A stretch of DNA of 16,099 nt, taken from a virus (taxonomy: Duplodnaviria > Heunggongvirae > Uroviricota > Caudoviricetes). The DNA lies in the IMG/VR virus record IMGVR_UViG_2563366820_000001, positions 1-16,099 of that record; one strand, given 5' to 3'. Under the pieces are notes generated by a model. It was not told the origin of the DNA. It saw nothing but the letters and a program-made list of their open reading frames with translations, and did no database searches. Every line of letters begins with the position of its first letter. Positions within the stretch are counted from its first letter, which is position 1. The position numbers and the translations under genes were made by a program. Shown piece by piece: positions 1 through 16,099 of this stretch.

Positions 1-1254
1 ATGCTGGAACAAATGGGCATTGCCGCGAAGCAAGCCTCGTATAAATTAGCGCAACTCTCCAGCCGCGAAAAAAATCGCGTGCTGGAAAAAATCGCCGATG
101 AACTGGAAGCACAAAGCGAAATCATCCTCAACGCTAACGCCCAGGATGTTGCTGACGCACGTGCCAATGGCCTTAGCGAAGCGATGCTTGACCGTCTGGC
201 ACTGACGCCCGCACGGCTGAAAGGCATTGCCGACGATGTGCGCCAGGTGTGCAATCTCGCCGATCCGGTGGGGCAGGTGATTGATGGTGGTGTGCTGGAC
301 AGCGGCCTGCGTCTTGAGCGTCGTCGCGTACCGCTGGGGGTGATTGGCGTGATTTATGAAGCGCGCCCGAACGTGACGGTTGATGTTGCTTCCCTGTGCC
401 TGAAAACCGGTAACGCAGTGATCCTGCGTGGTGGCAAAGAAACCTGTCGCACTAACGCTGCAACGGTGGCGGTGATTCAGGACTCCCTGAAATCCTGCGG
501 CTTACCGGCGGGTGCCGTGCAGGCGATTGATAATCCTGACCGTGCGCTGGTAAGTGAAATGCTGCGTATGGATAAATACATCGACATGCTGATCCCGCGT
601 GGTGGCGCTGGCCTGCATAAGCTGTGCCGCGAACAGTCGACAATCCCGGTGATCACAGGCGGTATAGGCGTATGCCATATTTACGTTGATGAAAGTGCAG
701 AGATCGCTGAAGCCCTGAAAGTAATCGTCAACGCAAAAACTCAGCGCCCGAGCACGTGTAATACGGTAGAAACGTTGCTGGTGAATAAAAACATCGCAGA
801 TAGCTTCCTGCCTGTGTTAAGCAAACAGATGGCTGAAAGCGGTGTGACGTTACACGCCGATGCTACCGCACTGACGCAATTGCAGGCAGGTCCCGCGAAG
901 GTGGTTGCTGTTAAAGCTGAAGAGTATGACGATGAGTTTCTGTCCTTAGATTTGAACGTCAAAATCGTCAGCGATCTTGACGATGCCATCGCCCATATTC
1001 GTGAACACGGCACGCAACACTCCGATGCGATCCTGACCCGCGATATGCGCAACGCCCAGCGTTTTGTTAACGAAGTAGATTCCTCCGCTGTTTACGTTAA
1101 CGCTTCTACGCGTTTTACCGATGGCGGCCAGTTTGGTCTGGGTGCGGAAGTGGCGGTAAGCACACAAAAACTCCACGCGCGTGGCCCAATGGGGCTGGAA
1201 GCGCTGACCACTTACAAGTGGATCGGCATTGGTGATTACACCATTCGTGCGTAA
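1..1254 (+). CDS. proA: gamma-glutamyl phosphate reductase (glutamate-5-semialdehyde dehydrogenase), complete
   Basis: 417-aa ORF whose translation I recognise along its full length as E. coli ProA ([30 protein letters not shown] ... [14 protein letters not shown]); TAA stop at 1252..1254; followed by thrW as in the E. coli proBA-thrW locus. Confidence 0.96.
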
Positions 1255-1368
1255 ATAAAACCGGGTGATGCAAAAGTAGCCATTTGATTCACAAGGCCAT
1301 TGACGCATCGCCCGGTTAGTTTTAACCTTGTCCACCGTGATTCACATTCGTGAACATGTCCTTACAGG

Positions 1369-1444
1369 GCCGATATAGCTCAGTTGGTAGAGCAGCGCAT
1401 TCGTAATGCGAAGGTCGTAGGTTCGACTCCTATTATCGGCACCA
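1369..1444 (+). tRNA. thrW: tRNA-Thr (anticodon CGU)
   Basis: 76-nt sequence GCCGATATAGCTCAGTTGGTAGAGCAGCGCATTCGTAATGCGAAGGTCGTAGGTTCGACTCCTATTATCGGCACCA; 7-bp acceptor stem GCCGATA/TATCGGC, anticodon loop TTCGTAA, T-arm GGTTCGACTCC, 3' CCA. Confidence 0.95.
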
Positions 1445-1461
1445 TTCTAATGTCTCCCCAA

Positions 1462-1608
1462 GTCTACTCAAGTATTTAAAAAACTCTTATAATCCGCATG
1501 TTAGCGCCCCTTTTAGTCTTTTGACGTCTACTTAAGTACCCCAAAATCTACAGTCAATTGGGGGTACTTTTGGGGGTATTTGCTGTTCGGTTTAGTGGAG
1601 GTACCCCC
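1462..1608 (+). repeat. attL arm region with direct repeats GTCTACT(C/T)AAGTA (1462..1474, 1526..1538) and inverted GTACCCC/GGGGGTA motifs (1534..1546, 1560..1567, 1571..1579, 1601..1608); candidate integrase arm-type binding sites and int promoter
   Basis: Repeats read directly between the tRNA 3' end and the int start codon. Confidence 0.4.
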
Positions 1609-1610
1609 AA

Positions 1611-2825
1611 GTGAAACTCAATGCCCGTCAAATAGACACTGCCAAGCCAAAAGAGAAGGCTTACAAGCTGGCTGATGGTGGTGGTCTGTATCTCTTGGTA
1701 AAACCTAGTGGAGGAAAATATTGGCGCTTCAAGTATCGTGTAGCTGGTAAAGAGAAGCTGTTAGCACTAGGTGTGTATCCTGAAGTTACCTTGGCTGATG
1801 CTCGTGCAAAACGTGAAGAAGCTAAAAGGGGTATCGCTGGGGGTATCGATCCGATGGAAGCGAAACGAGAGGAAAAGATTGCCCGGGAAACGCAGTTAAA
1901 CAACACCTTCAAAGATATTGCCCTTGAGTGGCACAGCAGCAAATTAAAAAAATGGTCTGCTGGTTATGCTTCAGACATCCTCGAAGCCTTCAACAAAGAT
2001 GTGTTCCCTTACATTGGCAAAAAACCAATCGCCGAAATCAAACCACTTGAACTGCTGAATGTGCTGCGGCGCATCGAGGGGCGCGGTGCTACCGAAAAAG
2101 CCAAAAAAGTGAGGCAGCGATGCGGGGAAGTTTTCCGCTATGCAATTGTCACTGGACGTGCTGAGTATAACCCTGCACCGGATCTCACCAGCGCGATGCA
2201 AGGTCATGAATCTAATCATTATCCTTTCCTCACAGCCAAAGAATTACCTGATTTTTTCAAGGCATTGTCCAGTTACTCAGGAAGTGCATTGGTTGTTATG
2301 GCGGCTCGTCTACTGATTATCACCGGTTTGCGGACTGGCGAACTGCGCGGTGCATTATGGGATGAAATCGATCTCAACAAGGCTATCTGGGAGATACCAG
2401 CTTCACGGATGAAAATGCGTCGCCCTCATGTGGTGCCTTTGTCTGAGCAGGCTCTTTCGCTTATTGGGCAGATTAAAGAACTAACTGGCAATTATCCGCT
2501 TATGTTTCCCGGCCGTAATGATCCAAGGAAAACAATGAGCGAGGCTAGCATAAACCAAGTATTTAAACGCATCGGCTATAACGGAAAGGTTACTGGTCAT
2601 GGCTTCCGGCACACTATGAGCACCATTTTGCATGAGCAGGGCTATAACACCGCGTGGATAGAGACACAGCTTGCGCACGTCGATAAAAACTCAATTCGTG
2701 GCACATACAACCATGCGCAATATCTGGATGGGCGGCGGGAAATGCTTCAGTGGTACGCTGATTATATGGATTCGCTCGAGCATGGCGGAAATGTGGTGCA
2801 TGGTGAGTTCGGAAAATGCGGGTGA
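1611..2825 (+). CDS. int: P4-family tyrosine site-specific integrase
   Basis: 404-aa ORF with GTG start preceded by GGAGG (1597..1601); N-terminus MKLNARQIDTAKPKEKAYKLADGGGLYLLVKP typical of P4-like integrases; C-terminal catalytic region with conserved R (ITGLRTGELR), HGFRHT and Y (SIRGTYNHAQY); location directly downstream of a tRNA. Confidence 0.9.
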   Translation: MKLNARQIDTAKPKEKAYKLADGGGLYLLVKPSGGKYWRFKYRVAGKEKLLALGVYPEVTLADARAKREEAKRGIAGGIDPMEAKREEKIARETQLNNTFKDIALEWHSSKLKKWSAGYASDILEAFNKDVFPYIGKKPIAEIKPLELLNVLRRIEGRGATEKAKKVRQRCGEVFRYAIVTGRAEYNPAPDLTSAMQGHESNHYPFLTAKELPDFFKALSSYSGSALVVMAARLLIITGLRTGELRGALWDEIDLNKAIWEIPASRMKMRRPHVVPLSEQALSLIGQIKELTGNYPLMFPGRNDPRKTMSEASINQVFKRIGYNGKVTGHGFRHTMSTILHEQGYNTAWIETQLAHVDKNSIRGTYNHAQYLDGRREMLQWYADYMDSLEHGGNVVHGEFGKCG

Positions 2826-2896
2826 CTGGTTGAGTATACAGTAGTAGACTTTGAGCGATTAAGAAAAGGCTGTGTCTAGGGTCGCTCCCGAAAATC

Positions 2897-2951
2897 CGCA
2901 CACCTCTGCGGACTGGCACAGCCACTACGGTAGAGGGCGCAGAGGTGTGCG
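2897..2951 (+). promoter_or_regulatory. Perfect 14-bp inverted repeat CGCACACCTCTGCG (2897..2910) / CGCAGAGGTGTGCG (2938..2951), 27-nt spacer; second arm contains the AGAGGTG Shine-Dalgarno of the downstream ORF
   Basis: Reverse-complement identity verified base by base; the ATG at 2953 follows arm 2 directly. Confidence 0.5.
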
Positions 2952-2952
2952 T

Positions 2953-3723
2953 ATGGTTGATATTCATGCCGAATTAAATGAATATAAAAAAGAGTTTATT
3001 TATTTACGTGATTTTCTTGATGATGTATTTAAAGTTGTTGATGCTAATATTTCAGAAGTCATTACCTGGATACTCAAGAGAATAAATACAGTAAATCCAG
3101 GTATTACCCTGTACACAGTAAATTCATTAAATGAGGTGGAACTTTATTCTTCGGATCCGTTTGAGTGGAGATCTGATTTTAACTTTCTTTATGCAAAACT
3201 GGATACGGTTAGGGAGCGTGGTTGTTTACCTTGTGAGAGGGATGAGAGTGGTTTTCTGGTATCTGGTTATTGGGAAGATGCCGAATTTGAGGCAATGGGA
3301 TTCAGAAGAAATGAAATTTTCGAAATTTTCCCAGAAATCCTTGACGGGTTAATGAATCTGGAATGTGCTGACTCTTCTGAAAATAACGAGGCGCAAGGAA
3401 GCAATATTGAACATAAAGAGTTGCGTACAGATGATGATTTTTTATCCCGAATTGCAATGCTGGAAAAAGAAAATGAATCGTTAAGGGAGCGGGTAAATCA
3501 GTTAGAAAAGGAGCGCCCGATTTTGCTAAGGGCGTATCGTGATGATGACCCATTGTATCTGGCTATCGATATTAGAAACAGAGAGTGGGCCAATTACGAC
3601 CCAGAGAATGATCGCGCAACCAGGGGAAACCAGGGCGCGATTACTACTGAACTTGAAAAACGAGGTTTTACCTCCCGACAGGCCGCATCTATTGAGCTTG
3701 TCGCCTGTCCTATCAAACGATGA
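2953..3723 (+). CDS. Hypothetical protein (256 aa from ATG 2953; ORF track allows GTG at 2872), AT-rich N-terminal half, coiled-coil-like segment IAMLEKENESLRERVNQLEKER
   Basis: Long ORF with SD AGAGGTG 6 nt upstream of ATG 2953; codon composition markedly more AT-rich than the flanking int and alpA; no family recognised. Confidence 0.55.
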   Translation: MVDIHAELNEYKKEFIYLRDFLDDVFKVVDANISEVITWILKRINTVNPGITLYTVNSLNEVELYSSDPFEWRSDFNFLYAKLDTVRERGCLPCERDESGFLVSGYWEDAEFEAMGFRRNEIFEIFPEILDGLMNLECADSSENNEAQGSNIEHKELRTDDDFLSRIAMLEKENESLRERVNQLEKERPILLRAYRDDDPLYLAIDIRNREWANYDPENDRATRGNQGAITTELEKRGFTSRQAASIELVACPIKR

Positions 3724-3762
3724 AGCCTTACCCTAGTGATATCTCATGTTTTGTTCGCGTCT

Positions 3763-3841
3763 CACCCTAAGGGTAATCAGACCTCACCCTTAGGGTATTT
3801 TTGTATGCTTTCCCATCAATTTTACTATTACCCTTAGGGTA
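3763..3841 (+). promoter_or_regulatory. Three copies of a palindromic motif ACCCT(A/T)AGGGTA (3763..3776, 3785..3797, 3830..3841) upstream of alpA; candidate operator array
   Basis: Motifs read directly; ACCCTAAGGGT and ACCCTTAGGGT are reverse complements of each other. Confidence 0.5.
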
Positions 3842-3943
3842 AAAATATTCCCGATTACCATTAGGCATGAGGGTATGAAAATATTCGTTATTTCTGTGCC
3901 ATGATTACCTCGTCAAATTGAGTAGACGTTATGAGGTAAATAT

Positions 3944-4141
3944 ATGTCAAATACGCTTATTCGTTTAACGGAAGTTCAGCGTAGAACTGGATATAGCAAG
4001 GCATGGATTTATCGCCTTATGGGGCAAGGTAAATTTCCTGCATCAGTTAAAATTGGCTCGCGAGCGATTGCTTTCGTTGAGAGTGAAATTGACGAGTGGA
4101 TTAATCAGCGTATTGCGGAATCACGCGGAACAGCTACCTGA
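3944..4141 (+). CDS. alpA: AlpA-family phage transcriptional regulator / excisionase-like HTH protein
   Basis: 65-aa product MSNTLIRLTEVQRRTGYSKAWIYRLMGQGKFPASVKIGSRAIAFVESEIDEWINQR matches the AlpA pattern (L+EV...G.S+..IY.L...G.FP..VK.G.R...F.E.EI.EWI). Confidence 0.8.
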   Translation: MSNTLIRLTEVQRRTGYSKAWIYRLMGQGKFPASVKIGSRAIAFVESEIDEWINQRIAESRGTAT

Positions 4142-4219
4142 TTAAATGGCTACGGGGCCAGAAGTCCCAGCTATCCACCAGCAAATAAAAAGTAACTTAA
4201 TTCGATAGCAGGAGTTTTT

Positions 4220-5020
4220 ATGAAACTGCGAAAAACGCCCGTACAGGGGCAGGGATTCGTTCGGCCTGAAAACCAGAGCCAACAAAATTTCGGCGAAATT
4301 ATCCCGGTTATTTCCGGCGTTATTGGCGGGCGTGAAACCAATATTGTTAGCGCCAGAGCGTTGCATAAGGCGCTGGGTGTGAAGCGTGATTTCACAACCT
4401 GGATTAAAGGACGCATTGATGAGTACGGATTTAAAAAGGGCGTGGATTTTGAATTCGTAGAAAATTTGACCTCCCCCAATCCGGTGAGCGCAAAATCTCG
4501 CCAACGTGTAGAGCACGACTACCTGAGCACTATCAACATGGCGAAAGAACTGGCGATGGTCGAACGCACCGAACAGGGCCGCGCCGTTCGTCAGTACTTC
4601 ATCAAATGCGAGGAAGAGCTACACAAGGTTGCGCCTGTACGTTCCGCAGCGTTACGCCGGGAACTGAAAGCCCGTATCACAGTTGCCAGCTACTTTAAGC
4701 CAATGTGTGCCGCGCTGGAGGCGTACCGGGCTGAACTGGGTAAAAACACGCTCCAGCACCATTACACCACGGAAGCCAATATGCTGGCGCGTATCGTGCT
4801 GGGTGGCATGACTGCAAAACAGTGGGCGCAGGCGAACGGCATTACAGGCGAACCACGCGACCACATGAGCACGTTGCAGCTTGAGCACCTTTCTTACCTT
4901 GAGCAGAGCAATATCACGCTGATTGAGTTAGGCCAGGACTACCACCAGCGGAAGGCTGAATTAATTCGTCTTTCGCAGCGTTGGTTAGCCCGTCGCATGG
5001 AGGAAAACAGCCATGTGTAA
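4220..5020 (+). CDS. Phage antirepressor-like protein (AntA/AntB-type N-terminal domain)
   Basis: 266-aa ORF with AGGAG SD; segment ARALHKALGVKRDFTTWIKGRIDEYGFKKGVDFEF resembles the AntA/AntB antirepressor domain signature; called by eye, not by search. Confidence 0.55.
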   Translation: MKLRKTPVQGQGFVRPENQSQQNFGEIIPVISGVIGGRETNIVSARALHKALGVKRDFTTWIKGRIDEYGFKKGVDFEFVENLTSPNPVSAKSRQRVEHDYLSTINMAKELAMVERTEQGRAVRQYFIKCEEELHKVAPVRSAALRRELKARITVASYFKPMCAALEAYRAELGKNTLQHHYTTEANMLARIVLGGMTAKQWAQANGITGEPRDHMSTLQLEHLSYLEQSNITLIELGQDYHQRKAELIRLSQRWLARRMEENSHV

Positions 5021-5275
5021 CGCTCTGACCGTTACAAAAAGAGAAAGCGCCCCGTTGCCGGAGCGCCTTTGTGAACGAATTACCTGTAGCACCATATTGC
5101 TTACTGTCTACGAGGCAGATTATAGCGTTGTGGTCGCACAGAGTGAAGGCGCTGATCACCGTTACTACAGCACACCAGAAATGCGGAATATTTTGCTGCA
5201 AAATGTCGTTGGCCACGCTGTCCGGAAAGCAAAAAATTTTGCTGGTGGCGCGACTGATGCGATTTTTTCTGGGCG

Positions 5276-5449
5276 TCAGCCTTTTGGCTCGATACCGCGC
5301 TGTTGTAATTCTTTGCGGAGTATTCGTTTAATCCAAGTAGCTAATGAGGTGTCGCCGTCTGCCTTGGCTGCCTCCTCAAGTTGCGCTCTAAATTCTTCTG
5401 GTAGTCGCATTTGGTATGGTGGTGATCGTTTCTCTAATGGTGTTGACAT
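5276..5449 (-). CDS. Arc/MetJ-type ribbon-helix-helix DNA-binding protein (57 aa), not in the ORF track
   Basis: Minus-strand translation verified codon by codon: MSTPLEKRSPPYQMRLPEEFRAQLEEAAKADGDTSLATWIKRILRKELQQRGIEPKG; MRLPEEF...SLATWIKRIL is the Arc-like beta-strand/helix signature; SD-like AGGGG upstream; divergent from the + strand operon. Confidence 0.6.
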   Translation of the reverse strand: MSTPLEKRSPPYQMRLPEEFRAQLEEAAKADGDTSLATWIKRILRKELQQRGIEPKG

Positions 5450-5489
5450 GGTAATTACCCCTAATTACTATAGTTACATGGTAATTACC
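5446..5489 (+). promoter_or_regulatory. Two copies of ACATGGTAATTACC (5446..5459, 5476..5489) containing the perfect palindrome GGTAATTACC, 30 bp apart, in the divergent intergenic region; candidate operators for the Arc-like repressor
   Basis: Exact 14-nt repeats read from sequence; the first overlaps the Arc-like start codon. Confidence 0.5.
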
Positions 5490-5585
5490 ATTGTACTTAC
5501 CATTACGCAAAAAACAACGCCCCGCAGTGCTGGAACACATGCAGGGCGTCTAACCACCAACGATAGCAGAAGTATCGAGGTAGCT

Positions 5586-5789
5586 ATGAGAAATCATACC
5601 ACACACCCGCAAGGGCGGGACTCGCACAACCTGAATAAATACATCTGGCGTTTTATCGCCCTGAGCACGGCACAACCGCGCGTAATTCACATCGAGGCCA
5701 CCAGCGAACAGGAAGCCCGCCAGCAATCCCCGGCTGGCTGCGTGATGGTATTCGCTGCCCGTATTCGCCAGGAGGTGCACCATGCATAA
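5586..5789 (+). CDS. Hypothetical small protein (67 aa), first gene of the replication-module operon
   Basis: ATG at 5586 preceded by GAGG; in frame with the C-terminal part of the spurious 5013..5789 track ORF; stop overlaps the next start (ATGCATAA). Confidence 0.45.
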   Translation: MRNHTTHPQGRDSHNLNKYIWRFIALSTAQPRVIHIEATSEQEARQQSPAGCVMVFAARIRQEVHHA

Positions 5790-6147
5790 CCTGTCAATTT
5801 CTGACCTTAACAGCATTCAGTTTGACGAGAAATTTACCGGGCAGCTACTGGTCAATGTGGAGAACGGGCGCATAGTGCGTAATTACCACCTGCCGGATGG
5901 TGCAATTGCCGGAAGCGTTGAAGCATTGCTGGAAATGGCGGAACGTGCGCGACTGATTAAGCCGTCAACGTGCCATCACGATGATGATCTGCATTTTACC
6001 GGACGCATGGTGAGTCACTACGAAAACGGCGTTGAAGTATCCCGCGAACGGCTGCGTGATGATTGCTGTTTCGGCACACTGCCGGAATTTATCGAATTGC
6101 TGACCAGTTGCGGTTACCAGGTCATTCAGGGGGTGCATCATGGGTAA
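5782..6147 (+). CDS. Hypothetical protein (121 aa) with two internal copies of an FTG...NG... module
   Basis: Translationally coupled on both sides; internal repeat FTGQLLVNVENGRIV / FTGRMVSHYENGVEV. Confidence 0.55.
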   Translation: MHNLSISDLNSIQFDEKFTGQLLVNVENGRIVRNYHLPDGAIAGSVEALLEMAERARLIKPSTCHHDDDLHFTGRMVSHYENGVEVSRERLRDDCCFGTLPEFIELLTSCGYQVIQGVHHG

Positions 6148-6340
6148 TCAGCCAGCAACAATGACAATTACCCTGAATGTGCCAGATGATTTCACCGGAC
6201 GCGTACTGGTTTACCTGGATAAAGGGAACGTGAAATCACAATGCCGACTGCGAAATAATGAAATTGTAAGTACGGTAGAAGGCTTTTCTGAACTCTGTAT
6301 TCGTGCAGGAATAAAACCGGAACTGCTGACAGGAAAATAA
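6140..6340 (+). CDS. Hypothetical protein (66 aa), paralogous to the module in the upstream ORF
   Basis: FTGRVLVYLDKGNVKSQCRL...TVEGFSELCIRAGIKP aligns with FTGQLLVNVENGRIVRNYHL...SVEALLEMAERARLIKP of the upstream product; start overlaps the upstream stop. Confidence 0.5.
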   Translation: MGNQPATMTITLNVPDDFTGRVLVYLDKGNVKSQCRLRNNEIVSTVEGFSELCIRAGIKPELLTGK

Positions 6341-6344
6341 AACC

Positions 6345-6659
6345 ATGAAAAAGAAAAATTCTGGCTTTACTGCCAGCGGTCTCTCTCGGCCTGAAATTCG
6401 CCCCGGCGATATTTTCCGGGATAAATACGGCAGTCAGATAACGGTAAAAACGGTGAGTGCTTATCGTGTGACCTATATCCGCGAAGGGTATGCGCATCCC
6501 TGCGTGTCGTCACATATGCGCTTTGAAAGGGAATTCATCCTTGTAAGTAAAGCGCCACCAGCAGAATTAAGCGACATCGACAAAATCATGAGCGTCACGG
6601 GCGCGGAACGCATCAGGACAGTACGTGAAATTATTCGTGAGCGGGGAGGTAAGAAGTGA
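6345..6659 (+). CDS. Hypothetical protein (104 aa)
   Basis: ORF with ATG 4 nt after the previous stop; stop overlaps the primase GTG start (GTGA). Confidence 0.5.
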   Translation: MKKKNSGFTASGLSRPEIRPGDIFRDKYGSQITVKTVSAYRVTYIREGYAHPCVSSHMRFEREFILVSKAPPAELSDIDKIMSVTGAERIRTVREIIRERGGKK

Positions 6660-13464: not shown

Positions 13465-14046
13465 ATGAGTTTTTTTAGTCTTTATGGGAAAGAACTATTT
13501 TCTTTTTTTATAGCGATATTAACATGGATACTGAATAACAGATTTAAAAGCAAGGCAAAGTTATCCTATGGTTATCAGCATGGATTTACTTTTCTTCTCA
13601 ATGAACCCTTACGGAATGCCAATGGTGAGATAATATCTAATTCACAGTTGGTGTATACACGATCTATTATTCTTGTTAATGAAGGGCGAGAAAGTGCTAC
13701 TAATATATCATTGGTTTTTAACTATAAGCCAATGCATATTAATTTTTGGCCTGTCCACCATTTTGAAGAAAATATTGAGCAGGATGGTCGCTATATTATC
13801 AAGTTTGAAAGTCTTGCACCTGGTGAGTCTATTCAATGTGAAATGTTATCAATAAATAGAGAAGTTCCAAGTATTCTATCGATAAGATCTAAAGAGTGTG
13901 TGGCTGAGCCAGTGAATATCGTAATGCAAAAATCGATTAGTAATATTGCCCTACGTTGCTATCAATTATTAATACTTCTTGGAACTGGTACATTAACATA
14001 TTTAATTATCGTTATTCTGCAATGGTTAGTCACTAAAACGGGATAA
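13465..14046 (+). CDS. Hypothetical membrane protein (193 aa) with one N-terminal and one C-terminal predicted TM helix; AT-rich cargo gene
   Basis: SD GAAGGAAG 6 nt upstream of ATG 13465 (track start is GTG 13462); hydrophobic segments FSFFIAILTWILNN and LLILLGTGTLTYLIIVILQWLV; AT-rich codon usage unlike the backbone. Confidence 0.6.
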   Translation: MSFFSLYGKELFSFFIAILTWILNNRFKSKAKLSYGYQHGFTFLLNEPLRNANGEIISNSQLVYTRSIILVNEGRESATNISLVFNYKPMHINFWPVHHFEENIEQDGRYIIKFESLAPGESIQCEMLSINREVPSILSIRSKECVAEPVNIVMQKSISNIALRCYQLLILLGTGTLTYLIIVILQWLVTKTG

Positions 14047-14074
14047 TCCATTGTATTGAACTTATTAATTGGAT

Positions 14075-14275
14075 ATGAGTGCTGATAGGAAAGCTATGAC
14101 CATCACCGAAGCCGATTTGCTGGAGATGATCCGCAGCATTGCCGGAATCAAACAACCAGCAAGCAAAATTAACAGGTGTTCAGCGCCTGTTTCCGTTGTG
14201 CTGCAACAGGAACGCCACCAGCAGGATGATGTGAGGCCGTATCAGTGGAAGAAACCGGACAGGCCGCGACGGTGA
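14075..14275 (+). CDS. Short ORF (66 aa from ATG 14075; track uses TTG 14069), possibly a gene remnant
   Basis: GC-richer island between two AT-rich genes; no SD; translation is protein-like (MTITEADLLEMIRSIAGIKQPA) but unassignable. Confidence 0.25.
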   Translation: MSADRKAMTITEADLLEMIRSIAGIKQPASKINRCSAPVSVVLQQERHQQDDVRPYQWKKPDRPRR

Positions 14276-14606
14276 GCGGAGCGTTACGGTAAGGCTACAG
14301 CCAAGCCAAACATTAAGCCTAAGGGTAAGGTTTTTTGTTGCAGGTGGCATTAATTTGGATGTTGATTTAAGGAGCATTTTTACTGAGACGGCCTGTTCGG
14401 GGTAACTTTTTTGTATGCCATTCACTTGTATGAGAGCTGTACTACGAAATAGGTTGGCATGGTGGGGAGAGCATTCTGTACTGTTATTGAATAACACTAT
14501 CGTTTTTTATTCCTTTTGGTTATTAAGTGGTGTGCGTTAAGACATGGTTTTCTTTATGTTTTTCATGTATATATTGCTTTTTAACTCAATAAGGAAACAC
14601 TGATAA

Positions 14607-15500
14607 ATGGCAAGACCAAAAAAATTAACTTATGGGGCGGTGAATATAACAATGCATCCCCACTCGCCAGAAAAATATGTAGAATTGTTCAGAATGGCAA
14701 GAAAAAACGCGAGAAATGTTAATTTGAGGGGGGACTCTTTCGCGACTTTATCACACTTTTATCCTTACAGGAAAGATCAGGTAGTTAGTGAACCTTTTGA
14801 AGGGGAAATTCTAAAGTATACAGATATTGATGTTGATGGAGATTGGTTCGATATTGTAAAGAAAGACATTGCCTCAGATGAGCAAAAGGAAAGGATAAGT
14901 ATACCTGAGAATTTAAAACCAAATGTGGCTCGATTCTCTTTTGTTTTTCTACCTGCCAGCCATCTTTTAGTTTATGAGATGCAGGACAAAGGTCGGCATC
15001 TTACATCAAAACAAATAGAAAATTTTCTGAATGGAATATTTTCTCATGAGAGAATTATAGAGAAGTTTGGGAAGATTAATGTTACAATATTAACCGAGCC
15101 AGATAACGTAGAACGTATGCTTTCTTTAAAAGGCATTACGTGTATAAATATGGTTACTCGACGTCCTAACCCAGATGATCTCGCTTCTGCAGAAAGTATT
15201 ATGCAAAAGCGTTTCAAACGTATTGGCGTTATTGAAGAAGATAAAACATATAAATCTGAGCGTGGTCAGGAAATTAAACCTGATAGTGAGTTAAAGCAGG
15301 ATGCTCTTATTGCTTCGAGAAATGGCGAAGTTAGCATACGTAGGATTAATGAGGCGGGATTAGTTGAGGTTCATGCCTCAAGCGATTTACCACTTCAAAG
15401 GGTTGAATCATATGATTCTGACGTAACATCAGTTACTGAGCTATTGTTATTAAGAGCAAAATCTTTAGCAGATGAGTTTAAGAGGCTTCTGAGAAAGTAA
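14607..15500 (+). CDS. Hypothetical soluble protein (297 aa), first gene of a translationally coupled two-gene cargo cassette; candidate defense component
   Basis: ATG with AAGGAAA SD; AT-rich; no Walker A, HTH or other motif I can recognise; acidic cluster YTDIDVDGDWFDIVKKD; stop overlaps the next start (TAATG). Confidence 0.75.
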   Translation: MARPKKLTYGAVNITMHPHSPEKYVELFRMARKNARNVNLRGDSFATLSHFYPYRKDQVVSEPFEGEILKYTDIDVDGDWFDIVKKDIASDEQKERISIPENLKPNVARFSFVFLPASHLLVYEMQDKGRHLTSKQIENFLNGIFSHERIIEKFGKINVTILTEPDNVERMLSLKGITCINMVTRRPNPDDLASAESIMQKRFKRIGVIEEDKTYKSERGQEIKPDSELKQDALIASRNGEVSIRRINEAGLVEVHASSDLPLQRVESYDSDVTSVTELLLLRAKSLADEFKRLLRK

Positions 15501-16099
15501 TGAGTAAAGTAAAAGAATCAACCAGTGCAATGGCTAGATACTGGAAGATCTATGGTGGCGCTGGGGCTGTATTTAAAAGTCGCTATTTTTGGTGTGCTTT
15601 TTTTATGACAGTGATTCTTTATCCATCTTGGTCTCATCAGGGGTGGTGGAATGATATTCTGTCGTTAATGCCGAACCTTTTGGGTTTTTCACTGGGTGGT
15701 TTTGCTATGTGGATTGCTATTGGAGATGAGGCTTTCAAAAAAATAATAACTGGAGATGAAGAAAGTGAAAATGGAGAGGTAGAATATTCTCCTTATATGT
15801 CTGTGAATGCAACCTTTGTTCATTTTATATTATTGCAGTTGTTAACTATAATAATGGCCTTGGTCACCAAGGCCTATAGTAGCATTCTCATAAATAACGC
15901 TTTTATGTATTATTATTTAGGTGTTGCTTACAGGTATGTACTGTTAACATTCAGCTTCTTTGCATACTTTATATTTATTTACTCAGTATTCTCTGCGTTA
16001 GCTGCCGTTTTTGCTATATTTCGTGTTTCTAGTTGGTATAATACTTTTATGACCTTACGAAACAAACAAGATAACGCTAAAAATAATAAGGAGGAATAA
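15500..16099 (+). CDS. Hypothetical integral membrane protein (199 aa, about 4 predicted TM helices); candidate membrane effector
   Basis: Hydrophobic segments YFWCAFFMTVILYPSW, LLGFSLGGFAMWIAIG, FVHFILLQLLTIIMALV, YVLLTFSFFAYFIFIYSVFSALAAVFAIF; ATG overlaps the upstream stop; TAA at 16097..16099 is the last codon of the window. Confidence 0.75.
   Translation: MSKVKESTSAMARYWKIYGGAGAVFKSRYFWCAFFMTVILYPSWSHQGWWNDILSLMPNLLGFSLGGFAMWIAIGDEAFKKIITGDEESENGEVEYSPYMSVNATFVHFILLQLLTIIMALVTKAYSSILINNAFMYYYLGVAYRYVLLTFSFFAYFIFIYSVFSALAAVFAIFRVSSWYNTFMTLRNKQDNAKNNKEE

What the first reader, a model, noticed from the sequence alone, without database searches (positions are those of the whole stretch)
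1369..16099. PICI/P4-like phage satellite integrated at thrW, with mosaic GC composition
Directly 3' of tRNA-Thr(CGU) lie a P4-family integrase, AlpA, an antirepressor-like gene, a P4-alpha-type primase-helicase with adjacent iterons, and a possible packaging-specificity module, all on one strand. This matches the organisation described for Gram-negative phage-inducible chromosomal islands and P4-like satellites. No capsid or tail genes are present, so it is not a full prophage. Backbone genes are GC-rich, while three blocks (2953..3500, 9130..9950, 13380..16099) are strongly AT-rich, suggesting separately acquired cargo.
Basis: partly seen in the sequence, partly recalled or inferred. Interest (0 to 1): 0.6.

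Follow-up and report, generated by a model that had tools for sequence, protein, structure and literature searches.

The report
Phage satellite island at thrW
This is an ordinary member of a known class of small "phage satellite" islands (PICIs) inserted at the E. coli thrW tRNA gene; its sub-modules are mildly interesting because they suggest how it exploits its helper phage and what cargo it carries.

Summary
A P4-type integrase, AlpA, an AntA/B antirepressor, an SF3 helicase "primase" with iterons, and no capsid, portal, terminase-large, tail or lysis genes follow tRNA-Thr(CGU). Three AT-rich blocks (GC 0.31-0.37) are real.

The element is a Gram-negative PICI, not a P4-like satellite. Its integrase and att core match EcCIMP1, a proven thrW PICI. 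Its regulatory and replication half matches EcCICFT073 (Pri 71% identical). P4 psu, sid, delta and epsilon are absent. Relatives with the same cargo have attR about 0.7 kb past the window end, which implies an element of about 15.4 kb.

- **AT-rich block 2:** it is not cargo. It holds stacked replication origins plus the 3' remnant of a RepA-type helicase gene, left by replicon-module swaps.
- **AT-rich blocks 1 and 3:** these are variable cargo slots. Block 3 carries a DUF4747 protein and a 4-TM partner, and is split by a conserved backbone ORF.
- **Hijacking module:** it is a split, order-swapped copy of a helper phage's prohead protease-scaffold protein, followed by a winged-helix protein and a conserved AAGTGTCAA repeat array.

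Verdict: a new member of a known kind, of modest interest.

The parts
1369..1444 (+). thrW, tRNA-Thr(CGU). The attL core TCCTATTATC at 1428-1437 lies in its 3' end.
   Evidence: ARAGORN and Rfam. The core is identical to the EcCIMP1 att core. This is the only copy in the window.
1611..2825 (+). P4-type tyrosine integrase (404 aa).
   Evidence: Pfam Arm-DNA-bind_3, Phage_int_M and Phage_integrase. It is 96.5% identical to the EcCIMP1 integrase, 99.5-99.8% to the thrW islands L001/L002, and 43% to P4 Int.
2869..2936 (+). int-alpA RNA motif (Rfam RF02996).
   Evidence: 48.4 bits against a gathering score of 35.8, E 1.5e-7. The MFE fold reproduces the three-stem model.
2950..3723 (+). Cargo slot 1: an AT-rich gene of 257 aa with no known function. 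The listed ORF starts at 2872, but that start overlaps the RNA motif.
   Evidence: No Pfam, PHROG, PADLOC or NCBIfam match. It is 84% identical in L002, replaced by an unrelated gene in L001, and absent in L003/L004. The family is small: 70 representatives share the C-terminal ~90 aa. GC 0.40.
3944..4141 (+). AlpA-family regulator (65 aa), the presumed master activator.
   Evidence: PF05930, E 2.4e-19. It is 81% identical to EcCIMP1 AlpA and 37% to P4 Vis. The activator role was shown for EcCICFT073 and EcCIMP1.
4220..5020 (+). AntA/AntB-family antirepressor (266 aa).
   Evidence: PF08346, E 5e-23; phrog_5817 anti-repressor, E 3.5e-39.
5276..5449 (-). Candidate small ribbon-helix-helix repressor (57 aa), transcribed divergently from the replication operon.
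   Evidence: Weak Arc hit (E 0.006) and weak YlcI_YnfO_N hit (E 0.001, below cutoff). It sits where L001, L002 and EcCICFT073 carry annotated YlcI/YnfO genes.
5443..5503 (.). Promoter-like site TTGACA-17-TACTAT, overlapped by two exact copies of ACATGGTAATTACC (palindromic core GGTAATTACC) and one degenerate copy. These are candidate operators.
   Evidence: Promoter scan, 10/12 match; repeats.
5640..5789 (+). Icd-like cell-division-inhibitor domain, first gene of the rightward operon. The true start within ORF 5013-5789 is uncertain.
   Evidence: NCBIfam NF033153, E 4.8e-19, at aa 210-253 of that ORF.
5782..6340 (+). Two small paralogous genes (121 and 66 aa) of unknown function.
   Evidence: Both match phrog_340. 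Conserved in L001-L004.
6345..6659 (+). DUF4222 protein (104 aa), family of the EcCICFT073 99-aa protein C1493 (RgdR).
   Evidence: PF13973, E 1e-17. It is 52% identical to the EcCICFT073 DUF4222 gene.
6656..8407 (+). Replication initiator/helicase (583 aa): a 142-aa N-terminal domain, then a P4-alpha-like SF3 helicase and C-terminal domain. No recognisable primase catalytic domain.
   Evidence: D5_N, DUF5906, Pox_D5; TIGR01613 at 109.1/108.7. It is 71% identical to EcCICFT073 Pri. Residues 143-579 are 40% identical to P4 alpha 327-763. The N-terminal 143 aa are 68.5% identical to the RepA-type replicase of L004.
8425..8713 (.). Origin, iteron cluster 1 (11 GGTAGAY sites).
   Evidence: The same iterons follow D5-type pri genes in L001-L003 and are absent from the RepA-type L004.
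8784..9131 (+). 3' remnant (115 aa) of a RepA-family (AAA_25) helicase gene.
   Evidence: It matches phrog_2850 positions 347-465 of 465. It is 96% identical to the C-terminus of the intact 470-aa RepA gene of L004. The copy in L003 is annotated as a pseudogene missing its N-terminus.
9130..9562 (.). AT-rich origin-like DNA that belongs with the RepA remnant. It contains AGTGGGGA repeats.
   Evidence: Window 8725-9562 is 94% identical to the 3' end of L004 RepA plus the DNA after it. Five exact AGTGGGGA sites lie in 9134-9518.
9575..9948 (.). Second D5-type origin: iteron cluster 2 (GGTAGAC at 9611-9943) in AT-rich DNA.
   Evidence: 93% identical to the pri-proQ intergenic origin of L001; iterons.
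9954..10505 (+). ProQ/FinO-domain RNA-binding protein (183 aa).
   Evidence: PF04352, E 1.6e-23; NCBIfam FinO/ProQ, below cutoff.
10502..10789 (+). PerC-family transcriptional activator (95 aa).
   Evidence: PF06069, E 1e-31. It is 52% identical to EcCICFT073 PerC.
10793..10862 (+). Two tandem terminator-like hairpins that close the regulatory/replication operon.
   Evidence: (alignment).
10967..11164 (+). Conserved 65-aa ORF at the head of the hijacking operon.
   Evidence: 95-97% identical in L002-L004, and 52% identical to an ORF in EcCIMP1.
11195..11788 (+). 197-aa protein homologous to the C-terminal domain of a phage prohead protease-scaffold fusion. That domain is presumed to bind capsid or act as scaffold.
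   Evidence: phrog_6216 positions 402-544 of 545. Its residues 42-191 are 58% identical to the C-terminal third of the Rac-SA53 430-aa head protein. Its homologues in L022 and L021 are 63% and 56% identical to residues ~303-430 of the L022 helper's 438-aa protein.
11853..12524 (+). DUF2213 prohead (capsid-maturation) protease homologue (223 aa).
12531..13055 (+). 174-aa protein with an N-terminal Xis/TerS/Rpp-type winged helix and a C-terminal alpha/beta domain of unassigned fold. Candidate packaging-specificity or directionality factor.
13076..13340 (.). Array of six AAGTGTCAA sites (five direct, one inverted), candidate binding sites of the 174-aa protein.
   Evidence: 6 sites found against 0.15 expected; 0 of 200 shuffles reach 6. 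The motif AAAGTGT(C/A)AACC recurs 3' of the homologous gene in Serratia and Klebsiella.
13462..14046 (+). Cargo slot 2a: AT-rich gene for a 194-aa protein with hydrophobic N- and C-termini and unknown function.
   Evidence: No family match. Present in L001 and absent from L002-L004. GC 0.33. Hydropathy.
14069..14275 (+). Conserved backbone ORF (59-68 aa) that marks the right end of the core.
   Evidence: 90-98% identical in L001-L004. A small ORF (62-63 aa) also follows the wHTH gene in the Serratia (L012) and Klebsiella (L011) relatives, and the 59-aa ORF does in further E. coli-type loci. GC 0.52.
14607..15500 (+). Cargo slot 2b: DUF4747 protein (297 aa), presumed cytoplasmic sensor of a two-gene phage-exclusion system.
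   Evidence: PF15931, E 9.5e-98. The literature links DUF4747 to the exclusion proteins CarolAnn gp44 and Sbash gp30. This exact protein is always followed by the 199-aa gene in satellites at several chromosomal sites.
15500..16099 (+). 199-aa membrane partner with about four hydrophobic segments. Its start overlaps the DUF4747 stop codon.
   Evidence: Hydropathy peaks at 24-40, 53-69, 106-122 and 157-173. phrog_20580. Always paired with the DUF4747 gene.

Best explanation
The region from 1428 to the window end is the left ~95% of a Gram-negative phage-inducible chromosomal island (PICI) of about 15.4 kb, integrated in the 3' end of thrW.

- **Integration (inferred from EcCIMP1).** The P4-type integrase recombines the element's att site with TCCTATTATC(G)GCACCA and regenerates the tRNA.
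- **Induction (shown for relatives, inferred here).** A helper phage switches on alpA. AlpA activates itself and the rightward genes. A small divergent Arc/YlcI-like protein with palindromic operators over the icd-pri promoter may hold the replication operon off.
- **Replication (shown for the 71%-identical EcCICFT073 Pri-ori, inferred here).** The SF3 helicase initiator binds GGTAGAY iterons that flank AT-rich DNA.
- **Hijacking (inferred).** The genes after PerC are a split, order-swapped copy of the helper's prohead protease-scaffold protein without its long charged linker. They most likely interfere with, or resize, helper proheads. The helper is predicted to be a phage with a Rac-SA53-type head module.
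- **Packaging (inferred).** The winged-helix protein and its AAGTGTCAA array most likely direct packaging to satellite DNA. In sister elements an Sf6-type TerS fills the same slot.
- **Cargo (inferred).** Two AT-rich slots hold accessory genes. One is a DUF4747 plus 4-TM pair that probably acts as an abortive-infection system against other phages.
For: **Site and integrase**
- thrW is followed by an integrase 96.5% identical to that of EcCIMP1.
- EcCIMP1 has been shown to excise, circularise and transduce with helper phage Kapi1. Its att core is TCCTATTATC.
- That core is present at 1428. In L001 and L002 it is repeated as attR about 690 bp beyond the gene that ends the window, giving elements of 14.1 kb (L002) and 15.7 kb (L001).

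**Backbone**
- The gene order is that of EcCICFT073: int, alpA, minus-strand YlcI-like gene, icd-like, small ORFs, DUF4222/RgdR, pri, ori, PerC, morphogenesis genes, DNA-binding protein.
- Pri is 71% identical to the EcCICFT073 protein, DUF4222 52% and PerC 52%.
- The int-alpA RNA motif is present.

**Origin**
- The iterons are statistically solid and specific to the replicase type.
- Two iteron sets flanking AT-rich DNA are the published hallmark of PICI origins.

**Absences**
- No tail, holin, portal, capsid or terL family matched.
- P4 psu, sid, delta and epsilon have no homologue.

**Hijacking module**
- In phages the full-length gene lies between the portal and capsid genes.
- In Pantoea a sister satellite sits inside the terL gene of a prophage. 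That prophage's own 438-aa protein matches both satellite halves.
- Sister elements carry an Sf6-type TerS where the window has the winged-helix gene.
- The repeat array is conserved across genera.

**Modularity**
- The same body occurs behind an unrelated integrase at yifB, and at other chromosomal sites.
Against: - The window stops before attR, so the right boundary and intactness of this particular copy are inferred from relatives.
- Nothing here shows induction, replication or transfer, and no helper is known for this genome.
- The RepA remnant and stacked origins show past recombination and some decay.
- The winged-helix protein has no detectable sequence relationship to Rpp or TerS. Its fold match covers only a generic Xis/MerR-type DNA-binding domain, so it could equally be an excisionase or a regulator.
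- No lambda-type cosN was found.
- Homology between DUF4747 and lambda RexA could not be reproduced: BLASTP found nothing, hhalign gave 0.4% probability, and RexA belongs to a different Pfam family.
- PADLOC found no defence family in the cargo.
- A prohead protease gene is unusual for a PICI that makes no capsid of its own.
Confidence: 0.85

Rival explanations
1. It is a P4-like satellite. On this reading it would use Sid, Psu and Delta to shrink P2-type capsids, and epsilon to derepress a P2-type helper.
For: Int, AlpA/Vis and the helicase part of alpha are homologous to P4 proteins at 43%, 37% and 40% identity. TIGR01613, the P4-family primase C-terminal domain, is just met. An Icd-like domain is present.
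Against: tblastn in both directions finds no homologue of psu, sid, delta, epsilon, cI, cII, gop or beta. No Psu/Sid Pfam family matched. The gene order is that of EcCICFT073, not of P4. The head-related genes derive from a non-P2 head module. The published comparison states that only these three proteins are shared between PICIs and P4.
Confidence: 0.03
2. It is a decayed, immobile remnant: either a cryptic prophage or a dead satellite fixed at thrW.
For: A truncated RepA helicase gene and redundant origins are present. No complete E. coli genome carries the same combination over at least 80% of the window. attR is not in the window.
Against: Every backbone ORF has the same length as in relatives and 90-99% identity to them. 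The same RepA remnant is carried by otherwise intact relatives. Modules recur in many combinations and at several att sites, which points to ongoing mobility. There are no remnants of phage lysis or tail genes.
Confidence: 0.08
3. It is a capsid-forming PICI (cf-PICI) that builds its own small capsids and steals only tails.
For: It encodes a prohead protease homologue and a scaffold-like domain. A serine protease is a component of cf-PICIs.
Against: No major capsid protein, portal, head-tail connectors, terL or HNH were found in the island. In relatives the island ends about 0.7 kb after the window, which leaves no room for them.
Confidence: 0.01
4. It is a non-phage integrative element, such as a mobilisable genomic island, that merely shares an integrase and a primase with satellites.
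For: P4-type integrases and D5-type primases also occur on genomic islands. The SatelliteFinder authors warn that int + alpA + pri alone is weak evidence.
Against: Phage head-module derivatives are present and are linked to specific prophages. The integrase and att site are those of a transduced PICI. Sister elements carry a TerS. No relaxase or conjugation family matched.
Confidence: 0.03

Closest known systems
EcCICFT073 (prototype Gram-negative cos-type PICI; Fillol-Salom 2018, 2019)
   Same: Same gene order from alpA to PerC. The minus-strand YlcI/YnfO-like gene, Icd-like gene, DUF4222/RgdR and Pri (71% identical) are shared, as are iterons after pri and PerC (52%). A helper-head-derived morphogenesis slot is followed by a small DNA-binding protein at the right end.
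   Different: - The integrase and att site are unrelated (25% identity; roxA-phoQ region against thrW).
- An AntA/B antirepressor and a ProQ/FinO protein replace SSB.
- The morphogenesis slot holds a split prohead protease/scaffold instead of homologues of the lambda-type capsid and decoration proteins.
- There is no Rpp homologue by sequence and no lambda-like cosN.
EcCIMP1 (PICI at tRNA-Thr between proA and yagU, helper phage Kapi1; Pick 2025)
   Same: Same insertion site and att core. The integrase is 96.5% identical and AlpA 81%. AntA/B (61%), DUF4222 and PerC homologues are present.
   Different: The rest of the body differs. EcCIMP1 has a TOPRIM/DUF927 primase, P22-like ejection proteins and a second alpA, and is 20 kb long. 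It has no DUF2213 pair, no 174-aa winged-helix protein and no DUF4747 cargo.
Satellite phage P4
   Same: Tyrosine integrase family, a Vis/AlpA-type regulator, an alpha-like SF3 helicase with iteron origins, and dependence on a helper for virions.
   Different: The element has no psu, sid, delta, epsilon or cI RNA immunity region and no Toprim primase domain. Its gene order differs, and its head-related genes point to a different helper lineage.
Helper-embedded PICIs (HE-PICI, e.g. 11capE; Mageeney 2023)
   Same: Sister elements carrying the same DUF2213 pair or the same winged-helix gene sit inside late genes of their presumed helper prophages. In Pantoea the interrupted gene is terL; in Klebsiella the element lies next to a capsid-gene fragment.
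   Different: The window element is at a tRNA gene, not inside a prophage, and has a P4-type integrase.
SaPI CpmA/CpmB capsid-size redirection
   Same: A satellite protein that mimics the capsid-binding end of the helper's scaffold (own knowledge of CpmB). Here the 197-aa protein is homologous to the C-terminal domain of the helper's protease-scaffold.
   Different: There is no sequence relationship. This element also keeps a protease domain. No effect on capsid size has been tested.
Lambda RexAB, CarolAnn gp44/gp43 and Sbash gp30/gp31 exclusion systems
   Same: A two-gene cassette: a ~300-aa cytoplasmic protein followed by a small membrane protein with four transmembrane segments, carried by a mobile element. 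The literature links the DUF4747 domain to CarolAnn gp44 and Sbash gp30.
   Different: No detectable sequence or profile similarity to lambda RexA or RexB. RexA falls in PF15969, not DUF4747. The published DUF4747 matches of the actinophage proteins are described as weak. Activity of this pair is untested.

Membership tests
Gram-negative PICI (criteria of Fillol-Salom 2018) | Conserved organisation with an integrase, a master regulator (AlpA) and a replication module, co-oriented. | tested here: met
   int at 1611-2825, alpA at 3944-4141, pri at 6656-8407. Collinear with EcCICFT073.
Gram-negative PICI (criteria of Fillol-Salom 2018) | [quoted passage not shown] | tested here: met
   All 16 GGTAGAY sites fall in 8425-8713 and 9611-9943, around DNA of GC 0.31. 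The intervening DNA also holds a remnant of another replicon.
Gram-negative PICI (criteria of Fillol-Salom 2018) | No phage structural or lytic genes. | tested here: met
   No capsid, portal, terL, tail, holin or lysin family matched. One caveat: a prohead-protease homologue and a scaffold-like domain are present. EcCICFT073 itself carries capsid and decoration homologues.
Gram-negative PICI (criteria of Fillol-Salom 2018) | Size of about 12-15 kb, bounded by att repeats. | tested here: inconclusive
   attL is present at 1428, but attR lies outside the window. Relatives L001 and L002 have attR, giving 15.7 and 14.1 kb. The estimate for this copy is about 15.4 kb.
Gram-negative PICI (criteria of Fillol-Salom 2018) | An att site specific to PICIs and never used by prophages. 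| tested here: inconclusive
   thrW is used by the proven PICI EcCIMP1. A survey of all thrW occupants was not made. The K-12 cryptic element CP4-6 also sits at thrW (own knowledge).
Gram-negative PICI (criteria of Fillol-Salom 2018) | Helper-phage-dependent induction, packaging and high-frequency transfer, with interference against the helper. | not testable with these tools
   Experimental only. It has been shown for EcCIMP1 (same integrase) and for EcCICFT073 (71%-identical Pri).
PICI, SatelliteFinder model (de Sousa 2023) | Five core components: integrase, regulator, primase-replicase, capsid-morphogenesis gene and small terminase. No tail, holin, portal or connector genes. | tested here: inconclusive
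   Three components are clearly present and no forbidden component was seen. The protease/scaffold pair and the winged-helix protein are candidates for the other two. The SatelliteFinder HMMs were not available, and TerS similarity is limited to the HTH (phrog_57, E 3e-7).
P4-like satellite (SatelliteFinder model) | The psu-delta-sid capsid-hijacking operon. | tested here: not met
   tblastn of P4 Psu, Sid and Delta against the window gives no hit at E <= 0.01. No Pfam Psu family matched.
P4-like satellite (SatelliteFinder model) | Epsilon/Ash helper-derepression protein, and full-length alpha (primase + helicase). | tested here: not met
   No epsilon hit. Pri aligns only with alpha residues 327-763, and no Zn-ribbon or Toprim domain is present.
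Capsid-forming PICI | Own major capsid protein, portal, head-tail connectors and terL. | tested here: not met
   None detected. Relatives end about 0.7 kb past the window.
Rpp (redirecting phage packaging) proteins | Sequence homology to RppA, RppB or RppC. | tested here: not met
   phmmer and a 33-sequence profile against the PDB, which holds RppC (6hn7), give no hit.
Rpp (redirecting phage packaging) proteins | TerS-like winged-helix DNA-binding domain, plus a cognate site next to the gene. | tested here: inconclusive
Prohead (capsid maturation) serine protease, assemblin fold | Herpesvirus-assemblin / T4 gp21 fold with conserved His and Ser catalytic residues. | tested here: met
Lambda RexA/RexB | Membership of Pfam RexA (PF15969) and RexB (PF15968), or detectable homology to them. 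| tested here: not met
   The window proteins match DUF4747 and no Pfam family respectively, while lambda RexA and RexB match PF15969 and PF15968. BLASTP and hhalign are negative.
DUF4747 two-gene exclusion cassette (CarolAnn/Sbash type) | A DUF4747 protein encoded next to a small membrane protein with four transmembrane segments. | tested here: met
   PF15931, E 9.5e-98. The partner has about four hydrophobic segments. The pairing is invariant in six loci. Anti-phage activity is untested.

The most novel reading that the evidence does not exclude
This PICI lineage hijacks its helper with a mechanism not yet described for satellites. It has captured the helper's prohead protease-scaffold gene, dropped the long charged linker, and split the rest into two separately expressed proteins in swapped order. 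One is the capsid-binding C-terminal domain. The other is a probably active assemblin-fold protease.

On this reading the pair mis-processes or resizes helper proheads. A winged-helix protein unrelated to Rpp, together with a dedicated AAGTGTCAA array, redirects packaging to the satellite. A divergent Arc/YlcI-like protein with palindromic operators could also be the master repressor that has not been identified in Gram-negative PICIs.
Probability: 0.3. Interest if true: 0.6.

Novelty: new member of a known kind. Interest (0 to 1): 0.35.

Why it matters
As a whole the element adds little. PICIs at thrW (EcCIMP1) and the EcCICFT073-type backbone are already published.

What is useful is the anatomy it exposes:

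1. **Exchange of ready-made cassettes.** Integrase/att, replicase/origin, hijacking module and cargo are swapped as units. The swaps leave visible scars, namely stacked origins and a replicase remnant. AT-rich DNA in such islands is therefore not automatically cargo.
2. **Hijacking slot tailored to the helper's head type.** EcCICFT073 carries capsid and decoration homologues there. This element carries protease and scaffold derivatives. That gives a testable prediction of the helper (phages with a Rac-SA53-type head module) and possibly a new interference mechanism.
3. **Cargo.** The DUF4747 plus membrane-protein pair rides this satellite family at several chromosomal sites and is a good candidate anti-phage system to test.

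Tried and rejected
- **P4-like membership.** Rejected. Reciprocal tblastn with all P4 proteins found only Int, Vis and alpha residues 327-763.
- **Lambda-type cosN.** The one 2-mismatch match lies inside pri and is at chance level.
- **DUF4747 = RexA.** BLASTP, hhalign and a profile search of the PDB were all negative.
- **Known defence systems.** PADLOC gave no hit for any cargo or hijacking protein.
- **c4/IsrK-type antisense RNA near icd/ant.** No Rfam hit at E <= 0.1.
- **Function of the 257-aa slot-1 protein.** An exhaustive phmmer search gave 70 relatives sharing a C-terminal ~90 aa. Pfam scans of ten of them were uninformative.
- **Finding the source contig to read attR directly.**
  - An exact-match scan of species-representative genomes with a window-specific junction found nothing.
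  - No complete E. coli genome covers at least 80% of the window.
  - Contigs carrying the exact DUF4747 protein all differ from the window upstream.
- **ORF 5013-5789 (258 aa) as a gene.** Rejected. Only its last ~50 codons are Icd-like. The rest overlaps a minus-strand ORF and the promoter/operator region.
- **First look for EcCICFT073 in CFT073.** It hit the neighbouring lambdoid prophage instead.

Full report
**1. What is in the window**

The window starts in proA (1-1254). tRNA-Thr(CGU), which is thrW, follows at 1369-1444. No complete E. coli genome among 5,426 covers 80% of the window. The best covers 72% at 94.6% identity. Many genomes carry related islands in the same place, between proA-thrW and the pao/yag region.

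The following genes lie on the + strand:
- a tyrosine integrase with the P4-type three-domain architecture (1611-2825)
- AlpA (3944-4141)
- an AntA/B antirepressor (4220-5020)
- an Icd-like domain (about 5640-5789)
- two phrog_340 paralogues
- a DUF4222 protein
- a D5_N/DUF5906/Pox_D5 helicase annotated as "primase" (6656-8407)
- a ProQ/FinO protein
- PerC
- a group of head-related and DNA-binding genes
- AT-rich genes at the right end

No capsid, portal, terminase-large, tail or lysis family was found. The three AT-rich blocks are real. Their GC is 0.36, 0.31 and 0.37, against 0.48-0.53 for backbone genes.

**2. Which kind of element it is**

Two published PICIs bracket it.

- **EcCIMP1.** It sits in tRNA-Thr between proA and yagU and has the att core TCCTATTATC. 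It excises, circularises and is transduced only with helper phage Kapi1. The window integrase is 96.5% identical to the EcCIMP1 integrase, and the core is at 1428. Beyond int, alpA and ant, the two elements differ.
- **EcCICFT073.** From alpA rightwards the window matches this prototype. It has the same order of minus-strand YlcI/YnfO-like gene, icd-like gene, small ORFs, DUF4222 (the RgdR family), pri, origin and PerC. Pri is 71% identical over its full length.

The same body also occurs behind an unrelated integrase (25% identity) inside yifB, and at further sites. So the element is a cassette mosaic.

The right end is inferred from relatives. In L001 and L002 the thrW 3' end is repeated (TCCTATTATCGCACCATT) about 690 bp after the gene that ends the window. 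The elements are 15.7 kb (L001) and 14.1 kb (L002), and chromosomal genes follow. This copy should therefore be about 15.4 kb, with its attR just outside the window.

**3. Why it is not P4-like**

Reciprocal tblastn with every P4 protein finds only three matches: Int (43%), Vis/AlpA (37%) and alpha residues 327-763 (40%). Nothing matches psu, sid, delta, epsilon, cI, cII, gop or beta. This is exactly the overlap reported between PICIs and P4.

The "primase" lacks the Zn-ribbon/Toprim domain of alpha. Its first 143 residues are instead 68.5% identical to the N-terminus of an alternative RepA-type (AAA_25) replicase used by sister elements.

**4. The origin region, and why AT-rich block 2 is not cargo**

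All 16 GGTAGAY sites in the window lie in two clusters, 8425-8713 and 9611-9943. Chance expectation is 1.9. The same iterons follow D5-type pri genes in relatives and are missing from a RepA-type relative.

Pairwise alignment resolves 8300-10050 into three pieces:
- the pri 3' end plus its origin, as in L002/L003
- the last 115 codons of a RepA helicase gene plus the AT-rich DNA that follows it in L004, with AGTGGGGA repeats
- the origin of the L001 pri allele, running into proQ

RefSeq annotates the same 115-codon piece in L003 as a pseudogene. Block 2 is therefore a stack of origins left by replicon swaps. It still fits the PICI rule of two iteron sets around an AT-rich stretch.

**5. Regulation**

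Rfam finds the int-alpA RNA motif at 2869-2936, at 48.4 bits against a gathering score of 35.8. The slot-1 gene must therefore start near 2950, not at 2872.

Between ant and icd there is probably one minus-strand gene of 57 aa. It has weak Arc and YlcI/YnfO similarity, and relatives carry annotated YlcI/YnfO genes at the same position. Its start abuts two exact copies of ACATGGTAATTACC and one degenerate copy. These overlap the best promoter-like site in the window, TTGACA-17-TACTAT at 5443-5471.

I read this as a candidate repressor/operator switch on the replication operon. That is inference. AlpA as a helper-induced auto-activator is taken from work on EcCICFT073 and EcCIMP1. Two terminator-like hairpins follow perC.

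**6. The hijacking module**

- **Two halves of one phage protein.** ORF 11853-12524 is a DUF2213 protein. ORF 11195-11788 matches the C-terminal part of the same PHROG, phrog_6216.
- **The phage version.** In phages such as Rac-SA53 and PdC23 the two parts belong to one protein. It may carry an N-terminal NUDIX domain, and it has a long Ala/Glu/Lys-rich linker. The gene lies between the portal and the major capsid genes.
- **The satellite version.** The two parts are separate ORFs in swapped order, and the linker is absent. Identity to Rac-SA53 is 54% and 58%.
- **Distribution.** Stand-alone 221-229-aa forms occur in Citrobacter, Salmonella, Enterobacter, Klebsiella and Pantoea.
- **Link to a helper.** In Pantoea the sister satellite is inserted in the terL gene of a prophage. 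That prophage's own 438-aa protein matches both satellite halves at 55% and 63%.

This points to phages with a Rac-SA53-type head module as helpers. It also suggests interference with, or resizing of, helper proheads. The function is inferred, not shown. In EcCICFT073 the same slot holds homologues of the lambda-type capsid and decoration proteins.

**7. The packaging candidate**

- **The repeat array.** Directly downstream, six AAGTGTCAA sites lie within 265 bp, against 0.15 expected. The same motif follows the homologous gene in Serratia and Klebsiella.
- **The slot in sister elements.** Elements with the same protease pair carry an Sf6-type TerS in this position.

A packaging-specificity role is the best guess. 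An excisionase or regulator role is not excluded.

**8. Cargo**

- **Slot 1 (2950-3723).** It holds a 257-aa protein of unknown function. L001 has an unrelated gene there, and the yifB elements have none.
- **Slot 2a (13462-14046).** At the right end, a 194-aa hydrophobic-ended protein lies before the conserved 59-68-aa backbone ORF at 14069-14275.
- **Slot 2b (14607-16099).** After that ORF come a DUF4747 protein (E 1e-97) and an overlapping gene for a protein with about four transmembrane segments.

Other relatives carry an nSTAND NTPase, or a DprA-like plus PRTase pair, at the right end.

The literature ties DUF4747 to the two-gene exclusion systems of phages CarolAnn and Sbash, and by analogy to lambda RexAB. 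I could not reproduce any similarity to RexA or RexB. PADLOC has no model for the pair. An abortive-infection role is therefore probable but unproven.

**9. Verdict**

This is a Gram-negative PICI built from an EcCIMP1-type integration cassette and an EcCICFT073-type core. It is a new member of a known kind.

The "P4-like" label and the cargo reading of block 2 were not. The split protease-scaffold module, the winged-helix protein with its repeat array, and the candidate repressor switch are the parts worth an experiment.

Prevalence among 5,426 complete E. coli genomes:
- the protease / winged-helix module is covered at >=80% in 21 genomes
- the whole right-end cargo block is covered at >=80% in 2 genomes

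Noticed in passing
window 2869-2936 (+): Rfam int-alpA RNA motif (RF02996) scores above its gathering threshold, directly after int and overlapping the 5' end of the long ORF 2872-3723. Its function is unknown. It is conserved even in L001, where the downstream gene differs.
   Followed up: partly
window 5276-5503: A minus-strand 57-aa Arc/YlcI-like ORF abuts palindromic ACATGGTAATTACC repeats that overlap a strong promoter-like site facing the icd-pri operon. This is a candidate repressor/operator switch in an element class for which no master repressor has been identified.
   Followed up: partly
window 8300-10050: Three origin cassettes lie in a row: a D5-type origin, then a RepA-gene remnant with its own origin, then a second D5-type origin. 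Each matches a different relative. The retained 115-aa RepA C-terminal fragment is still an intact ORF.
   Followed up: yes
window 6656-7084; L004 8002-8427: The first 143 residues of the D5-type replicase are 68.5% identical to the N-terminus of the otherwise unrelated RepA/AAA_25 replicase. The two replicase types share this domain, but their iterons differ.
   Followed up: partly
window 13076-13340; L012 10594-10764; L010/L011 10515-10634: A conserved AAAGTGT(C/A)AA repeat array lies 3' of the 174-aa winged-helix gene in E. coli, Serratia and Klebsiella elements.
   Followed up: partly
L022 (Pantoea agglomerans) 1-12450: A sister satellite is embedded in a prophage terL gene. Only terL codons 332-442 remain upstream of the portal gene. 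The presumed helper encodes the full-length 438-aa DUF2213 protein. Klebsiella loci L010 and L011 show similar embedding next to phage late and tail genes.
   Followed up: partly
L007 6995-8287; L008 3625-5286; alignment A2: In phages the prohead protease (DUF2213) is often fused to an N-terminal NUDIX hydrolase domain and a long Ala/Glu/Lys-rich linker. This is an unusual architecture for a head protease.
   Followed up: no
window 9954-10505: The satellite encodes a ProQ/FinO-domain RNA chaperone with a poly-Gln/basic N-terminus (GCA repeat at 10037-10055). EcCICFT073 has an SSB gene at this position. A possible link to the int-alpA RNA or other structured RNAs was not examined.
   Followed up: no
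L002 25702-26901; L012 11260-12806: The right-end cargo slot differs in relatives. L002 has an nSTAND1/AAA NTPase, annotated as orc1/cdc6. The Serratia locus L012 has a DprA-like (SLOG) protein plus a phosphoribosyltransferase-like protein. Both look like defence candidates.
   Followed up: no
L013 and L015 12348-15516; L005 1-8548: In some genomes the thrW PICI is followed by an integrase fragment and a second island carrying MarR and vat-autotransporter genes, as in strain MP1. thrW can therefore carry tandem islands, and the window's downstream context is not predictable.
   Followed up: no
window 10793-10862: Two consecutive terminator-like hairpins lie immediately after perC. They separate the regulatory/replication operon from the hijacking genes.
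   Followed up: no

Follow-up and report, generated by a model that had tools for sequence, protein, structure and literature searches.

An int-alpA RNA as a candidate translational gate before the variable cargo gene of PICI-like phage satellites

In the SAM-II, preQ1-II and preQ1-III riboswitches, a structured domain is combined with a pseudoknot that sequesters the Shine-Dalgarno (SD) sequence, a loop or tail pairing with the SD in mutually exclusive pairings. Kissing loops are known from the guanidine-II (mini-ykkC) riboswitch and from the HIV-1 DIS, in which they convert into an extended duplex. The leaders of hok/sok-family toxin mRNAs are metastable, and alternative long-range pairings set the accessibility of their SD.

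The int-alpA motif has reportedly been in Rfam since a comparative screen of 2017. Its entry, RF02996, is presumably one of the candidate structured RNAs of Weinberg et al. 2017, which are said to number 224. To our knowledge, public descriptions of int-alpA leave open whether it acts in cis or in trans. The main text of Weinberg et al. 2017 does not discuss int-alpA. Neither a publication assigning a function to the motif nor an experimental paper on it was found in the literature searched, where the term "RF02996" had no matches and "int-alpA" led to one unrelated paper in which the motif was not assayed.

The window analysed here is a 16,099-nt stretch of viral DNA whose end falls inside a genomic island. 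The gene layout resembles that of Gram-negative PICI-type phage satellites (PMC6092414), and the island, known here from its genes, is accordingly termed PICI-like. AlpA is described as an activator in PICI papers, and those searched mention no RNA element. The main features of the island are:

1369-1444, + strand: tRNA-Thr (CGU), the insertion site of the island, next to proA (ARAGORN and Rfam; the same site is annotated in E. coli G5)
1611-2825, + strand: int, a P4-type tyrosine integrase (Pfam Arm-DNA-bind_3, Phage_int_M and Phage_integrase)
2953-3723, + strand: cargo ORF, 256 aa, coiled-coil (ORF list; a RefSeq homologue is annotated from the same ATG)
3944-4141, + strand: alpA (Pfam Phage_AlpA / HTH_17)
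6656-8407: P4/D5-family primase, downstream of alpA

Other island genes comprise an AntA-domain gene, an Icd-like gene, a DUF4222 gene, a protease-like ORF and a small-terminase/HTH-like ORF.

Just before the cargo ORF, the arms CGCACACCTCTGCG (2897-2910) and CGCAGAGGTGTGCG (2938-2951) can both be read in the sequence as perfect reverse complements with a 27-nt spacer, as the original prediction had it, and at 94% identity the repeat lengthens to 17 nt (2894-2910 / 2938-2954). For spacers of 3-60 nt and the size and composition of the window, the number of perfect 14-bp inverted repeats expected by chance is 0.003 analytically and 0.01 by shuffling (3 of 300 shuffles contained any); the window contains two. 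The arm sequence is single-copy within the window and not a dispersed repeat. Of the 5,426 complete E. coli genomes searched, 184 carry related DNA, O104:H4 2011C-3493 among them, and the median number of places per genome is one. As RNA, the segment 2885-2965 reaches -34.7 kcal/mol (z = -3.6, none of 200 shuffles being as stable). The gap between the end of arm 2 and the ATG at 2953 is 1 nt, not the 2 nt first given; the SD core GAGGUG (2942-2947) lies 5 nt from the AUG.

The second perfect 14-bp repeat of the window, ACCCTAAGGGTAAT / ATTACCCTTAGGGT (3764-3777 / 3827-3840, 49-nt spacer), whose chance improbability equals that of the first, lies inside the 220-nt gap from the cargo stop codon to alpA, where it is possibly a hairpin or an operator in the promoter region of alpA.

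A full-length match to Rfam int-alpA (RF02996) covers 2869-2936 on the + strand (cmscan 48.4 bits, gathering score 35.8, E 1.5e-07, model positions 1-71), beginning 44 nt past the int stop codon. Its parts, together with the elements that follow it, are:

2869-2876, + strand: 5' strand of P1, pairing with 2915-2922 (Rfam alignment; 98% paired, 7 of 8 pairs with compensatory changes)
2879-2889, + strand: P2 hairpin GGG-UCGCU-CCC (Rfam alignment and helix statistics)
2895-2912, + strand: P3 hairpin UCCGC(A)-CACCUC-(U)GCGGA, its inner part being arm 1 (stem 98% paired, 4 of 5 pairs with compensatory changes)
2900-2907, + strand: P3 loop ACACCUCU, an anti-SD mimic in which CACCUC equals the 16S rRNA 3' end; it co-varies with box 1 and the SD
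2915-2922, + strand: 3' strand of P1 (Rfam alignment and helix statistics)
2932-2936, + strand: box 1, AGAGG, the putative decoy; partner of the 3' part of the P3 loop, CCUCU (2903-2907), and last conserved positions of the Rfam model
2937-2952, + strand: P4 hairpin GCGCA-GAGGUG-UGCGU, its inner part being arm 2; outside the Rfam model and ending at the AUG
2942-2947, + strand: Shine-Dalgarno GAGGUG in the P4 loop, pairing with the 5' part of the P3 loop, CACCUC (2901-2906)

The conserved int-alpA junction residues are present (CTAG at 2876-2879, GAAAA at 2890-2894, CTG at 2913-2915 and the AGGG box at 2934-2937), and the P1/P2/P3 three-way junction can form, every pair in the window allele being standard. 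The motif lies between int and alpA, with the cargo ORF between motif and alpA. By every feature tested, namely covariance-model score, junction, conserved residues and location, the element is an int-alpA member. The inverted repeat is two adjacent hairpins, P3 of the int-alpA junction and P4 beyond the Rfam model, and it is a perfect 14-bp repeat because P3 and P4 here have the same inner stem (CGCA/UGCG) and complementary 6-nt loops. The single static 14-bp stem first proposed is thus not the conserved structure: arm 1 belongs to P3, arm 2 forms a hairpin of its own, and relatives keep 5-7 nt of complementarity. Box 1, a second partner of the P3 loop that competes with the SD, had been absent from that proposal.

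Relatives were gathered in four ways, none of which constrained the P3 loop or the sequence after P1: from 80 loci around integrase relatives in GTDB genomes, by two pattern scans of IMG/VR viral contigs, by one pattern scan of metagenome contigs, and from E. coli RefSeq matches. The pattern scans fixed parts of P2/P3 and of the junction. Filtering of the 89 and 59 instances collected left ~145 unique ones, among which 41 different P3 loops occur, and all 13 relatives tested, representing all loop classes, exceed the Rfam threshold (36-72 bits). Nearly all instances have the same order of three-way junction, short linker, purine box 1, P4 and start codon, P4 in relatives being a 3-6 bp hairpin with an SD-like loop (box 2). 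For 73 of the 86 instances, the first base of a start-like codon falls from 2 nt inside to 2 nt past the P4 3' end. A long ORF directly follows the motif in 87 of 89; the downstream boxes are absent in two instances, and two have no ORF call.

Two motif copies, in L211 (about 4703) and L179 (- strand, about 2180), have an intact three-way junction without box 1, P4 or SD and are probably decayed or rearranged. Other Rfam RNAs are found on the same satellite-like contigs, namely Proteo-phage-1 in L118 (713-795, - strand, 84 bits) and the C4 antisense RNA in L168 (11874-11963, - strand, 74 bits).

Loop pairings were assessed in alignments built in-house, anchored on the CC and GG runs, N-padded, and gap-free after MAFFT. 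In the 50-sequence alignment, P1-P3 together with the loop:box 1 helix show 91.5% pairing, compared with 73.8% for the shuffled and 38-47% for the slid controls, and their covariation of 0.443 (0.125 shuffled) was equalled by none of 500 shuffles, a count that kinship among the sequences keeps from being a probability. P3, loop:SD and P4 jointly, with P4 partly defined by its own ability to pair in the alignment, are 94.4% paired against 66.1% shuffled, with a covariation of 0.558 against 0.124 that likewise, as a count and not a probability, was equalled by none of 500 shuffles. When P4 was placed by a fixed anchor, with no selection for pairing, it was 81% paired against 18-54% slid; its positions each show many pair types. 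At single columns, pair 42-85 of the loop:box 1 helix reads CG29/AU5/GC5/UA5, and the loop:SD pairs 15-53 and 14-54 read AU24/CG13/UA1 and CG24/AU5/UA3. The effect of kinship is mitigated by the slid controls and by a permutation test scoring contiguous helices with one representative per loop sequence. Across the 41 loops, the best site complementary to an instance's own loop scored 5.99 against 4.77 +/- 0.20 permuted, and a second, non-overlapping site scored 4.96 against 3.49 +/- 0.21; in each case 0 of 2000 permutations did as well. A class-by-class matrix of duplex energies gives specificity at group level only (3 of 20000 permutations), the matrix being noisy because G+C-rich loops bind anything G-rich. 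Examples of loops with their partners are:

Loop CACCUCU: box 1 AGAGG, SD GAGGUG
Loop CACCCCU: box 1 AGGGG, SD GGGGUG
Loop UUCCCUG: box 1 CAGGG, SD GGGAA
Loop AAACCCUA: box 1 UAGGG, SD AGGGU
Loop CCUUCA: UGAAGG twice
Loop CCUUCG: CGAAGG
Loop CCUUGA: box 1 UCAAGG, SD CAAGG
Loop AAGCCUUA: box 1 UAAGGC, SD AAGGC
Loop UACUUCCCGA: box 1 UCGGGAA, SD GGAAG
Loop GCCCCUUCA: box 1 UGAAGG, SD AAGGGGGC

The 3' part of the loop is, in most classes, the partner of box 1, and the 5' part that of the SD; because these offset parts are both matched, the two boxes are not mere duplicates of each other or generic SDs. The 16S rRNA is invariant and therefore cannot explain the co-variation of the loop. Complementarity to the SD is weak in some members (one mismatch in L063, poor in L067). 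Where substitutions keep pairing through G.U (CGCCUC with GAGGUG, AGGGGG with CCUCU, and the E. coli alleles CAUCUC and AUACCUC), they place the constraint on the + strand RNA and not on duplex DNA. Family membership, the helices and the co-variation of the loop with both partners are thereby established, and the suggestion that RNA pairing occludes the ribosome-binding site of the 2953 ORF gains support, since compensatory changes in the 41 loop variants preserve the complementarity between the centre of arm 1 and the SD.

Sigma-70 and terminator scans of 2500-4300 returned no promoter above threshold and no + strand terminator. A putative promoter, recognised through comparison with L003 and L007, lies at the end of int:

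2822-2850, + strand: promoter-like element GTGACT (2822-2827), 17 nt, TAGACT (2845-2850), with 8 of 12 matches and below the tool threshold

The homologous TAGACA-17-TAGACT is called promoter-like in L003 (2958-2986) and in L007 (3725-3753), a locus that has no motif. In relatives it is conserved and sits 18-25 nt upstream of P1, and in motif-less loci it is directly upstream of the cargo SD. The transcript is thus predicted to start near 2857, upstream of both arms, which would place both in the mRNA. Four loci (L007, L010, L031 and L049, about 3700-3800) combine closely related integrases (67-93% identity) and the same TAGAC element with the absence of the int-alpA motif; their cargo has an ordinary SD and starts about 25 nt past the last repeat. 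The RNA motif can thus be dispensed with, and its distribution suggests an optional 5'-UTR module.

The TAGAC repeats between the int stop codon and the motif (2822-2860 in the window) are phased, with the consensus ATAGACAGT..17..TAGACT..GTAGACGA, and could equally be binding sites for AlpA or another protein. Inverted repeats of GGTAGA/GTAGAC units downstream of the primase (8510-8530 / 8607-8627 and 9612-9627 / 9644-9659) have the TAGAC core in common with those beside int and may be replication-origin iterons.

The gene after the motif is never alpA in the sample. Over 87 instances the slot is filled by proteins of at least 29 unrelated families, 66-368 aa long, and leaders of different classes can precede members of one family. 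In 61 of 81 loci the next gene on that strand after the cargo is AlpA-like, its median distance from the cargo stop codon being 191 nt. The only domains recognised in cargo proteins are DUF6387 and an FkbM-like methyltransferase domain, and none of 10 cargo proteins tested matched in PADLOC. For the protein of the window, which the original prediction supposed to be toxic or conditionally expressed, PADLOC and NCBIfam gave nothing, Pfam only sub-threshold bZIP matches, the PDB no significant match (best E 0.2), and PHROGs one weak match to a function-unknown family. So variable a slot argues against a metabolite riboswitch tied to gene function; the motif is in keeping with a generic control cassette, or with a sensor that responds to a general signal or one derived from phage.

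The cargo proteins themselves are mosaics (window 2953-3723; L014, L120, L173, L189, L155 and L172). A C-terminal module of ~70 aa (DDPL..AI..RN.EW...VACPIKR) recurs in proteins whose N-terminal parts are unrelated, and further modules at either end recombine in the same way; 82 cargo proteins fall into 24 C-terminal and 32 N-terminal clusters. Four mosaic proteins screened for defence systems gave no matches.

Taken together, the sequence comparisons make it probable that P3 and P4 constitute a cis-acting translational gate (a switch or an occluder) within the leader at the 5' end of the cargo mRNA. The P3 loop, CACCUC, would act as a copy of the anti-SD of 16S rRNA, and the P4 loop would present the SD directly before the AUG. 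With the loop paired to box 1, the SD would be free on the P4 loop; with the loop paired to the SD, binding of the 30S subunit would be blocked and translation presumably lowered. The latter pairing would run from loop to loop and, in the window allele, might extend to a 14-bp duplex. The two loop pairings would have to interconvert, and the balance between them could shift with the order of co-transcriptional folding, with a protein or ligand at the conserved junction, or with temperature. Across the family the duplex energies are -7.2 +/- 0.8 kcal/mol for loop:box 1 and -8.6 +/- 1.7 kcal/mol for loop:SD, and such near iso-energetic duplexes are what a switch needs. In the window allele the loop could form 8-14 pairs with the SD and 5 with box 1, which predicts a bias towards OFF. 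Such a gate would serve whatever gene occupies the variable slot between int and alpA.

It is tempting to go further, and tentatively to regard int-alpA as a translational switch with two states that, across Proteobacteria, controls the hypervariable first cargo slot in PICI-like satellites. Its loop would toggle between the decoy box (on) and the true SD (off), with the balance set by a signal such as a protein of the helper phage or of the satellite, a small molecule, or timing during transcription, and the window would hold an extreme allele whose OFF pairing can be extended to 14 bp. This fuller model is possible, and we would put it forward as a conjecture.

Taken by itself, the window allele invites a simpler account, in which a static 14-bp mRNA hairpin constitutively buries the SD and the three-way junction is irrelevant. 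The minimum-free-energy fold of 2860-2975 indeed includes the 14-bp stem, which alone is worth -27.9 kcal/mol, and the best pseudoknot-free folds reach -41.8 kcal/mol with it against -39.2 without. By nearest-neighbour energies, nonetheless, the three-way junction with P4 (-30.6 kcal/mol) comes near the stem with P2 (-31.8) even before the loop-loop contact, which lies outside these pseudoknot-free figures and would add some -7 to -11 kcal/mol to the junction state. With energies so close, both states are plausible; the junction may not be the dominant fold in the window allele, since pseudoknot-free folding favours the long stem, whereas transcription order favours the junction, arm 1 being transcribed and able to fold into P1-P3 before arm 2 exists. 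Allelic differences bear on both structures as well. Most E. coli alleles with the same cargo gene have CGTACACCTCGACG as arm 1 and CGCTGAGGTGTGCG as arm 2, so that as RNA 13 of the 14 arm positions can pair, two of them as G.U. Four substitutions in the window make all 14 positions Watson-Crick, and although all four raise the complementarity between the arms, the same four also strengthen P3 (U-A to C-G at 2899/2908) and P4 (A2941-U2948). P1 and P3 are, moreover, strongly supported by co-variation. Over 86 unique instances, the P3 and P4 regions are perfectly complementary for at most 5-6 nt in 75 and for 7-8 nt in six; the figure stays at or below 8 nt in 85, and the window alone reaches 14 nt. 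The conserved loop-to-loop complementarity is 5-7 nt only, and its 14-bp version is unique to the window allele. A static hairpin is possible for the window allele but an unlikely account of the element.

Less likely again is a structural or trans-acting role for int-alpA, whether as an sRNA or as part of the 3' end of the int mRNA, in which the loop pairs only with box 1, as an internal pseudoknot, and the match to the SD is without regulatory consequence. The Rfam type ("Gene; sRNA"), a model that ends at box 1, the well-supported box 1 pairing and a motif start so close to the int stop codon all agree with it. It leaves unexplained why SD-flank positions that pairing with 16S rRNA does not account for co-vary with the 5' part of the loop, and it sits poorly with the lack of a terminator after the motif, with an ORF start within a few nt of P4 in nearly all loci, and with the motif-less loci, where the same integrase and promoter-like element are followed directly by the cargo SD. 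The original prediction had also allowed for a DNA-level role, and the repeat could be imagined as a dyad operator for AlpA or another regulator, or as the intrinsic terminator of int, given its perfect dyad symmetry, its place between int and the next gene, and the nearby TAGAC repeats that suggest protein-binding sites. Such a role is highly improbable: the symmetry is not conserved, spanning just 5-6 nt in 75 of 86 relatives, substitutions keep G.U pairing on the + strand rather than DNA symmetry, and the window has no further copy of the arm. As for termination, the stem is followed by UAUGGUUGAUAUUC, with no T-run in the DNA and hence no U-tract, and no terminator was called. A cis-acting gate that works on the RNA is the reading retained here.

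Two further candidates were set aside. An RNA thermometer of the ROSE or fourU type finds no support in the sequence, neither motif being present and the SD partner CACCUC pairing in a G-C-rich manner. A leader mini-ORF beginning at a GUG within the SD was rejected, its frame and length not being conserved and other loop classes having no start codon there. In the window this GUG opens a 10-codon out-of-frame mini-ORF at 2945-2977 (GTG TGC GTA TGG TTG ATA TTC ATG CCG AAT TAA), and an in-frame GTG stands at 2947; since neither is conserved in other loop classes, both are probably incidental.

For int-alpA, the analysis supplies a concrete candidate mechanism, an anti-SD loop with two competing partners, and a place, the leader of a slot in which phage satellites swap at least 29 unrelated and mostly uncharacterised families. 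Should the mechanism hold, it would account for the expression of interchangeable satellite cargo under a single standard control cassette, and the motif would amount to a portable, sequence-programmable translational gate. In annotation practice, a perfect inverted repeat at a ribosome-binding site beside an integrase should first be checked for int-alpA.

Compared with the described systems, the element agrees with RF02996 in its full-length match above threshold, in the three-way junction with CUAG, GAAAA and CUG, in the pyrimidine-rich P3 loop, in the 3' AGGG box and in the int-alpA location. The Rfam model differs in stopping at box 1, without P4, the SD pairing or the position directly before a variable cargo ORF, and the 14-bp complementarity of P3 and P4 is peculiar to the window allele within the family. 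The P4/SD extension, the proposed choice of the loop between two partners and the association with a variable cargo slot appear to be undocumented. Like SAM-II, preQ1-II and preQ1-III, the motif combines a conserved structured domain with mutually exclusive pairings that involve the SD; unlike in those riboswitches, the downstream genes are functionally unrelated and form no one coherent pathway, which points towards a signal that is general, phage-derived or kinetic. With guanidine-II and the HIV-1 DIS it shares two adjacent hairpins with complementary loops, and since the stems are also identical in the window (CGCA/UGCG), a kissing complex could isomerise to the 14-bp duplex as in the DIS; it differs from the ACGR tetraloops of guanidine-II in having fully complementary loops of 6-8 nt that would meet within one RNA molecule. 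The proposed gate resembles hok/sok in that alternative pairings would decide access to the SD, in that the order of folding during transcription would matter, and in its mobile-element setting, although it has no antisense RNA, no leader ORF and no sequence similarity to that family.

What the first reader, a model, noticed from the sequence alone, without database searches (positions are those of the whole stretch)
2953..3723. AT-rich orphan gene wedged between int and alpA
The 256-aa product has no motif I can recognise, a markedly AT-rich 5' half, a coiled-coil-like segment, and sits between two conserved backbone genes. The int-proximal position is a known location for variable accessory genes in chromosomal islands. 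It could be a single-gene defense, anti-defense or helper-interference factor.
Basis: inference. Interest (0 to 1): 0.5.

Follow-up and report, generated by a model that had tools for sequence, protein, structure and literature searches.

The report
Candidate regulator gene guarding satellite alpA switch
The "orphan" gene is real and belongs to an uncharacterised family that always sits just upstream of the alpA master-switch gene of phage-satellite islands, next to its own array of DNA repeats. It therefore most likely encodes the DNA-binding regulator of that switch, not a defence cargo gene.

Summary
**Observation: confirmed.** Window 2953-3723 is a real 256-aa gene. It has 37-40% GC and a four-heptad leucine zipper, matches no known family or fold, and lies between int and alpA of a tRNA-Thr (thrW) satellite island.

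**Not an orphan.** About 110 sequence clusters exist in Enterobacterales and Pasteurellaceae. In every locus sampled, the homolog lies 70-330 bp upstream of an AlpA-family gene. This holds in three Pasteurellaceae loci where int sits at the other end of the island.

**Architecture.**
- The N-terminal part is variable and swappable. In the window it is a fused copy of a gene that is separate elsewhere.
- It is followed by a leucine zipper.
- The C-terminal 69 residues form a conserved, undescribed three-helix domain.

**Repeats.** The gene-to-alpA spacer carries phased palindromes, ACCCTNAGGGT: 3 in the window and 1-4 in 20 of 23 related spacers. That is about 190 times the background rate.

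**What the repeats track.** They follow the C-terminal domain. They do not follow AlpA or the N-terminal domain.

**Best reading (inferred, about 0.55).** The protein is a dimeric DNA-binding regulator of the alpA promoter, probably a repressor whose variable N-terminal domain receives a signal.

**Upstream leader.** The Rfam int-alpA RNA lies directly upstream, at 2869-2936. In related islands it precedes nearly every gene in this slot.

**Defence or anti-defence cargo is not supported,** although the slot's content does vary between related islands.

The parts
1369..1444 (+). tRNA-Thr(CGU), thrW; the island's left attachment site downstream of proA
   Evidence: ARAGORN, Rfam tRNA, and the same proA-tRNA-int context in RefSeq genomes
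1611..2825 (+). Tyrosine integrase of the satellite island
   Evidence: Pfam Arm-DNA-bind_3, Phage_int_M and Phage_integrase. It is 99.75% identical in protein to the O104:H4 island integrase.
2869..2936 (+). int-alpA RNA motif (Rfam RF02996); here it is the 5' leader of the slot gene and ends 16 nt before ATG 2953
   Evidence: 48.4 bits against a gathering score of 35.8. In 13 related loci the motif ends 14-20 nt before the first slot gene, whatever that gene encodes. It is absent from L025 and L033, which have an empty slot, and from L023.
2897..2951 (+). Alternative 14-bp hairpin. Its 5' arm is part of the int-alpA RNA, and its 3' arm covers the Shine-Dalgarno sequence and the bases up to the ATG of the slot gene. 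A possible translational switch (inferred).
   Evidence: Inverted repeat of 17 nt, 94% complementary. It is the stem in the MFE fold; the whole 106-nt fragment folds at -39.4 kcal/mol, z -1.8. It is only partly preserved in L001 and L002.
2953..3723 (+). The gene in question ('X'): a 256-aa acidic protein (pI 4.6)
2953..3375 (+). X residues 1-141, the variable N-terminal globular domain. Residues 1-94 are homologous to a separate ~100-120-aa gene (ORF-A) that precedes short X in other islands. Residues 106-125 carry the W..F..YGFRRxEL motif shared with short X.
   Evidence: AF2 pLDDT 80-95. hhalign of the ORF-A profile against X 1-141 gives probability 86.6%, E 4.5e-6. Two-gene arrangements are seen. 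dN/dS is 1.1 for residues 31-105. The same N-domain is fused to a different C-terminus in P0133 and P0142.
3430..3513 (+). X residues 160-187: leucine zipper (L170, L177, L184, continuing to L191), preceded by an acidic disordered linker (141-160)
   Evidence: Nearly invariant L170, E173, L177, L184. Single long helix 160-187 in AF2, with pLDDT <50 for 141-160. Sub-threshold bZIP hits.
3514..3720 (+). X residues 188-256: the conserved C-terminal three-helix domain (DPLxLAIxIRNxxW...TRGNQ...IELVACPIKR). It is the only non-acidic part of the protein (pI 8.1) and the proposed DNA-binding domain.
   Evidence: Invariant and near-invariant columns. Helices 200-213, 224-236 and 241-251. Net charge. 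dN/dS 0.09. No Pfam hit in 89 relatives.
3730..3874 (.). Operator-like array. Perfect palindromes ACCCTNAGGGT lie at 3764-3774, 3786-3796 and 3830-3840 (spacing 22 and 44 bp). There is a degenerate half-site at 3730-3734 and a wide-spaced dyad ACCAT-N8-AGGGT at 3857-3874. By my reading of the sequence, the wide dyad abuts the likely -35 region of the alpA promoter.
   Evidence: 3 perfect sites against 0.24 expected by chance for the <=1-mismatch pattern; 0 of 200 shuffles reach the observed count. The array and its 32/22-23/43-44 bp spacing are conserved across genera. It is enriched about 190-fold over background and absent from spacers without X.
3907..3937 (+). Hairpin in the alpA 5' UTR whose 3' arm contains the alpA Shine-Dalgarno sequence
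   Evidence: 83% of cells paired in 17 distinct sequences, against 33-50% when slid. 3 pairs have changes on both sides. Covariation is modest, and RNAalifold on its own predicted nothing.
3944..4141 (+). alpA, the AlpA-family regulator. AlpA is the master activator of Gram-negative PICIs in the literature.
   Evidence: Pfam Phage_AlpA, 2.4e-19. Role from PMC6092414 and PMC11773190.

Best explanation
The gene encodes a modular transcription regulator of the satellite's alpA switch.

**Shown.**
- The protein has three parts: a variable N-terminal globular domain, a leucine zipper, and a conserved C-terminal three-helix domain of an undescribed family.
- The gene is always directly upstream of an alpA gene.
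- The spacer between them carries an array of dyad-symmetric 11-mers (ACCCTNAGGGT). These are spaced 22, 32 and 44 bp apart, which puts them on one face of the helix.
- The identity of these repeats follows the C-terminal domain of the slot protein. It does not follow AlpA or the N-terminal domain.

**Inferred.**
- The zipper makes a parallel dimer, so two C-terminal domains can read the two half-sites of each dyad.
- Several dimers occupy the array cooperatively and set the activity of the alpA promoter.
- The fast-evolving N-terminal domain is the input. It would bind a helper-phage or host protein, releasing the DNA and allowing alpA, and hence excision and replication, to fire.

The gene, its int-alpA RNA leader and its operators behave as one exchangeable cassette between int and alpA.
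For: 1. **Linkage.** Homologs sit 70-330 bp upstream of an AlpA gene in all sampled loci: L001-L013, L019, L022 (tblastn), L014, L020, and L027-L032, L034-L039. In Pasteurellaceae loci L019, L020 and L022, int is at the far end of the island and inverted.

2. **Co-occurrence in E. coli.** 171 of 5426 genomes carry X-like DNA and 164 carry DNA matching the X-alpA spacer plus this alpA.

3. **Repeats in the window.** 3 perfect ACCCTNAGGGT, against 0.24 expected for the <=1-mismatch pattern.

4. **Repeats across loci.**
   - 31 hits (<=1 mismatch) in 3.3 kb of X-alpA spacers, against 2 in 226 kb elsewhere in those loci.
   - The generalised dyad AC[CT][CA]TNA[GT][GA]GT occurs at 10.3 per kb in X spacers, against 0.05 per kb in background.
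   - It is found in 20 of 23 X loci and 0 of 7 non-X loci, Fisher p 6e-5. The loci are not independent.

5. **Which protein the repeats follow.**
   - L023, L025, L026, L040 and L041 have AlpA with the same recognition-helix sequence. L023 AlpA is 97% identical overall. They have a different slot protein or none, and none has the dyad.
   - L040 and L041 have X's N-domain fused to a different C-domain. Their spacers carry CACTTCCAA direct repeats instead.
   - L006, L008, L009, L010, L011 and L013 have unrelated or missing N-domains with the X C-domain, and they keep the dyad.

6. **Geometry kept while half-sites drift with the C-domain.** ACCCT in Enterobacterales, ACTAT in some Pasteurellaceae (perfect in the Macca element), and the hybrid ACTATCAGGGT in Photorhabdus.

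7. **Allele swapping.** Between near-identical flanks (int dS 0.04, alpA dS 0.07), X has dS 0.59, and dN/dS is 1.1 in residues 31-105. This is the pattern of a swapped specificity allele.

8. **Context in the literature.** alpA is off without a helper phage, is helper-induced and is autoactivated. [quoted passage not shown]
Against: - The whole protein is very acidic (net -21). The proposed DNA-binding domain is only weakly basic, at +1.
- The perfect dyads lie upstream of the -35 region, not over the core promoter. An activator role is therefore as compatible with their position as a repressor role.
- Co-variation could partly reflect physical linkage within a recombining cassette.
- Three Pasteurellaceae loci lack a dyad that fits the generalised pattern.
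- Islands without X, such as EcCIMP1, still show helper-specific induction of alpA. X is therefore not a universal requirement.
Confidence: 0.55

Rival explanations
1. X is a partner of AlpA or of RNA polymerase: an anti-activator or co-activator that works through protein-protein contact. Its conserved C-terminal domain binds a conserved protein surface, and some other factor (host, helper phage or AlpA) binds the palindromes.
For: The protein is strongly acidic overall, pI 4.6, as many protein-binding antagonists are. It has no recognisable DNA-binding fold. The C-terminal half of AlpA is highly conserved across all these islands. The X-alpA linkage is strict.
Against: The palindromes disappear whenever the X C-domain is replaced, although AlpA keeps the same recognition helix. 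The remote C-domain variant in L023 pairs with a 97%-identical AlpA but with different repeats. A zipper dimer matches dyad-symmetric sites.
Confidence: 0.15
2. X is accessory cargo: a single-gene defence, anti-defence or helper-interference factor that occupies a variable int-proximal slot.
For: Slot content differs between islands with the same integrase. The N-domain evolves fast, with dN/dS about 1. The gene is AT-rich. One distant relative has a weak hit to Effector-associated domain 9.
Against: There is no PADLOC hit and no effector-like domain. The gene is linked to alpA, not to int. It has a dedicated repeat array in the alpA promoter region. Recognisable defence cargo in sister islands lies at the opposite end. 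No match was found in phages or plasmids.
Confidence: 0.12
3. X is an architectural or recombination-directionality cofactor. It binds phased sites to bend DNA for integrase- and AlpA-mediated excision, and does not control transcription.
For: It lies between int and an AlpA/Vis-family protein, a family that includes excisionases. The phased sites lie on one face of the helix.
Against: The sites are about 2.3 kb from the attachment site at the tRNA, far outside any attP arm. In three Pasteurellaceae loci the gene stays with alpA while int is elsewhere. There is no homology to Xis, Vis or IHF-like proteins.
Confidence: 0.07

Closest known systems
SaPI Stl / Gram-positive PICI master repressors (Rpr)
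   Same: Both are satellite-encoded genes next to int, and both control the switch that starts excision and replication. Both are modular, with a conserved DNA-binding part and a highly variable part (in Stl, this part binds helper-phage proteins). Both have many alleles exchanged between otherwise similar islands (background from PMC6092414; allele pattern here).
   Different: In published descriptions Stl carries a conventional helix-turn-helix DNA-binding domain (from my own knowledge). It is transcribed in the same direction as int and divergently from the genes it represses. X is co-directional with its presumed target. It has a C-terminal domain with no Pfam or fold match, preceded by a leucine zipper. 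Neither repression nor helper sensing has been shown for X.
Lambdoid CI-type immunity repressors with multipartite operators
   Same: Dimers read dyad-symmetric sites arranged in arrays with centre-to-centre spacings of about 22-24 bp. Repressor and operators co-vary as an 'immunity' cassette between otherwise homologous genomes (general knowledge).
   Different: There is no sequence or fold relationship. No RecA-cleavage domain was detected. The perfect sites lie upstream of the promoter core instead of over it. Dimerisation would be by a zipper.
bZIP transcription factors (one RefSeq record names a homolog this way, H25)
   Same: A four-heptad leucine zipper. Weak Pfam bZIP_1 and bZIP_2 alignments over residues 165-189.
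   Different: Scores of 18.7 and 16.7 bits fall below the gathering thresholds of 27.6 and 22.3. The segment N-terminal to the zipper is acidic and predicted disordered instead of basic. The conserved candidate DNA-binding part lies C-terminal to the zipper.
Bro-N / KilA-N domain-swapping network of phage and satellite regulators ('Bro zone' of Gram-negative PICIs, PMC10111431)
   Same: N- and C-terminal modules are shuffled extensively among proteins of mobile elements. The X N-domain occurs with at least 2 different C-domains, and the X C-domain with many N-domains.
   Different: X and its relatives have no Bro-N, KilA-N, ANT or Rha Pfam hit. X lies in the 'integration zone' upstream of alpA, not in the Bro zone downstream.
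Rfam RF02996 int-alpA RNA
   Same: The element at 2869-2936 is a member of this family (48.4 bits).
   Different: Rfam lists it as a gene/sRNA. Here and in 13 related loci it ends 14-20 nt before the start codon of whatever gene fills the slot, and it is missing when the slot is empty. This points to a cis-acting leader.

Membership tests
bZIP transcription factor (PF00170 / PF07716) | Score at or above the Pfam gathering threshold | tested here: not met
   18.7 bits against 27.6, and 16.7 against 22.3
bZIP transcription factor (PF00170 / PF07716) | Basic DNA-contact region immediately N-terminal to the zipper | tested here: not met
   Residues 141-160 have net charge -3 and pLDDT <50. The hits align only to the zipper part of the profile.
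bZIP transcription factor (PF00170 / PF07716) | Heptad leucine zipper | tested here: met
   L170, L177, L184 and L191; the first three are nearly invariant. A single helix spans 160-187.
Satellite master repressor (SaPI Stl-like, functional class) | Recognisable HTH (Xre/CI-type) DNA-binding domain | tested here: not met
   No HTH family in Pfam or NCBIfam for X or for 89 relatives. No fold match.
Satellite master repressor (SaPI Stl-like, functional class) | Cognate operator sites in the promoter region of the island's activation module | tested here: inconclusive
   The repeat array co-varies with the C-domain, but binding has not been shown.
Satellite master repressor (SaPI Stl-like, functional class) | Repression is relieved by binding of a helper-phage protein | not testable with these tools
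   Needs reporter assays and interaction assays.
Known anti-phage defence systems (PADLOC-DB 2.0) | Match to a defence-protein HMM | tested here: not met
   0 families at E<=1 for both the 256-aa and the 283-aa versions.
Excisionase / recombination directionality factor (AlpA, Vis, Xis; PF05930, HTH_17) | Match to the family model | tested here: not met
   No hit for X. The neighbouring gene at 3944-4141 is the AlpA member.
Rfam RF02996 int-alpA RNA (applies to 2869-2936, not to the protein) | Covariance-model score at or above the gathering threshold | tested here: met
   48.4 bits against 35.8, full-length model match 1-71.
Bro-N / KilA-N network proteins | Presence of a Bro-N, KilA-N, ANT, Rha or related Pfam module | tested here: not met
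   No such hits in X or its relatives. The AntA protein is the separate gene at 4220-5020.

The most novel reading that the evidence does not exclude
The slot cassette is the missing helper-sensing master switch of a large clade of Gram-negative phage-inducible islands. The cassette consists of the int-alpA RNA leader, ORF-A and X (fused in this window), and the dyad operators.

On this reading, X dimers hold the alpA promoter shut through a new type of DNA-binding domain. The ORF-A-type N-domain is the sensor. In the unfused versions this domain ends in a copy of the SSB C-terminal tip, PMDFDDDIPF. It would read either a helper-phage protein or the state of the host SSB interaction network during phage replication, and would release alpA.

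Exchanging cassettes would then retarget an island to a different helper or signal.
Probability: 0.2. Interest if true: 0.8.

Novelty: new variant of a known kind. Interest (0 to 1): 0.62.

Why it matters
AlpA is the activator that launches excision, replication and transfer of Gram-negative phage-inducible chromosomal islands. It is not known what keeps alpA silent or how a helper phage turns it on. [quoted passage not shown]

This gene family is uncharacterised. It is fixed immediately upstream of alpA with its own co-varying operator array, and its input domain is modular and fast-evolving. That makes it a concrete, testable candidate for that control point in the clade that carries it: about 3% of complete E. 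coli genomes, plus Salmonella, Citrobacter, Proteus, Serratia, Yersinia, Pectobacterium and Pasteurellaceae.

Three further points follow:
- It would define a new DNA-binding domain family.
- It gives a functional context to the orphan Rfam motif int-alpA RNA, as the leader of the slot gene.
- It shows that the int-alpA interval is an exchangeable regulatory cassette, not a cargo site. This matters when annotating defence hotspots in satellites.

Tried and rejected
**Searches that gave nothing informative for X**
- Pfam, PHROGs, PADLOC and NCBIfam: only sub-threshold coiled-coil hits.
- Pfam on 89 distant relatives and on other slot proteins: only coiled-coil noise, and DUF6387 for the L026 protein.
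- Profile search of PDB sequences: best E 0.047, a designed coiled coil.
- Foldseek of the AF2 model against PDB and BFVD: no match at E <= 0.001; best E 0.32 and 0.19.
- The afdb50 library was not available.
- tblastn against 50,697 phage records and 72,556 plasmids: no match.
- Consensus sigma-70 promoter scan of 2700-4300: none found. Promoter positions are therefore only my reading of conserved blocks.
- RNAalifold on the alpA 5' UTR predicted no structure. A hand-specified hairpin got only modest support.
- Literature searches found no description of a gene between int and alpA. The one exception is EcCIMP1_002, which is a different, small ORF in an island that lacks X.

**Ideas rejected**
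- The upstream GTG 2872 as the start codon. The amino-acid conservation of that extension in L005 and L013 is explained by the conserved int-alpA RNA.
- AlpA as the binder of ACCCTNAGGGT. Five islands have the same AlpA recognition helix but lack the motif.
- The dyads as integrase arm sites. They are too far from the attachment site.
Full report
**1. What is in the window**

The window runs from the end of proA through tRNA-Thr(CGU) (1369-1444) into an integrated island. In order, the island carries:
- a tyrosine integrase (1611-2825);
- the gene in question (2953-3723);
- alpA (3944-4141);
- an AntA-family gene;
- several small ORFs;
- a D5_N/DUF5906 primase (6656-8407);
- ProQ/FinO-like and PerC-like genes;
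- head-related fragments;
- AT-rich genes at the 3' end.

This is the layout of the Gram-negative phage-inducible chromosomal islands described in PMC6092414, PMC10111431 and PMC11773190. The attachment site is the same one used by the experimentally studied island EcCIMP1.

**2.

ATG 2953 to the stop at 3723 encodes 256 residues and has a good Shine-Dalgarno sequence. RefSeq uses the same start in a 99%-identical copy. GC is 0.37-0.40 over most of the gene, against 0.46-0.49 in int. The coiled coil is a textbook zipper with L170, L177, L184 and L191. Nothing in Pfam, NCBIfam, PADLOC or PHROGs identifies the protein.

The gene is real:
- 75 homologs in one search and 110 clusters in 1.84 billion representatives.
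- A confident AF2 model, pLDDT 80.
- Purifying selection on the C-terminal part, dN/dS 0.09.

**3. Anatomy of the protein**

Alignments and the model give four parts:
- Residues 1-141 form a globular alpha/beta domain that varies between alleles.
- Residues 141-160 are an acidic, disordered linker.
- Residues 160-187 are the zipper.
- Residues 188-256 are a three-helix domain. It is by far the most conserved part of the family: DPLxLAIxIRNxxW, TRGNQ, and a terminal IELVACPIKR.

The protein is very acidic (pI 4.6). The C-terminal domain is the only weakly basic part.

The family is modular:
- The C-domain and zipper occur behind many unrelated N-termini, or almost alone in 64-104-aa forms.
- The window's N-domain also occurs fused to a different C-terminal domain, in P0133, P0134, P0137, P0142 and P0153.

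**4. The window's gene is a fusion**

In Proteus, Serratia, Kluyvera, Pantoea, Raoultella and Salmonella islands the slot holds two genes. The first is a roughly 100-120-aa ORF-A. The second follows 15-25 bp later and is a roughly 150-aa 'short X' that begins at the W..F..YGFRRxEL motif.

A profile of ORF-A aligns to residues 1-94 of the window protein with 86.6% probability, E 4.5e-6. Both share the start motif M-x-D-I...EFISLRE.

**5. Linkage is to alpA, not to int**

In every locus I sampled, the homolog ends 70-330 bp before an AlpA-family gene. The sample covers:
- E. coli, Kluyvera, Pantoea, Raoultella, Symbiopectobacterium, Photorhabdus, Xenorhabdus, Cedecea, Sodalis and Atlantibacter;
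- Proteus, Serratia, Salmonella and Enterobacter at other attachment sites;
- four Pasteurellaceae lineages, where the downstream ORFs are PF05930 members.

In the Pasteurellaceae islands L019, L020 and L022, int lies inverted at the other end, yet the gene stays in front of alpA.

In complete E. coli genomes, 171 carry X-like DNA and 164 carry DNA matching the X-alpA spacer plus this alpA. No copy was found in phage or plasmid records.

**6. A dedicated repeat array**

The 220-bp spacer contains three perfect palindromes, ACCCTNAGGGT, at 3764, 3786 and 3830. Chance would give 0.24 hits for the <=1-mismatch pattern, and none of 200 shuffles reached the observed count. There is also a degenerate copy near 3730 and a wide-spaced dyad at 3857-3874.

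The array is conserved across genera. Its spacings recur at 32, 22-23 and 43-44 bp, which are whole helical turns.

Counts:
- 31 hits in 3.3 kb of such spacers, against 2 in 226 kb of the surrounding loci.
- With half-site variants allowed, 10.3 per kb against 0.05 per kb.

**7. Which protein do the repeats follow?**

Natural recombinants give a fairly clean answer.

- *Same AlpA, different slot, repeats gone.* L023, L025, L026, L040 and L041 encode AlpA proteins with the same recognition-helix sequence as the window. L023 differs at only two N-terminal residues. Their slots hold a remote relative, nothing, a DUF6387 protein, or the X N-domain on another C-domain. None of their spacers has the dyad.
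- *Same N-domain, different C-domain, different repeats.* L040 and L041 carry four or five CACTTCCAA direct repeats instead. L024 carries two ACCGCAATTGCGGT palindromes. L023 carries other inverted repeats.
- *Same C-domain, different N-domain, repeats kept.* Loci with unrelated or missing N-domains but the X C-domain (L006, L008-L011, L013) keep the 5-1-5 dyad.
- *Half-sites drift but geometry stays.* The Pasteurellaceae bacterium Macca element has ACTATGATAGT, and three other Pasteurellaceae loci have looser versions. Photorhabdus has the hybrid ACTATCAGGGT.

The simplest reading is that the C-terminal domain reads these sites and that the zipper supplies the two-fold symmetry. This is inference from co-variation. 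It is not a binding assay, and the loci are not phylogenetically independent.

**8. Evolutionary behaviour**

Against the O104:H4 island, int and alpA are almost identical (dS 0.04 and 0.07). X has dS 0.59. Synonymous sites are saturated in the C-domain, and dN/dS is about 1.1 in residues 31-105. The allele has therefore been replaced by recombination between conserved flanks, and its N-domain is under relaxed or diversifying selection. A specificity determinant would behave this way.

About 500 E. coli genomes have most of this integrase gene, but only about 170 have X.

**9. Mechanism proposed**

Published work shows three things for Gram-negative PICIs:
- alpA is silent without a helper phage.
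- alpA is switched on specifically by helper induction and then activates itself.
- No repressor has been identified.

I propose that, in the clade carrying it, X dimers occupy the phased dyads and set alpA promoter activity, most likely by repressing it. The variable N-domain, or the separate ORF-A, would receive the releasing signal.

The points against this:
- No known DNA-binding fold.
- An acidic protein.
- Perfect sites that lie upstream of the promoter core, not over it.
- Helper-dependent alpA induction in EcCIMP1, which lacks X.

I put about 0.55 on 'sequence-specific regulator of the alpA promoter'. I put clearly less on the repressor-plus-helper-sensor version.

**10. The leader**

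Rfam's int-alpA RNA (RF02996) matches 2869-2936 at 48.4 bits, above its threshold.

In 13 related loci the motif ends 14-20 nt before the first slot gene, whichever gene that is: ORF-A, long X, DUF6387, the L024 type, or the N-domain with the alternative C-domain. It is absent from the two islands with an empty slot, and also from L023. It therefore behaves as the 5' leader of the slot gene.

In the window, part of the motif can instead pair with the Shine-Dalgarno region of X in a 14-bp stem. This suggests translational control, but the stem is only partly conserved.

**11. Verdict**

The defence/anti-defence reading is not supported, while the 'variable slot' idea is partly right.

What is there is an uncharacterised, modular, probably DNA-binding regulator. 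It forms an exchangeable cassette with an RNA leader and an operator array in front of the satellite's master activator. It is a new variant of a known kind of system, a mobile-element regulatory switch, built on an undescribed domain.

Noticed in passing
window 2869-2936 (+); L003 5567-5635, L024 2941-3009, L026 4776-4843, L040 2417-2485 and others: Rfam int-alpA RNA (RF02996, listed as an sRNA gene) always ends 14-20 nt before the start codon of the first gene in the int-alpA slot, whatever that gene encodes. It is missing from L025 and L033, which have an empty slot, and from L023. It looks like a cis-acting leader of the slot gene.
   Followed up: partly
L003 5651-5971, L004 5633-5953, L027 4634-4975, L030 4632-4985, L034 3108-3479: In the two-gene version of the slot, the small ORF-A ends in PMDFDDDIPF (variants PMDFDFDIPF, PMDFDDIDIPF, or just ...IPF). 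DFDDDIPF is the C-terminal tip of E. coli SSB, which mediates its interactions with partner proteins (PMC3936761). The fused window protein has lost this tail. This could be mimicry of the SSB tail, or a tether to short X.
   Followed up: partly
window 2897-2910 / 2938-2951: A 14-bp stem pairs part of the int-alpA RNA with the Shine-Dalgarno sequence and the bases up to the start codon of the slot gene. It is an alternative to the Rfam fold, so it could act as a translational on/off switch. It carries mismatches in L001 and L002.
   Followed up: partly
window 3907-3914 / 3930-3937: A hairpin in the alpA 5' UTR sequesters the alpA Shine-Dalgarno sequence. It is present in nearly all alpA genes of this class regardless of slot type: 83% paired, with a few compensatory changes (for example CACCTT/AAGGTG in L023). 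Statistical support is modest.
   Followed up: partly
L024 3782-3895; L040 3275-3476; L041 2508-2747; L026 5740-5936: Other slot cassettes carry their own, different repeat sets in front of alpA: ACCGCAATTGCGGT x2 in L024, CACTTCCAA x4-5 in L040 and L041, and a long inverted repeat in L026. Each slot protein type seems to come with cognate sites.
   Followed up: partly
window 13462-16099: AT-rich ORFs at the 3' end (GC 0.32-0.40; 194 aa, 297 aa, and a membrane-like ORF of at least 199 aa that runs off the window) have no PADLOC or NCBIfam match. Sister islands carry SIR2 (L001) or AAA ATPase + DUF4435 (L002) at this position, so these are the more likely defence-cargo candidates.
   Followed up: no
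window whole; L003, L005, L013, L025, L027, L033, L034, L038: Many related islands carry the P4-type immunity RNAs (Rfam C4 and isrK) inside their ash/icd region. The window gave no such hit even at E<=1.
   Followed up: no
L014-L018, L021 (Pasteurellaceae bacterium Macca): One genome carries at least six copies of an element with an identical X-alpA junction, on different contigs. This is unusual multiplicity for a satellite.
   Followed up: no
window 11195-11788 and 11853-12524: Two adjacent ORFs match different parts of one 545-residue PHROG (phrog_6216), in swapped order: profile positions 402-544, then 115-328. The second also weakly resembles head maturation proteases.
   Followed up: no
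H25, NZ_CP115821.1: One RefSeq record names a homolog 'bZIP transcription factor'. The match involves the zipper only and falls below the Pfam thresholds, so the name is misleading.
   Followed up: yes

What the first reader, a model, noticed from the sequence alone, without database searches (positions are those of the whole stretch)
3763..3841. Palindromic ACCCT(A/T)AGGGTA operator array upstream of alpA
Three copies of a 12-bp near-palindromic motif occur within 80 bp, just upstream of the AlpA-family regulator gene. Such arrays are characteristic binding sites for a dimeric regulator and may be the control point for island induction.
Basis: seen in the sequence. Interest (0 to 1): 0.45.

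Follow-up and report, generated by a model that had tools for sequence, protein, structure and literature searches.

The report
Operator array tied to unknown regulator
The three palindromes are real and belong to a conserved, helically phased set of protein-binding sites in front of the master switch gene (alpA) of a phage-satellite island, but they travel with the uncharacterised gene just upstream, not with alpA, which points to a new candidate regulator of island induction.

Summary
Observation confirmed. ACCCT(A/T)AGGGTA occurs exactly at 3764-3775, 3786-3797 and 3830-3841, far above chance. The conserved core is the 11-bp palindrome ACCCTNAGGGT. The window is a PICI-like satellite at tRNA-Thr: int, an unnamed gene I call orfX (2953-3723), the array, alpA, antA, primase.

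In relatives with AlpA 74-100% identical, the rest of the intergenic region diverges but the motif recurs 1-5 times. Spacings are only about 22, 33, 43-44, 54-55 or 65 bp (period about 10.75 bp). The proximal strict site lies 107-109 bp before the alpA ATG in 26 of 43 array types.

Among 84 distinct alpA upstream regions, the motif is present in all 47 that have an orfX homologue upstream and in none of the 37 that lack one. The 37 include islands whose AlpA is 97% or 100% identical. Integrase and antA do not correlate. Islands without orfX carry other genes at that position, each with its own palindromes.

OrfX has a variable N-terminus, a coiled coil and a conserved C-terminal helical domain. 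It has no Pfam or PDB match and no phage homologue.

Best reading: an operator array for OrfX at the alpA promoter, probably repressive. Binding and its sign are inferred, not shown. Sites 1 and 2 may also form the int-orfX terminator.

The parts
3764..3774 (.). Site 1: ACCCTAAGGGT, centre 175 bp upstream of the alpA ATG
   Evidence: Exact palindrome. Together with site 2 it forms the distal 22-bp pair.
3786..3796 (.). Site 2: ACCCTTAGGGT, centre 153 bp upstream of the ATG, followed by ATTTTTGT
   Evidence: As RNA, sites 1 and 2 pair into an 11-bp stem (-19.1 kcal/mol, z -3.3).
3830..3840 (.). Site 3: ACCCTTAGGGT, centre 109 bp upstream of the ATG; the positionally conserved promoter-proximal full site
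   Evidence: The proximal strict site lies at -107 to -109 in 26 of 43 unique arrays. CCCTNAGGGT is invariant in the alignment of 10 diverged relatives.
3730..3740 (.). Degenerate copy ACCCTAGTGAT (left half-site only), 7 bp after the orfX stop codon
   Evidence: 73% identity to the reference repeat. Function uncertain.
3857..3874 (.). Promoter-proximal element ACCATTAGGCATGAGGGT. Its equivalents in relatives are the near-palindrome ACCCTCATGCCTGAGGGT and the perfect palindrome CCATTAGGCCTAATGG. Its right half-site AGGGT abuts the -10-like hexamer.
   Evidence: Conserved block in alignment A3. Present only in orfX-type cassettes.
3874..3879 (+). Inferred -10 hexamer TATGAA of the alpA promoter (TATGAT or TATATT in relatives). 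No good -35 hexamer.
   Evidence: Conserved position and in the Photorhabdus loci. The consensus scan found no strong sigma-70 promoter. This is an inference; no transcription start site data exist.
2953..3723 (+). orfX: 256-aa uncharacterised protein with a variable N-terminal domain, a coiled coil (about residues 160-187) and a conserved C-terminal helical domain (about residues 190-256, ending ...IELVACPIKR). Proposed binder of the array.
3944..4141 (+). alpA (PF05930, 65 aa), the regulated gene and first gene of the rightward island operon
   Evidence: E 2.4e-19. Its role as master activator is taken from PMC6092414 and PMC11773190.
3905..3939 (+). Leader stem-loop that pairs the alpA Shine-Dalgarno sequence (UUACCUCGU with AUGAGGUAA). 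It belongs to the alpA control region but is not part of the orfX cassette.

Best explanation
The three palindromes are the strongest members of an operator array with core ACCCTNAGGGT. The array lies between the stop codon of orfX and the alpA promoter of a PICI-like phage satellite integrated at tRNA-Thr.

Inferred mechanism:
- OrfX dimerises through its coiled coil, and its conserved C-terminal helical domain reads the two ACCCT half-sites.
- Dimers on sites set at multiples of about 10.75 bp sit on one face of the helix and bind cooperatively. Occupancy extends to the weaker promoter-proximal element (3857-3874), which fills the spacer and touches the -10 hexamer.
- This keeps alpA, and hence excision and replication of the island, off.
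- The variable N-terminal domain is the likely input domain, for example for a helper-phage protein, that relieves the control.

Shown: the motif, its phasing, its conservation, and its exclusive association with orfX. Inferred: that OrfX binds, that it represses rather than activates, and what its input is. Sites 1 and 2, with the T-run that follows them, may additionally act as the terminator of the int-orfX transcript.
For: 1. The motif is real and non-random.
2. Phylogenetic footprint. In a blind scan of IMG/VR for two cores 5-35 bp apart, 37 of 62 loci lie directly upstream of AlpA homologues of 74-100% identity (plus L044, an orfX-linked locus cut at a contig end). There the motif recurs although the rest of the spacer is unalignable. 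The proximal site is at -107 to -109 in 26 of 43 array types, and CCCTNAGGGT is invariant in alignment A3.
3. Helical phasing. Strict-site spacings fall only at 22-23, 32-34, 42-44, 54-55, 65 and 76 bp. Rayleigh R is 0.95 at a period of 10.75 bp. Copy number changes through 33-bp tandem units that preserve the phase.
4. Exclusive association with orfX. Of 84 unique alpA upstream regions, 47 have orfX and the motif, 37 have neither, and none is discordant. Two AlpA proteins are 100% identical between an orfX+/array+ island and an orfX-/array- island (L154 vs L153; L165 vs L163). AlpA at 97% identity (L113-L117) has no motif. EcCIMP1 has no orfX and no motif. Integrase and antA do not correlate with the motif (17/12/19/16).
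5. OrfX homologues in Photorhabdus, Xenorhabdus, Cedecea, Sodalis and Pasteurellaceae are each followed by motif variants (TTACCCTGATAGTAA, TTACTATCAGGGTA, TTACTATGATAGTAA) and then by an AlpA-like gene that is only 20-28% identical in Pasteurellaceae. Variation in the protein segment TRGNQ / IPSQ / APKA parallels the half-site change from ACCCT to ACTAT.
6. The architecture fits a dimeric DNA binder: a coiled coil plus a conserved 65-aa helical C-terminal domain, with at least three unrelated N-terminal domains.
7. Islands without orfX carry other genes in the same slot, each with its own palindromes before alpA (ACCGCAATTGCGGT twice; ATGGTGG half-sites). One of these genes shares the OrfX C-terminal domain (hhalign probability 87%, E 3.7e-6) but has a different motif.
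8. Position. The right half-site abuts the inferred -10 hexamer. In Photorhabdus cinerea a single site abutting TATATT makes up nearly the whole spacer.

Against: orfX and the array are physically adjacent, so perfect co-occurrence could reflect inheritance as one cassette rather than a protein-DNA pair. The compared loci are not phylogenetically independent.

The promoter and transcription start are predicted only, and the scan found no good sigma-70 promoter. Repression versus activation is therefore open. Functional PICIs such as EcCICFT073 and EcCIMP1 work without any such gene, so OrfX cannot be a universal master regulator.
Confidence: 0.55

Rival explanations
1. AlpA autoregulatory sites: AlpA, known to activate its own promoter in other PICIs, binds the palindromes.
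For: AlpA activates PalpA in EcCICFT073 and behaves as a positive autoregulator in EcCIMP1 (PMC6092414 and PMC11773190). The array lies in the alpA promoter region. AlpA's HTH segment is conserved in all array-bearing islands.
Against: Identical or 97%-identical AlpA proteins occur with completely different upstream regions that lack even a loose version of the motif. EcCIMP1, with the same HTH segment, has no motif. The only sequence shared by all close alpA homologues is the last 25-50 bp of the leader. From general knowledge, not tested here: AlpA/Xis-type winged-helix proteins are typically monomers that bind direct repeats.
Confidence: 0.07
2. The sites are bound by a helper-phage or host factor that switches alpA on. 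orfX is merely linked, or does something else such as acting as a co-factor or defence gene.
For: Helper phages induce alpA transcription through an unidentified factor (PMC6092414). Cassette linkage alone could produce the co-occurrence. The weak -35 suggests an activator-dependent promoter.
Against: No phage record or viral contig other than the satellites themselves carries the array. No phage encodes an OrfX relative. A host or phage factor would not explain why every alternative cassette gene comes with its own distinct palindromes, nor why the motif drifts in parallel with the OrfX C-terminal domain from Enterobacterales to Pasteurellaceae.
Confidence: 0.15
3. The elements act as nucleic-acid structure rather than protein sites. 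Sites 1 and 2 form a hairpin followed by a U-run, giving an intrinsic terminator that insulates alpA from int-orfX read-through.
For: The 11-bp stem has a free energy of -19.1 kcal/mol (z -3.3) and is followed by AUUUUUGU. The common E. coli variant folds at -23.9 kcal/mol and is followed by U7. The centre bases of the first site pair are complementary in 11 of 25 array types, against 6 of 38 for other pairs. No other terminator lies between orfX and alpA on the + strand.
Against: It does not explain site 3, the 33-bp tandem copies with identical centres, the fixed -109 position, or the phasing at multiples of 10.75 bp. The U-run is absent in most diverged relatives. The most frequent E. coli type has a G-G centre mismatch. 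Any two palindromes of the same sequence pair automatically. The sub-threshold Rfam ssNA-helicase match scored 20.6 against a gathering score of 41.5 bits. This is best seen as an added role for sites 1-2, not an alternative.
Confidence: 0.1
4. OrfX binds the array but as an activator or sensor-activator of alpA (class I/II or MerR-like spacer binding) rather than as a repressor.
For: The evidence for the protein-operator pairing is the same as in the best explanation. In addition, the alpA promoter lacks a recognisable -35, a full site lies about 50 bp upstream of the inferred start, and PICIs without orfX stay silent without a protein repressor.
Against: The proximal element occupies the spacer and touches the -10 hexamer, the usual position of a repressor. 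In Photorhabdus cinerea a single site lies there. The domain order is the reverse of MerR proteins.
Confidence: 0.2

Closest known systems
SaPI Stl master repressor and its operators (Gram-positive PICIs)
   Same: A satellite-encoded regulator gene sits next to int and controls the promoter that starts the island's excision-replication programme. The DNA-reading part is conserved and is joined to a highly variable domain, which in Stl binds different helper-phage proteins. Regulator and target sites are exchanged between islands.
   Different: There is no sequence or fold relationship. Stl has an N-terminal HTH and is transcribed divergently from the operon it represses; OrfX is co-directional with alpA and its conserved domain is C-terminal. 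Repression and a phage-protein input are not shown for OrfX. Gram-negative PICIs were reported to lack a known repressor (PMC6092414).
Immunity cassettes of lambdoid phages (repressor plus phased multipartite operators such as CI with OR1-3/OL1-3)
   Same: Multiple dyad-symmetric sites in helical phase overlap or flank a promoter. Binding is cooperative. The regulator and its operator are swapped as a module between otherwise similar elements.
   Different: The protein family, motif and geometry differ. Here the operator follows the 3' end of the regulator gene instead of lying between divergent promoters, and no autoregulatory copy was found upstream of orfX.
AlpA positive autoregulation in EcCICFT073 and EcCIMP1
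   Same: The same gene (alpA), the same position in the island and the same role as induction switch. The alpA promoter is the point where helper-phage signals enter.
   Different: Those islands have no gene between int and alpA and no ACCCTNAGGGT motif. No AlpA binding site has been published in the searchable literature.
P4 / P4-like satellite immunity (CI/C4 RNA with isrK/seqA targets)
   Same: It also controls the rightward early operon of an enterobacterial satellite. C4 and isrK RNAs are present in related islands (EcCIMP1, L120, L125, L139).
   Different: That system is RNA-based transcription termination downstream of alpA. The window has no C4 or isrK match. The array here is double-stranded-DNA-like, palindromic and phased.

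Membership tests
Bacterial operator array for a dimeric DNA-binding regulator | Dyad-symmetric sites, repeated within a promoter region | tested here: met
   Three exact 11-bp palindromes plus degenerate copies lie between 214 and 70 bp upstream of the alpA ATG.
Bacterial operator array for a dimeric DNA-binding regulator | Sites conserved in diverged relatives while flanking DNA is not (phylogenetic footprint) | tested here: met
   The core is invariant across AlpA relatives of 74-100% identity from several genera; the spacers are unalignable.
Bacterial operator array for a dimeric DNA-binding regulator | Spacing in helical register (cooperative binding on one face of the helix) | tested here: met
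   Spacings fall only at 22-23, 32-34, 42-44, 54-55, 65 and 76 bp. R is 0.95 at a period of 10.75 bp. The arrays are related by descent, so this is not an independent sample.
Bacterial operator array for a dimeric DNA-binding regulator | Overlap with or defined position relative to the core promoter | tested here: inconclusive
   A conserved half-site abuts a conserved -10-like TATGAA/TATGAT/TATATT. However, no sigma-70 promoter passed the scan and no transcription start site data exist.
Bacterial operator array for a dimeric DNA-binding regulator | Demonstrated binding of a cognate protein | not testable with these tools
   Needs EMSA, footprinting or ChIP. The only computational proxy is the 47/0/0/37 co-occurrence with orfX.
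AlpA (PF05930) autoregulatory binding site | The site accompanies AlpA orthologues that share the DNA-reading helix | tested here: not met
   37 upstream regions of close AlpA homologues, two of them with a 100% identical protein, lack the motif.
Integrase arm-type or excisionase (RDF) sites of an att region | Located within about 200 bp of the att core; usually direct repeats; co-vary with the integrase | tested here: not met
   The array is about 2.3 kb from the tRNA-Thr attL (tRNA at 1369-1444). The sites are palindromic. Near-identical integrases occur with and without the motif.
Rho-independent terminator | G+C-rich hairpin immediately followed by a U-run at the end of a transcription unit | tested here: inconclusive
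   The site 1-2 hairpin (-19.1 kcal/mol) plus AUUUUUGU lies 40-80 nt after the orfX stop. It has an 11-nt loop, and the U-run is kept in E. coli lineages only. It covers two of the sites at most.
SaPI Stl-type master repressor system | N-terminal HTH repressor, divergently transcribed next to int, de-repressed by binding a helper-phage protein | tested here: not met
   OrfX is co-directional with alpA, its conserved domain is C-terminal, and it has no HTH Pfam match. Binding of a phage protein is not testable here. The resemblance is functional and architectural only.
Gram-negative PICI (context of the finding) | int, alpA and a primase/replicase in one orientation, integrated at a specific chromosomal site, with no phage structural or lysis module | tested here: met
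   The window holds tRNA-Thr, int (PF00589), AlpA (PF05930), AntA, a D5-type primase, ProQ and PerC, all rightward. The experimentally mobilised EcCIMP1 occupies the same tRNA-Thr site next to proA. Mobilisation of this particular island was not tested.
Rfam RF03070 ssNA-helicase RNA | Score at or above the gathering threshold | tested here: not met
   20.6 bits against a threshold of 41.5, E 0.57. The match rests on the UAAGGG/CCCUUA arms only.
Replication-origin iterons | Direct repeats next to the pri/rep gene | tested here: not met
   The sites are palindromes and lie 2.8 kb upstream of the primase gene at 6656-8407.

The most novel reading that the evidence does not exclude
OrfX founds an unrecognised class of satellite-encoded regulators with a new small helical DNA-binding domain. 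The slot between int and alpA in enterobacterial and Pasteurellaceae PICI-like islands is an exchangeable 'immunity cassette': a regulator gene, its cognate phased operators and the alpA core promoter. On this reading it is the Gram-negative counterpart of Stl, with the variable N-terminal domains acting as sensors for different helper-phage proteins. That would answer, for this subfamily, the open question of how Gram-negative PICIs are kept silent and how helpers induce them.
Probability: 0.35. Interest if true: 0.75.

Novelty: new variant of a known kind. Interest (0 to 1): 0.6.

Why it matters
Induction of Gram-negative PICIs is known to pass through alpA transcription. The cis elements and the factor that senses the helper phage are still unknown (PMC6092414, PMC11773190), and no repressor has been described.

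This analysis supplies a precise cis element: a motif, its phasing and its position relative to the promoter. It also supplies a specific, cloneable candidate trans factor from a family of about 100 sequence clusters with no annotation. A further regularity emerged: different islands with the same AlpA carry different gene-plus-palindrome cassettes in the same slot.

Each of these points can be tested directly with EMSA, reporter fusions and an orfX deletion. If confirmed, it would give a regulator-operator pair orthogonal to known ones and a handle on the helper specificity of satellites that carry virulence and defence genes.

Tried and rejected
- Pseudomonas aeruginosa AlpA and its binding element (GGGACG, between -35 and -10). 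That AlpA is a larger, Q-like antiterminator unrelated to the 65-aa PF05930 protein, so it is not applicable.
- Literature search for the motif itself (four centre variants). Only eukaryotic primer or oligonucleotide hits were found.
- Pfam, PHROGs, NCBIfam and PDB sequence searches for OrfX. Only coiled-coil noise was found, such as bZIP at E 0.002.
- tblastn of OrfX and blastn of the array against 50,697 phage records gave no match.
- The Rfam ssNA-helicase hit on sites 1-2 is below threshold and was rejected.
- The simple sigma-70 scan found no promoter in 3600-4300. The -10 assignment therefore rests on conservation only.
- An IHF site in the 44-bp gap (CCATCAATTTTAC) does not fit the consensus WATCAANNNNTTR on inspection.
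- The 1-mismatch copy at 14316-14327 is isolated and has no partner, so I treat it as chance.
- The Salmonella houtenae island (AlpA 61% identical) has neither the motif nor orfX. This is consistent with the main result but not discriminating on its own.

Full report
**1. Observation**

Reading 3400-4300 and a pattern search confirm exact ACCCTWAGGGTA at 3764-3775, 3786-3797 and 3830-3841. With up to two mismatches the window has 9 matches on both strands, against 1.31 expected; 0 of 200 dinucleotide shuffles reach 9.

The repeat finder gives start-to-start spacings of 22 and 44 bp. It also adds two weaker copies, at 3727-3741 and 3854-3865.

The symmetric core is the 11-bp odd palindrome ACCCTNAGGGT.

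**2. Context**

The window starts in proA. It then contains, all on the + strand:
- tRNA-Thr (1369-1444)
- a tyrosine integrase (1611-2825)
- an unnamed ORF, annotated in a 98.7%-identical E. coli locus as a 256-aa hypothetical protein equivalent to window 2953-3723; I call it orfX
- the array
- alpA (3944-4141; PF05930, E 2.4e-19)
- an AntA/Bro-type gene, an Icd/Ash-like gene, DUF4222, a D5-type primase, ProQ/FinO and PerC

This is the organisation of Gram-negative phage-inducible chromosomal islands (PICIs). The experimentally mobilised island EcCIMP1 occupies the same tRNA-Thr site next to proA.

According to PMC6092414 and PMC11773190:
- AlpA is the activator required for induction.
- AlpA stimulates its own promoter.
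- alpA transcription is switched on by the helper phage through an unidentified factor.
- No repressor is known.

I found no published binding site, and the motif does not occur in the searchable literature in any relevant context.

**3. Conservation**

E. coli relatives fall into groups that share only part of the intergenic region. All of them keep the motif, with the centre base free (A, T, G or C). They carry 3-5 copies. Copy number varies through tandem duplication of a 33-bp unit.

I scanned IMG/VR blind for two cores 5-35 bp apart, which returned 62 loci. Of these, 37 lie immediately upstream of an AlpA homologue of 74-100% identity; one further locus (L044) is orfX-linked but cut at a contig end. 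The others are unrelated repeats with 17-19 bp spacing.

In the diverged relatives the intergenic DNA cannot be aligned except for three things:
- the motif copies
- a proximal block
- the last roughly 45 nt of the leader

The proximal strict site is centred 107-109 bp before the ATG in 26 of 43 distinct arrays. Spacings between strict sites take only the values 22-23, 32-34, 42-44, 54-55, 65 and 76 bp. That is multiples of about 10.75 bp (Rayleigh R 0.95). The arrays are related by descent, so this is not an independent sample, but no out-of-phase spacing was seen.

This is the signature of protein-binding sites placed on one face of the helix.

**4. Who binds?**

I retrieved 80 loci by AlpA similarity (77-100% identity). 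I added the earlier loci and collapsed them to 84 distinct upstream regions. I then scored two things: a loose form of the motif (AC[CT][CA]TNA[GT][GA]GT, about 0.006 expected by chance per 400 bp) and the presence of an OrfX C-terminal homologue upstream.

| | motif present | motif absent |
|---|---|---|
| orfX present | 47 | 0 |
| orfX absent | 0 | 37 |

The motif-less class includes:
- AlpA proteins 97% identical to the window's (L113-L117)
- two AlpA proteins that are 100% identical to ones found in orfX+/array+ islands (L153 vs L154; L163 vs L165)
- EcCIMP1, which has no gene between int and alpA and whose AlpA aligns at 81% with an identical HTH segment; it has no motif

The integrase C-terminus is near-identical in both classes. 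The downstream antA gene is uncorrelated with the motif (17/12/19/16). The array therefore tracks orfX and nothing else in the neighbourhood.

OrfX homologues found independently in one-genome-per-species contigs come from Kluyvera, Pantoea, Raoultella, Photorhabdus, Xenorhabdus, Cedecea, Sodalis, Atlantibacter and several Pasteurellaceae. Each is followed by the motif or a drifted version of it (ACCCTGATAGT, ACTATCAGGGT; ACTATGATAGT in Pasteurellaceae) and then by an AlpA-like gene. In Pasteurellaceae that gene is only 20-28% identical to the window's AlpA. The drift in the half-site parallels changes in the OrfX segment TRGNQ / IPSQ / APKA. That is a hint, not a test.

**5. The slot is a cassette**

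Islands that lack orfX carry other genes between int and alpA, each followed by its own repeats:
- A 253-aa coiled-coil protein with two copies of ACCGCAATTGCGGT 21 bp apart (L120, L142).
- A 243-aa protein with (A)ATGGTGG half-sites, one of which again abuts a -10-like TATTTT/TATATT (L113, L121, L139, L161).
- A 338-aa protein with TTTGACATGACA...TGTCATGTCAAA (L125).

The 243-aa protein shares the OrfX C-terminal domain (hhalign probability 87%, E 3.7e-6) but differs in the last helix and has a different DNA motif.

The exchanged unit runs from just after int to within 25-50 bp of the alpA ATG. It comprises the gene, its repeats and the core promoter. This modularity is what is expected of regulator-operator pairs and is hard to reconcile with a host or phage factor.

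**6. The protein**

OrfX relatives form a small family:
- 75 clusters at 90% identity, all named 'hypothetical', with no Pfam domain.
- 107 representatives at 50% identity among 1.84 billion proteins.
- None in 50,697 phage records.

The alignment shows at least three unrelated N-terminal domains, or a short 150-aa form. All contain a shared GFRR motif, a heptad-rich segment, and an invariant C-terminal domain (DDPLxLAIxIRNxEWxxYDPENDRxTRGNQxAI...QAxSIELVACPIKR).

A coiled-coil dimer that presents two copies of a small DNA-reading domain fits an 11-bp palindrome.

**7. Promoter geometry and sign of regulation**

Downstream of site 3 and about 18 unconserved bp lies a conserved element. Its forms are:
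- in most relatives, (A)CCCTCATGCCTGAGGG(T), a 16-bp palindrome with one mismatched pair
- in the Raoultella-like lineage, the perfectly compensated CCATTAGGCCTAATGG
- in the window, the hybrid CCATTAGGCATGAGGG (3858-3873)

Its right arm, AGGGT, runs straight into TATGAA/TATGAT. In Photorhabdus a full site runs into TATATT. I therefore place the -10 hexamer at 3874-3879 and the transcription start near 3886-3890.

On that numbering:
- Site 3 is centred near -52.
- Sites 2 and 1 are centred near -96 and -118.
- The proximal element fills the -35/-10 spacer.

That placement favours repression by occlusion, with the strong upstream sites acting as cooperative anchors. However, the absence of a -35 leaves an activator model open. 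I put repression at roughly twice the likelihood of activation.

**8. RNA-level overlay**

Sites 1 and 2 have complementary centres (A and T), so they form a perfect 11-bp stem (-19.1 kcal/mol, z -3.3) followed by AUUUUUGU. The common E. coli variant folds at -23.9 kcal/mol and is followed by U7. No other + strand terminator separates orfX from alpA.

Centre-base complementarity is enriched in the first pair (11 of 25 array types, against 6 of 38 for later pairs). However, the U-run is lineage-restricted, and the hairpin cannot account for site 3, the tandem copies or the phasing. I regard a terminator role for sites 1-2 as a plausible second function (about 40%), not as the explanation of the array.

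**9. Comparison with known systems**

Functionally the arrangement resembles two known systems: SaPI Stl repressors (a regulator next to int, a conserved DNA-reading part joined to a variable sensor part) and lambdoid immunity cassettes (phased multipartite operators swapped together with their repressor). It is not a member of either, because there is no homology, the domain order is reversed and the gene is co-directional with its target.

It is not the AlpA autoregulatory site: that membership test failed. It is not an integrase arm or RDF site, being 2.3 kb from attL, palindromic and uncorrelated with int. It is not an iteron set.

Pseudomonas AlpA and its ABE are irrelevant, because that is an unrelated Q-like protein.

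**10. Verdict**

The likely binder is the overlooked upstream gene rather than AlpA or a phage protein.

This is a new variant of a known kind. It is of real interest to satellite biology, because it turns the open question of how these islands are silenced and induced into a set of simple experiments. All mechanistic steps beyond sequence association remain inferred.

Noticed in passing
window 3905-3939 (arms 3905-3913 and 3931-3939); also the leaders of L113, L120, L125, L126, L131, L138, L147 and L069: A stem-loop in the alpA leader pairs the Shine-Dalgarno sequence. The arm sequences differ between island types but stay complementary (CCUCGUAA/UUACGAGG, CACCUU/AAGGUG, GCUCCUGUAG/CUACAGGAGC, GUCUCCCGU/ACGGGAGAC). 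The probability that the SD is paired is at least 0.95 in 12 of 16 leader types, with a mean of 0.89 against 0.66 when the 5' part is shuffled. The hairpin is present with and without orfX, which suggests a separate translational control of alpA.
   Followed up: partly
window 2869-2936 (+), between the int stop and the orfX start: An Rfam RF02996 'int-alpA RNA' match (48.4 bits, gathering score 35.8). The same motif follows int in both orfX+ loci (L002, L071, L079) and orfX- loci (L120, L125). It therefore belongs to the int end or to the leader of whatever cassette gene follows. The consensus U-run is replaced here by CACUACGGUAGAGG, which runs into the orfX ribosome-binding region.
   Followed up: partly
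L120 1385-1500, L142, L113 1246-1500, L121, L139, L161, L125, L128: Islands with near-identical int and AlpA carry other genes in the int-alpA slot, each with its own repeat set: ACCGCAATTGCGGT twice at 21 bp; ATGGTGG/CCACCA half-sites; TTTGACATGACA..TGTCATGTCAAA; TTCCAAAA direct repeats. The 243-aa L113-type protein shares the OrfX C-terminal domain (hhalign probability 87%).
   Followed up: partly
window 3858-3873 and the equivalent positions in L026, L038, L040, L055 and L071: A second conserved dyad lies directly upstream of the -10-like hexamer. It is CCCTCATGCCTGAGGG in most relatives and the fully compensated CCATTAGGCCTAATGG in L055, L025 and L073. The window and the common E. coli type have a non-palindromic hybrid, with the left arm of one form and the right arm of the other. 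It is unclear whether OrfX binds it in a different half-site register or whether another factor such as AlpA does.
   Followed up: partly
L005 2440-2560, L037, L102 (E. coli relatives): Copy number of the proximal site varies from 1 to 3 through tandem duplication of a 33-bp unit (CACCCTTAGGGTAGATTTCCTCCCGATTACCAT). This is three helical turns, so phase is preserved.
   Followed up: yes
whole window; compare L070 (EcCIMP1), L120, L125, L139: The window has no C4 or isrK (P4-type immunity RNA) match at Rfam gathering score, whereas EcCIMP1, L120, L125 and L139 (none of which has orfX) have both downstream of alpA. L002 (orfX+, 5 kb) also showed none. A possible inverse relation between RNA immunity and the orfX cassette was not examined systematically.
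   Followed up: no
window 14316-14327: A single 1-mismatch copy (AGCCTAAGGGTA) lies in the intergenic region before the DUF4747 gene (14607-15500). It has no partner site and is probably chance.
   Followed up: partly
L082-L086, L089 (Pasteurellaceae bacterium Macca): At least six near-identical copies of an orfX-like gene occur in one genome. Each is followed by TTACTATGATAGTAA, by a GGGGTAATAG..CTATTACCCC inverted repeat, and by an AlpA-like gene. These are multiple related islands, or one repeated element.
   Followed up: no
whole window versus E. coli complete genomes: No complete E. coli genome covers more than 72% of the window in one place. The island is a mosaic whose right part (the capsid-associated DUF2213 region, a small-terminase-like HTH gene at 12531-13055, and DUF4747) varies between strains. 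A longer GTG-started ORF (2872-3723) overlaps the int-alpA RNA motif and is probably not the true start of orfX.
   Followed up: no

What the first reader, a model, noticed from the sequence alone, without database searches (positions are those of the whole stretch)
5276..5489. Unannotated 57-aa Arc-like repressor with paired GGTAATTACC palindromes in a divergent switch region
The minus-strand ORF (below the 60-aa track cutoff) encodes a textbook Arc/MetJ-type RHH N-terminus (MRLPEEF...SLATWIKRIL). Two exact 14-mers ACATGGTAATTACC, each containing a perfect 10-bp palindrome, sit 30 bp apart in the intergenic region shared with the + strand replication operon. The first overlaps the RHH start codon. 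This is a compact genetic-switch architecture and a candidate master repressor of the island's replication module.
Basis: partly seen in the sequence, partly recalled or inferred. Interest (0 to 1): 0.55.

Follow-up and report, generated by a model that had tools for sequence, protein, structure and literature searches.

The report
Arc-like repressor switch in a satellite
A real 57-residue Arc-type DNA-binding protein, its paired palindromic binding sites and a previously undescribed small antisense RNA form a compact, widely conserved "double lock" on the DNA-replication genes of a phage-parasitic island of E. coli, a class of elements in which no repressor has yet been identified.

Summary
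The ORF at 5276-5449 (-) is a conserved 57-aa ribbon-helix-helix protein. The two exact ACATGGTAATTACC copies are at 5446-5459 and 5476-5489.

Comparison with about 50 distinct loci from four orders of Gammaproteobacteria shows a portable cassette.
- A near-consensus rightward promoter (TTGACA-17-TACTAT) has its -35 inside codons 1-3 of the repressor gene.
- One palindrome (O1) lies in that promoter's spacer, and the other (O2) lies on the start sites of both promoters.
- A weaker leftward promoter for the repressor abuts O2.
- Operator sequence changes together with the protein's N-terminal arm and beta-strand.
- Elements with a different divergent gene, including the model island EcCICFT073, carry different repeats at the same promoter positions.

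The best reading is an Arc/Mnt-like repressor that silences the icd-like/primase replication operon and regulates itself.

I also found a roughly 78-nt cis-antisense RNA (about 5585 to 5508, minus strand) over the ribosome-binding site of the first operon gene.
- Its -10 element is invariant in 50 of 50 loci.
- Its structure shows strong strand-specific covariation.
- It has a terminator and matches no Rfam family.

All binding, transcription and "master repressor" claims remain untested experimentally. This is a new variant of a known switch design, closest to P22 immI, and it bears on an open question in satellite biology.

The parts
5276..5449 (-). Gene for the 57-aa Arc-like ribbon-helix-helix protein (stop codon included)
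   Evidence: ORF. Pfam Arc E=0.0057, below cutoff. PHROG 228 'Arc-like repressor' E=3e-7. 108 homologous protein clusters, mostly 56-57 aa. The AF2 model shows an extended N-terminus, helix 18-31 and helix 36-50. The top Foldseek hits are RHH proteins, led by P22 Arc. hhalign against Arc gives E=5e-4 in register. A coding signature is present in codons 2-13 and 14-57.
5448..5459 (.). Operator O1 (ATGGTAATTACC, core palindrome 5450-5459). It lies in the spacer of the rightward promoter and overlaps the repressor start codon and ribosome-binding region.
   Evidence: A perfect palindrome lies at -10 relative to the start codon in nearly all homologous loci.
5478..5491 (.). Operator O2 (14-bp perfect palindrome ATGGTAATTACCAT). 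It covers the predicted start sites of both promoters.
   Evidence: It is conserved at -37 to -45 in homologous loci, often with a degenerate centre of the form GGT-N4-ACC.
5490..5503 (.). Candidate weak operator O3 (ATTGTACTTACCAT), overlapping the -10 of the leftward promoter
   Evidence: 79% copy. Several class-1 loci have a perfect TGTAATTACA at the equivalent place, 12 bp from O2. This is inferred.
5443..5471 (+). Rightward promoter P_R (TTGACA, 17-bp spacer, TACTAT; predicted start about 5478) for the icd-like/primase operon
   Evidence: Promoter scan scores 10 of 12. TTGACA is conserved in 48 of 51 distinct loci, with a -10 at 17-18 bp scoring 9-11 of 12 (mostly 10-11) where TTGACA is kept. 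The -35 is embedded in codons 1-3 (ATG TCA Axx) of the repressor gene.
5490..5517 (-). Leftward promoter P_L for the repressor gene (TTGTTT, 16-bp spacer, TACAAT; predicted start about 5483)
   Evidence: TTGTTT with a 16-17 bp spacer and TACAAT, TAAAAT or TATAAT, ending 40-41 nt before the start codon, in E. coli, Xenorhabdus, Yersinia, Gilliamella and Pasteurellaceae. It is less clear in the Pectobacterium group. This is a consensus match only.
5508..5585 (-). Candidate ~78-nt cis-antisense sRNA. The 5' stem is 5585-5579 paired with 5558-5552, the anti-SD hairpin is 5577-5561, the terminator hairpin is 5550-5516 and the U-tail is 5515-5508.
   Evidence: The minus-strand fold is -37.2 kcal/mol (z=-6.2) against -23.7 (z=-3.2) for the plus strand. 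RNAalifold gives 19 pairs, 12 of them compensatory, with about 80 G-U cells that would be A-C on the other strand. 95.2% of cells are paired against 83.6% in shuffles, 0 of 500 shuffles reaching the observed value. A terminator-like site is found. The covariance model scores 81 bits here and gives one specific hit in 50 kb of CFT073. No Rfam family matches.
5593..5601 (-). Extended -10 promoter of the antisense RNA (TGgTATGAT), inside codons 3-6 of the icd-like gene
   Evidence: TAnnnT lies exactly 7 nt upstream of AGCCAT or AGCTAC in 50 of 50 distinct loci, against 0-3 of 50 at offsets 2-11 (12 of 50 at offset 12). G at the extended -10 position occurs in 48 of 50, whatever protein the + strand encodes.
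5586..5789 (+). Icd-like gene, first gene of the regulated operon (SD GAGG at 5577-5580). The operon continues through 5782-6147, 6140-6340 and DUF4222 at 6345-6659 to the P4-type primase at 6656-8407.
   Evidence: NCBIfam phage_ICD_like E=4.8e-19, primase_Cterm E=1.9e-31. PHROGs. RefSeq annotation of relatives.
5034..5069 (-). Intrinsic terminator-like hairpin ending the leftward (repressor) transcript. It has no T-run on the + strand.
   Evidence: 11 pairs, 7 of them G-C, with tail CTCTTTTTGT. No + strand terminator was found between alpA and P_R.

Best explanation
The window carries a Gram-negative phage-inducible chromosomal island (PICI-type satellite) integrated at tRNA-Thr. The 57-aa protein is an Arc/Mnt-like ribbon-helix-helix repressor.

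Proposed binding and repression (inferred):
- The protein binds the GGTAATTACC palindromes, probably as a dimer of dimers per palindrome, as Arc does.
- O1 sits in the spacer of a near-consensus rightward promoter, P_R.
- O2 sits on the transcription start of P_R.
- Occupancy of both sites shuts off the icd-like, DUF4222 and primase replication operon in the quiescent island.
- The repressor's own weak promoter, P_L, faces P_R and overlaps it. Both predicted start sites fall inside O2.
- Repressing P_R therefore relieves promoter competition. Filling O2 (and O3) at higher concentration then limits repressor synthesis, giving autoregulation.

Second lock (inferred):
- A roughly 78-nt antisense RNA is transcribed from an extended -10 promoter inside the first codons of the icd-like gene.
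- It ends at a terminator that abuts P_L.
- It pairs with the leader, Shine-Dalgarno sequence and start region of the first operon gene, and so neutralises leaky P_R transcripts.

Induction (the most speculative step): helper-dependent AlpA drives, or antiterminates, rightward transcription from alpA through the ant-like gene. That transcription runs antisense across the repressor gene and into the operon, because no + strand terminator intervenes, and this flips the switch.

Shown by sequence and comparison: the fold, the conservation of the sites and promoters, and the RNA covariation. Inferred: binding, the direction of regulation and the induction route.
For: Protein:
- It matches Arc-like profiles.
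- The predicted structure is strand-helix-helix, and essentially all top structural neighbours are RHH proteins, with P22 Arc first.
- It aligns to Arc in register: RSPPYQMRLPEEF against KMPQFNLRWPREV.
- It is conserved at 56-57 aa in 108 clusters, with a coding signature throughout.

Operators:
- A palindrome over the start codon and a second one 27-35 bp upstream recur in about 50 distinct loci, while the sequence between them diverges.
- Operator type tracks the N-arm and beta-strand: KRSP(Q/P)(Y/F)QMRL goes with GGTAATTACC, KTDQYQIRL with TGTAATTACA, KRSPQFPMRL with GGTATATACC, and RGNPPFQFRL with GTGTNATTACAC-type sites.
- Islands with a different divergent gene carry different repeats at the same two promoter positions: GTGTTCAACAC in L002, GTGGGCCACAC in EcCICFT073 and other repeats in L063.

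Promoters:
- P_R scores 10 of 12 here, and its TTGACA is conserved in 48 of 51 loci.
- P_L abuts O2.

Antisense RNA.

Context:
- The operon encodes the P4-type primase.
- The literature states that a global repressor in Gram-negative PICIs is 'unclear' and that AlpA overexpression alone triggers replication (PMC6092414).
- AlpA of P. aeruginosa is a processive antiterminator (PMC7969949 and PMC9371919).
Against: - There is no experimental evidence of expression, binding or repression.
- The Pfam Arc score is below the gathering threshold (16.9 against 20.4 bits), and the Foldseek E-values are above 1 because the domain is tiny.
- The G/T flank difference between operator classes is not exclusive. 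Several class-1 loci also carry a TGTAATTACA site at O3, so part of the co-variation could reflect shared descent.
- P_L is only a consensus match and is unclear in the Pectobacterium group.
- In 379 STEC genomes the cassette is separated from the icd-like operon by a second repressor module, so there it cannot act directly on the replication operon.
- AlpA, not a repressor, is the demonstrated master regulator of the model island.
Confidence: 0.7

Rival explanations
1. The antisense RNA, not the protein, is the principal brake on the replication operon. On this view the RHH protein is mainly an autoregulator, or a regulator of leftward cargo genes, with little influence on P_R.
For: The antisense RNA and leader are shared by about 1599 E. 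coli genomes, whereas this RHH module is found in 404. The RNA is kept when the protein module is swapped. Relatives carry small cargo ORFs downstream of the repressor gene.
Against: O1 lies in the spacer of P_R and O2 on its start site in all loci. Every alternative module also places its own repeats at exactly these P_R positions. That pattern is hard to explain if P_R were not the target. The two mechanisms are not exclusive.
Confidence: 0.15
2. The protein is the RHH antitoxin of a type II toxin-antitoxin pair, and the palindromes are its autoregulatory operator only.
For: Many RHH structural neighbours are antitoxins such as VapB, ParD, CopA(SO), PrpA and AtaR. JGI labels some homologues 'HicB family'.
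Against: There is no toxin-sized ORF in the operon. The gene is followed by about 205 nt without a credible ORF and then a terminator. The protein lacks the C-terminal toxin-binding extension. Downstream ORFs in relatives are variable and small, 48-67 aa. The operators coincide with a strong outward promoter.
Confidence: 0.03
3. The palindromes are bound by another factor, such as AlpA, integrase, Xis or a helper or host protein. On this view the small ORF is unrelated or not expressed.
For: No binding data exist, and AlpA binding sites in these islands are not defined.
Against: The palindromes co-occur with the ORF in 60 species-level loci and 37 viral contigs. They are replaced by other repeats when the ORF is replaced, even though alpA and int stay similar. 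Their sequence tracks the protein's DNA-reading segment. The ORF shows purifying selection.
Confidence: 0.05
4. The protein is a ParG/omega-like centromere-binding or copy-control RHH acting on the excised replicon, with the repeats serving as partition or incompatibility sites.
For: There are weak PHROG matches to families labelled 'partition protein ATPase' (E=6e-4 to 9e-4). CopG and ParB(pCXC100) are among the structural neighbours.
Against: No ParA-like ATPase gene is in the island. There are only two or three sites, and they are positioned on promoter elements rather than in an iteron or centromere array. Copy control by repressing the primase operon is in effect the main hypothesis.
Confidence: 0.04

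Closest known systems
Bacteriophage P22 immI region (Mnt and Arc RHH repressors plus the sar antisense RNA controlling Pant/ant)
   Same: - A small RHH repressor is transcribed divergently from the operon it controls.
- An operator lies inside the promoter, between -35 and -10 and at +1. For P22 this layout is from my own knowledge of the Arc and Mnt operators.
- The promoters overlap and oppose each other.
- A short cis-antisense RNA covers the ribosome-binding site of the regulated gene.
- P22 immI is described as mnt, arc and sar controlling ant in PMC2629481.
- The beta-strand aligns in register with Arc, and Arc is the best structural neighbour.
   Different: - There is one repressor gene here, not two.
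- The protein has no Mnt-like C-terminal tetramerisation domain.
- The regulated operon is a replication module (icd-like to primase) of a satellite, not an antirepressor gene.
- The operator sequence is unrelated to the Arc and Mnt operators.
- The Pfam Arc score is below threshold.
- The antisense RNA has no Rfam match.
P1 immI (c4 RNA - icd - ant) and the P4 CI RNA immunity system (Rfam C4/IsrK)
   Same: - The first regulated gene is Icd-like.
- A small RNA targets its ribosome-binding region.
- Such 'immunity RNAs' are reported in the same zone of some Gram-negative PICIs (PMC10111431).
   Different: - c4 and CI are processed from the same strand as their target and act in trans on short repeats. 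The RNA here is a true cis-antisense transcript with its own promoter and terminator.
- No C4 or IsrK match appears even at E<=10.
- A protein repressor is present here in addition.
Stl/Rpr master repressors of Gram-positive PICIs (SaPIs)
   Same: - The repressor gene is transcribed divergently from the replication (pri-rep) operon of a phage satellite.
- It has a candidate role in keeping the island quiescent (PMC6092414).
   Different: - It is unrelated in fold and size to Stl.
- It lies between the alpA/ant-like genes and the replication genes, not next to int.
- Derepression by a helper-phage protein is unknown.
- AlpA-dependent activation coexists with it.
YlcI/YnfO-type divergent gene of EcCICFT073 and related E. 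coli PICIs
   Same: - It occupies the same position, has the same orientation and sits next to the same antisense RNA/leader/icd-like unit.
- Its own repeats lie in the P_R spacer and just after the -10.
   Different: - No significant sequence similarity was found (hhalign E=0.28; NCBIfam 19.1 bits against a cutoff of 30).
- Its operator sequences are different. It appears to be an alternative specificity ('immunity') type.

Membership tests
Ribbon-helix-helix (Arc/MetJ/CopG) superfamily | N-terminal strand followed by two helices in about 45 residues | tested here: met
   The AF2 model (pLDDT 74) has an extended N-terminus, helix 18-31 and helix 36-50. The top 50 Foldseek hits in PDB are almost all RHH proteins, with rmsd of 0.7-2 A over 35-38 residues for many of them (Arc, NikR, ParD, PutA and others), although all E-values are above 1.
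Ribbon-helix-helix (Arc/MetJ/CopG) superfamily | Homodimer formed by pairing of the two N-terminal strands, which are inserted into the major groove | not testable with these tools
   Only a monomer could be modelled, and the strand is unformed in the monomer model.
Pfam Arc (PF03869) | Score at or above the family gathering threshold | tested here: not met
   16.9 bits against a cutoff of 20.4, E=0.0057, residues 9-32. PHROG 228 'Arc-like repressor' matches at 3e-7. hhalign against P22 Arc gives E=5e-4 with probability 30%.
Repressor-operator pair | Cognate symmetric sites overlapping core promoter elements, conserved and co-varying with the protein | tested here: met
   Physical binding is not testable here.
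P22 immI-type module | RHH repressor divergent from the controlled promoter, plus a cis-antisense RNA over the RBS of the controlled gene | tested here: met
   The architecture is shown by sequence and comparison. Transcription has not been shown.
P22 immI-type module | The controlled gene is an antirepressor (ant), with a second repressor (arc) inside the operon | tested here: not met
   The first controlled gene is Icd-like and is followed by replication genes. The ant-like gene (4220-5020) lies upstream in the alpA transcription unit.
Type II toxin-antitoxin (RHH antitoxin) | Adjacent co-transcribed toxin gene | tested here: not met
   No credible ORF lies between the stop codon (5276) and the terminator (5069-5034).
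Rfam C4 / IsrK immunity RNAs | Covariance-model match in the leader of the icd-like gene | tested here: not met
   No hit at gathering thresholds over the window, nor at E<=10 over 5200-5900.
YlcI/YnfO family (NF041551) | Score at or above the NCBIfam cutoff | tested here: not met
   19.1 bits against 30. hhalign against the L002 YlcI/YnfO protein gives E=0.28.
Gram-negative PICI (satellite) as host element | int and alpA, then a variable Bro/Ant zone, then a primase replication zone, then a late zone, integrated at a tRNA gene | tested here: met
   tRNA-Thr at 1369-1444, int, alpA, AntA/B-like, Icd-like, DUF4222, P4-type primase, ProQ/FinO, PerC, protease-like and TerS-like genes. The organisation matches PMC10111431 and PMC11773190. 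Mobilisation by a helper was not tested.

The most novel reading that the evidence does not exclude
The cassette (small divergent repressor, operators on a near-consensus promoter, and a cis-antisense sRNA) may be the missing repression and 'immunity' system of Gram-negative PICIs. It would exist in several interchangeable specificity types: Arc-like here, and YlcI/YnfO-like in the model island EcCICFT073. AlpA would then induce the island by driving or antiterminating transcription through the repressor gene to override this double lock, rather than simply by activating the replication genes.
Probability: 0.35. Interest if true: 0.7.

Novelty: new variant of a known kind. Interest (0 to 1): 0.55.

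Why it matters
Gram-positive PICIs are controlled by a master repressor that helper-phage proteins inactivate. For Gram-negative PICIs the published view is that a global repressor is 'unclear' and that induction works through the activator AlpA, and why the two groups differ is called 'a mystery' (PMC6092414).

A conserved repressor plus antisense-RNA lock on the replication operon gives a concrete, testable answer to how these islands stay silent. It is present in alternative specificity types in many E. coli islands, including the model EcCICFT073.

It also suggests that immunity groups exist among co-resident satellites. It adds an uncatalogued sRNA family found across Enterobacterales, Pasteurellaceae, Oceanimonas/Oceanisphaera and Gilliamella. 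It provides a very compact orthogonal repressor/operator set of at least four or five specificities, which could be useful for synthetic circuits.

Tried and rejected
- Rfam at gathering and permissive thresholds gave only a tRNA, the int-alpA motif and weak chance-level hits (SymR-like E=0.033). There was no C4, IsrK or Esr41 match. Esr41 lies in SpLE1 and has its own Rfam family.
- A profile search of PDB sequences gave spurious matches to designed helical repeats. The RHH protein AmrZ appeared only at E=0.69.
- I first read the conserved hairpins as a + strand leader structure like c4 or CI. I rejected this because the minus strand folds much better, and the many G-U pairs would be A-C mismatches on the + strand.
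- The toxin-antitoxin and partition readings were rejected for lack of partner genes.
- The adjacent AntA/B-like protein as a dedicated antirepressor of this RHH protein is unlikely. The same cassette sits next to Rha-family or GIY-YIG genes in other islands.
- Helical phasing of O1 and O2 as a sign of cooperative looping is not supported. The centre-to-centre distance varies from 27 to 35 bp and follows promoter geometry.
- tblastn for Icd-like proteins in the related loci found few. The first rightward gene varies (Icd-like, primase, 115-aa proteins), so the cassette is not tied to Icd.
- Literature searches for an RHH or Arc repressor in PICIs, or for YlcI/YnfO function, found nothing relevant.

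Full report
**1. Observation**

The minus-strand ORF 5276..5449 encodes 57 residues: MSTPLEKRSPPYQMRLPEEFRAQLEEAAKADGDTSLATWIKRILRKELQQRGIEPKG. Two exact copies of ACATGGTAATTACC lie at 5446-5459 and 5476-5489. Each holds the perfect palindrome GGTAATTACC, and these are the only exact copies in the 16.1-kb window.

O1 is 12 bp (ATGGTAATTACC, 5448-5459) and O2 is a 14-bp perfect palindrome (5478-5491). A degenerate third copy lies at 5490-5503. The first copy contains the start codon of the ORF.

**2. The protein**

- The Pfam Arc match is weak and below threshold (E=0.0057, 16.9 against 20.4 bits).
- PHROG 228 'Arc-like repressor' matches at 3e-7.
- A database search found 108 clusters at 63-95% identity, nearly all 56-57 aa. 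They come from Enterobacterales, Pasteurellaceae, Oceanimonas, Aeromonas and Gilliamella. Most are named 'hypothetical', and two are named 'Arc family DNA-binding protein'.
- Third-codon-position variability exceeds that of first and second positions in codons 2-13 as well as 14-57.
- An AlphaFold model built on 58 sequences (pLDDT 74) has an extended N-terminus followed by helices 18-31 and 36-50.
- The Foldseek neighbours in PDB are almost exclusively RHH proteins, headed by P22 Arc, with rmsd of about 1-2 A over 35-38 residues for many of them. The E-values are above 1, as expected for so small a domain.
- Profile alignment to P22 Arc is in the expected register, RSPPYQMRLPEEF against KMPQFNLRWPREV (E=5e-4).

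I therefore file it as an RHH protein that works like Arc, but not as a member of the Pfam Arc family sensu stricto.

**3. Host element**

The window starts with an aldehyde-dehydrogenase-family (proA-like) gene and tRNA-Thr(CGT). The gene order after that is:
- integrase, then the Rfam int-alpA motif;
- alpA (3944-4141);
- an AntA/B-like gene (4220-5020);
- the RHH gene on the opposite strand;
- the Icd-like gene (5586-5789), two PHROG-340 genes and DUF4222;
- a P4-type primase (6656-8407);
- ProQ/FinO, PerC, and protease-like and TerS-like genes.

This is the published layout of Gram-negative PICIs: an integration zone, a variable Bro/immunity zone, a replication zone and a late zone (PMC10111431). 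It also matches EcCIMP1 (PMC11773190).

The protein is essentially absent from bona fide phages. There were four hits in 50,697 records, and the only close one (83% identity) is a 15-kb 'Pasteurella phage' of satellite size. The operator-plus-start motif occurs in 37 IMG/VR contigs, mostly 7-17 kb long.

**4. Promoters and operators**

The consensus scan finds one + strand promoter, TTGACA(5443)-17-TACTAT(5471), scoring 10 of 12. I compared 51 distinct upstream regions drawn from 60 species-level loci.
- The -35 TTGACA is identical in 48 of the 51. It lies inside codons 1-3 of the RHH gene (ATG TCA Axx), which explains the conserved 'MS' and the A-initial third codon.
- A -10 follows at 17-18 bp in most loci (16 bp in three), scoring 9-11 of 12, mostly 10-11, in the 48 loci that keep TTGACA.
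- O1 therefore fills the P_R spacer, and O2 covers about +1 to +14.
- A weaker leftward promoter, TTGTTT-16/17-TACAAT/TAAAAT/TATAAT, ends 40-41 nt before the start codon and directly abuts O2. This holds in most groups and is unclear in the Pectobacterium group.
- The predicted starts, about 5478 (+) and about 5483 (-), both fall inside O2. The genes are divergent, but the promoters face each other and must compete.

**5. Evidence that the palindromes belong to this protein**

First, a palindrome at -10 from the start codon and another 27-35 bp upstream recur in every group, while the intervening sequence diverges.

Second, the site sequence changes with the N-terminal arm and beta-strand:

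| N-arm / beta-strand | Site sequence |
|---|---|
| KRSP(Q/P)(Y/F)QMRL | GGTAATTACC (O2 often GGT-N4-ACC) |
| KTDQYQ(I/L)RL | TGTAATTACA |
| KRSPQFPMRL | GGTATATACC |
| RGNPPFQFRL | GTGTNATTACAC-type |

A caveat applies: some class-1 loci also have a TGTAATTACA site at the O3 position, so the G/T flank is not an exclusive determinant.

Third, islands that carry a different divergent gene have different repeats at the same two P_R positions. These are GTGTTCAACAC (three copies) in L002, GTGGGCCACAC (two copies) in the model island EcCICFT073 and yet other repeats in L063. This module-swap pattern is the strongest argument that each small divergent protein reads its own repeats to control P_R.

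**6. A second negative element**

On the strand of the RHH gene, a TAnnnT hexamer lies exactly 7 nt upstream of AGCCAT (AGCTAC here) in 50 of 50 distinct loci. At offsets 2-11 it occurs in 0-3 of 50 (12 of 50 at offset 12). A G at the extended -10 position occurs in 48 of 50. This holds regardless of whether the + strand encodes an Icd-like protein, a primase or something else.

Downstream on that strand come:
- a short hairpin carrying the anti-Shine-Dalgarno sequence;
- the invariant UGGUYAGA, which pairs with the 5' end;
- a G+C-rich hairpin with a U-tail (the terminator-like site).

The evidence for the strand and the structure is as follows.
- The minus-strand RNA (5585 to 5508) folds at -37.2 kcal/mol (z=-6.2), against -23.7 (z=-3.2) for the + strand.
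- The consensus structure has 19 pairs, 12 of them with compensatory changes. About 80 G-U cells would be A-C mismatches on the other strand.
- 95.2% of cells are paired, against 83.6% in shuffles and 34-45% in slid controls.
- A covariance model finds one copy in the window, two in L063, one in 50 kb of CFT073 (exactly upstream of its icd-like gene) and at least one in most of the 37 IMG/VR loci (33 hits, two loci with two).
- No Rfam family matches.

I conclude that a roughly 78-nt cis-antisense sRNA over the leader, Shine-Dalgarno sequence and start of the first operon gene is very likely. Its terminator tail overlaps the -35 of P_L.

**7. Mechanism (inferred)**

The repressor at O1 and O2 silences the strong P_R. 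Because P_L and P_R overlap, repression of P_R favours P_L, while O2 and O3 occupancy caps repressor synthesis. The antisense RNA disarms leaky operon transcripts.

For induction, no + strand terminator lies between alpA and P_R, whereas the leftward transcript has its own terminator at 5069-5034. AlpA overexpression alone induces replication of EcCICFT073 (PMC6092414). P. aeruginosa AlpA is a processive antiterminator (PMC7969949 and PMC9371919). Read-through from alpA, running antisense across the repressor gene and into the operon, is therefore a plausible override. A helper-encoded antirepressor is an alternative.

**8. Comparison with known systems**

The design is closest to P22 immI, in which the Mnt and Arc RHH repressors and the sar antisense RNA control ant (PMC2629481). 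It also echoes P1 c4-icd. It differs from these in five ways:
- it has a single 57-aa repressor;
- its operators are unrelated;
- its RNA is uncatalogued;
- its target is a satellite replication operon;
- it occurs as one of several specificity alleles at a fixed position in Gram-negative PICIs.

The accessible literature does not describe it and states that a global repressor in these islands is unclear.

**9. Limits**

- Everything about binding, transcription and phenotype is inferred.
- In 379 STEC genomes the cassette is intact but is followed by a truncated remnant and a second YlcI/YnfO-type module before the icd-like operon. Its role there may be indirect or vestigial.
- Whether each palindrome binds a dimer or a tetramer cannot be decided here.

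**10. Verdict**

This is a new variant of a known kind, and interest is moderate to high for satellite and sRNA specialists.

Noticed in passing
window 5508-5601 (minus strand): Candidate ~78-nt cis-antisense sRNA with a conserved extended -10 promoter (TGgTATGAT, 5601-5593), an anti-SD hairpin and a terminator. It covers the RBS and start of the icd-like gene. It has no Rfam family, and its covariance model is specific across 40 sources.
   Followed up: yes
L064 (E. coli CFT073, NC_004431.1 1380473-1381052); L002 3839-4421: The model Gram-negative PICI EcCICFT073 and L002 carry a YlcI/YnfO-type small gene at the same position. Their own repeats (GTGGGCCACAC x2 and GTGTTCAACAC x3) lie in the spacer and just after the -10 of a TTGACG promoter, next to the same antisense RNA/leader/icd-like unit. 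These look like alternative specificity types of one regulatory slot.
   Followed up: partly
L063 6997-8377 (E. coli E2863; same arrangement inferred for about 379 STEC genomes): The Arc-like cassette (gene, O1, O2, antisense RNA, ATGGCT start) is intact. Its rightward gene is a truncated remnant, followed by a second leftward YlcI/YnfO-type module with its own repeats and a second antisense RNA copy before icd-like. This could be a regulatory cascade or a recombination scar.
   Followed up: partly
L001 6428-6574 (-); L002 3581-3781 (-); L063 6736-6939 (-); L064 242-415 (-): The slot between the repressor gene and the leftward terminator carries variable small cargo ORFs. In L001 it is a 48-aa hydrophobic protein. 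In the other loci it is a 57-67-aa (L064 57, L002 66, L063 67) ORF preceded by a conserved hairpin spacer (GCGCCGTAGT...ACGGCGC). In the window the slot is empty (5070-5275).
   Followed up: no
window 2869-2936 (+): Rfam int-alpA RNA motif (RF02996, 48.4 bits) lies between the integrase gene and the next ORF.
   Followed up: no
window 5013-5789 (+): The 258-aa ORF in the mechanical ORF list is an artefact. Only its last 67 codons (5586-5789) are the Icd-like gene. The rest runs antisense through the RHH gene and the switch region.
   Followed up: yes
window 5580-5588 versus other loci: In most loci the first rightward gene starts at a conserved ATGGCT. In the window, L001, L002 and CFT073 this reads GTAGCT, and the start codon is two codons downstream (ATG 5586), so the antisense RNA ends just before the start codon here.
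   Followed up: partly
window 5878-5887 (+): A one-mismatch copy of the palindrome (CGTAATTACC) lies inside the PHROG-340 gene downstream of icd-like. It could be a chance match or an auxiliary site.
   Followed up: no
window 5119-5147 (-): A promoter-like site (TTCACT, 17-bp spacer, TATAAT; 10 of 12) lies on the minus strand in the non-coding stretch between the RHH gene and the leftward terminator.
   Followed up: no
window 9954-10789, 11853-13055: The island also encodes ProQ/FinO-family and PerC-family proteins, a DUF2213 protease-like protein and a TerS-like N-terminal fragment. PerC-like genes of related PICIs affect LEE expression (PMC11773190).
   Followed up: no

What the first reader, a model, noticed from the sequence alone, without database searches (positions are those of the whole stretch)
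5782..6340. Three copies of a roughly 50-aa FTG...NG...(E)xF.EL module across two adjacent small genes
The 121-aa product contains two copies (FTGQLLVNVENGRIV...SVEALLEMAERARLIKP and FTGRMVSHYENGVEV...TLPEFIELLTSCG) and the overlapping 66-aa product a third (FTGRVLVYLDKGNVK...TVEGFSELCIRAGIKP). This points to tandem duplication and divergence of a small domain I do not recognise.
Basis: seen in the sequence. Interest (0 to 1): 0.4.

Follow-up and report, generated by a model that had tools for sequence, protein, structure and literature searches.

The report
Triple antirepressor module in a phage satellite
The three repeated ~50-residue modules are real copies of the small antirepressor domain known from Salmonella FsoA/GfoA and E. 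coli Rem, which switch off prophage repressors; here they sit in a phage satellite at the slot where satellite P4 keeps its helper-derepression gene, so the satellite may wake up resident helper prophages.

Summary
Observation confirmed. Gene A (5782-6147, 121 aa) holds two modules and the overlapping gene B (6140-6340, 66 aa) holds one. Pairwise scores lie 8.6-10.2 SD above shuffles (0/2000). A profile built only from distant relatives hits each module separately (E 3e-15, 1.5e-14, 4.5e-26), and there is no fourth copy in the window.

The domain is recognisable. The module profile hits Fels-1 FsoA at E 6e-27; I confirmed the ORF's identity from the published primers. It also matches a GfoA-type ortholog (hhalign 97%), E. 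coli K-12 Rem (95%) and, weakly, GftA. Pfam PF27490 "Rem" is precomputed on close homologs. All four named proteins are experimentally shown antirepressors of short DicA/Gifsy-type prophage repressors.

The genes lie in a PICI-type satellite at tRNA-Thr, in the early operon Icd-like > A > B > DUF4222 > primase. This is the slot of P4's unrelated helper-derepression gene epsilon.

The duplication is old. N modules group with N modules, and C with C, across distant two-module proteins. Copy number in related satellites is 1, 2 or 3.

Best reading, inferred and untested: satellite-borne antirepressors that inactivate repressors of co-resident lambdoid prophages. The two-module protein would act as a covalent pseudo-dimer. 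Public annotation calls them all "hypothetical protein".

The parts
5782..6147 (+). Gene A, 121 aa: a two-module (tandem) Rem/FsoA-like protein. The ATG is preceded by AGGAGGTG and overlaps the Icd-like gene's stop by 8 nt.
5833..5964 (+). Module A1 core (residues 18-61, FTGQLLVNVENGRIV...ARLIKP)
   Evidence: HMM from distant members: 50.2 bits, i-E 3.3e-15. Its nearest relatives are the N modules of other two-module proteins.
5995..6114 (+). Module A2 core (residues 72-111, FTGRMVSHYENGVEV...LTSCG)
   Evidence: 48.1 bits, i-E 1.5e-14. Its nearest relatives are C modules (P0138_C, P0137_C).
6140..6340 (+). Gene B, 66 aa: a single-module Rem/FsoA-like protein (module core 6191-6319). It overlaps A by 8 nt (ATGGGTAA).
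   Evidence: 85.0 bits, i-E 4.5e-26. AlphaFold2 model pLDDT 89.6: beta-hairpin 21-37, helix 46-55, short helix 60-64. tblastn hits Fels-1 FsoA directly, 33% identity, E 7e-3.
5586..5789 (+). Icd-like small protein, first gene of the early operon. It is the counterpart of the P4 'cI/kil' ORF family.
   Evidence: NCBIfam NF033153, E 5.8e-20; phrog_6196, E 3e-45
5443..5503 (+). Promoter-like site (TTGACA-17-TACTAT) overlapped by three operator-like palindromes TGGTAATTACCA. This is the presumed control region of the early operon that carries A and B.
   Evidence: consensus and repeat evidence only
5276..5449 (-). Divergent 57-aa Arc/YlcI-YnfO-like DNA-binding protein, the presumed satellite repressor
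   Evidence: Pfam Arc E 0.0057 and NCBIfam YlcI_YnfO_N E 0.001, both below their cut-offs; phrog_228 Arc-like repressor E 3e-7
6345..6659 (+). DUF4222 protein. It follows the module gene(s) directly in 9 of 11 distinct satellite loci examined; one gene intervenes in L018, and it was not seen in L005/L006.
   Evidence: Pfam PF13973, E 1.1e-17; synteny
6656..8407 (+). D5_N/DUF5906/Pox_D5 primase-helicase of the satellite
1369..4141 (+). Left end of the satellite: tRNA-Thr attachment site (1369-1444), integrase (1611-2825), a 283-aa ORF, AlpA (3944-4141). AntA-family protein follows at 4220-5020.

Best explanation
Genes A and B encode members of the small-antirepressor family that includes Salmonella FsoA (Fels-1), GfoA/GfhA/GftA (Gifsy phages) and E. 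coli Rem (Qin). A is a tandem two-module form and B is a single-module form. They are carried by a PICI-type phage satellite integrated at tRNA-Thr next to proA.

They are translationally coupled within the satellite's early operon: promoter with operators, then Icd-like, A, B, DUF4222 and primase. When that operon is switched on, the modules are proposed to bind short, non-cleavable DicA/GfoR/GtgR-type repressors of co-resident lambdoid prophages and take them off their operators. That would induce a potential helper. The closest parallels are FsoA, which acts in trans on Gifsy-2, and the unrelated P4 epsilon, which acts on the P2 repressor.

Published Gifsy antirepressors appear to bind repressor dimers as dimers. 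The two-module protein A would therefore act as a covalent pseudo-dimer, with its N and C modules specialised, and three diverged modules would widen the range of repressors that are covered.

Shown here: the repeat, the family membership, the operon position and the conservation of the architecture. Inferred: the binding to repressors, the identity of the targets and the pseudo-dimer idea.
For: Homology.
- The module profile (61 sequences) hits Fels-1 ORF STM0898.2n at E 6.4e-27, 89.9 bits, over its full length.
- The published primers for araBAD::fsoA (ATGAACTCACAGCAAATGATGA = MNSQQMM) and for fsoA::3xFLAG (...EAGIRFEEISNVG) match this ORF's start and end, so it is FsoA.
- A GfoA-type ortholog lies downstream of dinI in phage SEN34. 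Its C-terminus RRLGYRVTPPSD is the sequence in the gfoA tagging primer. It gives hhalign 97.0%, E 7.8e-11 over 52 columns.
- E. coli K-12 Rem gives hhalign 95.3%, E 2.2e-8 and hmmsearch 1.8e-8.
- GftA aligns in register but weakly (24.8%, E 8e-4).
- Pfam PF27490 'Rem' is precomputed on A homologs P0022 and P0023 (about 81-85% identical to A) and on distant members.

Function of the relatives (literature).
- GfoA, GftA and FsoA bind Gifsy repressors and release them from DNA. FsoA sits in the Fels-1 early-left operon and acts in trans on Gifsy-2. The complexes look like A2B2 (PMC3121763).
- Rem derepresses the DicA-controlled dicBp promoter 165-fold (PMC10448788).

Context.
- The order int-alpA-...-module(s)-DUF4222-primase is conserved in the window, in E. 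coli and E. ruysiae, in loci L007/L008 (source organism not established) and in metagenomic satellites.
- In P4, the helper-derepression gene epsilon occupies the same slot after the cI/Icd-like ORF, with the same 8-nt overlaps.
- No DicA-like repressor was seen among the window products scanned, so any target would lie elsewhere.

Architecture. N modules cluster with N and C with C across distant two-module proteins, which argues for specialised halves.
Against: - Nothing here tests binding or derepression.
- Family membership does not fix the target, and the specificity of known members is narrow and idiosyncratic.
- Unlike GfoA and GftA there is no LexA box: no perfect CTGT-N8-ACAG anywhere, and one-mismatch hits occur at chance level with none near the promoter.
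- From my own knowledge, not checked here: helpers described for E. coli PICIs include phages with cleavable CI-type repressors, and PICIs are normally described as being induced by their helper rather than inducing it. In the one related proA-site PICI studied, EcCIMP1, deleting the island did not change helper titre or CI expression (PMC11773190). I did not check whether that island carries these genes.
- The tight linkage to DUF4222-primase and one Zn_ribbon_DnaG+module fusion could point to a replication role instead.
- The two-module AlphaFold model was poor (pLDDT 52.7), so the pseudo-dimer packing is not supported structurally.
Confidence: 0.55

Rival explanations
1. The modules are antirepressors, but their target is the satellite's own repressor (the divergent Arc/YlcI-like protein) or the repressors of competing satellites. 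They would give positive feedback on satellite induction rather than induce a helper.
For: They lie immediately downstream of the operator-bearing promoter and of the divergent small DNA-binding gene. The family is built for protein-protein inactivation of repressors (PMC3121763).
Against: Known targets of the family are HTH (XRE) repressors of the DicA/GfoR type, not Arc/ribbon-helix-helix proteins (PMC3121763; PMC10448788). An antirepressor placed inside the operon it would derepress cannot start induction. FsoA likewise plays no apparent role in inducing its own phage.
Confidence: 0.12
2. The modules are accessory or regulatory subunits of the satellite replication machinery (the role Cnr plays for the P4 alpha protein) and act on the DUF4222-primase proteins.
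For: Module gene(s), DUF4222 and primase are adjacent in nearly all satellite loci sampled. One family member is fused to a DnaG-type zinc ribbon and was found in two samples.
Against: Characterised relatives (FsoA, GfoA, Rem) work in phages and prophages that lack this primase. Members also occur fused to Bro-N next to lysis genes. The adjacency is explained just as well by the fixed order of a P4-like early operon. DUF4222 is itself sometimes fused to the primase, whereas the module never is in the loci seen.
Confidence: 0.1
3. The modules are small protein-binding inhibitors aimed at something other than repressors, for example helper-phage interference or an anti-defence function. The fold would have been re-used for new partners.
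For: The genes sit in the satellite zone that a published survey calls dynamic (PMC10111431). Cassette exchange occurs at conserved junctions, and there are many natural chimeras. The three modules are strongly diverged (24-27% identity).
Against: No member of the family is known with such a role. The conserved FTG...G...L...E-L...G core is shared with the proven antirepressors.
Confidence: 0.12
4. The similarity is chance or compositional, and the ORFs are not real genes.
For: The ORFs are short, and public annotation gives only 'hypothetical protein'.
Against: z scores are 8.6-10.2 with 0/2000 shuffles. Independent-profile E-values are 1e-14 to 1e-26. There are 102 clusters at 50% identity with E<=1e-3, a few of them long repetitive proteins that look spurious. 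The single-module model has pLDDT 89.6. Shine-Dalgarno sequences and coupled starts are conserved.
Confidence: 0.01

Closest known systems
FsoA, antirepressor of Salmonella prophage Fels-1 (Lemire, Figueroa-Bossi & Bossi 2011, PMC3121763)
   Same: Clear sequence homolog of all three modules (profile E 6.4e-27; B alone 33% identical). It is a small single-domain protein. It is encoded in an early operon under the element's own repressor, not under LexA. It acts in trans on another element's repressor (Gifsy-2 GtgR).
   Different: FsoA is phage-borne and has a single module. Here the carrier is a satellite, with a two-module protein plus a single-module paralog placed just upstream of DUF4222-primase. 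The targets are unknown.
Rem of E. coli K-12 cryptic prophage Qin (Ragunathan et al. 2023, PMC10448788); Pfam PF27490 'Rem'
   Same: Homologous module (hhalign 95.3%, E 2.2e-8). PF27490 is precomputed on close homologs of A. Rem is shown to relieve DicA repression.
   Different: Rem is 83 aa, made of a partial extra beta-hairpin plus one full module (about 1.5 modules), and it lies in a lambdoid prophage next to hokD/relBE. PF27490 is absent from the Pfam copy I could scan, so the window proteins themselves were not scored against it.
GfoA/GfhA/GftA, LexA-controlled antirepressors of Gifsy-1, -3 and -2
   Same: Same superfamily: a GfoA-type ortholog gives hhalign 97.0%, and GftA gives a weak in-register match. 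They bind repressor dimers, apparently as dimers.
   Different: They lie downstream of dinI under a LexA box. No LexA box is present here. They are more distant in sequence than FsoA.
P4 epsilon (helper derepression protein)
   Same: Same position in a satellite early operon, directly after the cI/Icd-like ORF and upstream of the primase, with the same 8-nt overlapping gene junctions. Epsilon is known to inactivate the helper (P2 C) repressor, which is the function proposed here.
   Different: No detectable homology (hhalign probability 0.08%). The resemblance is of position and proposed function only.

Membership tests
FsoA/GfoA/Rem small antirepressors (Pfam PF27490 'Rem') | Significant sequence/profile similarity to experimentally characterised members | tested here: met
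   FsoA E 6.4e-27 (identity of the ORF confirmed from published primers). GfoA-type ortholog hhalign 97.0%, E 7.8e-11. Rem 95.3%, E 2.2e-8. GftA only 24.8%, E 8e-4.
FsoA/GfoA/Rem small antirepressors (Pfam PF27490 'Rem') | Match to the curated Pfam model PF27490 above its threshold | tested here: inconclusive
   The local Pfam copy lacks PF27490, so A and B gave no family. Precomputed PF27490 hits exist on P0022/P0023 (about 81-85% identical to A) and, marked weak or faint, on distant relatives.
FsoA/GfoA/Rem small antirepressors (Pfam PF27490 'Rem') | Small single-domain protein of about 65-85 aa | tested here: met
   B (66 aa) fits. A (121 aa) is a tandem two-domain variant. Two-module forms recur in distant satellites.
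FsoA/GfoA/Rem small antirepressors (Pfam PF27490 'Rem') | Binds a short non-cleavable DicA/GfoR-type repressor and releases it from its operator | not testable with these tools
   Needs pull-down or reporter assays, or at least a complex prediction.
FsoA/GfoA/Rem small antirepressors (Pfam PF27490 'Rem') | Expression tied to an induction signal: a LexA box (GfoA/GftA), or the early operon of an inducible element (FsoA) | tested here: met
   There is no LexA box, so the GfoA/GftA mode is not met. The FsoA mode is met: A and B lie in the satellite early operon behind an operator-bearing promoter-like site.
P4 epsilon (helper derepression protein) | Sequence homology to epsilon | tested here: not met
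   hhalign probability 0.08%, and hmmsearch finds no hit on epsilon.
P4 epsilon (helper derepression protein) | Position in the satellite early operon between the cI/Icd-like ORF and the primase, with translational coupling | tested here: met
   P4 annotation and overlaps compared with the window junctions.
Gram-negative PICI-type satellite (the carrier element) | Integrase, AlpA and primase in one direction at a tRNA site, no tail or lysis genes, and a packaging-redirection region | tested here: met
   tRNA-Thr, integrase, AlpA, D5-type primase, PerC, ProQ, DUF2213 and a TerS-like HTH protein. The right end of the island was not mapped.

The most novel reading that the evidence does not exclude
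PICI-type satellites of Escherichia and its relatives carry arrays of FsoA/Rem-type antirepressor modules, including covalently fused N+C pseudo-dimers, as a non-homologous replacement for P4 epsilon. On entering or waking in a cell, the satellite would actively induce resident lambdoid or cryptic prophages that are controlled by DicA/Gifsy-type repressors. Each diverged module would cover a different immunity type, and cassette exchange at the conserved 8-nt gene junctions would retune the helper range.
Probability: 0.35. Interest if true: 0.65.

Novelty: new variant of a known kind. Interest (0 to 1): 0.5.

Why it matters
These genes are present in about 7% of complete E. coli genomes (394 of 5426), including O104:H4 and O157:H7 strains, and every sampled database record for them reads "hypothetical protein". 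Linking them to proven antirepressors gives them a directly testable function.

If satellites carry their own prophage-inducing antirepressors, PICIs would not merely wait for a helper. They could trigger induction of resident prophages, including Shiga-toxin or other lambdoid prophages with short repressors, and of cryptic elements such as Qin (the dicBF cell-division inhibitors). That bears on prophage cross-talk, on the spread of virulence genes, and on how satellites find helpers. The conserved two-module form also offers a natural single-chain version of an antirepressor dimer for structural work.

Tried and rejected
- Pfam and NCBIfam scans of A and B gave nothing useful. The only hit was DUF7330 at E 0.13.
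- PDB sequence searches gave only chance hits: designed armadillo repeats and RNF4, short and below significance.
- The AlphaFold2 model of the 121-aa protein, made with 20 close homologs, was poor (pLDDT 52.7). I used it only for secondary structure.
- tblastn of A against phage genomes found no match.
With the close alignment it returned only one species genome, E. ruysiae.
- P4 epsilon, ORF151 and ORF106 were tested for homology and rejected.
- A LexA-box search was negative.
- An Rfam search for a P4-type CI/C4/isrK immunity RNA near the operon start was negative. The only hit was a weak SymR-like match.
- Literature searches found no paper that links FsoA/GfoA/Rem to satellites.
- The long repetitive hits in the representative search (for example P0140, 876 aa, 13 short stretches) look like spurious low-complexity matches and were ignored.

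Full report
**1. The observation**

Two co-directional genes occupy the flagged region. A is 5782-6147 (121 aa). B is 6140-6340 (66 aa) and overlaps A by 8 nt.

I split A at residue 63 and compared the halves with each other and with B. Local Smith-Waterman scores are 52, 64 and 54, against about 20 +/- 4 for 2000 shuffles each. That gives z = 8.6-10.2, and no shuffle reaches the observed score. PHROG family phrog_340 matches A in two stretches and B in one.

The strongest control uses a profile built from 51 distant family members only, with no window sequence and none of the close E. coli relatives. It scores A1 at 50.2 bits, A2 at 48.1 bits and B at 85.0 bits (i-E 3e-15, 1.5e-14, 4.5e-26). 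No other six-frame ORF in the window scores better than E 1.5. The modules share no DNA-level repeat and only 24-27% protein identity.

**2. What the domain is**

The local Pfam and NCBIfam copies gave nothing. Searches of the large protein collections found close relatives, almost all from Escherichia with a few from Salmonella. A full HMMER scan of 1.84 billion representatives with a module profile found 102 clusters at E <= 1e-3. Most are 60-90-aa single-module proteins, and some have two modules.

Two close homologs of A carried a precomputed Pfam hit, PF27490. Gene-context tables name that family "Rem". Rem is a gene of the E. coli K-12 cryptic prophage Qin. Its product aligns with the module profile at hhalign 95.3%, E 2.2e-8. 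Ragunathan et al. 2023 showed that Rem is an antirepressor of DicA, giving 165-fold derepression of dicBp. They found it by iterated BLAST searches that started from the Salmonella antirepressors GfoA and FsoA (PMC10448788).

I then searched all ORFs of Gifsy-1, Gifsy-2, the left arm of Fels-1 and the Qin region with the module profile.
- The top hit is a 78-aa Fels-1 ORF (STM0898.2n) at E 6.4e-27 over its full length.
- The primers in Table S1 of Lemire et al. 2011 encode this ORF's first residues (MNSQQMM) and its C-terminus (EAGIRFEEIS...). This proves that the ORF is FsoA.
- The gfoA tagging primer encodes ...RRLGYRVTPPSDI. An ortholog with that C-terminus lies downstream of dinI in phage SEN34 and matches the profile at hhalign 97.0%, E 7.8e-11.
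- GftA aligns in register but weakly.

The "unrecognised" domain is therefore the Gifsy/Fels/Qin small-antirepressor domain. Lemire et al. showed that these proteins bind short, non-cleavable repressors (GfoR, GfhR, GtgR; DicA and RacR belong to the same repressor group) and remove them from DNA. They also reported that the complexes behave as A2B2, and that FsoA is expressed from the Fels-1 early-left operon and acts in trans on Gifsy-2 (PMC3121763).

**3. Structure**

With the 61-sequence module alignment, AlphaFold2 gives a confident model of B (pLDDT 89.6). It shows an extended N-terminal segment, a beta-hairpin carrying the FTG...NG motif (residues 21-37), a helix carrying the ExF.EL motif (46-55) and a short C-terminal helix. 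The two-module protein modelled poorly (pLDDT 52.7) but repeats the same strand-strand-strand-helix pattern twice. No solved or predicted viral structure resembles the module, so the fold has no characterised structural relative.

**4. Where the genes sit**

The window runs as follows:
- proA, then tRNA-Thr, integrase, a 283-aa ORF, AlpA and an AntA-family protein
- a divergent 57-aa Arc/YlcI-like gene
- the early operon: Icd-like, A, B, DUF4222, and a D5-type primase-helicase
- ProQ/FinO-like, PerC, DUF2213 and a TerS-like HTH protein

This is the layout of a Gram-negative PICI-type satellite. A related island at the same proA site, EcCIMP1, has been shown to be a functional PICI (PMC11773190).

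Between the Arc-like gene and the Icd-like gene lies a promoter-like site overlapped by three TGGTAATTACCA palindromes. There is no LexA box.

Every junction from the Icd-like gene through B's start is an 8-nt overlap (ATGnnTAA) preceded by GGAGGTG or GGGGGTG, which indicates translational coupling.

The order module gene(s), DUF4222, primase recurs widely. It is seen in E. coli and E. ruysiae islands, in loci L007/L008, whose source organism I did not establish, and in several metagenomic satellites.

In P4 the same slot is held by epsilon, the helper-derepression protein: directly after the cI/Icd-like ORF, with 8-nt overlaps, upstream of the primase. Epsilon is not homologous to the module (hhalign 0.08%).

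**5. Copy number and evolution**

A profile scan of all fetched loci gives:
- one module in L005-L009 and L019
- two modules in one chain in L010, L011, L017 and L018
- three modules (2+1) in the window and L001-L004

In E. coli relatives, unrelated 74-aa and 77-aa cassettes are inserted exactly at the conserved junctions.

In a pairwise score matrix, the N module of A is closest to a single-module N-type protein (score 151) and to the N modules of distant two-module proteins (P0137_N 81, P0138_N 77), against 38 for its own C module. The C module is closest to P0138_C (105) and also scores highly with P0137_C (80). B groups with single-module proteins. So the two-module architecture is old and its halves are specialised.

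Public data also hold many internal-deletion and chimeric forms. Examples are the A leader joined to module A2 (P0049), the A leader joined to module B (P0064), and "1.5-module" forms (P0033, P0036, P0040). K-12 Rem itself is a partial hairpin plus one full module.

Other fusions exist: Bro-N+module next to lysis genes, AntA+module, and Zn_ribbon_DnaG+module.

**6. Mechanism**

Shown: A and B are members of a family whose four studied members are all antirepressors. They are co-expressed with the satellite's early and replication genes. No DicA-type repressor was seen among the window products I scanned.

Inferred: when the early operon is on, the modules bind repressors of co-resident lambdoid or cryptic prophages and induce them, which supplies a helper. 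This is the FsoA logic carried out in the P4-epsilon position. Because the studied antirepressors seem to work as dimers on repressor dimers, the tandem protein A may be a single-chain pseudo-dimer, and three diverged modules may widen the target range.

I put this at about 0.55. The rivals are action on the satellite's own repressor, a replication-accessory role, another protein target, and chance (effectively excluded).

Against the favoured reading:
- There is no functional test here.
- There is no LexA control.
- PICIs are usually described as being induced by their helpers.
- EcCIMP1 deletion had no effect on its helper's titre. I did not check whether that island carries these genes.

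**7. Novelty**

The exact proteins are in public databases from Escherichia sp. E3659 and other Escherichia. Every sampled record is named "hypothetical protein" or "prophage protein". A/B-like DNA occurs in 394 of 5426 complete E. coli genomes.

I found no paper that links this antirepressor family to satellites, to tandem-module forms or to the epsilon slot. The literature library is incomplete, so this is absence of evidence only.

I rate it a new variant of a known kind: a known antirepressor domain in a new architecture and a new carrier, with a specific and testable implication for how satellites deal with resident prophages.

Noticed in passing
window 5443-5503: Three operator-like palindromes TGGTAATTACCA (5446-5459, 5476-5491, 5493-5503; the first two 30 bp apart) overlap a promoter-like TTGACA-17-TACTAT. 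They lie between the divergent Arc/YlcI-like gene and the early operon, and are probably the satellite's immunity switch.
   Followed up: partly
window 5513-5585 (- strand): A minus-strand terminator-like hairpin (5538-5517, followed by a T run) and a weak SymR-like Rfam match (24 bits, E 0.056, far below gathering) lie opposite the start of the Icd-like gene. This could be a cis-antisense RNA controlling the operon. No C4/isrK (P4 CI-type) RNA was found.
   Followed up: partly
window 2869-2936 (+): Rfam int-alpA RNA (RF02996) at 48.4 bits, above its gathering score. It overlaps the start of the 283-aa ORF (2872-3723), which has no family match, so that ORF call may be wrong at its 5' end.
   Followed up: no
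window 5770-5789 and 6128-6147; L002 3130-3950; L020 (P4) 7888-8175: The gene junctions in the small-gene part of the early operon (Icd-like through the start of B) are 8-nt overlaps ATGnnTAA preceded by GGAGGTG. This forces similar C-terminal tails (VHHA, VHHG, VSHA, VEHV) on unrelated proteins. In E. coli relatives, unrelated 74-aa and 77-aa cassettes are inserted exactly at these junctions, and P4 has the same geometry around epsilon. The junctions look like cassette-exchange points.
   Followed up: partly
L012:4652-4903 (-), E. coli K-12 rem: Rem contains a partial extra beta-hairpin (GLYAVCVENGNLVSHYRI) in front of its full module. This resembles the '1.5-module' deletion forms of A found in E. 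coli (P0033, P0036, P0040) and suggests that Rem derives from a two-module ancestor.
   Followed up: partly
L009:262-816; L005:412-816; L016:3514-4077 (-): The module also occurs fused to other domains. Bro-N+module lies just upstream of holin/lysozyme genes. Zn_ribbon_DnaG+module lies in a satellite early operon and was seen in two samples. Gifsy-1 STM2616 has a weak C-terminal match (E 0.0028).
   Followed up: partly
L008:6211-7854: DUF4222 is fused in frame to the DUF927 primase in one locus but is a separate gene in its near-identical neighbour L007. DUF4222 is therefore probably an N-terminal accessory part of the satellite primase.
   Followed up: no
L018:1-2302 and 2565-8734: A module-bearing satellite lies directly next to P2-like tail genes and ogr (gpU, gpD, Ogr_Delta). 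This could be a satellite integrated beside, or within the end of, a P2-type prophage.
   Followed up: no
window 1-1500: proA/tRNA-Thr is at most 96.6% identical to any of 5426 complete E. coli genomes, and the exact A and B proteins are recorded from Escherichia sp. E3659. The window probably comes from a cryptic Escherichia clade rather than from E. coli proper.
   Followed up: partly
window 9954-10789 and 11195-13055: The island also encodes ProQ/FinO-like and PerC-like proteins, two ORFs matching one PHROG (phrog_6216; one of them also matches DUF2213), and a 174-aa protein with a TerS-like HTH N-terminus that may redirect packaging. The right end of the island was not mapped.
   Followed up: no

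What the first reader, a model, noticed from the sequence alone, without database searches (positions are those of the whole stretch)
14069..14335. GC-rich ORF remnant and recurrence of the CCTAAGGGTAA / TTAAG-n-TAAGG-TTTTT motif inside the cargo block
A short GC-richer segment with a protein-like but start-less frame sits between two AT-rich genes, suggesting a recombination scar. Just downstream, the 11-mer CCTAAGGGTAA (14318..14328) exactly matches the core of the alpA-upstream operator (3766..3776). The surrounding TTAAGCCTAAGGGTAAGGTTTTT resembles the TTAAG-n5-TAAGG-TTTTT units at 13250..13364. This may wire cargo expression to the island's induction regulators.
Basis: seen in the sequence. 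Interest (0 to 1): 0.45.

Follow-up and report, generated by a model that had tools for sequence, protein, structure and literature searches.

The report
Conserved small gene with terminator hairpin
The GC-rich patch is an intact, conserved 59-codon gene ending the core of a phage satellite island, and the supposed operator copy is the loop of its terminator-like hairpin, which most likely resembles the alpA operator by chance.

Summary
The sequence facts hold. 14096-14347 is 53% GC between AT-rich genes (34-36% GC), and CCTAAGGGTAA occurs at both 3766 and 14318. The interpretation mostly fails.

- **The ORF is not start-less.** It has an ATG at 14096 and a ribosome-binding site. RefSeq annotates it as a hypothetical protein.
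- **It is core, not cargo.** It is the last conserved core gene of an AlpA/primase-type PICI satellite at tRNA-Thr. It is a short allele of a 94-97-aa family that follows the packaging module in many enterobacterial satellites.
- **The AT-rich flanks are the acquired parts.** One is a 728-bp insert carrying a 194-aa membrane-protein gene. The other is a DUF4747 + membrane-protein cassette.
- **The 11-mer is a hairpin loop.** It covers the loop and inner stem of a 6-bp hairpin followed by a U-tract, 40 nt after the stop codon. Related islands keep the stem, changing it only to G·U wobble pairs, but vary the loop (CCTACGGGCAA, CCTACGGGTCA, TCTACAGGTAA).
- **No link to alpA.** The window's hairpin allele travels with the DUF4747 cassette whatever the alpA module. 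Islands with the same alpA operators carry other hairpin alleles or none.

Wiring of cargo to AlpA is therefore not supported. This is an ordinary feature of low interest.

The parts
13056..13367 (.). Conserved repeat array between the HTH/TerS-like gene and the small ORF. It holds AAAGTGTCAA six times (one copy inverted) and three YTAAG-N5-YTAAGG units at 13249, 13304 and 13349. It is probably a packaging-site protein-binding array (inferred).
   Evidence: The array is highly conserved in 21 distinct islands, with loss or gain of whole repeat units. The lambda cosN sequence is absent.
13368..14095 (+). A 728-bp AT-rich insert (33.9% GC) carrying a 194-aa predicted membrane-protein gene (13462-14046). 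It replaces the 5 nt 'AAATC' that otherwise join the array to the ATG.
   Evidence: The insert is present in the window, L001, L008, L009 and L014. It is absent in L002, L003, L004, L007 and L011-L013. No Pfam, NCBIfam, PHROG or PADLOC hit.
14096..14275 (+). Intact 59-aa ORF with its ribosome-binding site (AGGAAAG) at 14087-14093. It is the short allele of a 94-97-aa satellite protein family. It shares the N-terminus MTITEADxLEMIRSIAGI and the C-terminus YxWKKPxRxRR.
   Evidence: (phrog_1561 and phrog_7271). pN/pS is 0.3-0.6. Annotated as a hypothetical protein in RefSeq.
14215..14222 (-). Chi octamer (GCTGGTGG on the minus strand) inside the ORF. It is conserved in most short-form alleles.
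14276..14314 (+). Conserved 3' untranslated stretch between the stop codon and the hairpin.
14315..14336 (+). Terminator-like hairpin. The 5' arm AAGCCT is at 14315-14320, the loop AAGGGTA at 14321-14327, and the 3' arm AGGTTT at 14328-14333. The T6 run is at 14331-14336.
   Evidence: -8.9 to -9.9 kcal/mol; 95.8% of cells are paired in 8 variants, with wobble-only changes. The hairpin is too weak for the terminator scan's threshold.
14340..14347 (+). Chi-like octamer GCAGGTGG. It is a perfect Chi (GCTGGTGG) at the equivalent place in L003, L008/L015-L017 and L030, and a Chi also lies shortly after the ORF in L010 and L014. Homology with the L003- and L008-type islands ends about 10-15 nt beyond it.
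14348..14420 (+). Linker shared with islands carrying a GmrSD-type cassette (L031). It contains the second 11-mer shared with the alpA region (TTTTTGTATGC, about 14405).
14607..16099 (+). Cargo cassette: a DUF4747 protein (14607-15500) followed by a membrane protein (15500 to beyond the window end).
   Evidence: The same cassette lies behind the same hairpin allele in L001, L007, L012 and L013.
3764..3865 (.). alpA-upstream operator array. The palindrome ACCCT-N-AGGGT is at 3764, 3786 and 3830, with a degenerate copy at 3855. alpA is at 3944-4141.
   Evidence: The array co-occurs with one AlpA allele (WP_000072422-type) in L004, L005, L011, L012, L079 and L080.

Best explanation
14096-14347 is the last conserved core block of an AlpA/primase-type phage-inducible chromosomal island (PICI) integrated at tRNA-Thr.

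**What it contains.** It encodes an intact 59-aa protein. This is a short allele of a 94-97-aa, mostly helical, basic-tailed family that sits directly after the packaging module in many enterobacterial satellites. About 70 nt of conserved non-coding sequence follows, ending in a short hairpin plus U-tract and a Chi-like octamer.

**Proposed role (inferred).** The hairpin ends the island's rightward transcription unit and separates it from the variable cargo, which has its own AT-rich upstream region. Cargo cassettes are exchanged by homologous recombination, using this conserved block as one homology arm. That would explain the ladder of breakpoints at 14224, 14271-14275, 14328, 14339-14340, 14347 and about 14420.

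**The 11-mer.** CCTAAGGGTAA is the loop and inner stem of this hairpin in the allele linked to the DUF4747 cassette. Its match to the alpA operator rests on the loop base A14322, which is C in most alleles. It is best read as coincidence.

**Shown:** gene integrity, position, conservation, hairpin conservation, and the lack of covariation with alpA operators.

**Inferred:** terminator activity, the recombination mechanism, and any function of the protein. My low-confidence guess for the protein is a packaging-module accessory factor.
For: - **Island identity.** proA, tRNA-Thr, integrase, AlpA, AntA, D5_N/DUF5906 primase, ProQ/FinO, PerC, DUF2213 and an HTH/TerS-like protein. An experimentally studied PICI, EcCIMP1, lies between the same flanking genes, proA and yagU (PMC11773190).
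- **Position in other islands.** In L002, L003, L004, L007 and L011-L013 the ATG directly follows the repeat array. Different cargo follows the ORF or hairpin: DUF4747+TM, GapS1, an RNA-binding-domain protein, orc1/cdc6, Panacea, DUF3800, GmrSD/HEPN, or nothing.
- **Shared block.** 14096 to about 14328-14347 is shared by 88-128 of 5,426 E. coli genomes, with differing flanks.
- **Protein family.** The long form has 972 clusters and sits after Nu1-like TerS or TerL genes of capsid-encoding satellites.
- **Hairpin.** All variants fold the same way. Stem changes are GC to GU, CG to UG and UA to UG only, while the loop varies.
- **Independent hairpins.** Other junction types carry different, stronger hairpin + U-tract elements at the same place, at -13.6 to -18.5 kcal/mol.
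- **No covariation.**
- **Known context.** Immune or accessory regions at the 3' end of PICIs are already described (PMC11364771).
Against: - The hairpin is weak, with 2 G-C, 1 G-U and 3 A-U pairs. It did not pass the terminator scan, and its energy is only marginally below shuffles (z -0.17 to -2.1).
- There are no compensatory double changes, so the structure is not proven.
- The hairpin block also persists about 490-650 bp away from the ORF in L008, L031 and L006. It may therefore be more than a simple 3'UTR terminator.
- The chance estimate for the 11-mer (p of about 0.03) is not large. A 14/16 match to operator 2 including its flank exists on the minus strand.
- The protein has no assignable function. 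The AF2 model has pLDDT 59.5.
Confidence: 0.75

Rival explanations
1. In this lineage the site AGCCTAAGGGT (14316-14326) is a working binding site for the protein that recognises the alpA-upstream palindromes. That protein would be AlpA itself or a helper-phage factor. The site would couple expression of the DUF4747 cassette to island induction.
For: - Exact 11-mer, and a 10/11 match to the palindrome.
- 14/16 identity to operator 2 plus its flank on the minus strand, and a second shared 11-mer 87 bp away. The overall similarity scores p of about 0.03.
- The window, L012, L079 and L080 have both the operators and this allele.
- AlpA is a positive autoregulator in related PICIs (PMC11773190).
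Against: - The same allele is present with unrelated alpA regions in L001, L013 and L078.
- The operator/AlpA allele is present with other hairpin alleles or none in L011, L004/L006 and L005.
- It is a single copy with one imperfect half-site, against arrays of 3-4 at alpA.
- It lies about 280 bp upstream of the DUF4747 ATG, inside a hairpin immediately before a U-tract.
- No sigma-70-like promoter was called on the + strand between 14330 and 14606.
Confidence: 0.1
2. The TTAAGCCTAAGGGTAAGGTTTTT stretch is a degenerate extra unit of the YTAAG-N5-YTAAGG packaging-array repeats. It would be bound by the same protein, extending the packaging site across the small ORF.
For: - TAAGGTTTTTTGT (14326) matches TAAGGTTTTTCGT (13260) at 12 of 13 positions (D14).
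- There are three TAAGG in 55 nt of the 3'UTR in this allele.
- In islands without the 728-bp insert, the two regions lie only about 220 bp apart.
Against: - The spacer is 8 nt, not 5.
- The array units are largely conserved across 21 islands. The 3'UTR has only 0-1 TAAGG in L003, L009, L011, L018 and L002.
- Stem substitutions are of the wobble-preserving type expected of RNA, not of a DNA site.
Confidence: 0.05
3. The conserved roughly 50-nt element (CAAGCCAAACATTAAGCC...U-tract...GCTGGTGG) is a functional unit in its own right. One option is the 3' end of a small RNA or 3'UTR recognised by the island's ProQ/FinO-domain protein. The other is a hairpin + Chi recombination joint that promotes RecBCD-dependent swapping of cargo cassettes.
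For: - The element persists when separated from the ORF by 490-650 bp (L008, L031, L006).
- A perfect Chi follows the U-tract in L003, L008-type and L030, and lies shortly after the ORF in L010 and L014. Homology with the L003- and L008-type islands ends just beyond it.
- The island encodes a ProQ/FinO protein.
- Chi is about 20-fold over-represented in the island core.
Against: - No Rfam family matches.
- Chi is degenerate here (GCAGGTGG) and in L009, L011 and L018. It is absent after the long-form ORFs of other satellite types.
- Chi is so common in these islands (about 1 per kb) that one at any given place is unremarkable.
- Breakpoints form a ladder rather than falling at one point.
Confidence: 0.1

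Closest known systems
Gram-negative AlpA-type PICIs (EcCICFT073, EcCIMP1) with accessory or immune regions at their 3' end
   Same: - Integrase next to a tRNA, AlpA master regulator, primase, PerC, a packaging-related HTH gene, and variable defence-like cargo at the 3' end.
- EcCIMP1 lies between the same flanking genes, proA and yagU (PMC11773190). 3' immune regions are described in PMC11364771.
   Different: - The 174-aa HTH protein shows no sequence match to the solved RppC, and no lambda-like cosN is present. The packaging chemistry may therefore differ from the Rpp/cos system of EcCICFT073 (PMC6739421).
- In the passages I searched in four PICI papers, no small ORF or hairpin was mentioned.
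Rho-independent (intrinsic) transcription terminators
   Same: A hairpin with a 7-nt loop followed at once by a T6 run. An A-rich stretch upstream can pair with the U-tract. It sits 40 nt after a stop codon, and pairing is preserved in relatives.
   Different: The stem is short and GC-poor (6 bp, 2 G-C). It falls below the scan threshold, and its activity is untested.
Hotspots of antiviral systems in P4-like satellites (Rousset et al. 2022, as cited in PMC11364771)
   Same: Conserved flanking core genes bracket a slot where unrelated defence cassettes alternate between otherwise similar satellites.
   Different: This is a different satellite family (PICI, not P4). Here the left flank is a small ORF plus hairpin rather than psu/int-type genes.
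Prophage-encoded DUF4747 + membrane-protein defence pairs (mycobacteriophage Sbash, Gordonia phage CarolAnn)
   Same: The downstream cargo is a DUF4747 protein followed by a membrane protein. Papers describing such defence systems mention DUF4747 (PMC6426596 and PMC6426606).
   Different: I saw only the family name. I did not compare the sequences with those phage proteins, and PADLOC has no model that matches.

Membership tests
alpA-upstream operator set (ACCCT-N-AGGGT palindromes) | Both half-sites ACCCT and AGGGT are present | tested here: not met
   14316-14326 reads AGCCTAAGGGT. The left half-site has a C-to-G change.
alpA-upstream operator set (ACCCT-N-AGGGT palindromes) | Occurs as an array of 3-4 copies within about 100 bp upstream of the regulated gene | tested here: not met
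   There is a single copy, 280 bp upstream of the DUF4747 ATG.
alpA-upstream operator set (ACCCT-N-AGGGT palindromes) | Co-occurs with the cognate AlpA allele across related islands | tested here: not met
   The allele is present without the operators or AlpA allele in L001, L013 and L078. It is absent or different with them in L005, L011 and L004/L006.
alpA-upstream operator set (ACCCT-N-AGGGT palindromes) | Bound by the regulator | not testable with these tools
   Needs EMSA or ChIP.
Intrinsic terminator | Stable G+C-rich stem of at least 5 bp | tested here: inconclusive
   The stem is 6 bp but has only 2 G-C pairs. Energy is -8.9 to -9.9 kcal/mol, z -0.2 to -2.1. It was not called by the scan.
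Intrinsic terminator | Loop of 3-8 nt and a U-tract directly after the stem | tested here: met
   The loop is 7 nt, and the T6 run is at 14331-14336.
Intrinsic terminator | Lies at the 3' end of a gene on the coding strand, with pairing kept in relatives | tested here: met
   It starts 40 nt after the stop codon. 95.8% of cells are paired in 8 variants, with wobble-only changes. Other junction types have different hairpin + U-tract elements at the same place.
Intrinsic terminator | Terminates transcription | not testable with these tools
   Needs Term-seq or 3' RACE.
Gram-negative PICI | Integrase at a specific att site, an AlpA regulator, a primase/replication gene, no structural or lysis genes, and a size of about 10-15 kb | tested here: met
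   Full relatives span about 13-15 kb between tRNA-Thr and host genes. attR lies outside the window.
Gram-negative PICI | Induction and packaging by a helper phage | not testable with these tools
   Requires experiments.
94-97-aa satellite small-protein family (phrog_1561) | N-terminal MTITEADxLEMIRSIAGI and C-terminal YxWKKPxRxRR motifs, and a position directly after the packaging module | tested here: met
94-97-aa satellite small-protein family (phrog_1561) | Full-length three-helix architecture | tested here: not met
   The short allele lacks about 35 central residues, covering predicted helix 2 and part of helix 3. The model is low-confidence.
Chi site | Exact 5'-GCTGGTGG-3' | tested here: not met
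   14340-14347 reads GCAGGTGG. An exact Chi is present on the minus strand at 14215-14222.

The most novel reading that the evidence does not exclude
The conserved roughly 250-bp block is a dedicated core-to-cargo joint of this PICI lineage. The block comprises the small ORF with an inward-facing Chi, the hairpin, and a Chi or Chi-like octamer. It would both insulate cargo transcription and focus RecBCD/Chi-stimulated recombination, so that defence cassettes are swapped between islands. The small protein would be a so-far unrecognised universal accessory of satellite packaging modules.
Probability: 0.1. Interest if true: 0.5.

Novelty: new member of a known kind. Interest (0 to 1): 0.2.

Why it matters
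It matters mainly as a correction. A tempting regulatory link between a satellite's master switch and its defence cargo does not survive comparison with related islands.

The useful residue is an anatomical landmark. The small ORF plus hairpin block marks the boundary between the conserved PICI core and the swappable 3' cargo slot in about 90-130 of 5,426 complete E. coli genomes. That could help delimit defence cassettes automatically.

The 94-97-aa family to which the ORF belongs is widespread, always adjacent to satellite packaging genes, and entirely uncharacterised.

Tried and rejected
- **Rfam, 12900-14700 at E up to 1.** No match.
- **Pfam, NCBIfam, PADLOC.** Nothing for the 59-aa and 94-96-aa proteins. 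PHROGs gave only families of unknown function.
- **PDB sequence search with the 174-aa HTH protein.** No RppC or TerS match, even at E = 10. I therefore do not call it Rpp.
- **Lambda cosN search.** Nothing near the repeat array.
- **GTDB species-representative scan with the protein alignment.** One locus only, in Escherichia ruysiae.
- **IMG/VR scan for the operator palindrome TTACCCTWAGGGTAA.** 39 scattered single hits, not examined further. No helper-phage lead came from it.
- **AlphaFold2 of the long form.** pLDDT 59.5, too low for a meaningful fold search, so none was run.
- **Chi-joint idea.** Weakened because long-form ORFs in other satellite types have no plus-strand Chi downstream, and because Chi is abundant throughout these islands.
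- **Extended homology between the alpA promoter and the DUF4747 upstream region.** Only two short matches, with a marginal score.
- **Minus-strand ORF 14180-14497 (105 aa, GTG).** Not annotated in RefSeq relatives, and it overlaps the conserved plus-strand gene. Treated as spurious without further testing.

Full report
**Context**

The window runs from proA (1-1254) and tRNA-Thr(CGT) (1369-1444) into a mobile element. Its genes are:
- a tyrosine integrase (1611-2825) and a 283-aa hypothetical protein;
- AlpA (3944-4141) and an AntA-domain protein;
- a D5_N/DUF5906 primase (6656-8407);
- ProQ/FinO and PerC proteins, and two phrog_6216/DUF2213 pieces;
- a 174-aa protein with an N-terminal HTH that weakly resembles small terminase subunits (12531-13055);
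- three AT-rich genes.

This is the gene set of Gram-negative AlpA-type phage-inducible chromosomal islands (PICIs). An experimentally studied PICI, EcCIMP1, lies between the same flanking genes, proA and yagU. In such islands AlpA is the helper-induced, self-activating master regulator (PMC11773190). Parts of this island family occur in 2,298 of 5,426 complete E. coli genomes. No genome holds more than 80% of the window, so the island is highly mosaic.

**Checking the observation**

- The GC contrast is real. 14096-14347 is 52.8% GC. The flanks are 33.9% (13368-14095) and 34.7-36.1% (14348 onward).
- CCTAAGGGTAA is exact at 3766 (+), 3828 (-) and 14318 (+).
- The alpA upstream region carries three perfect ACCCT-W-AGGGT palindromes (3764, 3786, 3830) and a degenerate fourth.
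- The frame is not start-less. An ATG at 14096 follows AGGAAAG, and the ORF ends at TGA 14273-14275, giving 59 aa. RefSeq annotates exactly this CDS as a hypothetical protein in relatives.
- The TTAAG...TAAGG resemblance exists, but with an 8-nt spacer rather than 5.

**What the GC-rich block is**

Megablast shows that 14096 to about 14328-14347 is shared by 88-128 E. coli genomes whose flanks differ.

In islands at other integration sites, and in thrW islands without the upstream insert, the ATG directly follows the conserved repeat array: '...CCCCTAAGATTTCCTAAGGTGTAAATC|ATG'. These are L002 and L013 at abgR/smrA, L003 at yicC, L004 at tRNA-Gly, and L011 and L012 at thrW. In the window, 728 bp (13368-14095) carrying a 194-aa membrane-protein gene replace the 5 nt 'AAATC'. 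The same insert is in L001, L008, L009 and L014.

The content downstream of the block is different in almost every lineage:
- DUF4747 + membrane protein (window, L001, L007, L012, L013);
- GapS1 (L008);
- an RNA-binding-domain protein (L003);
- orc1/cdc6 (L011);
- a Panacea-domain pair (L006, L030);
- DUF3800 (L018-L027);
- GmrSD/HEPN (L031);
- nothing before the host gene (L002, L009).

So the block is the conserved core, and the AT-rich genes are the acquisitions. This fits the described 3' accessory or immune region of PICIs (PMC11364771).

**The protein**

Its homologues are confined to Escherichia, Shigella, Salmonella and Citrobacter, and all are 'hypothetical'.
- The 59-60-aa form has 23 clusters. 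It is a short allele of a 94-97-aa family with 972 clusters, matching phrog_1561.
- The N-terminus (MTITEADxLEMIRSIAGI) and the C-terminus (YxWKKPxRxRR) are shared. About 35 central residues are missing.
- Long forms sit immediately after Nu1-like TerS or TerL genes of capsid-encoding satellites, again as the last gene before host DNA or cargo.
- pN/pS among short alleles is 0.3-0.6. Some alleles have alternative C-termini created by junctions inside the 3' end.
- AlphaFold2 predicts three helices at low confidence, pLDDT 59.5.

The function is unknown. My guess, by position only, is an accessory factor of the packaging module.

**The 11-mer**

It lies 40 nt after the stop codon, in a hairpin:
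- 5' arm AAGCCT, 14315-14320;
- loop AAGGGTA, 14321-14327;
- 3' arm AGGTTT, 14328-14333;
- T6 run, 14331-14336.

All allelic variants fold the same way. Across eight distinct variants, 95.8% of stem cells pair. The only internal stem changes are G-C to G-U, C-G to U-G and U-A to U-G, while four loop positions vary. This pattern is expected of an RNA hairpin rather than a DNA operator, although without compensatory double changes it is not proof.

The hairpin is weak, at -8.9 to -9.9 kcal/mol, and was not called by the terminator scan. However, other junction types carry different, stronger hairpin + U-tract elements at the same place:
- L008/L031, directly after the stop codon: -18.5 kcal/mol;
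- L028 (L002 and L006 carry a related CCCTTCGAAGG palindrome): -13.9 kcal/mol;
- L093: -13.6 kcal/mol.

This suggests that ending transcription after this ORF is the conserved requirement.

The equivalents of the 11-mer elsewhere are CCTACGGGTAA (L002, L011), CCTACGGGCAA (L003), CCTACGGGTCA (L009), TCTACGGGTAA (L018), TCTACAGGTAA (L031) and CCTACTGGTAA (L030). The operator-like right half-site AGGGT depends on one loop base (A14322), which is C in most alleles.

**Covariation test**

The exact window allele (CCTAAGGGTAAGGTTTTTT) occurs in the window, L001, L007, L012, L013, L078, L079 and L080. Where cargo annotation was available (window, L001, L007, L012, L013), it sits in front of the DUF4747 cassette.
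- Four of these have the ACCCTNAGGGT array and the matching AlpA allele: the window, L012, L079 and L080.
- L001 has a different AlpA allele with CCGCAATTGCGG palindromes.
- L013 has a third alpA module with no such palindromes.
- L078 shows no palindromes and no AlpA of this allele in the 10 kb upstream.
- In L007 the alpA region lies outside the fetched locus, so it could not be scored.

Conversely, among islands with the window-type operator array:
- L011 has CCTACGGGTAAGGC;
- L004/L006 has the long ORF and a divergent copy (CCTAAGGCTAC) 650 bp downstream;
- L005 has neither the ORF nor the hairpin.

The allele tracks the cargo cassette, not the regulator. The motif is rare: among the 38 loci then fetched it occurs only in these two contexts. 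The more direct comparative test goes against wiring.

The statistics are weak. The chance of an operator-core 11-mer recurring in the window is about 0.03. The chance for any 11-mer of the array is about 0.54, and one such irrelevant match exists. The local alignment scores at p of about 0.03.

**The TAAGG resemblance**

The region 13056-13367 is a highly conserved array of AAAGTGTCAA repeats and three YTAAG-N5-YTAAGG units. Whole-unit copy-number changes occur among 21 islands. It is probably the binding array for the adjacent HTH protein, which is an inference. No lambda cosN is present, and the HTH protein shows no sequence match to RppC (PMC6739421).

The 3'UTR has three TAAGG in the window allele, but only 0-1 in L002, L003, L009, L011 and L018. 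The resemblance is therefore allele-specific and not conserved.

**Junction behaviour**

Homology between islands with different cargo ends at several places: 14224, 14271-14275, 14328, 14339-14340, 14347 and, against L031, about 14420. A ladder like this is what homologous recombination within a shared block would give, rather than site-specific insertion.

A plus-strand Chi (GCTGGTGG) directly follows the U-tract in L003, L008-type and L030. It lies just after the ORF in L010 and L014. The window has GCAGGTGG at 14340-14347. A minus-strand Chi lies inside the ORF at 14215.

Chi is, however, about 20-fold over-represented across the whole island core: 10 copies against 0.49 expected. It is degenerate in several alleles and absent after long-form ORFs in other satellites. 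I treat a dedicated Chi joint as a low-probability idea. Chi-rich phages that rely on host recombination are a known category (PMC8791490).

**Verdict**

The feature is an ordinary conserved small gene with a terminator-like hairpin at the core-cargo boundary of a PICI. The motif match is most likely coincidence (confidence 0.75).

Noticed in passing
window 4175-14222 (ten sites); L001-L003: Chi (GCTGGTGG) is strongly over-represented in the island core. There are 10 copies against 0.49 expected from shuffles, and none in proA or the AT-rich cargo. Related islands carry 11-16 copies each in about 11-13 kb, in both orientations. This fits the known class of mobile elements that carry many Chi sites rather than an anti-RecBCD gene.
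   Followed up: partly
window 13056-13367; L007, L009, L015, L030, L008: The AAAGTGTCAA / YTAAG-N5-YTAAGG array after the HTH gene is highly conserved but varies by whole repeat units. L007 and L015 have 55-bp unit deletions, and L009 and L030 have shorter arrays. L008 has a (CAGCTTGC)n expansion between two AAAGTGTCAA copies.
   Followed up: partly
window 13368-14095: A 728-bp AT-rich insert with a 194-aa predicted membrane protein sits exactly between the repeat array and the small ORF's ATG, and supplies a new ribosome-binding site. It is present in some islands (L001, L008, L009, L014) and absent in others. The protein has no family assignment.
   Followed up: partly
window 14607-16099: The cargo is a DUF4747 protein followed by a membrane protein. 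DUF4747 is mentioned in papers on prophage-encoded defence systems of actinobacteriophages (Sbash, CarolAnn, Butters). PADLOC has no model for either protein.
   Followed up: no
window 3724-3946; L001 3560-3717; L002 2128-2497: Each alpA allele has its own upstream repeats. The window-type AlpA has ACCCT-N-AGGGT palindromes with a free central base. L001 has CCGCAATTGCGG palindromes. The L002 type has GAACAA-like direct repeats. This fits allele-specific regulator sites.
   Followed up: partly
L081-L095 (gene at 2001-2285): The 94-aa long form of the small protein is the last gene after Nu1-like TerS or TerL in satellites that encode lambda-like capsid (gpE) and decoration (gpD) proteins. The family therefore spans several satellite types and always adjoins packaging genes.
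   Followed up: partly
window 3797-3807 and about 14405-14415: A second exact 11-mer, TTTTTGTATGC, is shared between the alpA operator region and the DUF4747 upstream region. In both places it is preceded by GGGTA. A near-identical copy (TTTTTGTATGT) is in L031, upstream of a different cargo.
   Followed up: partly
L002 12222-12260; L006 1864-1900; L028; L014: An alternative junction carries a perfect palindrome, CCCTTCGAAGGG (or CCTTCGAAGG), joined to the first half of the hairpin. A conserved stretch follows (GATGATTATCCTTACCCGTTGATAAACAAGC). In L002 about 550 bp separate it from a Chi + GGGCCTGATGCCGATAT segment that is homologous to L003.
   Followed up: no
window 12531-13055: The 174-aa HTH protein next to the repeat array has only a weak N-terminal match to small terminase subunits (phrog_57). 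It has no sequence match to the solved RppC, and no lambda-type cosN is nearby. This island may use a packaging-redirection system different from the published Rpp/cos mechanism.
   Followed up: partly
window 14280-14294 and 14316-14330: A direct repeat, AGCGTTACGGTAAGG / AGCCTAAGGGTAAGG (12 of 15), is spaced 36 nt apart within the 3'UTR. In alleles with the ancestral loop base the two copies read TACGGTAAGG and TACGGGTAAGG.
   Followed up: no

Follow-up and report, generated by a model that had tools for sequence, protein, structure and literature searches.

RexAB of phage lambda was the first abortive-infection system to be discovered and is the oldest known example of this design. To our knowledge, neither its trigger nor the manner in which RexA opens RexB is known. 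Soluble proteins encoded together with a four-transmembrane (four-TM) protein in two-gene units are also found in phages of Actinobacteria, namely as gp44/gp43 of CarolAnn (Gordonia) and as gp30/gp31 of the mycobacteriophages Sbash and Butters. Each of these systems has been shown to defend against heterotypic phages, and their soluble proteins were tied to DUF4747 by their authors through weak HHpred matches. Two further RexAB-like pairs have been validated by experiment, RexABpp of a Pseudomonas putida prophage (PP_5643/PP_5644) and Sucellos of a Vibrio cholerae integron (SclA/SclB, VCA0367/VCA0368); in both, growth arrest or lysis is caused by the membrane protein. A BLAST search of PP_5643 by its authors returned only hypothetical proteins of pseudomonads, and DUF4747 is not mentioned. 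Sucellos homologues are reportedly frequent in Salmonella prophages (PMC11181664). Two reports describe lambda RexA as a DNA-binding protein that, without the need for RexB, biases the bistable switch between lysis and lysogeny (PMC11077077; 10.1101/2021.04.19.439022).

Operons encoding a DUF4747 protein have been catalogued before. Table S1 of Rousset et al. 2022 lists "DUF4747 + hypothetical" among the cargo of the P4 psu-int hotspot; the DUF4747 protein entered there, WP_023196287, is the one encoded in E. coli NCTC10973. In the portion of the paper available to us, the tables do not include this pair among the systems for which cloning is described. Two other Rex-like P4 cargos appear there in the table "additional tested systems" and, in the same portion of the paper, no result accompanies them in the text, so a Rex-like appearance is no guarantee of a phenotype. 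A 2026 study labels operons like the present pair as "DUF4747/CarolAnn prophage system" and reports that in Acinetobacter the immune regulators CapK-CapS are encoded upstream of them (PMC13373217). At one Acinetobacter copy (L022) that we inspected for capK-capS, the upstream DNA contained no large ORF on the same strand. Our literature search found no experimental test of the DUF4747/ORF2 sequence family.

This work describes two ORFs, ORF1 and ORF2, at the distal end of a 16,099-nucleotide stretch of viral DNA (the window). We consider it rather likely that they form a RexAB-type two-component module for phage exclusion or abortive infection, carried as swappable cargo of a PICI satellite. 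The anti-phage function, DNA binding and dimerisation of ORF1, the interaction between ORF1 and ORF2 and the depolarisation are inferred by analogy, using lambda RexAB, Sbash gp30/31, CarolAnn gp44/43, P. putida RexABpp and V. cholerae Sucellos as analogues.

The carrier of ORF1 and ORF2 is a PICI-type phage satellite of E. coli, integrated at tRNA-Thr, as judged by its genes and att sites (Table 1). A tyrosine integrase adjoins the tRNA, AlpA and a primase/replicase are encoded, att repeats flank the element and a full virion gene set is absent. The gene content comprises the integrase, AlpA, an AntA-like antirepressor, DUF4222, a D5/DUF5906 primase, ProQ/FinO, PerC and DUF2213. The same att core has been reported for EcCIMP1, a mobilisable PICI at tRNA-Thr that occupies the same site as the present satellite (PMC11773190).

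Table 1. Positions of the features discussed in the text; coordinates refer to the window unless a sister PICI is named.
Feature	Position	Strand	Remarks
tRNA-Thr	1369-1444		contains the attL core at its 3' end
attL core TCCTATTATC	1428..1437	+	inside the tRNA-Thr 3' end; matching attR beyond the window end
Small backbone ORF, 68 aa	14069..14275	+	proximal edge of the variable cargo slot
Homologue of the 68-aa edge ORF, sister PICI L002	16697-16876		
Homologue of the 68-aa edge ORF, sister PICI L004	19282-19461		
Homologue of the 68-aa edge ORF, sister PICI L062	18352-18531		
Homologue of the 68-aa edge ORF, sister PICI L061	23183-23365		
Upstream leader	14487..14606	+	travels with both genes; invariant blocks TGGTGTGCGTTAAGACA and TTTCATGTATATAT
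ORF1, 297 aa, soluble DUF4747 protein	14607..15500	+	proposed cytoplasmic sensor, probable DNA binder
ORF2, 199 aa, predicted helical inner-membrane protein	15500..16099	+	proposed membrane effector

The window ends on the last base of the ORF2 stop codon. In the sister strain N921, the second copy of the core (attR) lies only 687 bp past the stop of the pair, which makes the pair the last cargo of the satellite. ORFs of ~180 bp that are homologous to the small ORF at the proximal edge of the slot stand before differing cargo in sister PICIs, where the equivalent slot holds GapS1, an Orc1/Cdc6-like ATPase or another two-gene cassette. The original prediction, made from the sequence of this locus, had described the two genes as distal, variable cargo in a satellite hotspot, and the presence of other cargo in the same slot of sister PICIs agrees with this. 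It had also described the two genes as AT-rich, which is borne out by a GC content of 0.36 across positions 14501-16000 versus ~0.50-0.55 in most of the satellite backbone. Conservation as core genes in all related satellites had been named as an observation that would count against a defence role; most sister satellites lack the pair and carry other cargo in its place.

A leader upstream of ORF1 travels with both genes and contains a Shine-Dalgarno sequence, TAAGGAA, at positions 14590-14596. This leader (~105-120 bp) is kept between the PICI-borne copies and the P4-borne copies of E. coli NCTC10973 and Enterobacter, whereas the DNA farther upstream differs; by megablast, similarity with the P4 copy begins at position 14504 of the window. 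The leader presumably holds a promoter or operator of the module's own. A scan for sigma-70 consensus sites found them no more frequent than expected by chance. Promoter and terminator scans performed no better than on shuffled sequence, and for this reason no promoter is claimed.

The two genes are tightly coupled. The ORF1 stop codon TAA (15498-15500) and the ORF2 start codon ATG at 15500 share a single A (junction AAGTAATGAGT), confirming the one-base overlap that had been predicted, and distant relatives retain an overlap of one to four bases or an abutment of the two genes. Compared with copies at dS ~0.45-0.6, both genes have dN/dS values of 0.07-0.09 (ORF1 ~0.07, ORF2 ~0.08); they are real genes under strong purifying selection. 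Their pairing is obligate: when genome loci were located via the ORF2 family, a DUF4747 gene stood directly upstream in 26 of 27, and when complete IMG/VR loci were located via DUF4747, a member of the ORF2 family followed directly downstream in all 11. The paired loci span Proteobacteria, Bacteroidota, Chloroflexi, Desulfobulbaceae and Holophagales. In distant pairs the soluble partner diverges faster (~30-40% identity, versus ~40-53% for the membrane partner), which fits a sensor accompanied by a conserved effector.

The pair is rare accessory DNA, found in 19 of 5,426 complete E. coli genomes, and it resides in known antiviral hotspots: the P4 psu-int hotspot, a P2-like prophage and prophage ends. 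The same two-gene family, with ~90% DNA identity and a common leader, occupies the P4 psu-int defence hotspot of E. coli NCTC10973 and Enterobacter. The carriers differ, being a P4-like satellite at ssrA in NCTC10973 and a PICI at tRNA-Thr in the window. Relatives lie between ogr and gpD in a P2-like prophage and beside a prophage integrase. In a minimal tRNA-Asn island, the pair is the only evident cargo beside integrase and helix-turn-helix genes. An overlapping HTH_3 regulator gene accompanies a Shewanella copy. In Acinetobacter lwoffii, the pair is carried by a plasmid of 11.7 kb, with a RelE/ParE toxin gene as its neighbour; such plasmid-borne copies are very rare, with 3 among 72,556 plasmids. 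A tblastn search with ORF1 against 50,697 phage genomes gave no match. The module is carried by satellites, prophages and islands, not by sequenced free phages.

ORF1 is a full-length DUF4747 protein, in which the original prediction had found no motif. It matches Pfam PF15931 over the complete profile (positions 1-257 of 257; E 9.5e-98; 327.2 bits, gathering score 27) and corresponds to phrog_10040. At E ≤ 0.001, its DUF4747 relatives comprise 1,265 cluster representatives (50% identity), the best 150 of which are mostly stand-alone full-length proteins of ~285-310 aa. Members of this family are common in Salmonella, too. Invariant residues of ORF1 include Y24, W80, H119, N188 and G240. The AlphaFold2 monomer model (pLDDT 91.8, pTM 0.87) predicts a two-domain RexA/RdgC-like fold: in a Foldseek search against the PDB, the best match was lambda RexA (8twq; E 3.6e-7, probability 1.0), followed by RdgC (2owl/2owy). 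The acidic cluster DIDVDGDWFD (residues 73-82), for which metal coordination had been suggested, has an invariant W80 and a majority Asp at position 75, and its remaining acidic positions vary. The cluster is not conserved; a metal site there is unlikely, and this suggestion was rejected.

ORF2 (phrog_20580) belongs to a conserved family for which Pfam has no model, with 177 homologues across Gammaproteobacteria at ~45-55% identity; it had no match in Pfam, NCBIfam or PADLOC. Its hydropathy profile contains two strong helices (residues ~100-125 and ~145-175) and two moderate ones (~25-45 and ~50-75), and the AlphaFold2 monomer model is an all-helical bundle (pLDDT 84.9), so that the earlier count of about four TM helices was fair. 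Residues 75-97 form an acidic central loop and the C-terminal tail is charged. Motifs that are invariant in the family include YWxxYGG, LGFSLGG and F-HFI--Q; FRVSSWY is nearly invariant. Residues G62-G67, H108 and Q113 of ORF2 are among the invariant positions. NCBIfam matched neither of the two proteins, and the PADLOC search of both gave a chance match of 12 bits to GajB as its sole match.

We propose the following course of events, modelled on the analogues named above. Cytoplasmic ORF1, with its predicted RexA/RdgC fold, probably dimerises and clamps DNA non-specifically. It would sense an early event of infection, which may be a phage protein or a phage DNA-protein or replication intermediate, and would then contact the cytoplasmic face of ORF2, most likely at the acidic central loop or the C-terminal tail. 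ORF2, supplied at a fixed ratio through translational coupling, would open or assemble as a channel or pore. Collapse of the membrane potential and of ATP would stop growth and leave the phage cycle unfinished.

The roles of the two proteins may be reversed, as described for Butters gp30/gp31 (PMC7542560; summarised in PMC12894663), with the DUF4747 protein as a toxic antiviral effector that the membrane protein restrains until infection. Tight translational coupling and obligate pairing fit such a neutraliser-toxin pair as well as they fit a sensor-effector pair. We nevertheless hold this arrangement to be unlikely. The membrane protein is the more conserved partner and has invariant glycine-rich and polar intramembrane motifs, which suggests an active, channel-like role of ORF2 instead of that of a passive anchor. 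Profile searches of ORF1 (PADLOC, Pfam, NCBIfam) found no nuclease, NTPase or other enzymatic signature, and in four of the five described Rex-like systems, as counted in the P. putida paper, the membrane protein is the effector. It is also improbable that the pair serves the life cycle of the satellite or interferes with its helper, with the RexA-like protein binding DNA or repressors so as to bias the lysis-lysogeny or induction switch of either the satellite or the helper phage, and with ORF2 as an accessory. This would be in line with the RexB-independent switch biasing reported for the DNA-binding lambda RexA, with carriage of the module by satellites and prophages, and with the regulator gene overlapping the Shewanella copy. 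However, the pair moves among unrelated elements whose regulatory circuits differ, among them PICI, P4, P2-like and other prophages, the tRNA-Asn island and the small Acinetobacter plasmid. Together with its absence from most sister satellites, where other cargo is found instead, this mobility places the pair outside the core switch of any one element.

Small, translationally coupled two-gene cassettes on mobile elements also recall toxin-antitoxin-type modules for addiction or stabilisation, and the RelE/ParE toxin gene adjacent to the plasmid-borne A. lwoffii copy points in the same direction. Membrane proteins at prophage ends often serve superinfection exclusion, so ORF2 might alternatively block DNA entry; neither function would involve abortive infection. 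We regard both as very unlikely: neither protein matches toxin-antitoxin or Sie families in profile searches, an entry block needs no 297-aa partner resembling a DNA clamp, and plasmid carriage is, as noted above, scarce. We retain the RexAB-type sensor-effector module as the preferred reading, and the soluble plus membrane layout matches the abortive-infection design that had been proposed for this locus.

The claim of an undescribed system was not borne out. With its Pfam DUF4747 match and predicted RexA fold, ORF1 gives the pair a RexAB-type layout, and Rousset et al. 2022 had already listed near-identical pairs; DUF4747/ORF2 pairs are catalogued as hotspot cargo or as an immune operon and hence are no undescribed kind of system. 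The E. coli copy is easy to test, since with its leader it makes up a self-contained cassette of 1.6 kb. The analysis also explains a "hypothetical" cargo that recurs in P4, P2 and PICI hotspots and is missed by PADLOC v2. The link between DUF4747 and RexA, for which earlier papers had weak HHpred matches, now has a structural footing in a predicted fold.

Compared with the described systems, the pair is set apart at the sequence level. ORF1 did not match the RexA family (Pfam PF15969, PADLOC RexA), DUF4747 being its only Pfam match, and ORF2 did not match the RexB family (Pfam PF15968, PADLOC RexB). As a positive control, lambda RexA matched both RexA models, and PADLOC v2 detected lambda RexA and RexB; it detected neither ORF1 nor ORF2. 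Lambda RexA has been stated in print to contain DUF4747; a Pfam hmmscan of it did not reproduce this and gave PF15969 only. Similarity of ORF1 to lambda RexA, to two Rex-like proteins of E. coli P4 elements (pFR86 and pFR81, Rousset 2022) and to CarolAnn gp44 was sought with BLASTP, HMMER and hhalign (34- and 128-sequence profiles, plus an HMM search of PDB sequences), and none was found. For ORF2, BLASTP and hhalign against RexB (as a single sequence and as a three-sequence alignment) gave no signal, and its model had no significant fold match among predicted viral structures (BFVD). With sequence and fold links undetectable, the likeness between ORF2 and RexB is architectural only. ORF2 is moreover longer than RexB and has invariant motifs of its own, which leaves their homology unproven.

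Kiwa, which the original prediction had considered superficially similar, also consists of two genes for a four-TM protein and a soluble protein of ~300 aa, but its gene order (kwaA first) is opposite to that of ORF1-ORF2 and the predicted fold of ORF1 is RexA-like. Searches with the KwaA and KwaB (DUF4868) profiles of PADLOC and Pfam gave no match at E ≤ 1, so this resemblance was not upheld. The units of CarolAnn, Sbash and Butters share the composition of the window pair, one soluble and one four-TM protein, but come from Actinobacteria and not from Proteobacteria. ORF1 is a true full-length DUF4747 protein, whereas the actinophage proteins are ~370 aa long and only remotely DUF4747-like. 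No Pfam or PADLOC profile matched CarolAnn gp44 or gp43, and hhalign of the ORF1 and ORF2 family alignments against them gave probabilities of 0.1% or less.

RexABpp and Sucellos, like the present pair, have no Pfam RexA or RexB matches and were recognised via structure or HHpred. Pandemic V. cholerae would be expected to give a large cluster, and among the DUF4747 relatives that we searched there is none of that size; this is indirect evidence that Sucellos probably belongs to a different sequence family. One could tentatively go further and view the DUF4747/ORF2 pair as a separate branch of Rex-like immunity, with a new effector family unrelated to RexB and an RdgC-like DNA clamp by which intermediates of phage replication or recombination are read; this is possible, though we would not expect it. 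Were it true, the pair would make E. coli a tractable host in which to address what RexA-type sensors recognise and how they open the membrane partner, a question now 70 years old. Lambda rexA-rexB and ORF1-ORF2 have the same order, with the soluble protein first and a small four-helix membrane protein right after it, and similar dimensions can be compared (297 and 199 aa for ORF1 and ORF2, 279 and 144 aa for RexA and RexB). Both pairs are borne by a mobile element, presumably with expression from the resident element. Unlike lambda rex, the present pair does not stand beside a cI repressor and is instead hotspot cargo of satellites. It adds another family to the Rex-like systems, not a new principle, and leaves the picture of the field unchanged.

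The original prediction described two overlapping, AT-rich distal ORFs, and both the observation and the placement are confirmed: the final base of the TAA stop of ORF1, which encodes a soluble DUF4747 protein, is the first base of the ATG of the membrane protein gene ORF2. A TAAGGAA Shine-Dalgarno sequence lies 11 nt ahead of the ORF1 start, and the GC content of the pair region is 0.36 versus ~0.50-0.55 across most of the element. Because dN/dS is low against two diverged copies (dS ~0.45-0.60), namely 0.066-0.072 for ORF1 and 0.076-0.087 for ORF2, both are real genes. Their leader holds the invariant blocks TGGTGTGCGTTAAGACA and TTTCATGTATATAT; no canonical sigma-70 promoter was found in it, and it may contain a non-canonical promoter or operator. 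The 12-mer GGGGAGAGCATT occurs upstream of the pair at window 14465-14476 and also at the P4 hotspot boundary of P4-borne copies (L060 and L041), where its spacing to the genes is not the same. Chance could account for the shared 12-mer, or it may be left over from transfer out of a P4 hotspot.

Features of the window, cargo of sister satellites and further contexts of the gene pair
Feature	Location	Strand	Product or remark
ORF1	window 14607..15500	+	297 aa
ORF2	window 15500..16099	+	199 aa
Leader, ~105-120 bp	window 14487-14606		accompanies the genes in both PICI and P4 contexts
AT-rich cargo gene (GC ~33%), just upstream of pair	window 13462..14046	+	194 aa, hydrophobic C-terminal helix
AT-rich gene (GC ~37%), between integrase and alpA	window 2872..3723	+	283 aa
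PerC-family regulator gene, on satellite	window 10502..10789	+	
Slot equivalent to window 14276-16099, JNU	L004 19702-20901		Orc1/Cdc6-like ATPase
Same slot, UTAK-5	L061 24214-25812		gene annotated as GapS1 family
Same slot, TUM9757	L062 18853-21272		hypothetical gene and 576-aa zinc-ribbon gene
Pair in psu-int defence hotspot of true P4-like satellites	E. coli NCTC10973, Enterobacter hormaechei		
Pair between ogr and gpD of P2-like prophage	Shewanella		
Pair directly behind prophage integrase	Vibrio parahaemolyticus		
Pair on island adjoining PAAR toxin cluster	Citrobacter rodentium		
Pair near Mrr-like nuclease gene	Metapseudomonas		
Pair in minimal tRNA-Asn island	E. coli PSUO2		sole evident cargo beyond integrase and helix-turn-helix genes
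Pair on small MOBQ plasmid	Acinetobacter lwoffii		beside RelE/ParE toxin gene

The window opens inside proA, followed by a tRNA-Thr gene (1369-1444), and the element encodes a tyrosine integrase, AlpA, an AntA-type antirepressor, DUF4222, a D5_N/DUF5906 primase, ProQ/FinO, PerC and a DUF2213 protein. This gene content and integration site are the same as those of EcCIMP1, a mobilisable E. coli PICI, whose att core TCCTATTATC (PMC11773190) is found at window 1428-1437. In strain N921 this site is occupied by a related satellite whose distal cargo is the same, and there a second core copy lies 687 bp past the stop of the pair; this makes the pair the final cargo ahead of attR, in agreement with the distal position originally proposed. 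The PerC-like protein of EcCIMP1 silenced expression of a LEE1 (locus of enterocyte effacement) reporter in Citrobacter rodentium (PMC11773190).

The distal slot is a true hotspot of variable cargo: in sister PICIs integrated at this site the common backbone extends as far as a small ORF of ~180 bp (window 14069..14275), and the cargo beyond it differs. The window's own pair recurs in a related PICI located elsewhere, at abgR/smrA. Among 5,426 complete E. coli genomes, the window allele is present in 13 and any allele in 19, every copy being chromosomal. The JNU ATPase and the two-gene cargo of TUM9757 are unannotated and are candidate defence genes, and GAPS1 appears in a preprint about the defence cargo of Gamma-Mobile-Trio elements. 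The gene just upstream of the pair, which N921 and UTAK-5 have and the satellites of JNU, TUM9757 and FDAARGOS lack, encodes a product that matched nothing in Pfam, NCBIfam, PHROGs or PADLOC; it may be a further accessory or defence gene. The gene between integrase and alpA gives only a weak bZIP-like coiled-coil signal, and sister PICIs carry differing hypothetical genes (~250-265 aa) at its position, suggestive of another variable slot beside the integrase.

ORF1 and ORF2 form an obligate, mobile unit. A scan for the ORF2 motifs with one genome per species yielded 27 loci from Gamma- and Betaproteobacteria, Desulfobulbaceae, Holophagales, Chloroflexi and Bacteroidota, and all but one (26/27; the exception is Odoribacter) have a DUF4747 gene immediately upstream in the same orientation. 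Conversely, a DUF4747 scan of IMG/VR returned 13 loci, and in each of the 11 with sufficient downstream DNA the ORF2 family comes next. Among distant pairs, conservation is higher in the membrane partner (typically 40-53% identity) than in the DUF4747 partner (typically 28-42%). The pair is not encoded by any sequenced phage genome in a collection of 50,697 records. In the Shewanella copy, a 106-aa HTH_3 (Xre-type) gene (L044 6691-7011) shares 11 nt with the beginning of the DUF4747 gene and may be a dedicated regulator; it is missing from the E. coli copies.

The original interpretation is partly supported. The reading of the pair as variable hotspot cargo stands, whereas that of ORF1 as a motif-less protein with an acidic cluster that might coordinate metal does not: ORF1 is covered over its full length by Pfam DUF4747 (PF15931; E 9.5e-98) and also matches phrog_10040, and in the acidic run conservation is confined to W80 and an Asp found at position 75 in most members. 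The DUF4747 family comprises 1,265 cluster representatives (50% identity) at E <= 0.001 and 708 at E <= 1e-30; the best 150 of the 1,265 are mostly stand-alone, full-length proteins of ~285-310 aa. Across 128 diverse members, Y24, W80, H119, N188 and G240 are invariant, and the RPNPDD motif (residues 186-191) is largely conserved, with P187 and D190 nearly invariant. The AlphaFold2 model (34 homologues as input; pLDDT 91.8, pTM 0.87) has lambda RexA (8TWQ) as its best Foldseek match in the PDB (E 3.6e-7, probability 1.0), followed by E. coli RdgC (2OWL, 2OWY); RdgC, Iml3 and Chl4 are named as structural relatives by the RexA crystallographers (PMC11077077). Full-length TM-scores are low (~0.3), the match being by domain and not rigid-body, which fits the hinge that separates the two domains of RexA. 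BLASTP, HMMER and hhalign, including a 128-sequence profile, gave no sequence link, and the relationship to RexA is therefore shown by predicted fold only. Several papers ascribe a DUF4747 domain to lambda RexA and CarolAnn gp44; Pfam hmmscan assigned only PF15969 to the former (L001) and nothing to the latter (L005), even at E <= 10, so that here predicted structure alone reveals the DUF4747-RexA link.

Searches of Pfam, NCBIfam and PADLOC gave no match for ORF2, a member of phrog_20580 with 177 detectable homologues among which the motifs YWxxYGG, MPNLLGFSLGG(F/Y)A, FVHFILLQ and FRVSSWY are strikingly conserved. Hydropathy indicates strong hydrophobic helices at ~100-125 and ~145-175 and moderate ones at ~25-45 and ~50-75; residues 75-97 form a net-acidic loop between helices two and three, and both the N-terminus and the C-terminal tail carry positive charge. 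The AlphaFold2 model is an all-helical bundle (pLDDT 84.9). No homology to RexB or CarolAnn gp43 was found by sequence or fold; the authors of the Pseudomonas putida Rex-like system likewise obtained no probable HHpred homologue for their membrane protein. On the Odoribacter contig (L032 340-1822), a shorter ORF2-like protein (141 aa) that keeps LGFSLGGYA lies behind an unrelated 257-aa gene; in Bacteroidales, ORF2-type modules may have partners of other kinds.

We regard a Rex-type sensor and effector pair as the best-supported reading, and a reasonably probable one. The cytoplasmic ORF1 protein, with its predicted RexA/RdgC fold and probably a DNA-clamping dimer, would detect infection and switch on the co-translated four-helix ORF2 protein, which would dissipate membrane integrity and abort the infection. 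What we observe for the pair is its predicted fold, membrane character, obligate synteny, selection pattern and hotspot residence; we infer all of its biochemistry from the analogous systems lambda RexAB, Sbash gp30/31, CarolAnn gp44/43, P. putida RexABpp and V. cholerae Sucellos. Over-production of RexApp causes growth arrest and membrane permeabilisation in a RexBpp-dependent manner, and both Sucellos genes are needed, infected cells being lysed. A Butters-like arrangement, in which the roles of the two proteins are reversed, seems unlikely; similarly improbable is a role as a switch or in helper interference, as in the second function of RexA, and we give very little weight to an addiction or entry-exclusion module.

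By analogy, the Rex-type pair would work like lambda RexAB, yet its sequences fall outside that family, as they do outside the CarolAnn family, and it is therefore not filed under either. Two other Rex-like P4 cargos reported as cloned by Rousset et al., the "RexAB-like" pFR86 and the "RexA + 4TM" pFR81, are unlike the pair by inspection, and their alignment with lambda RexA/RexB gave no profile match. For Sucellos (VCA0367/VCA0368), the indirect evidence points both ways: the reported abundance of its homologues in Salmonella prophages would fit identity with the family of the pair, itself common in Salmonella, and against identity no DUF4747 cluster of the size expected for pandemic V. cholerae was found. 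PADLOC v2 detects neither protein. The pair is a member of a DUF4747 operon family already noticed in the literature: the P4 hotspot contents given by Rousset et al. (2022) include "DUF4747 + hypothetical (WP_023196287 + WP_089520072)", the former being present in NCTC10973, and a 2026 EMBO J paper counts 17 operons of a "DUF4747/CarolAnn prophage system" controlled by CapK-CapS and includes this system with the "known or predicted" immune operons. The pair is of an ordinary kind, a probable Rex-like exclusion cassette occupying a satellite hotspot; viewed more closely, it is a family distinct in sequence.
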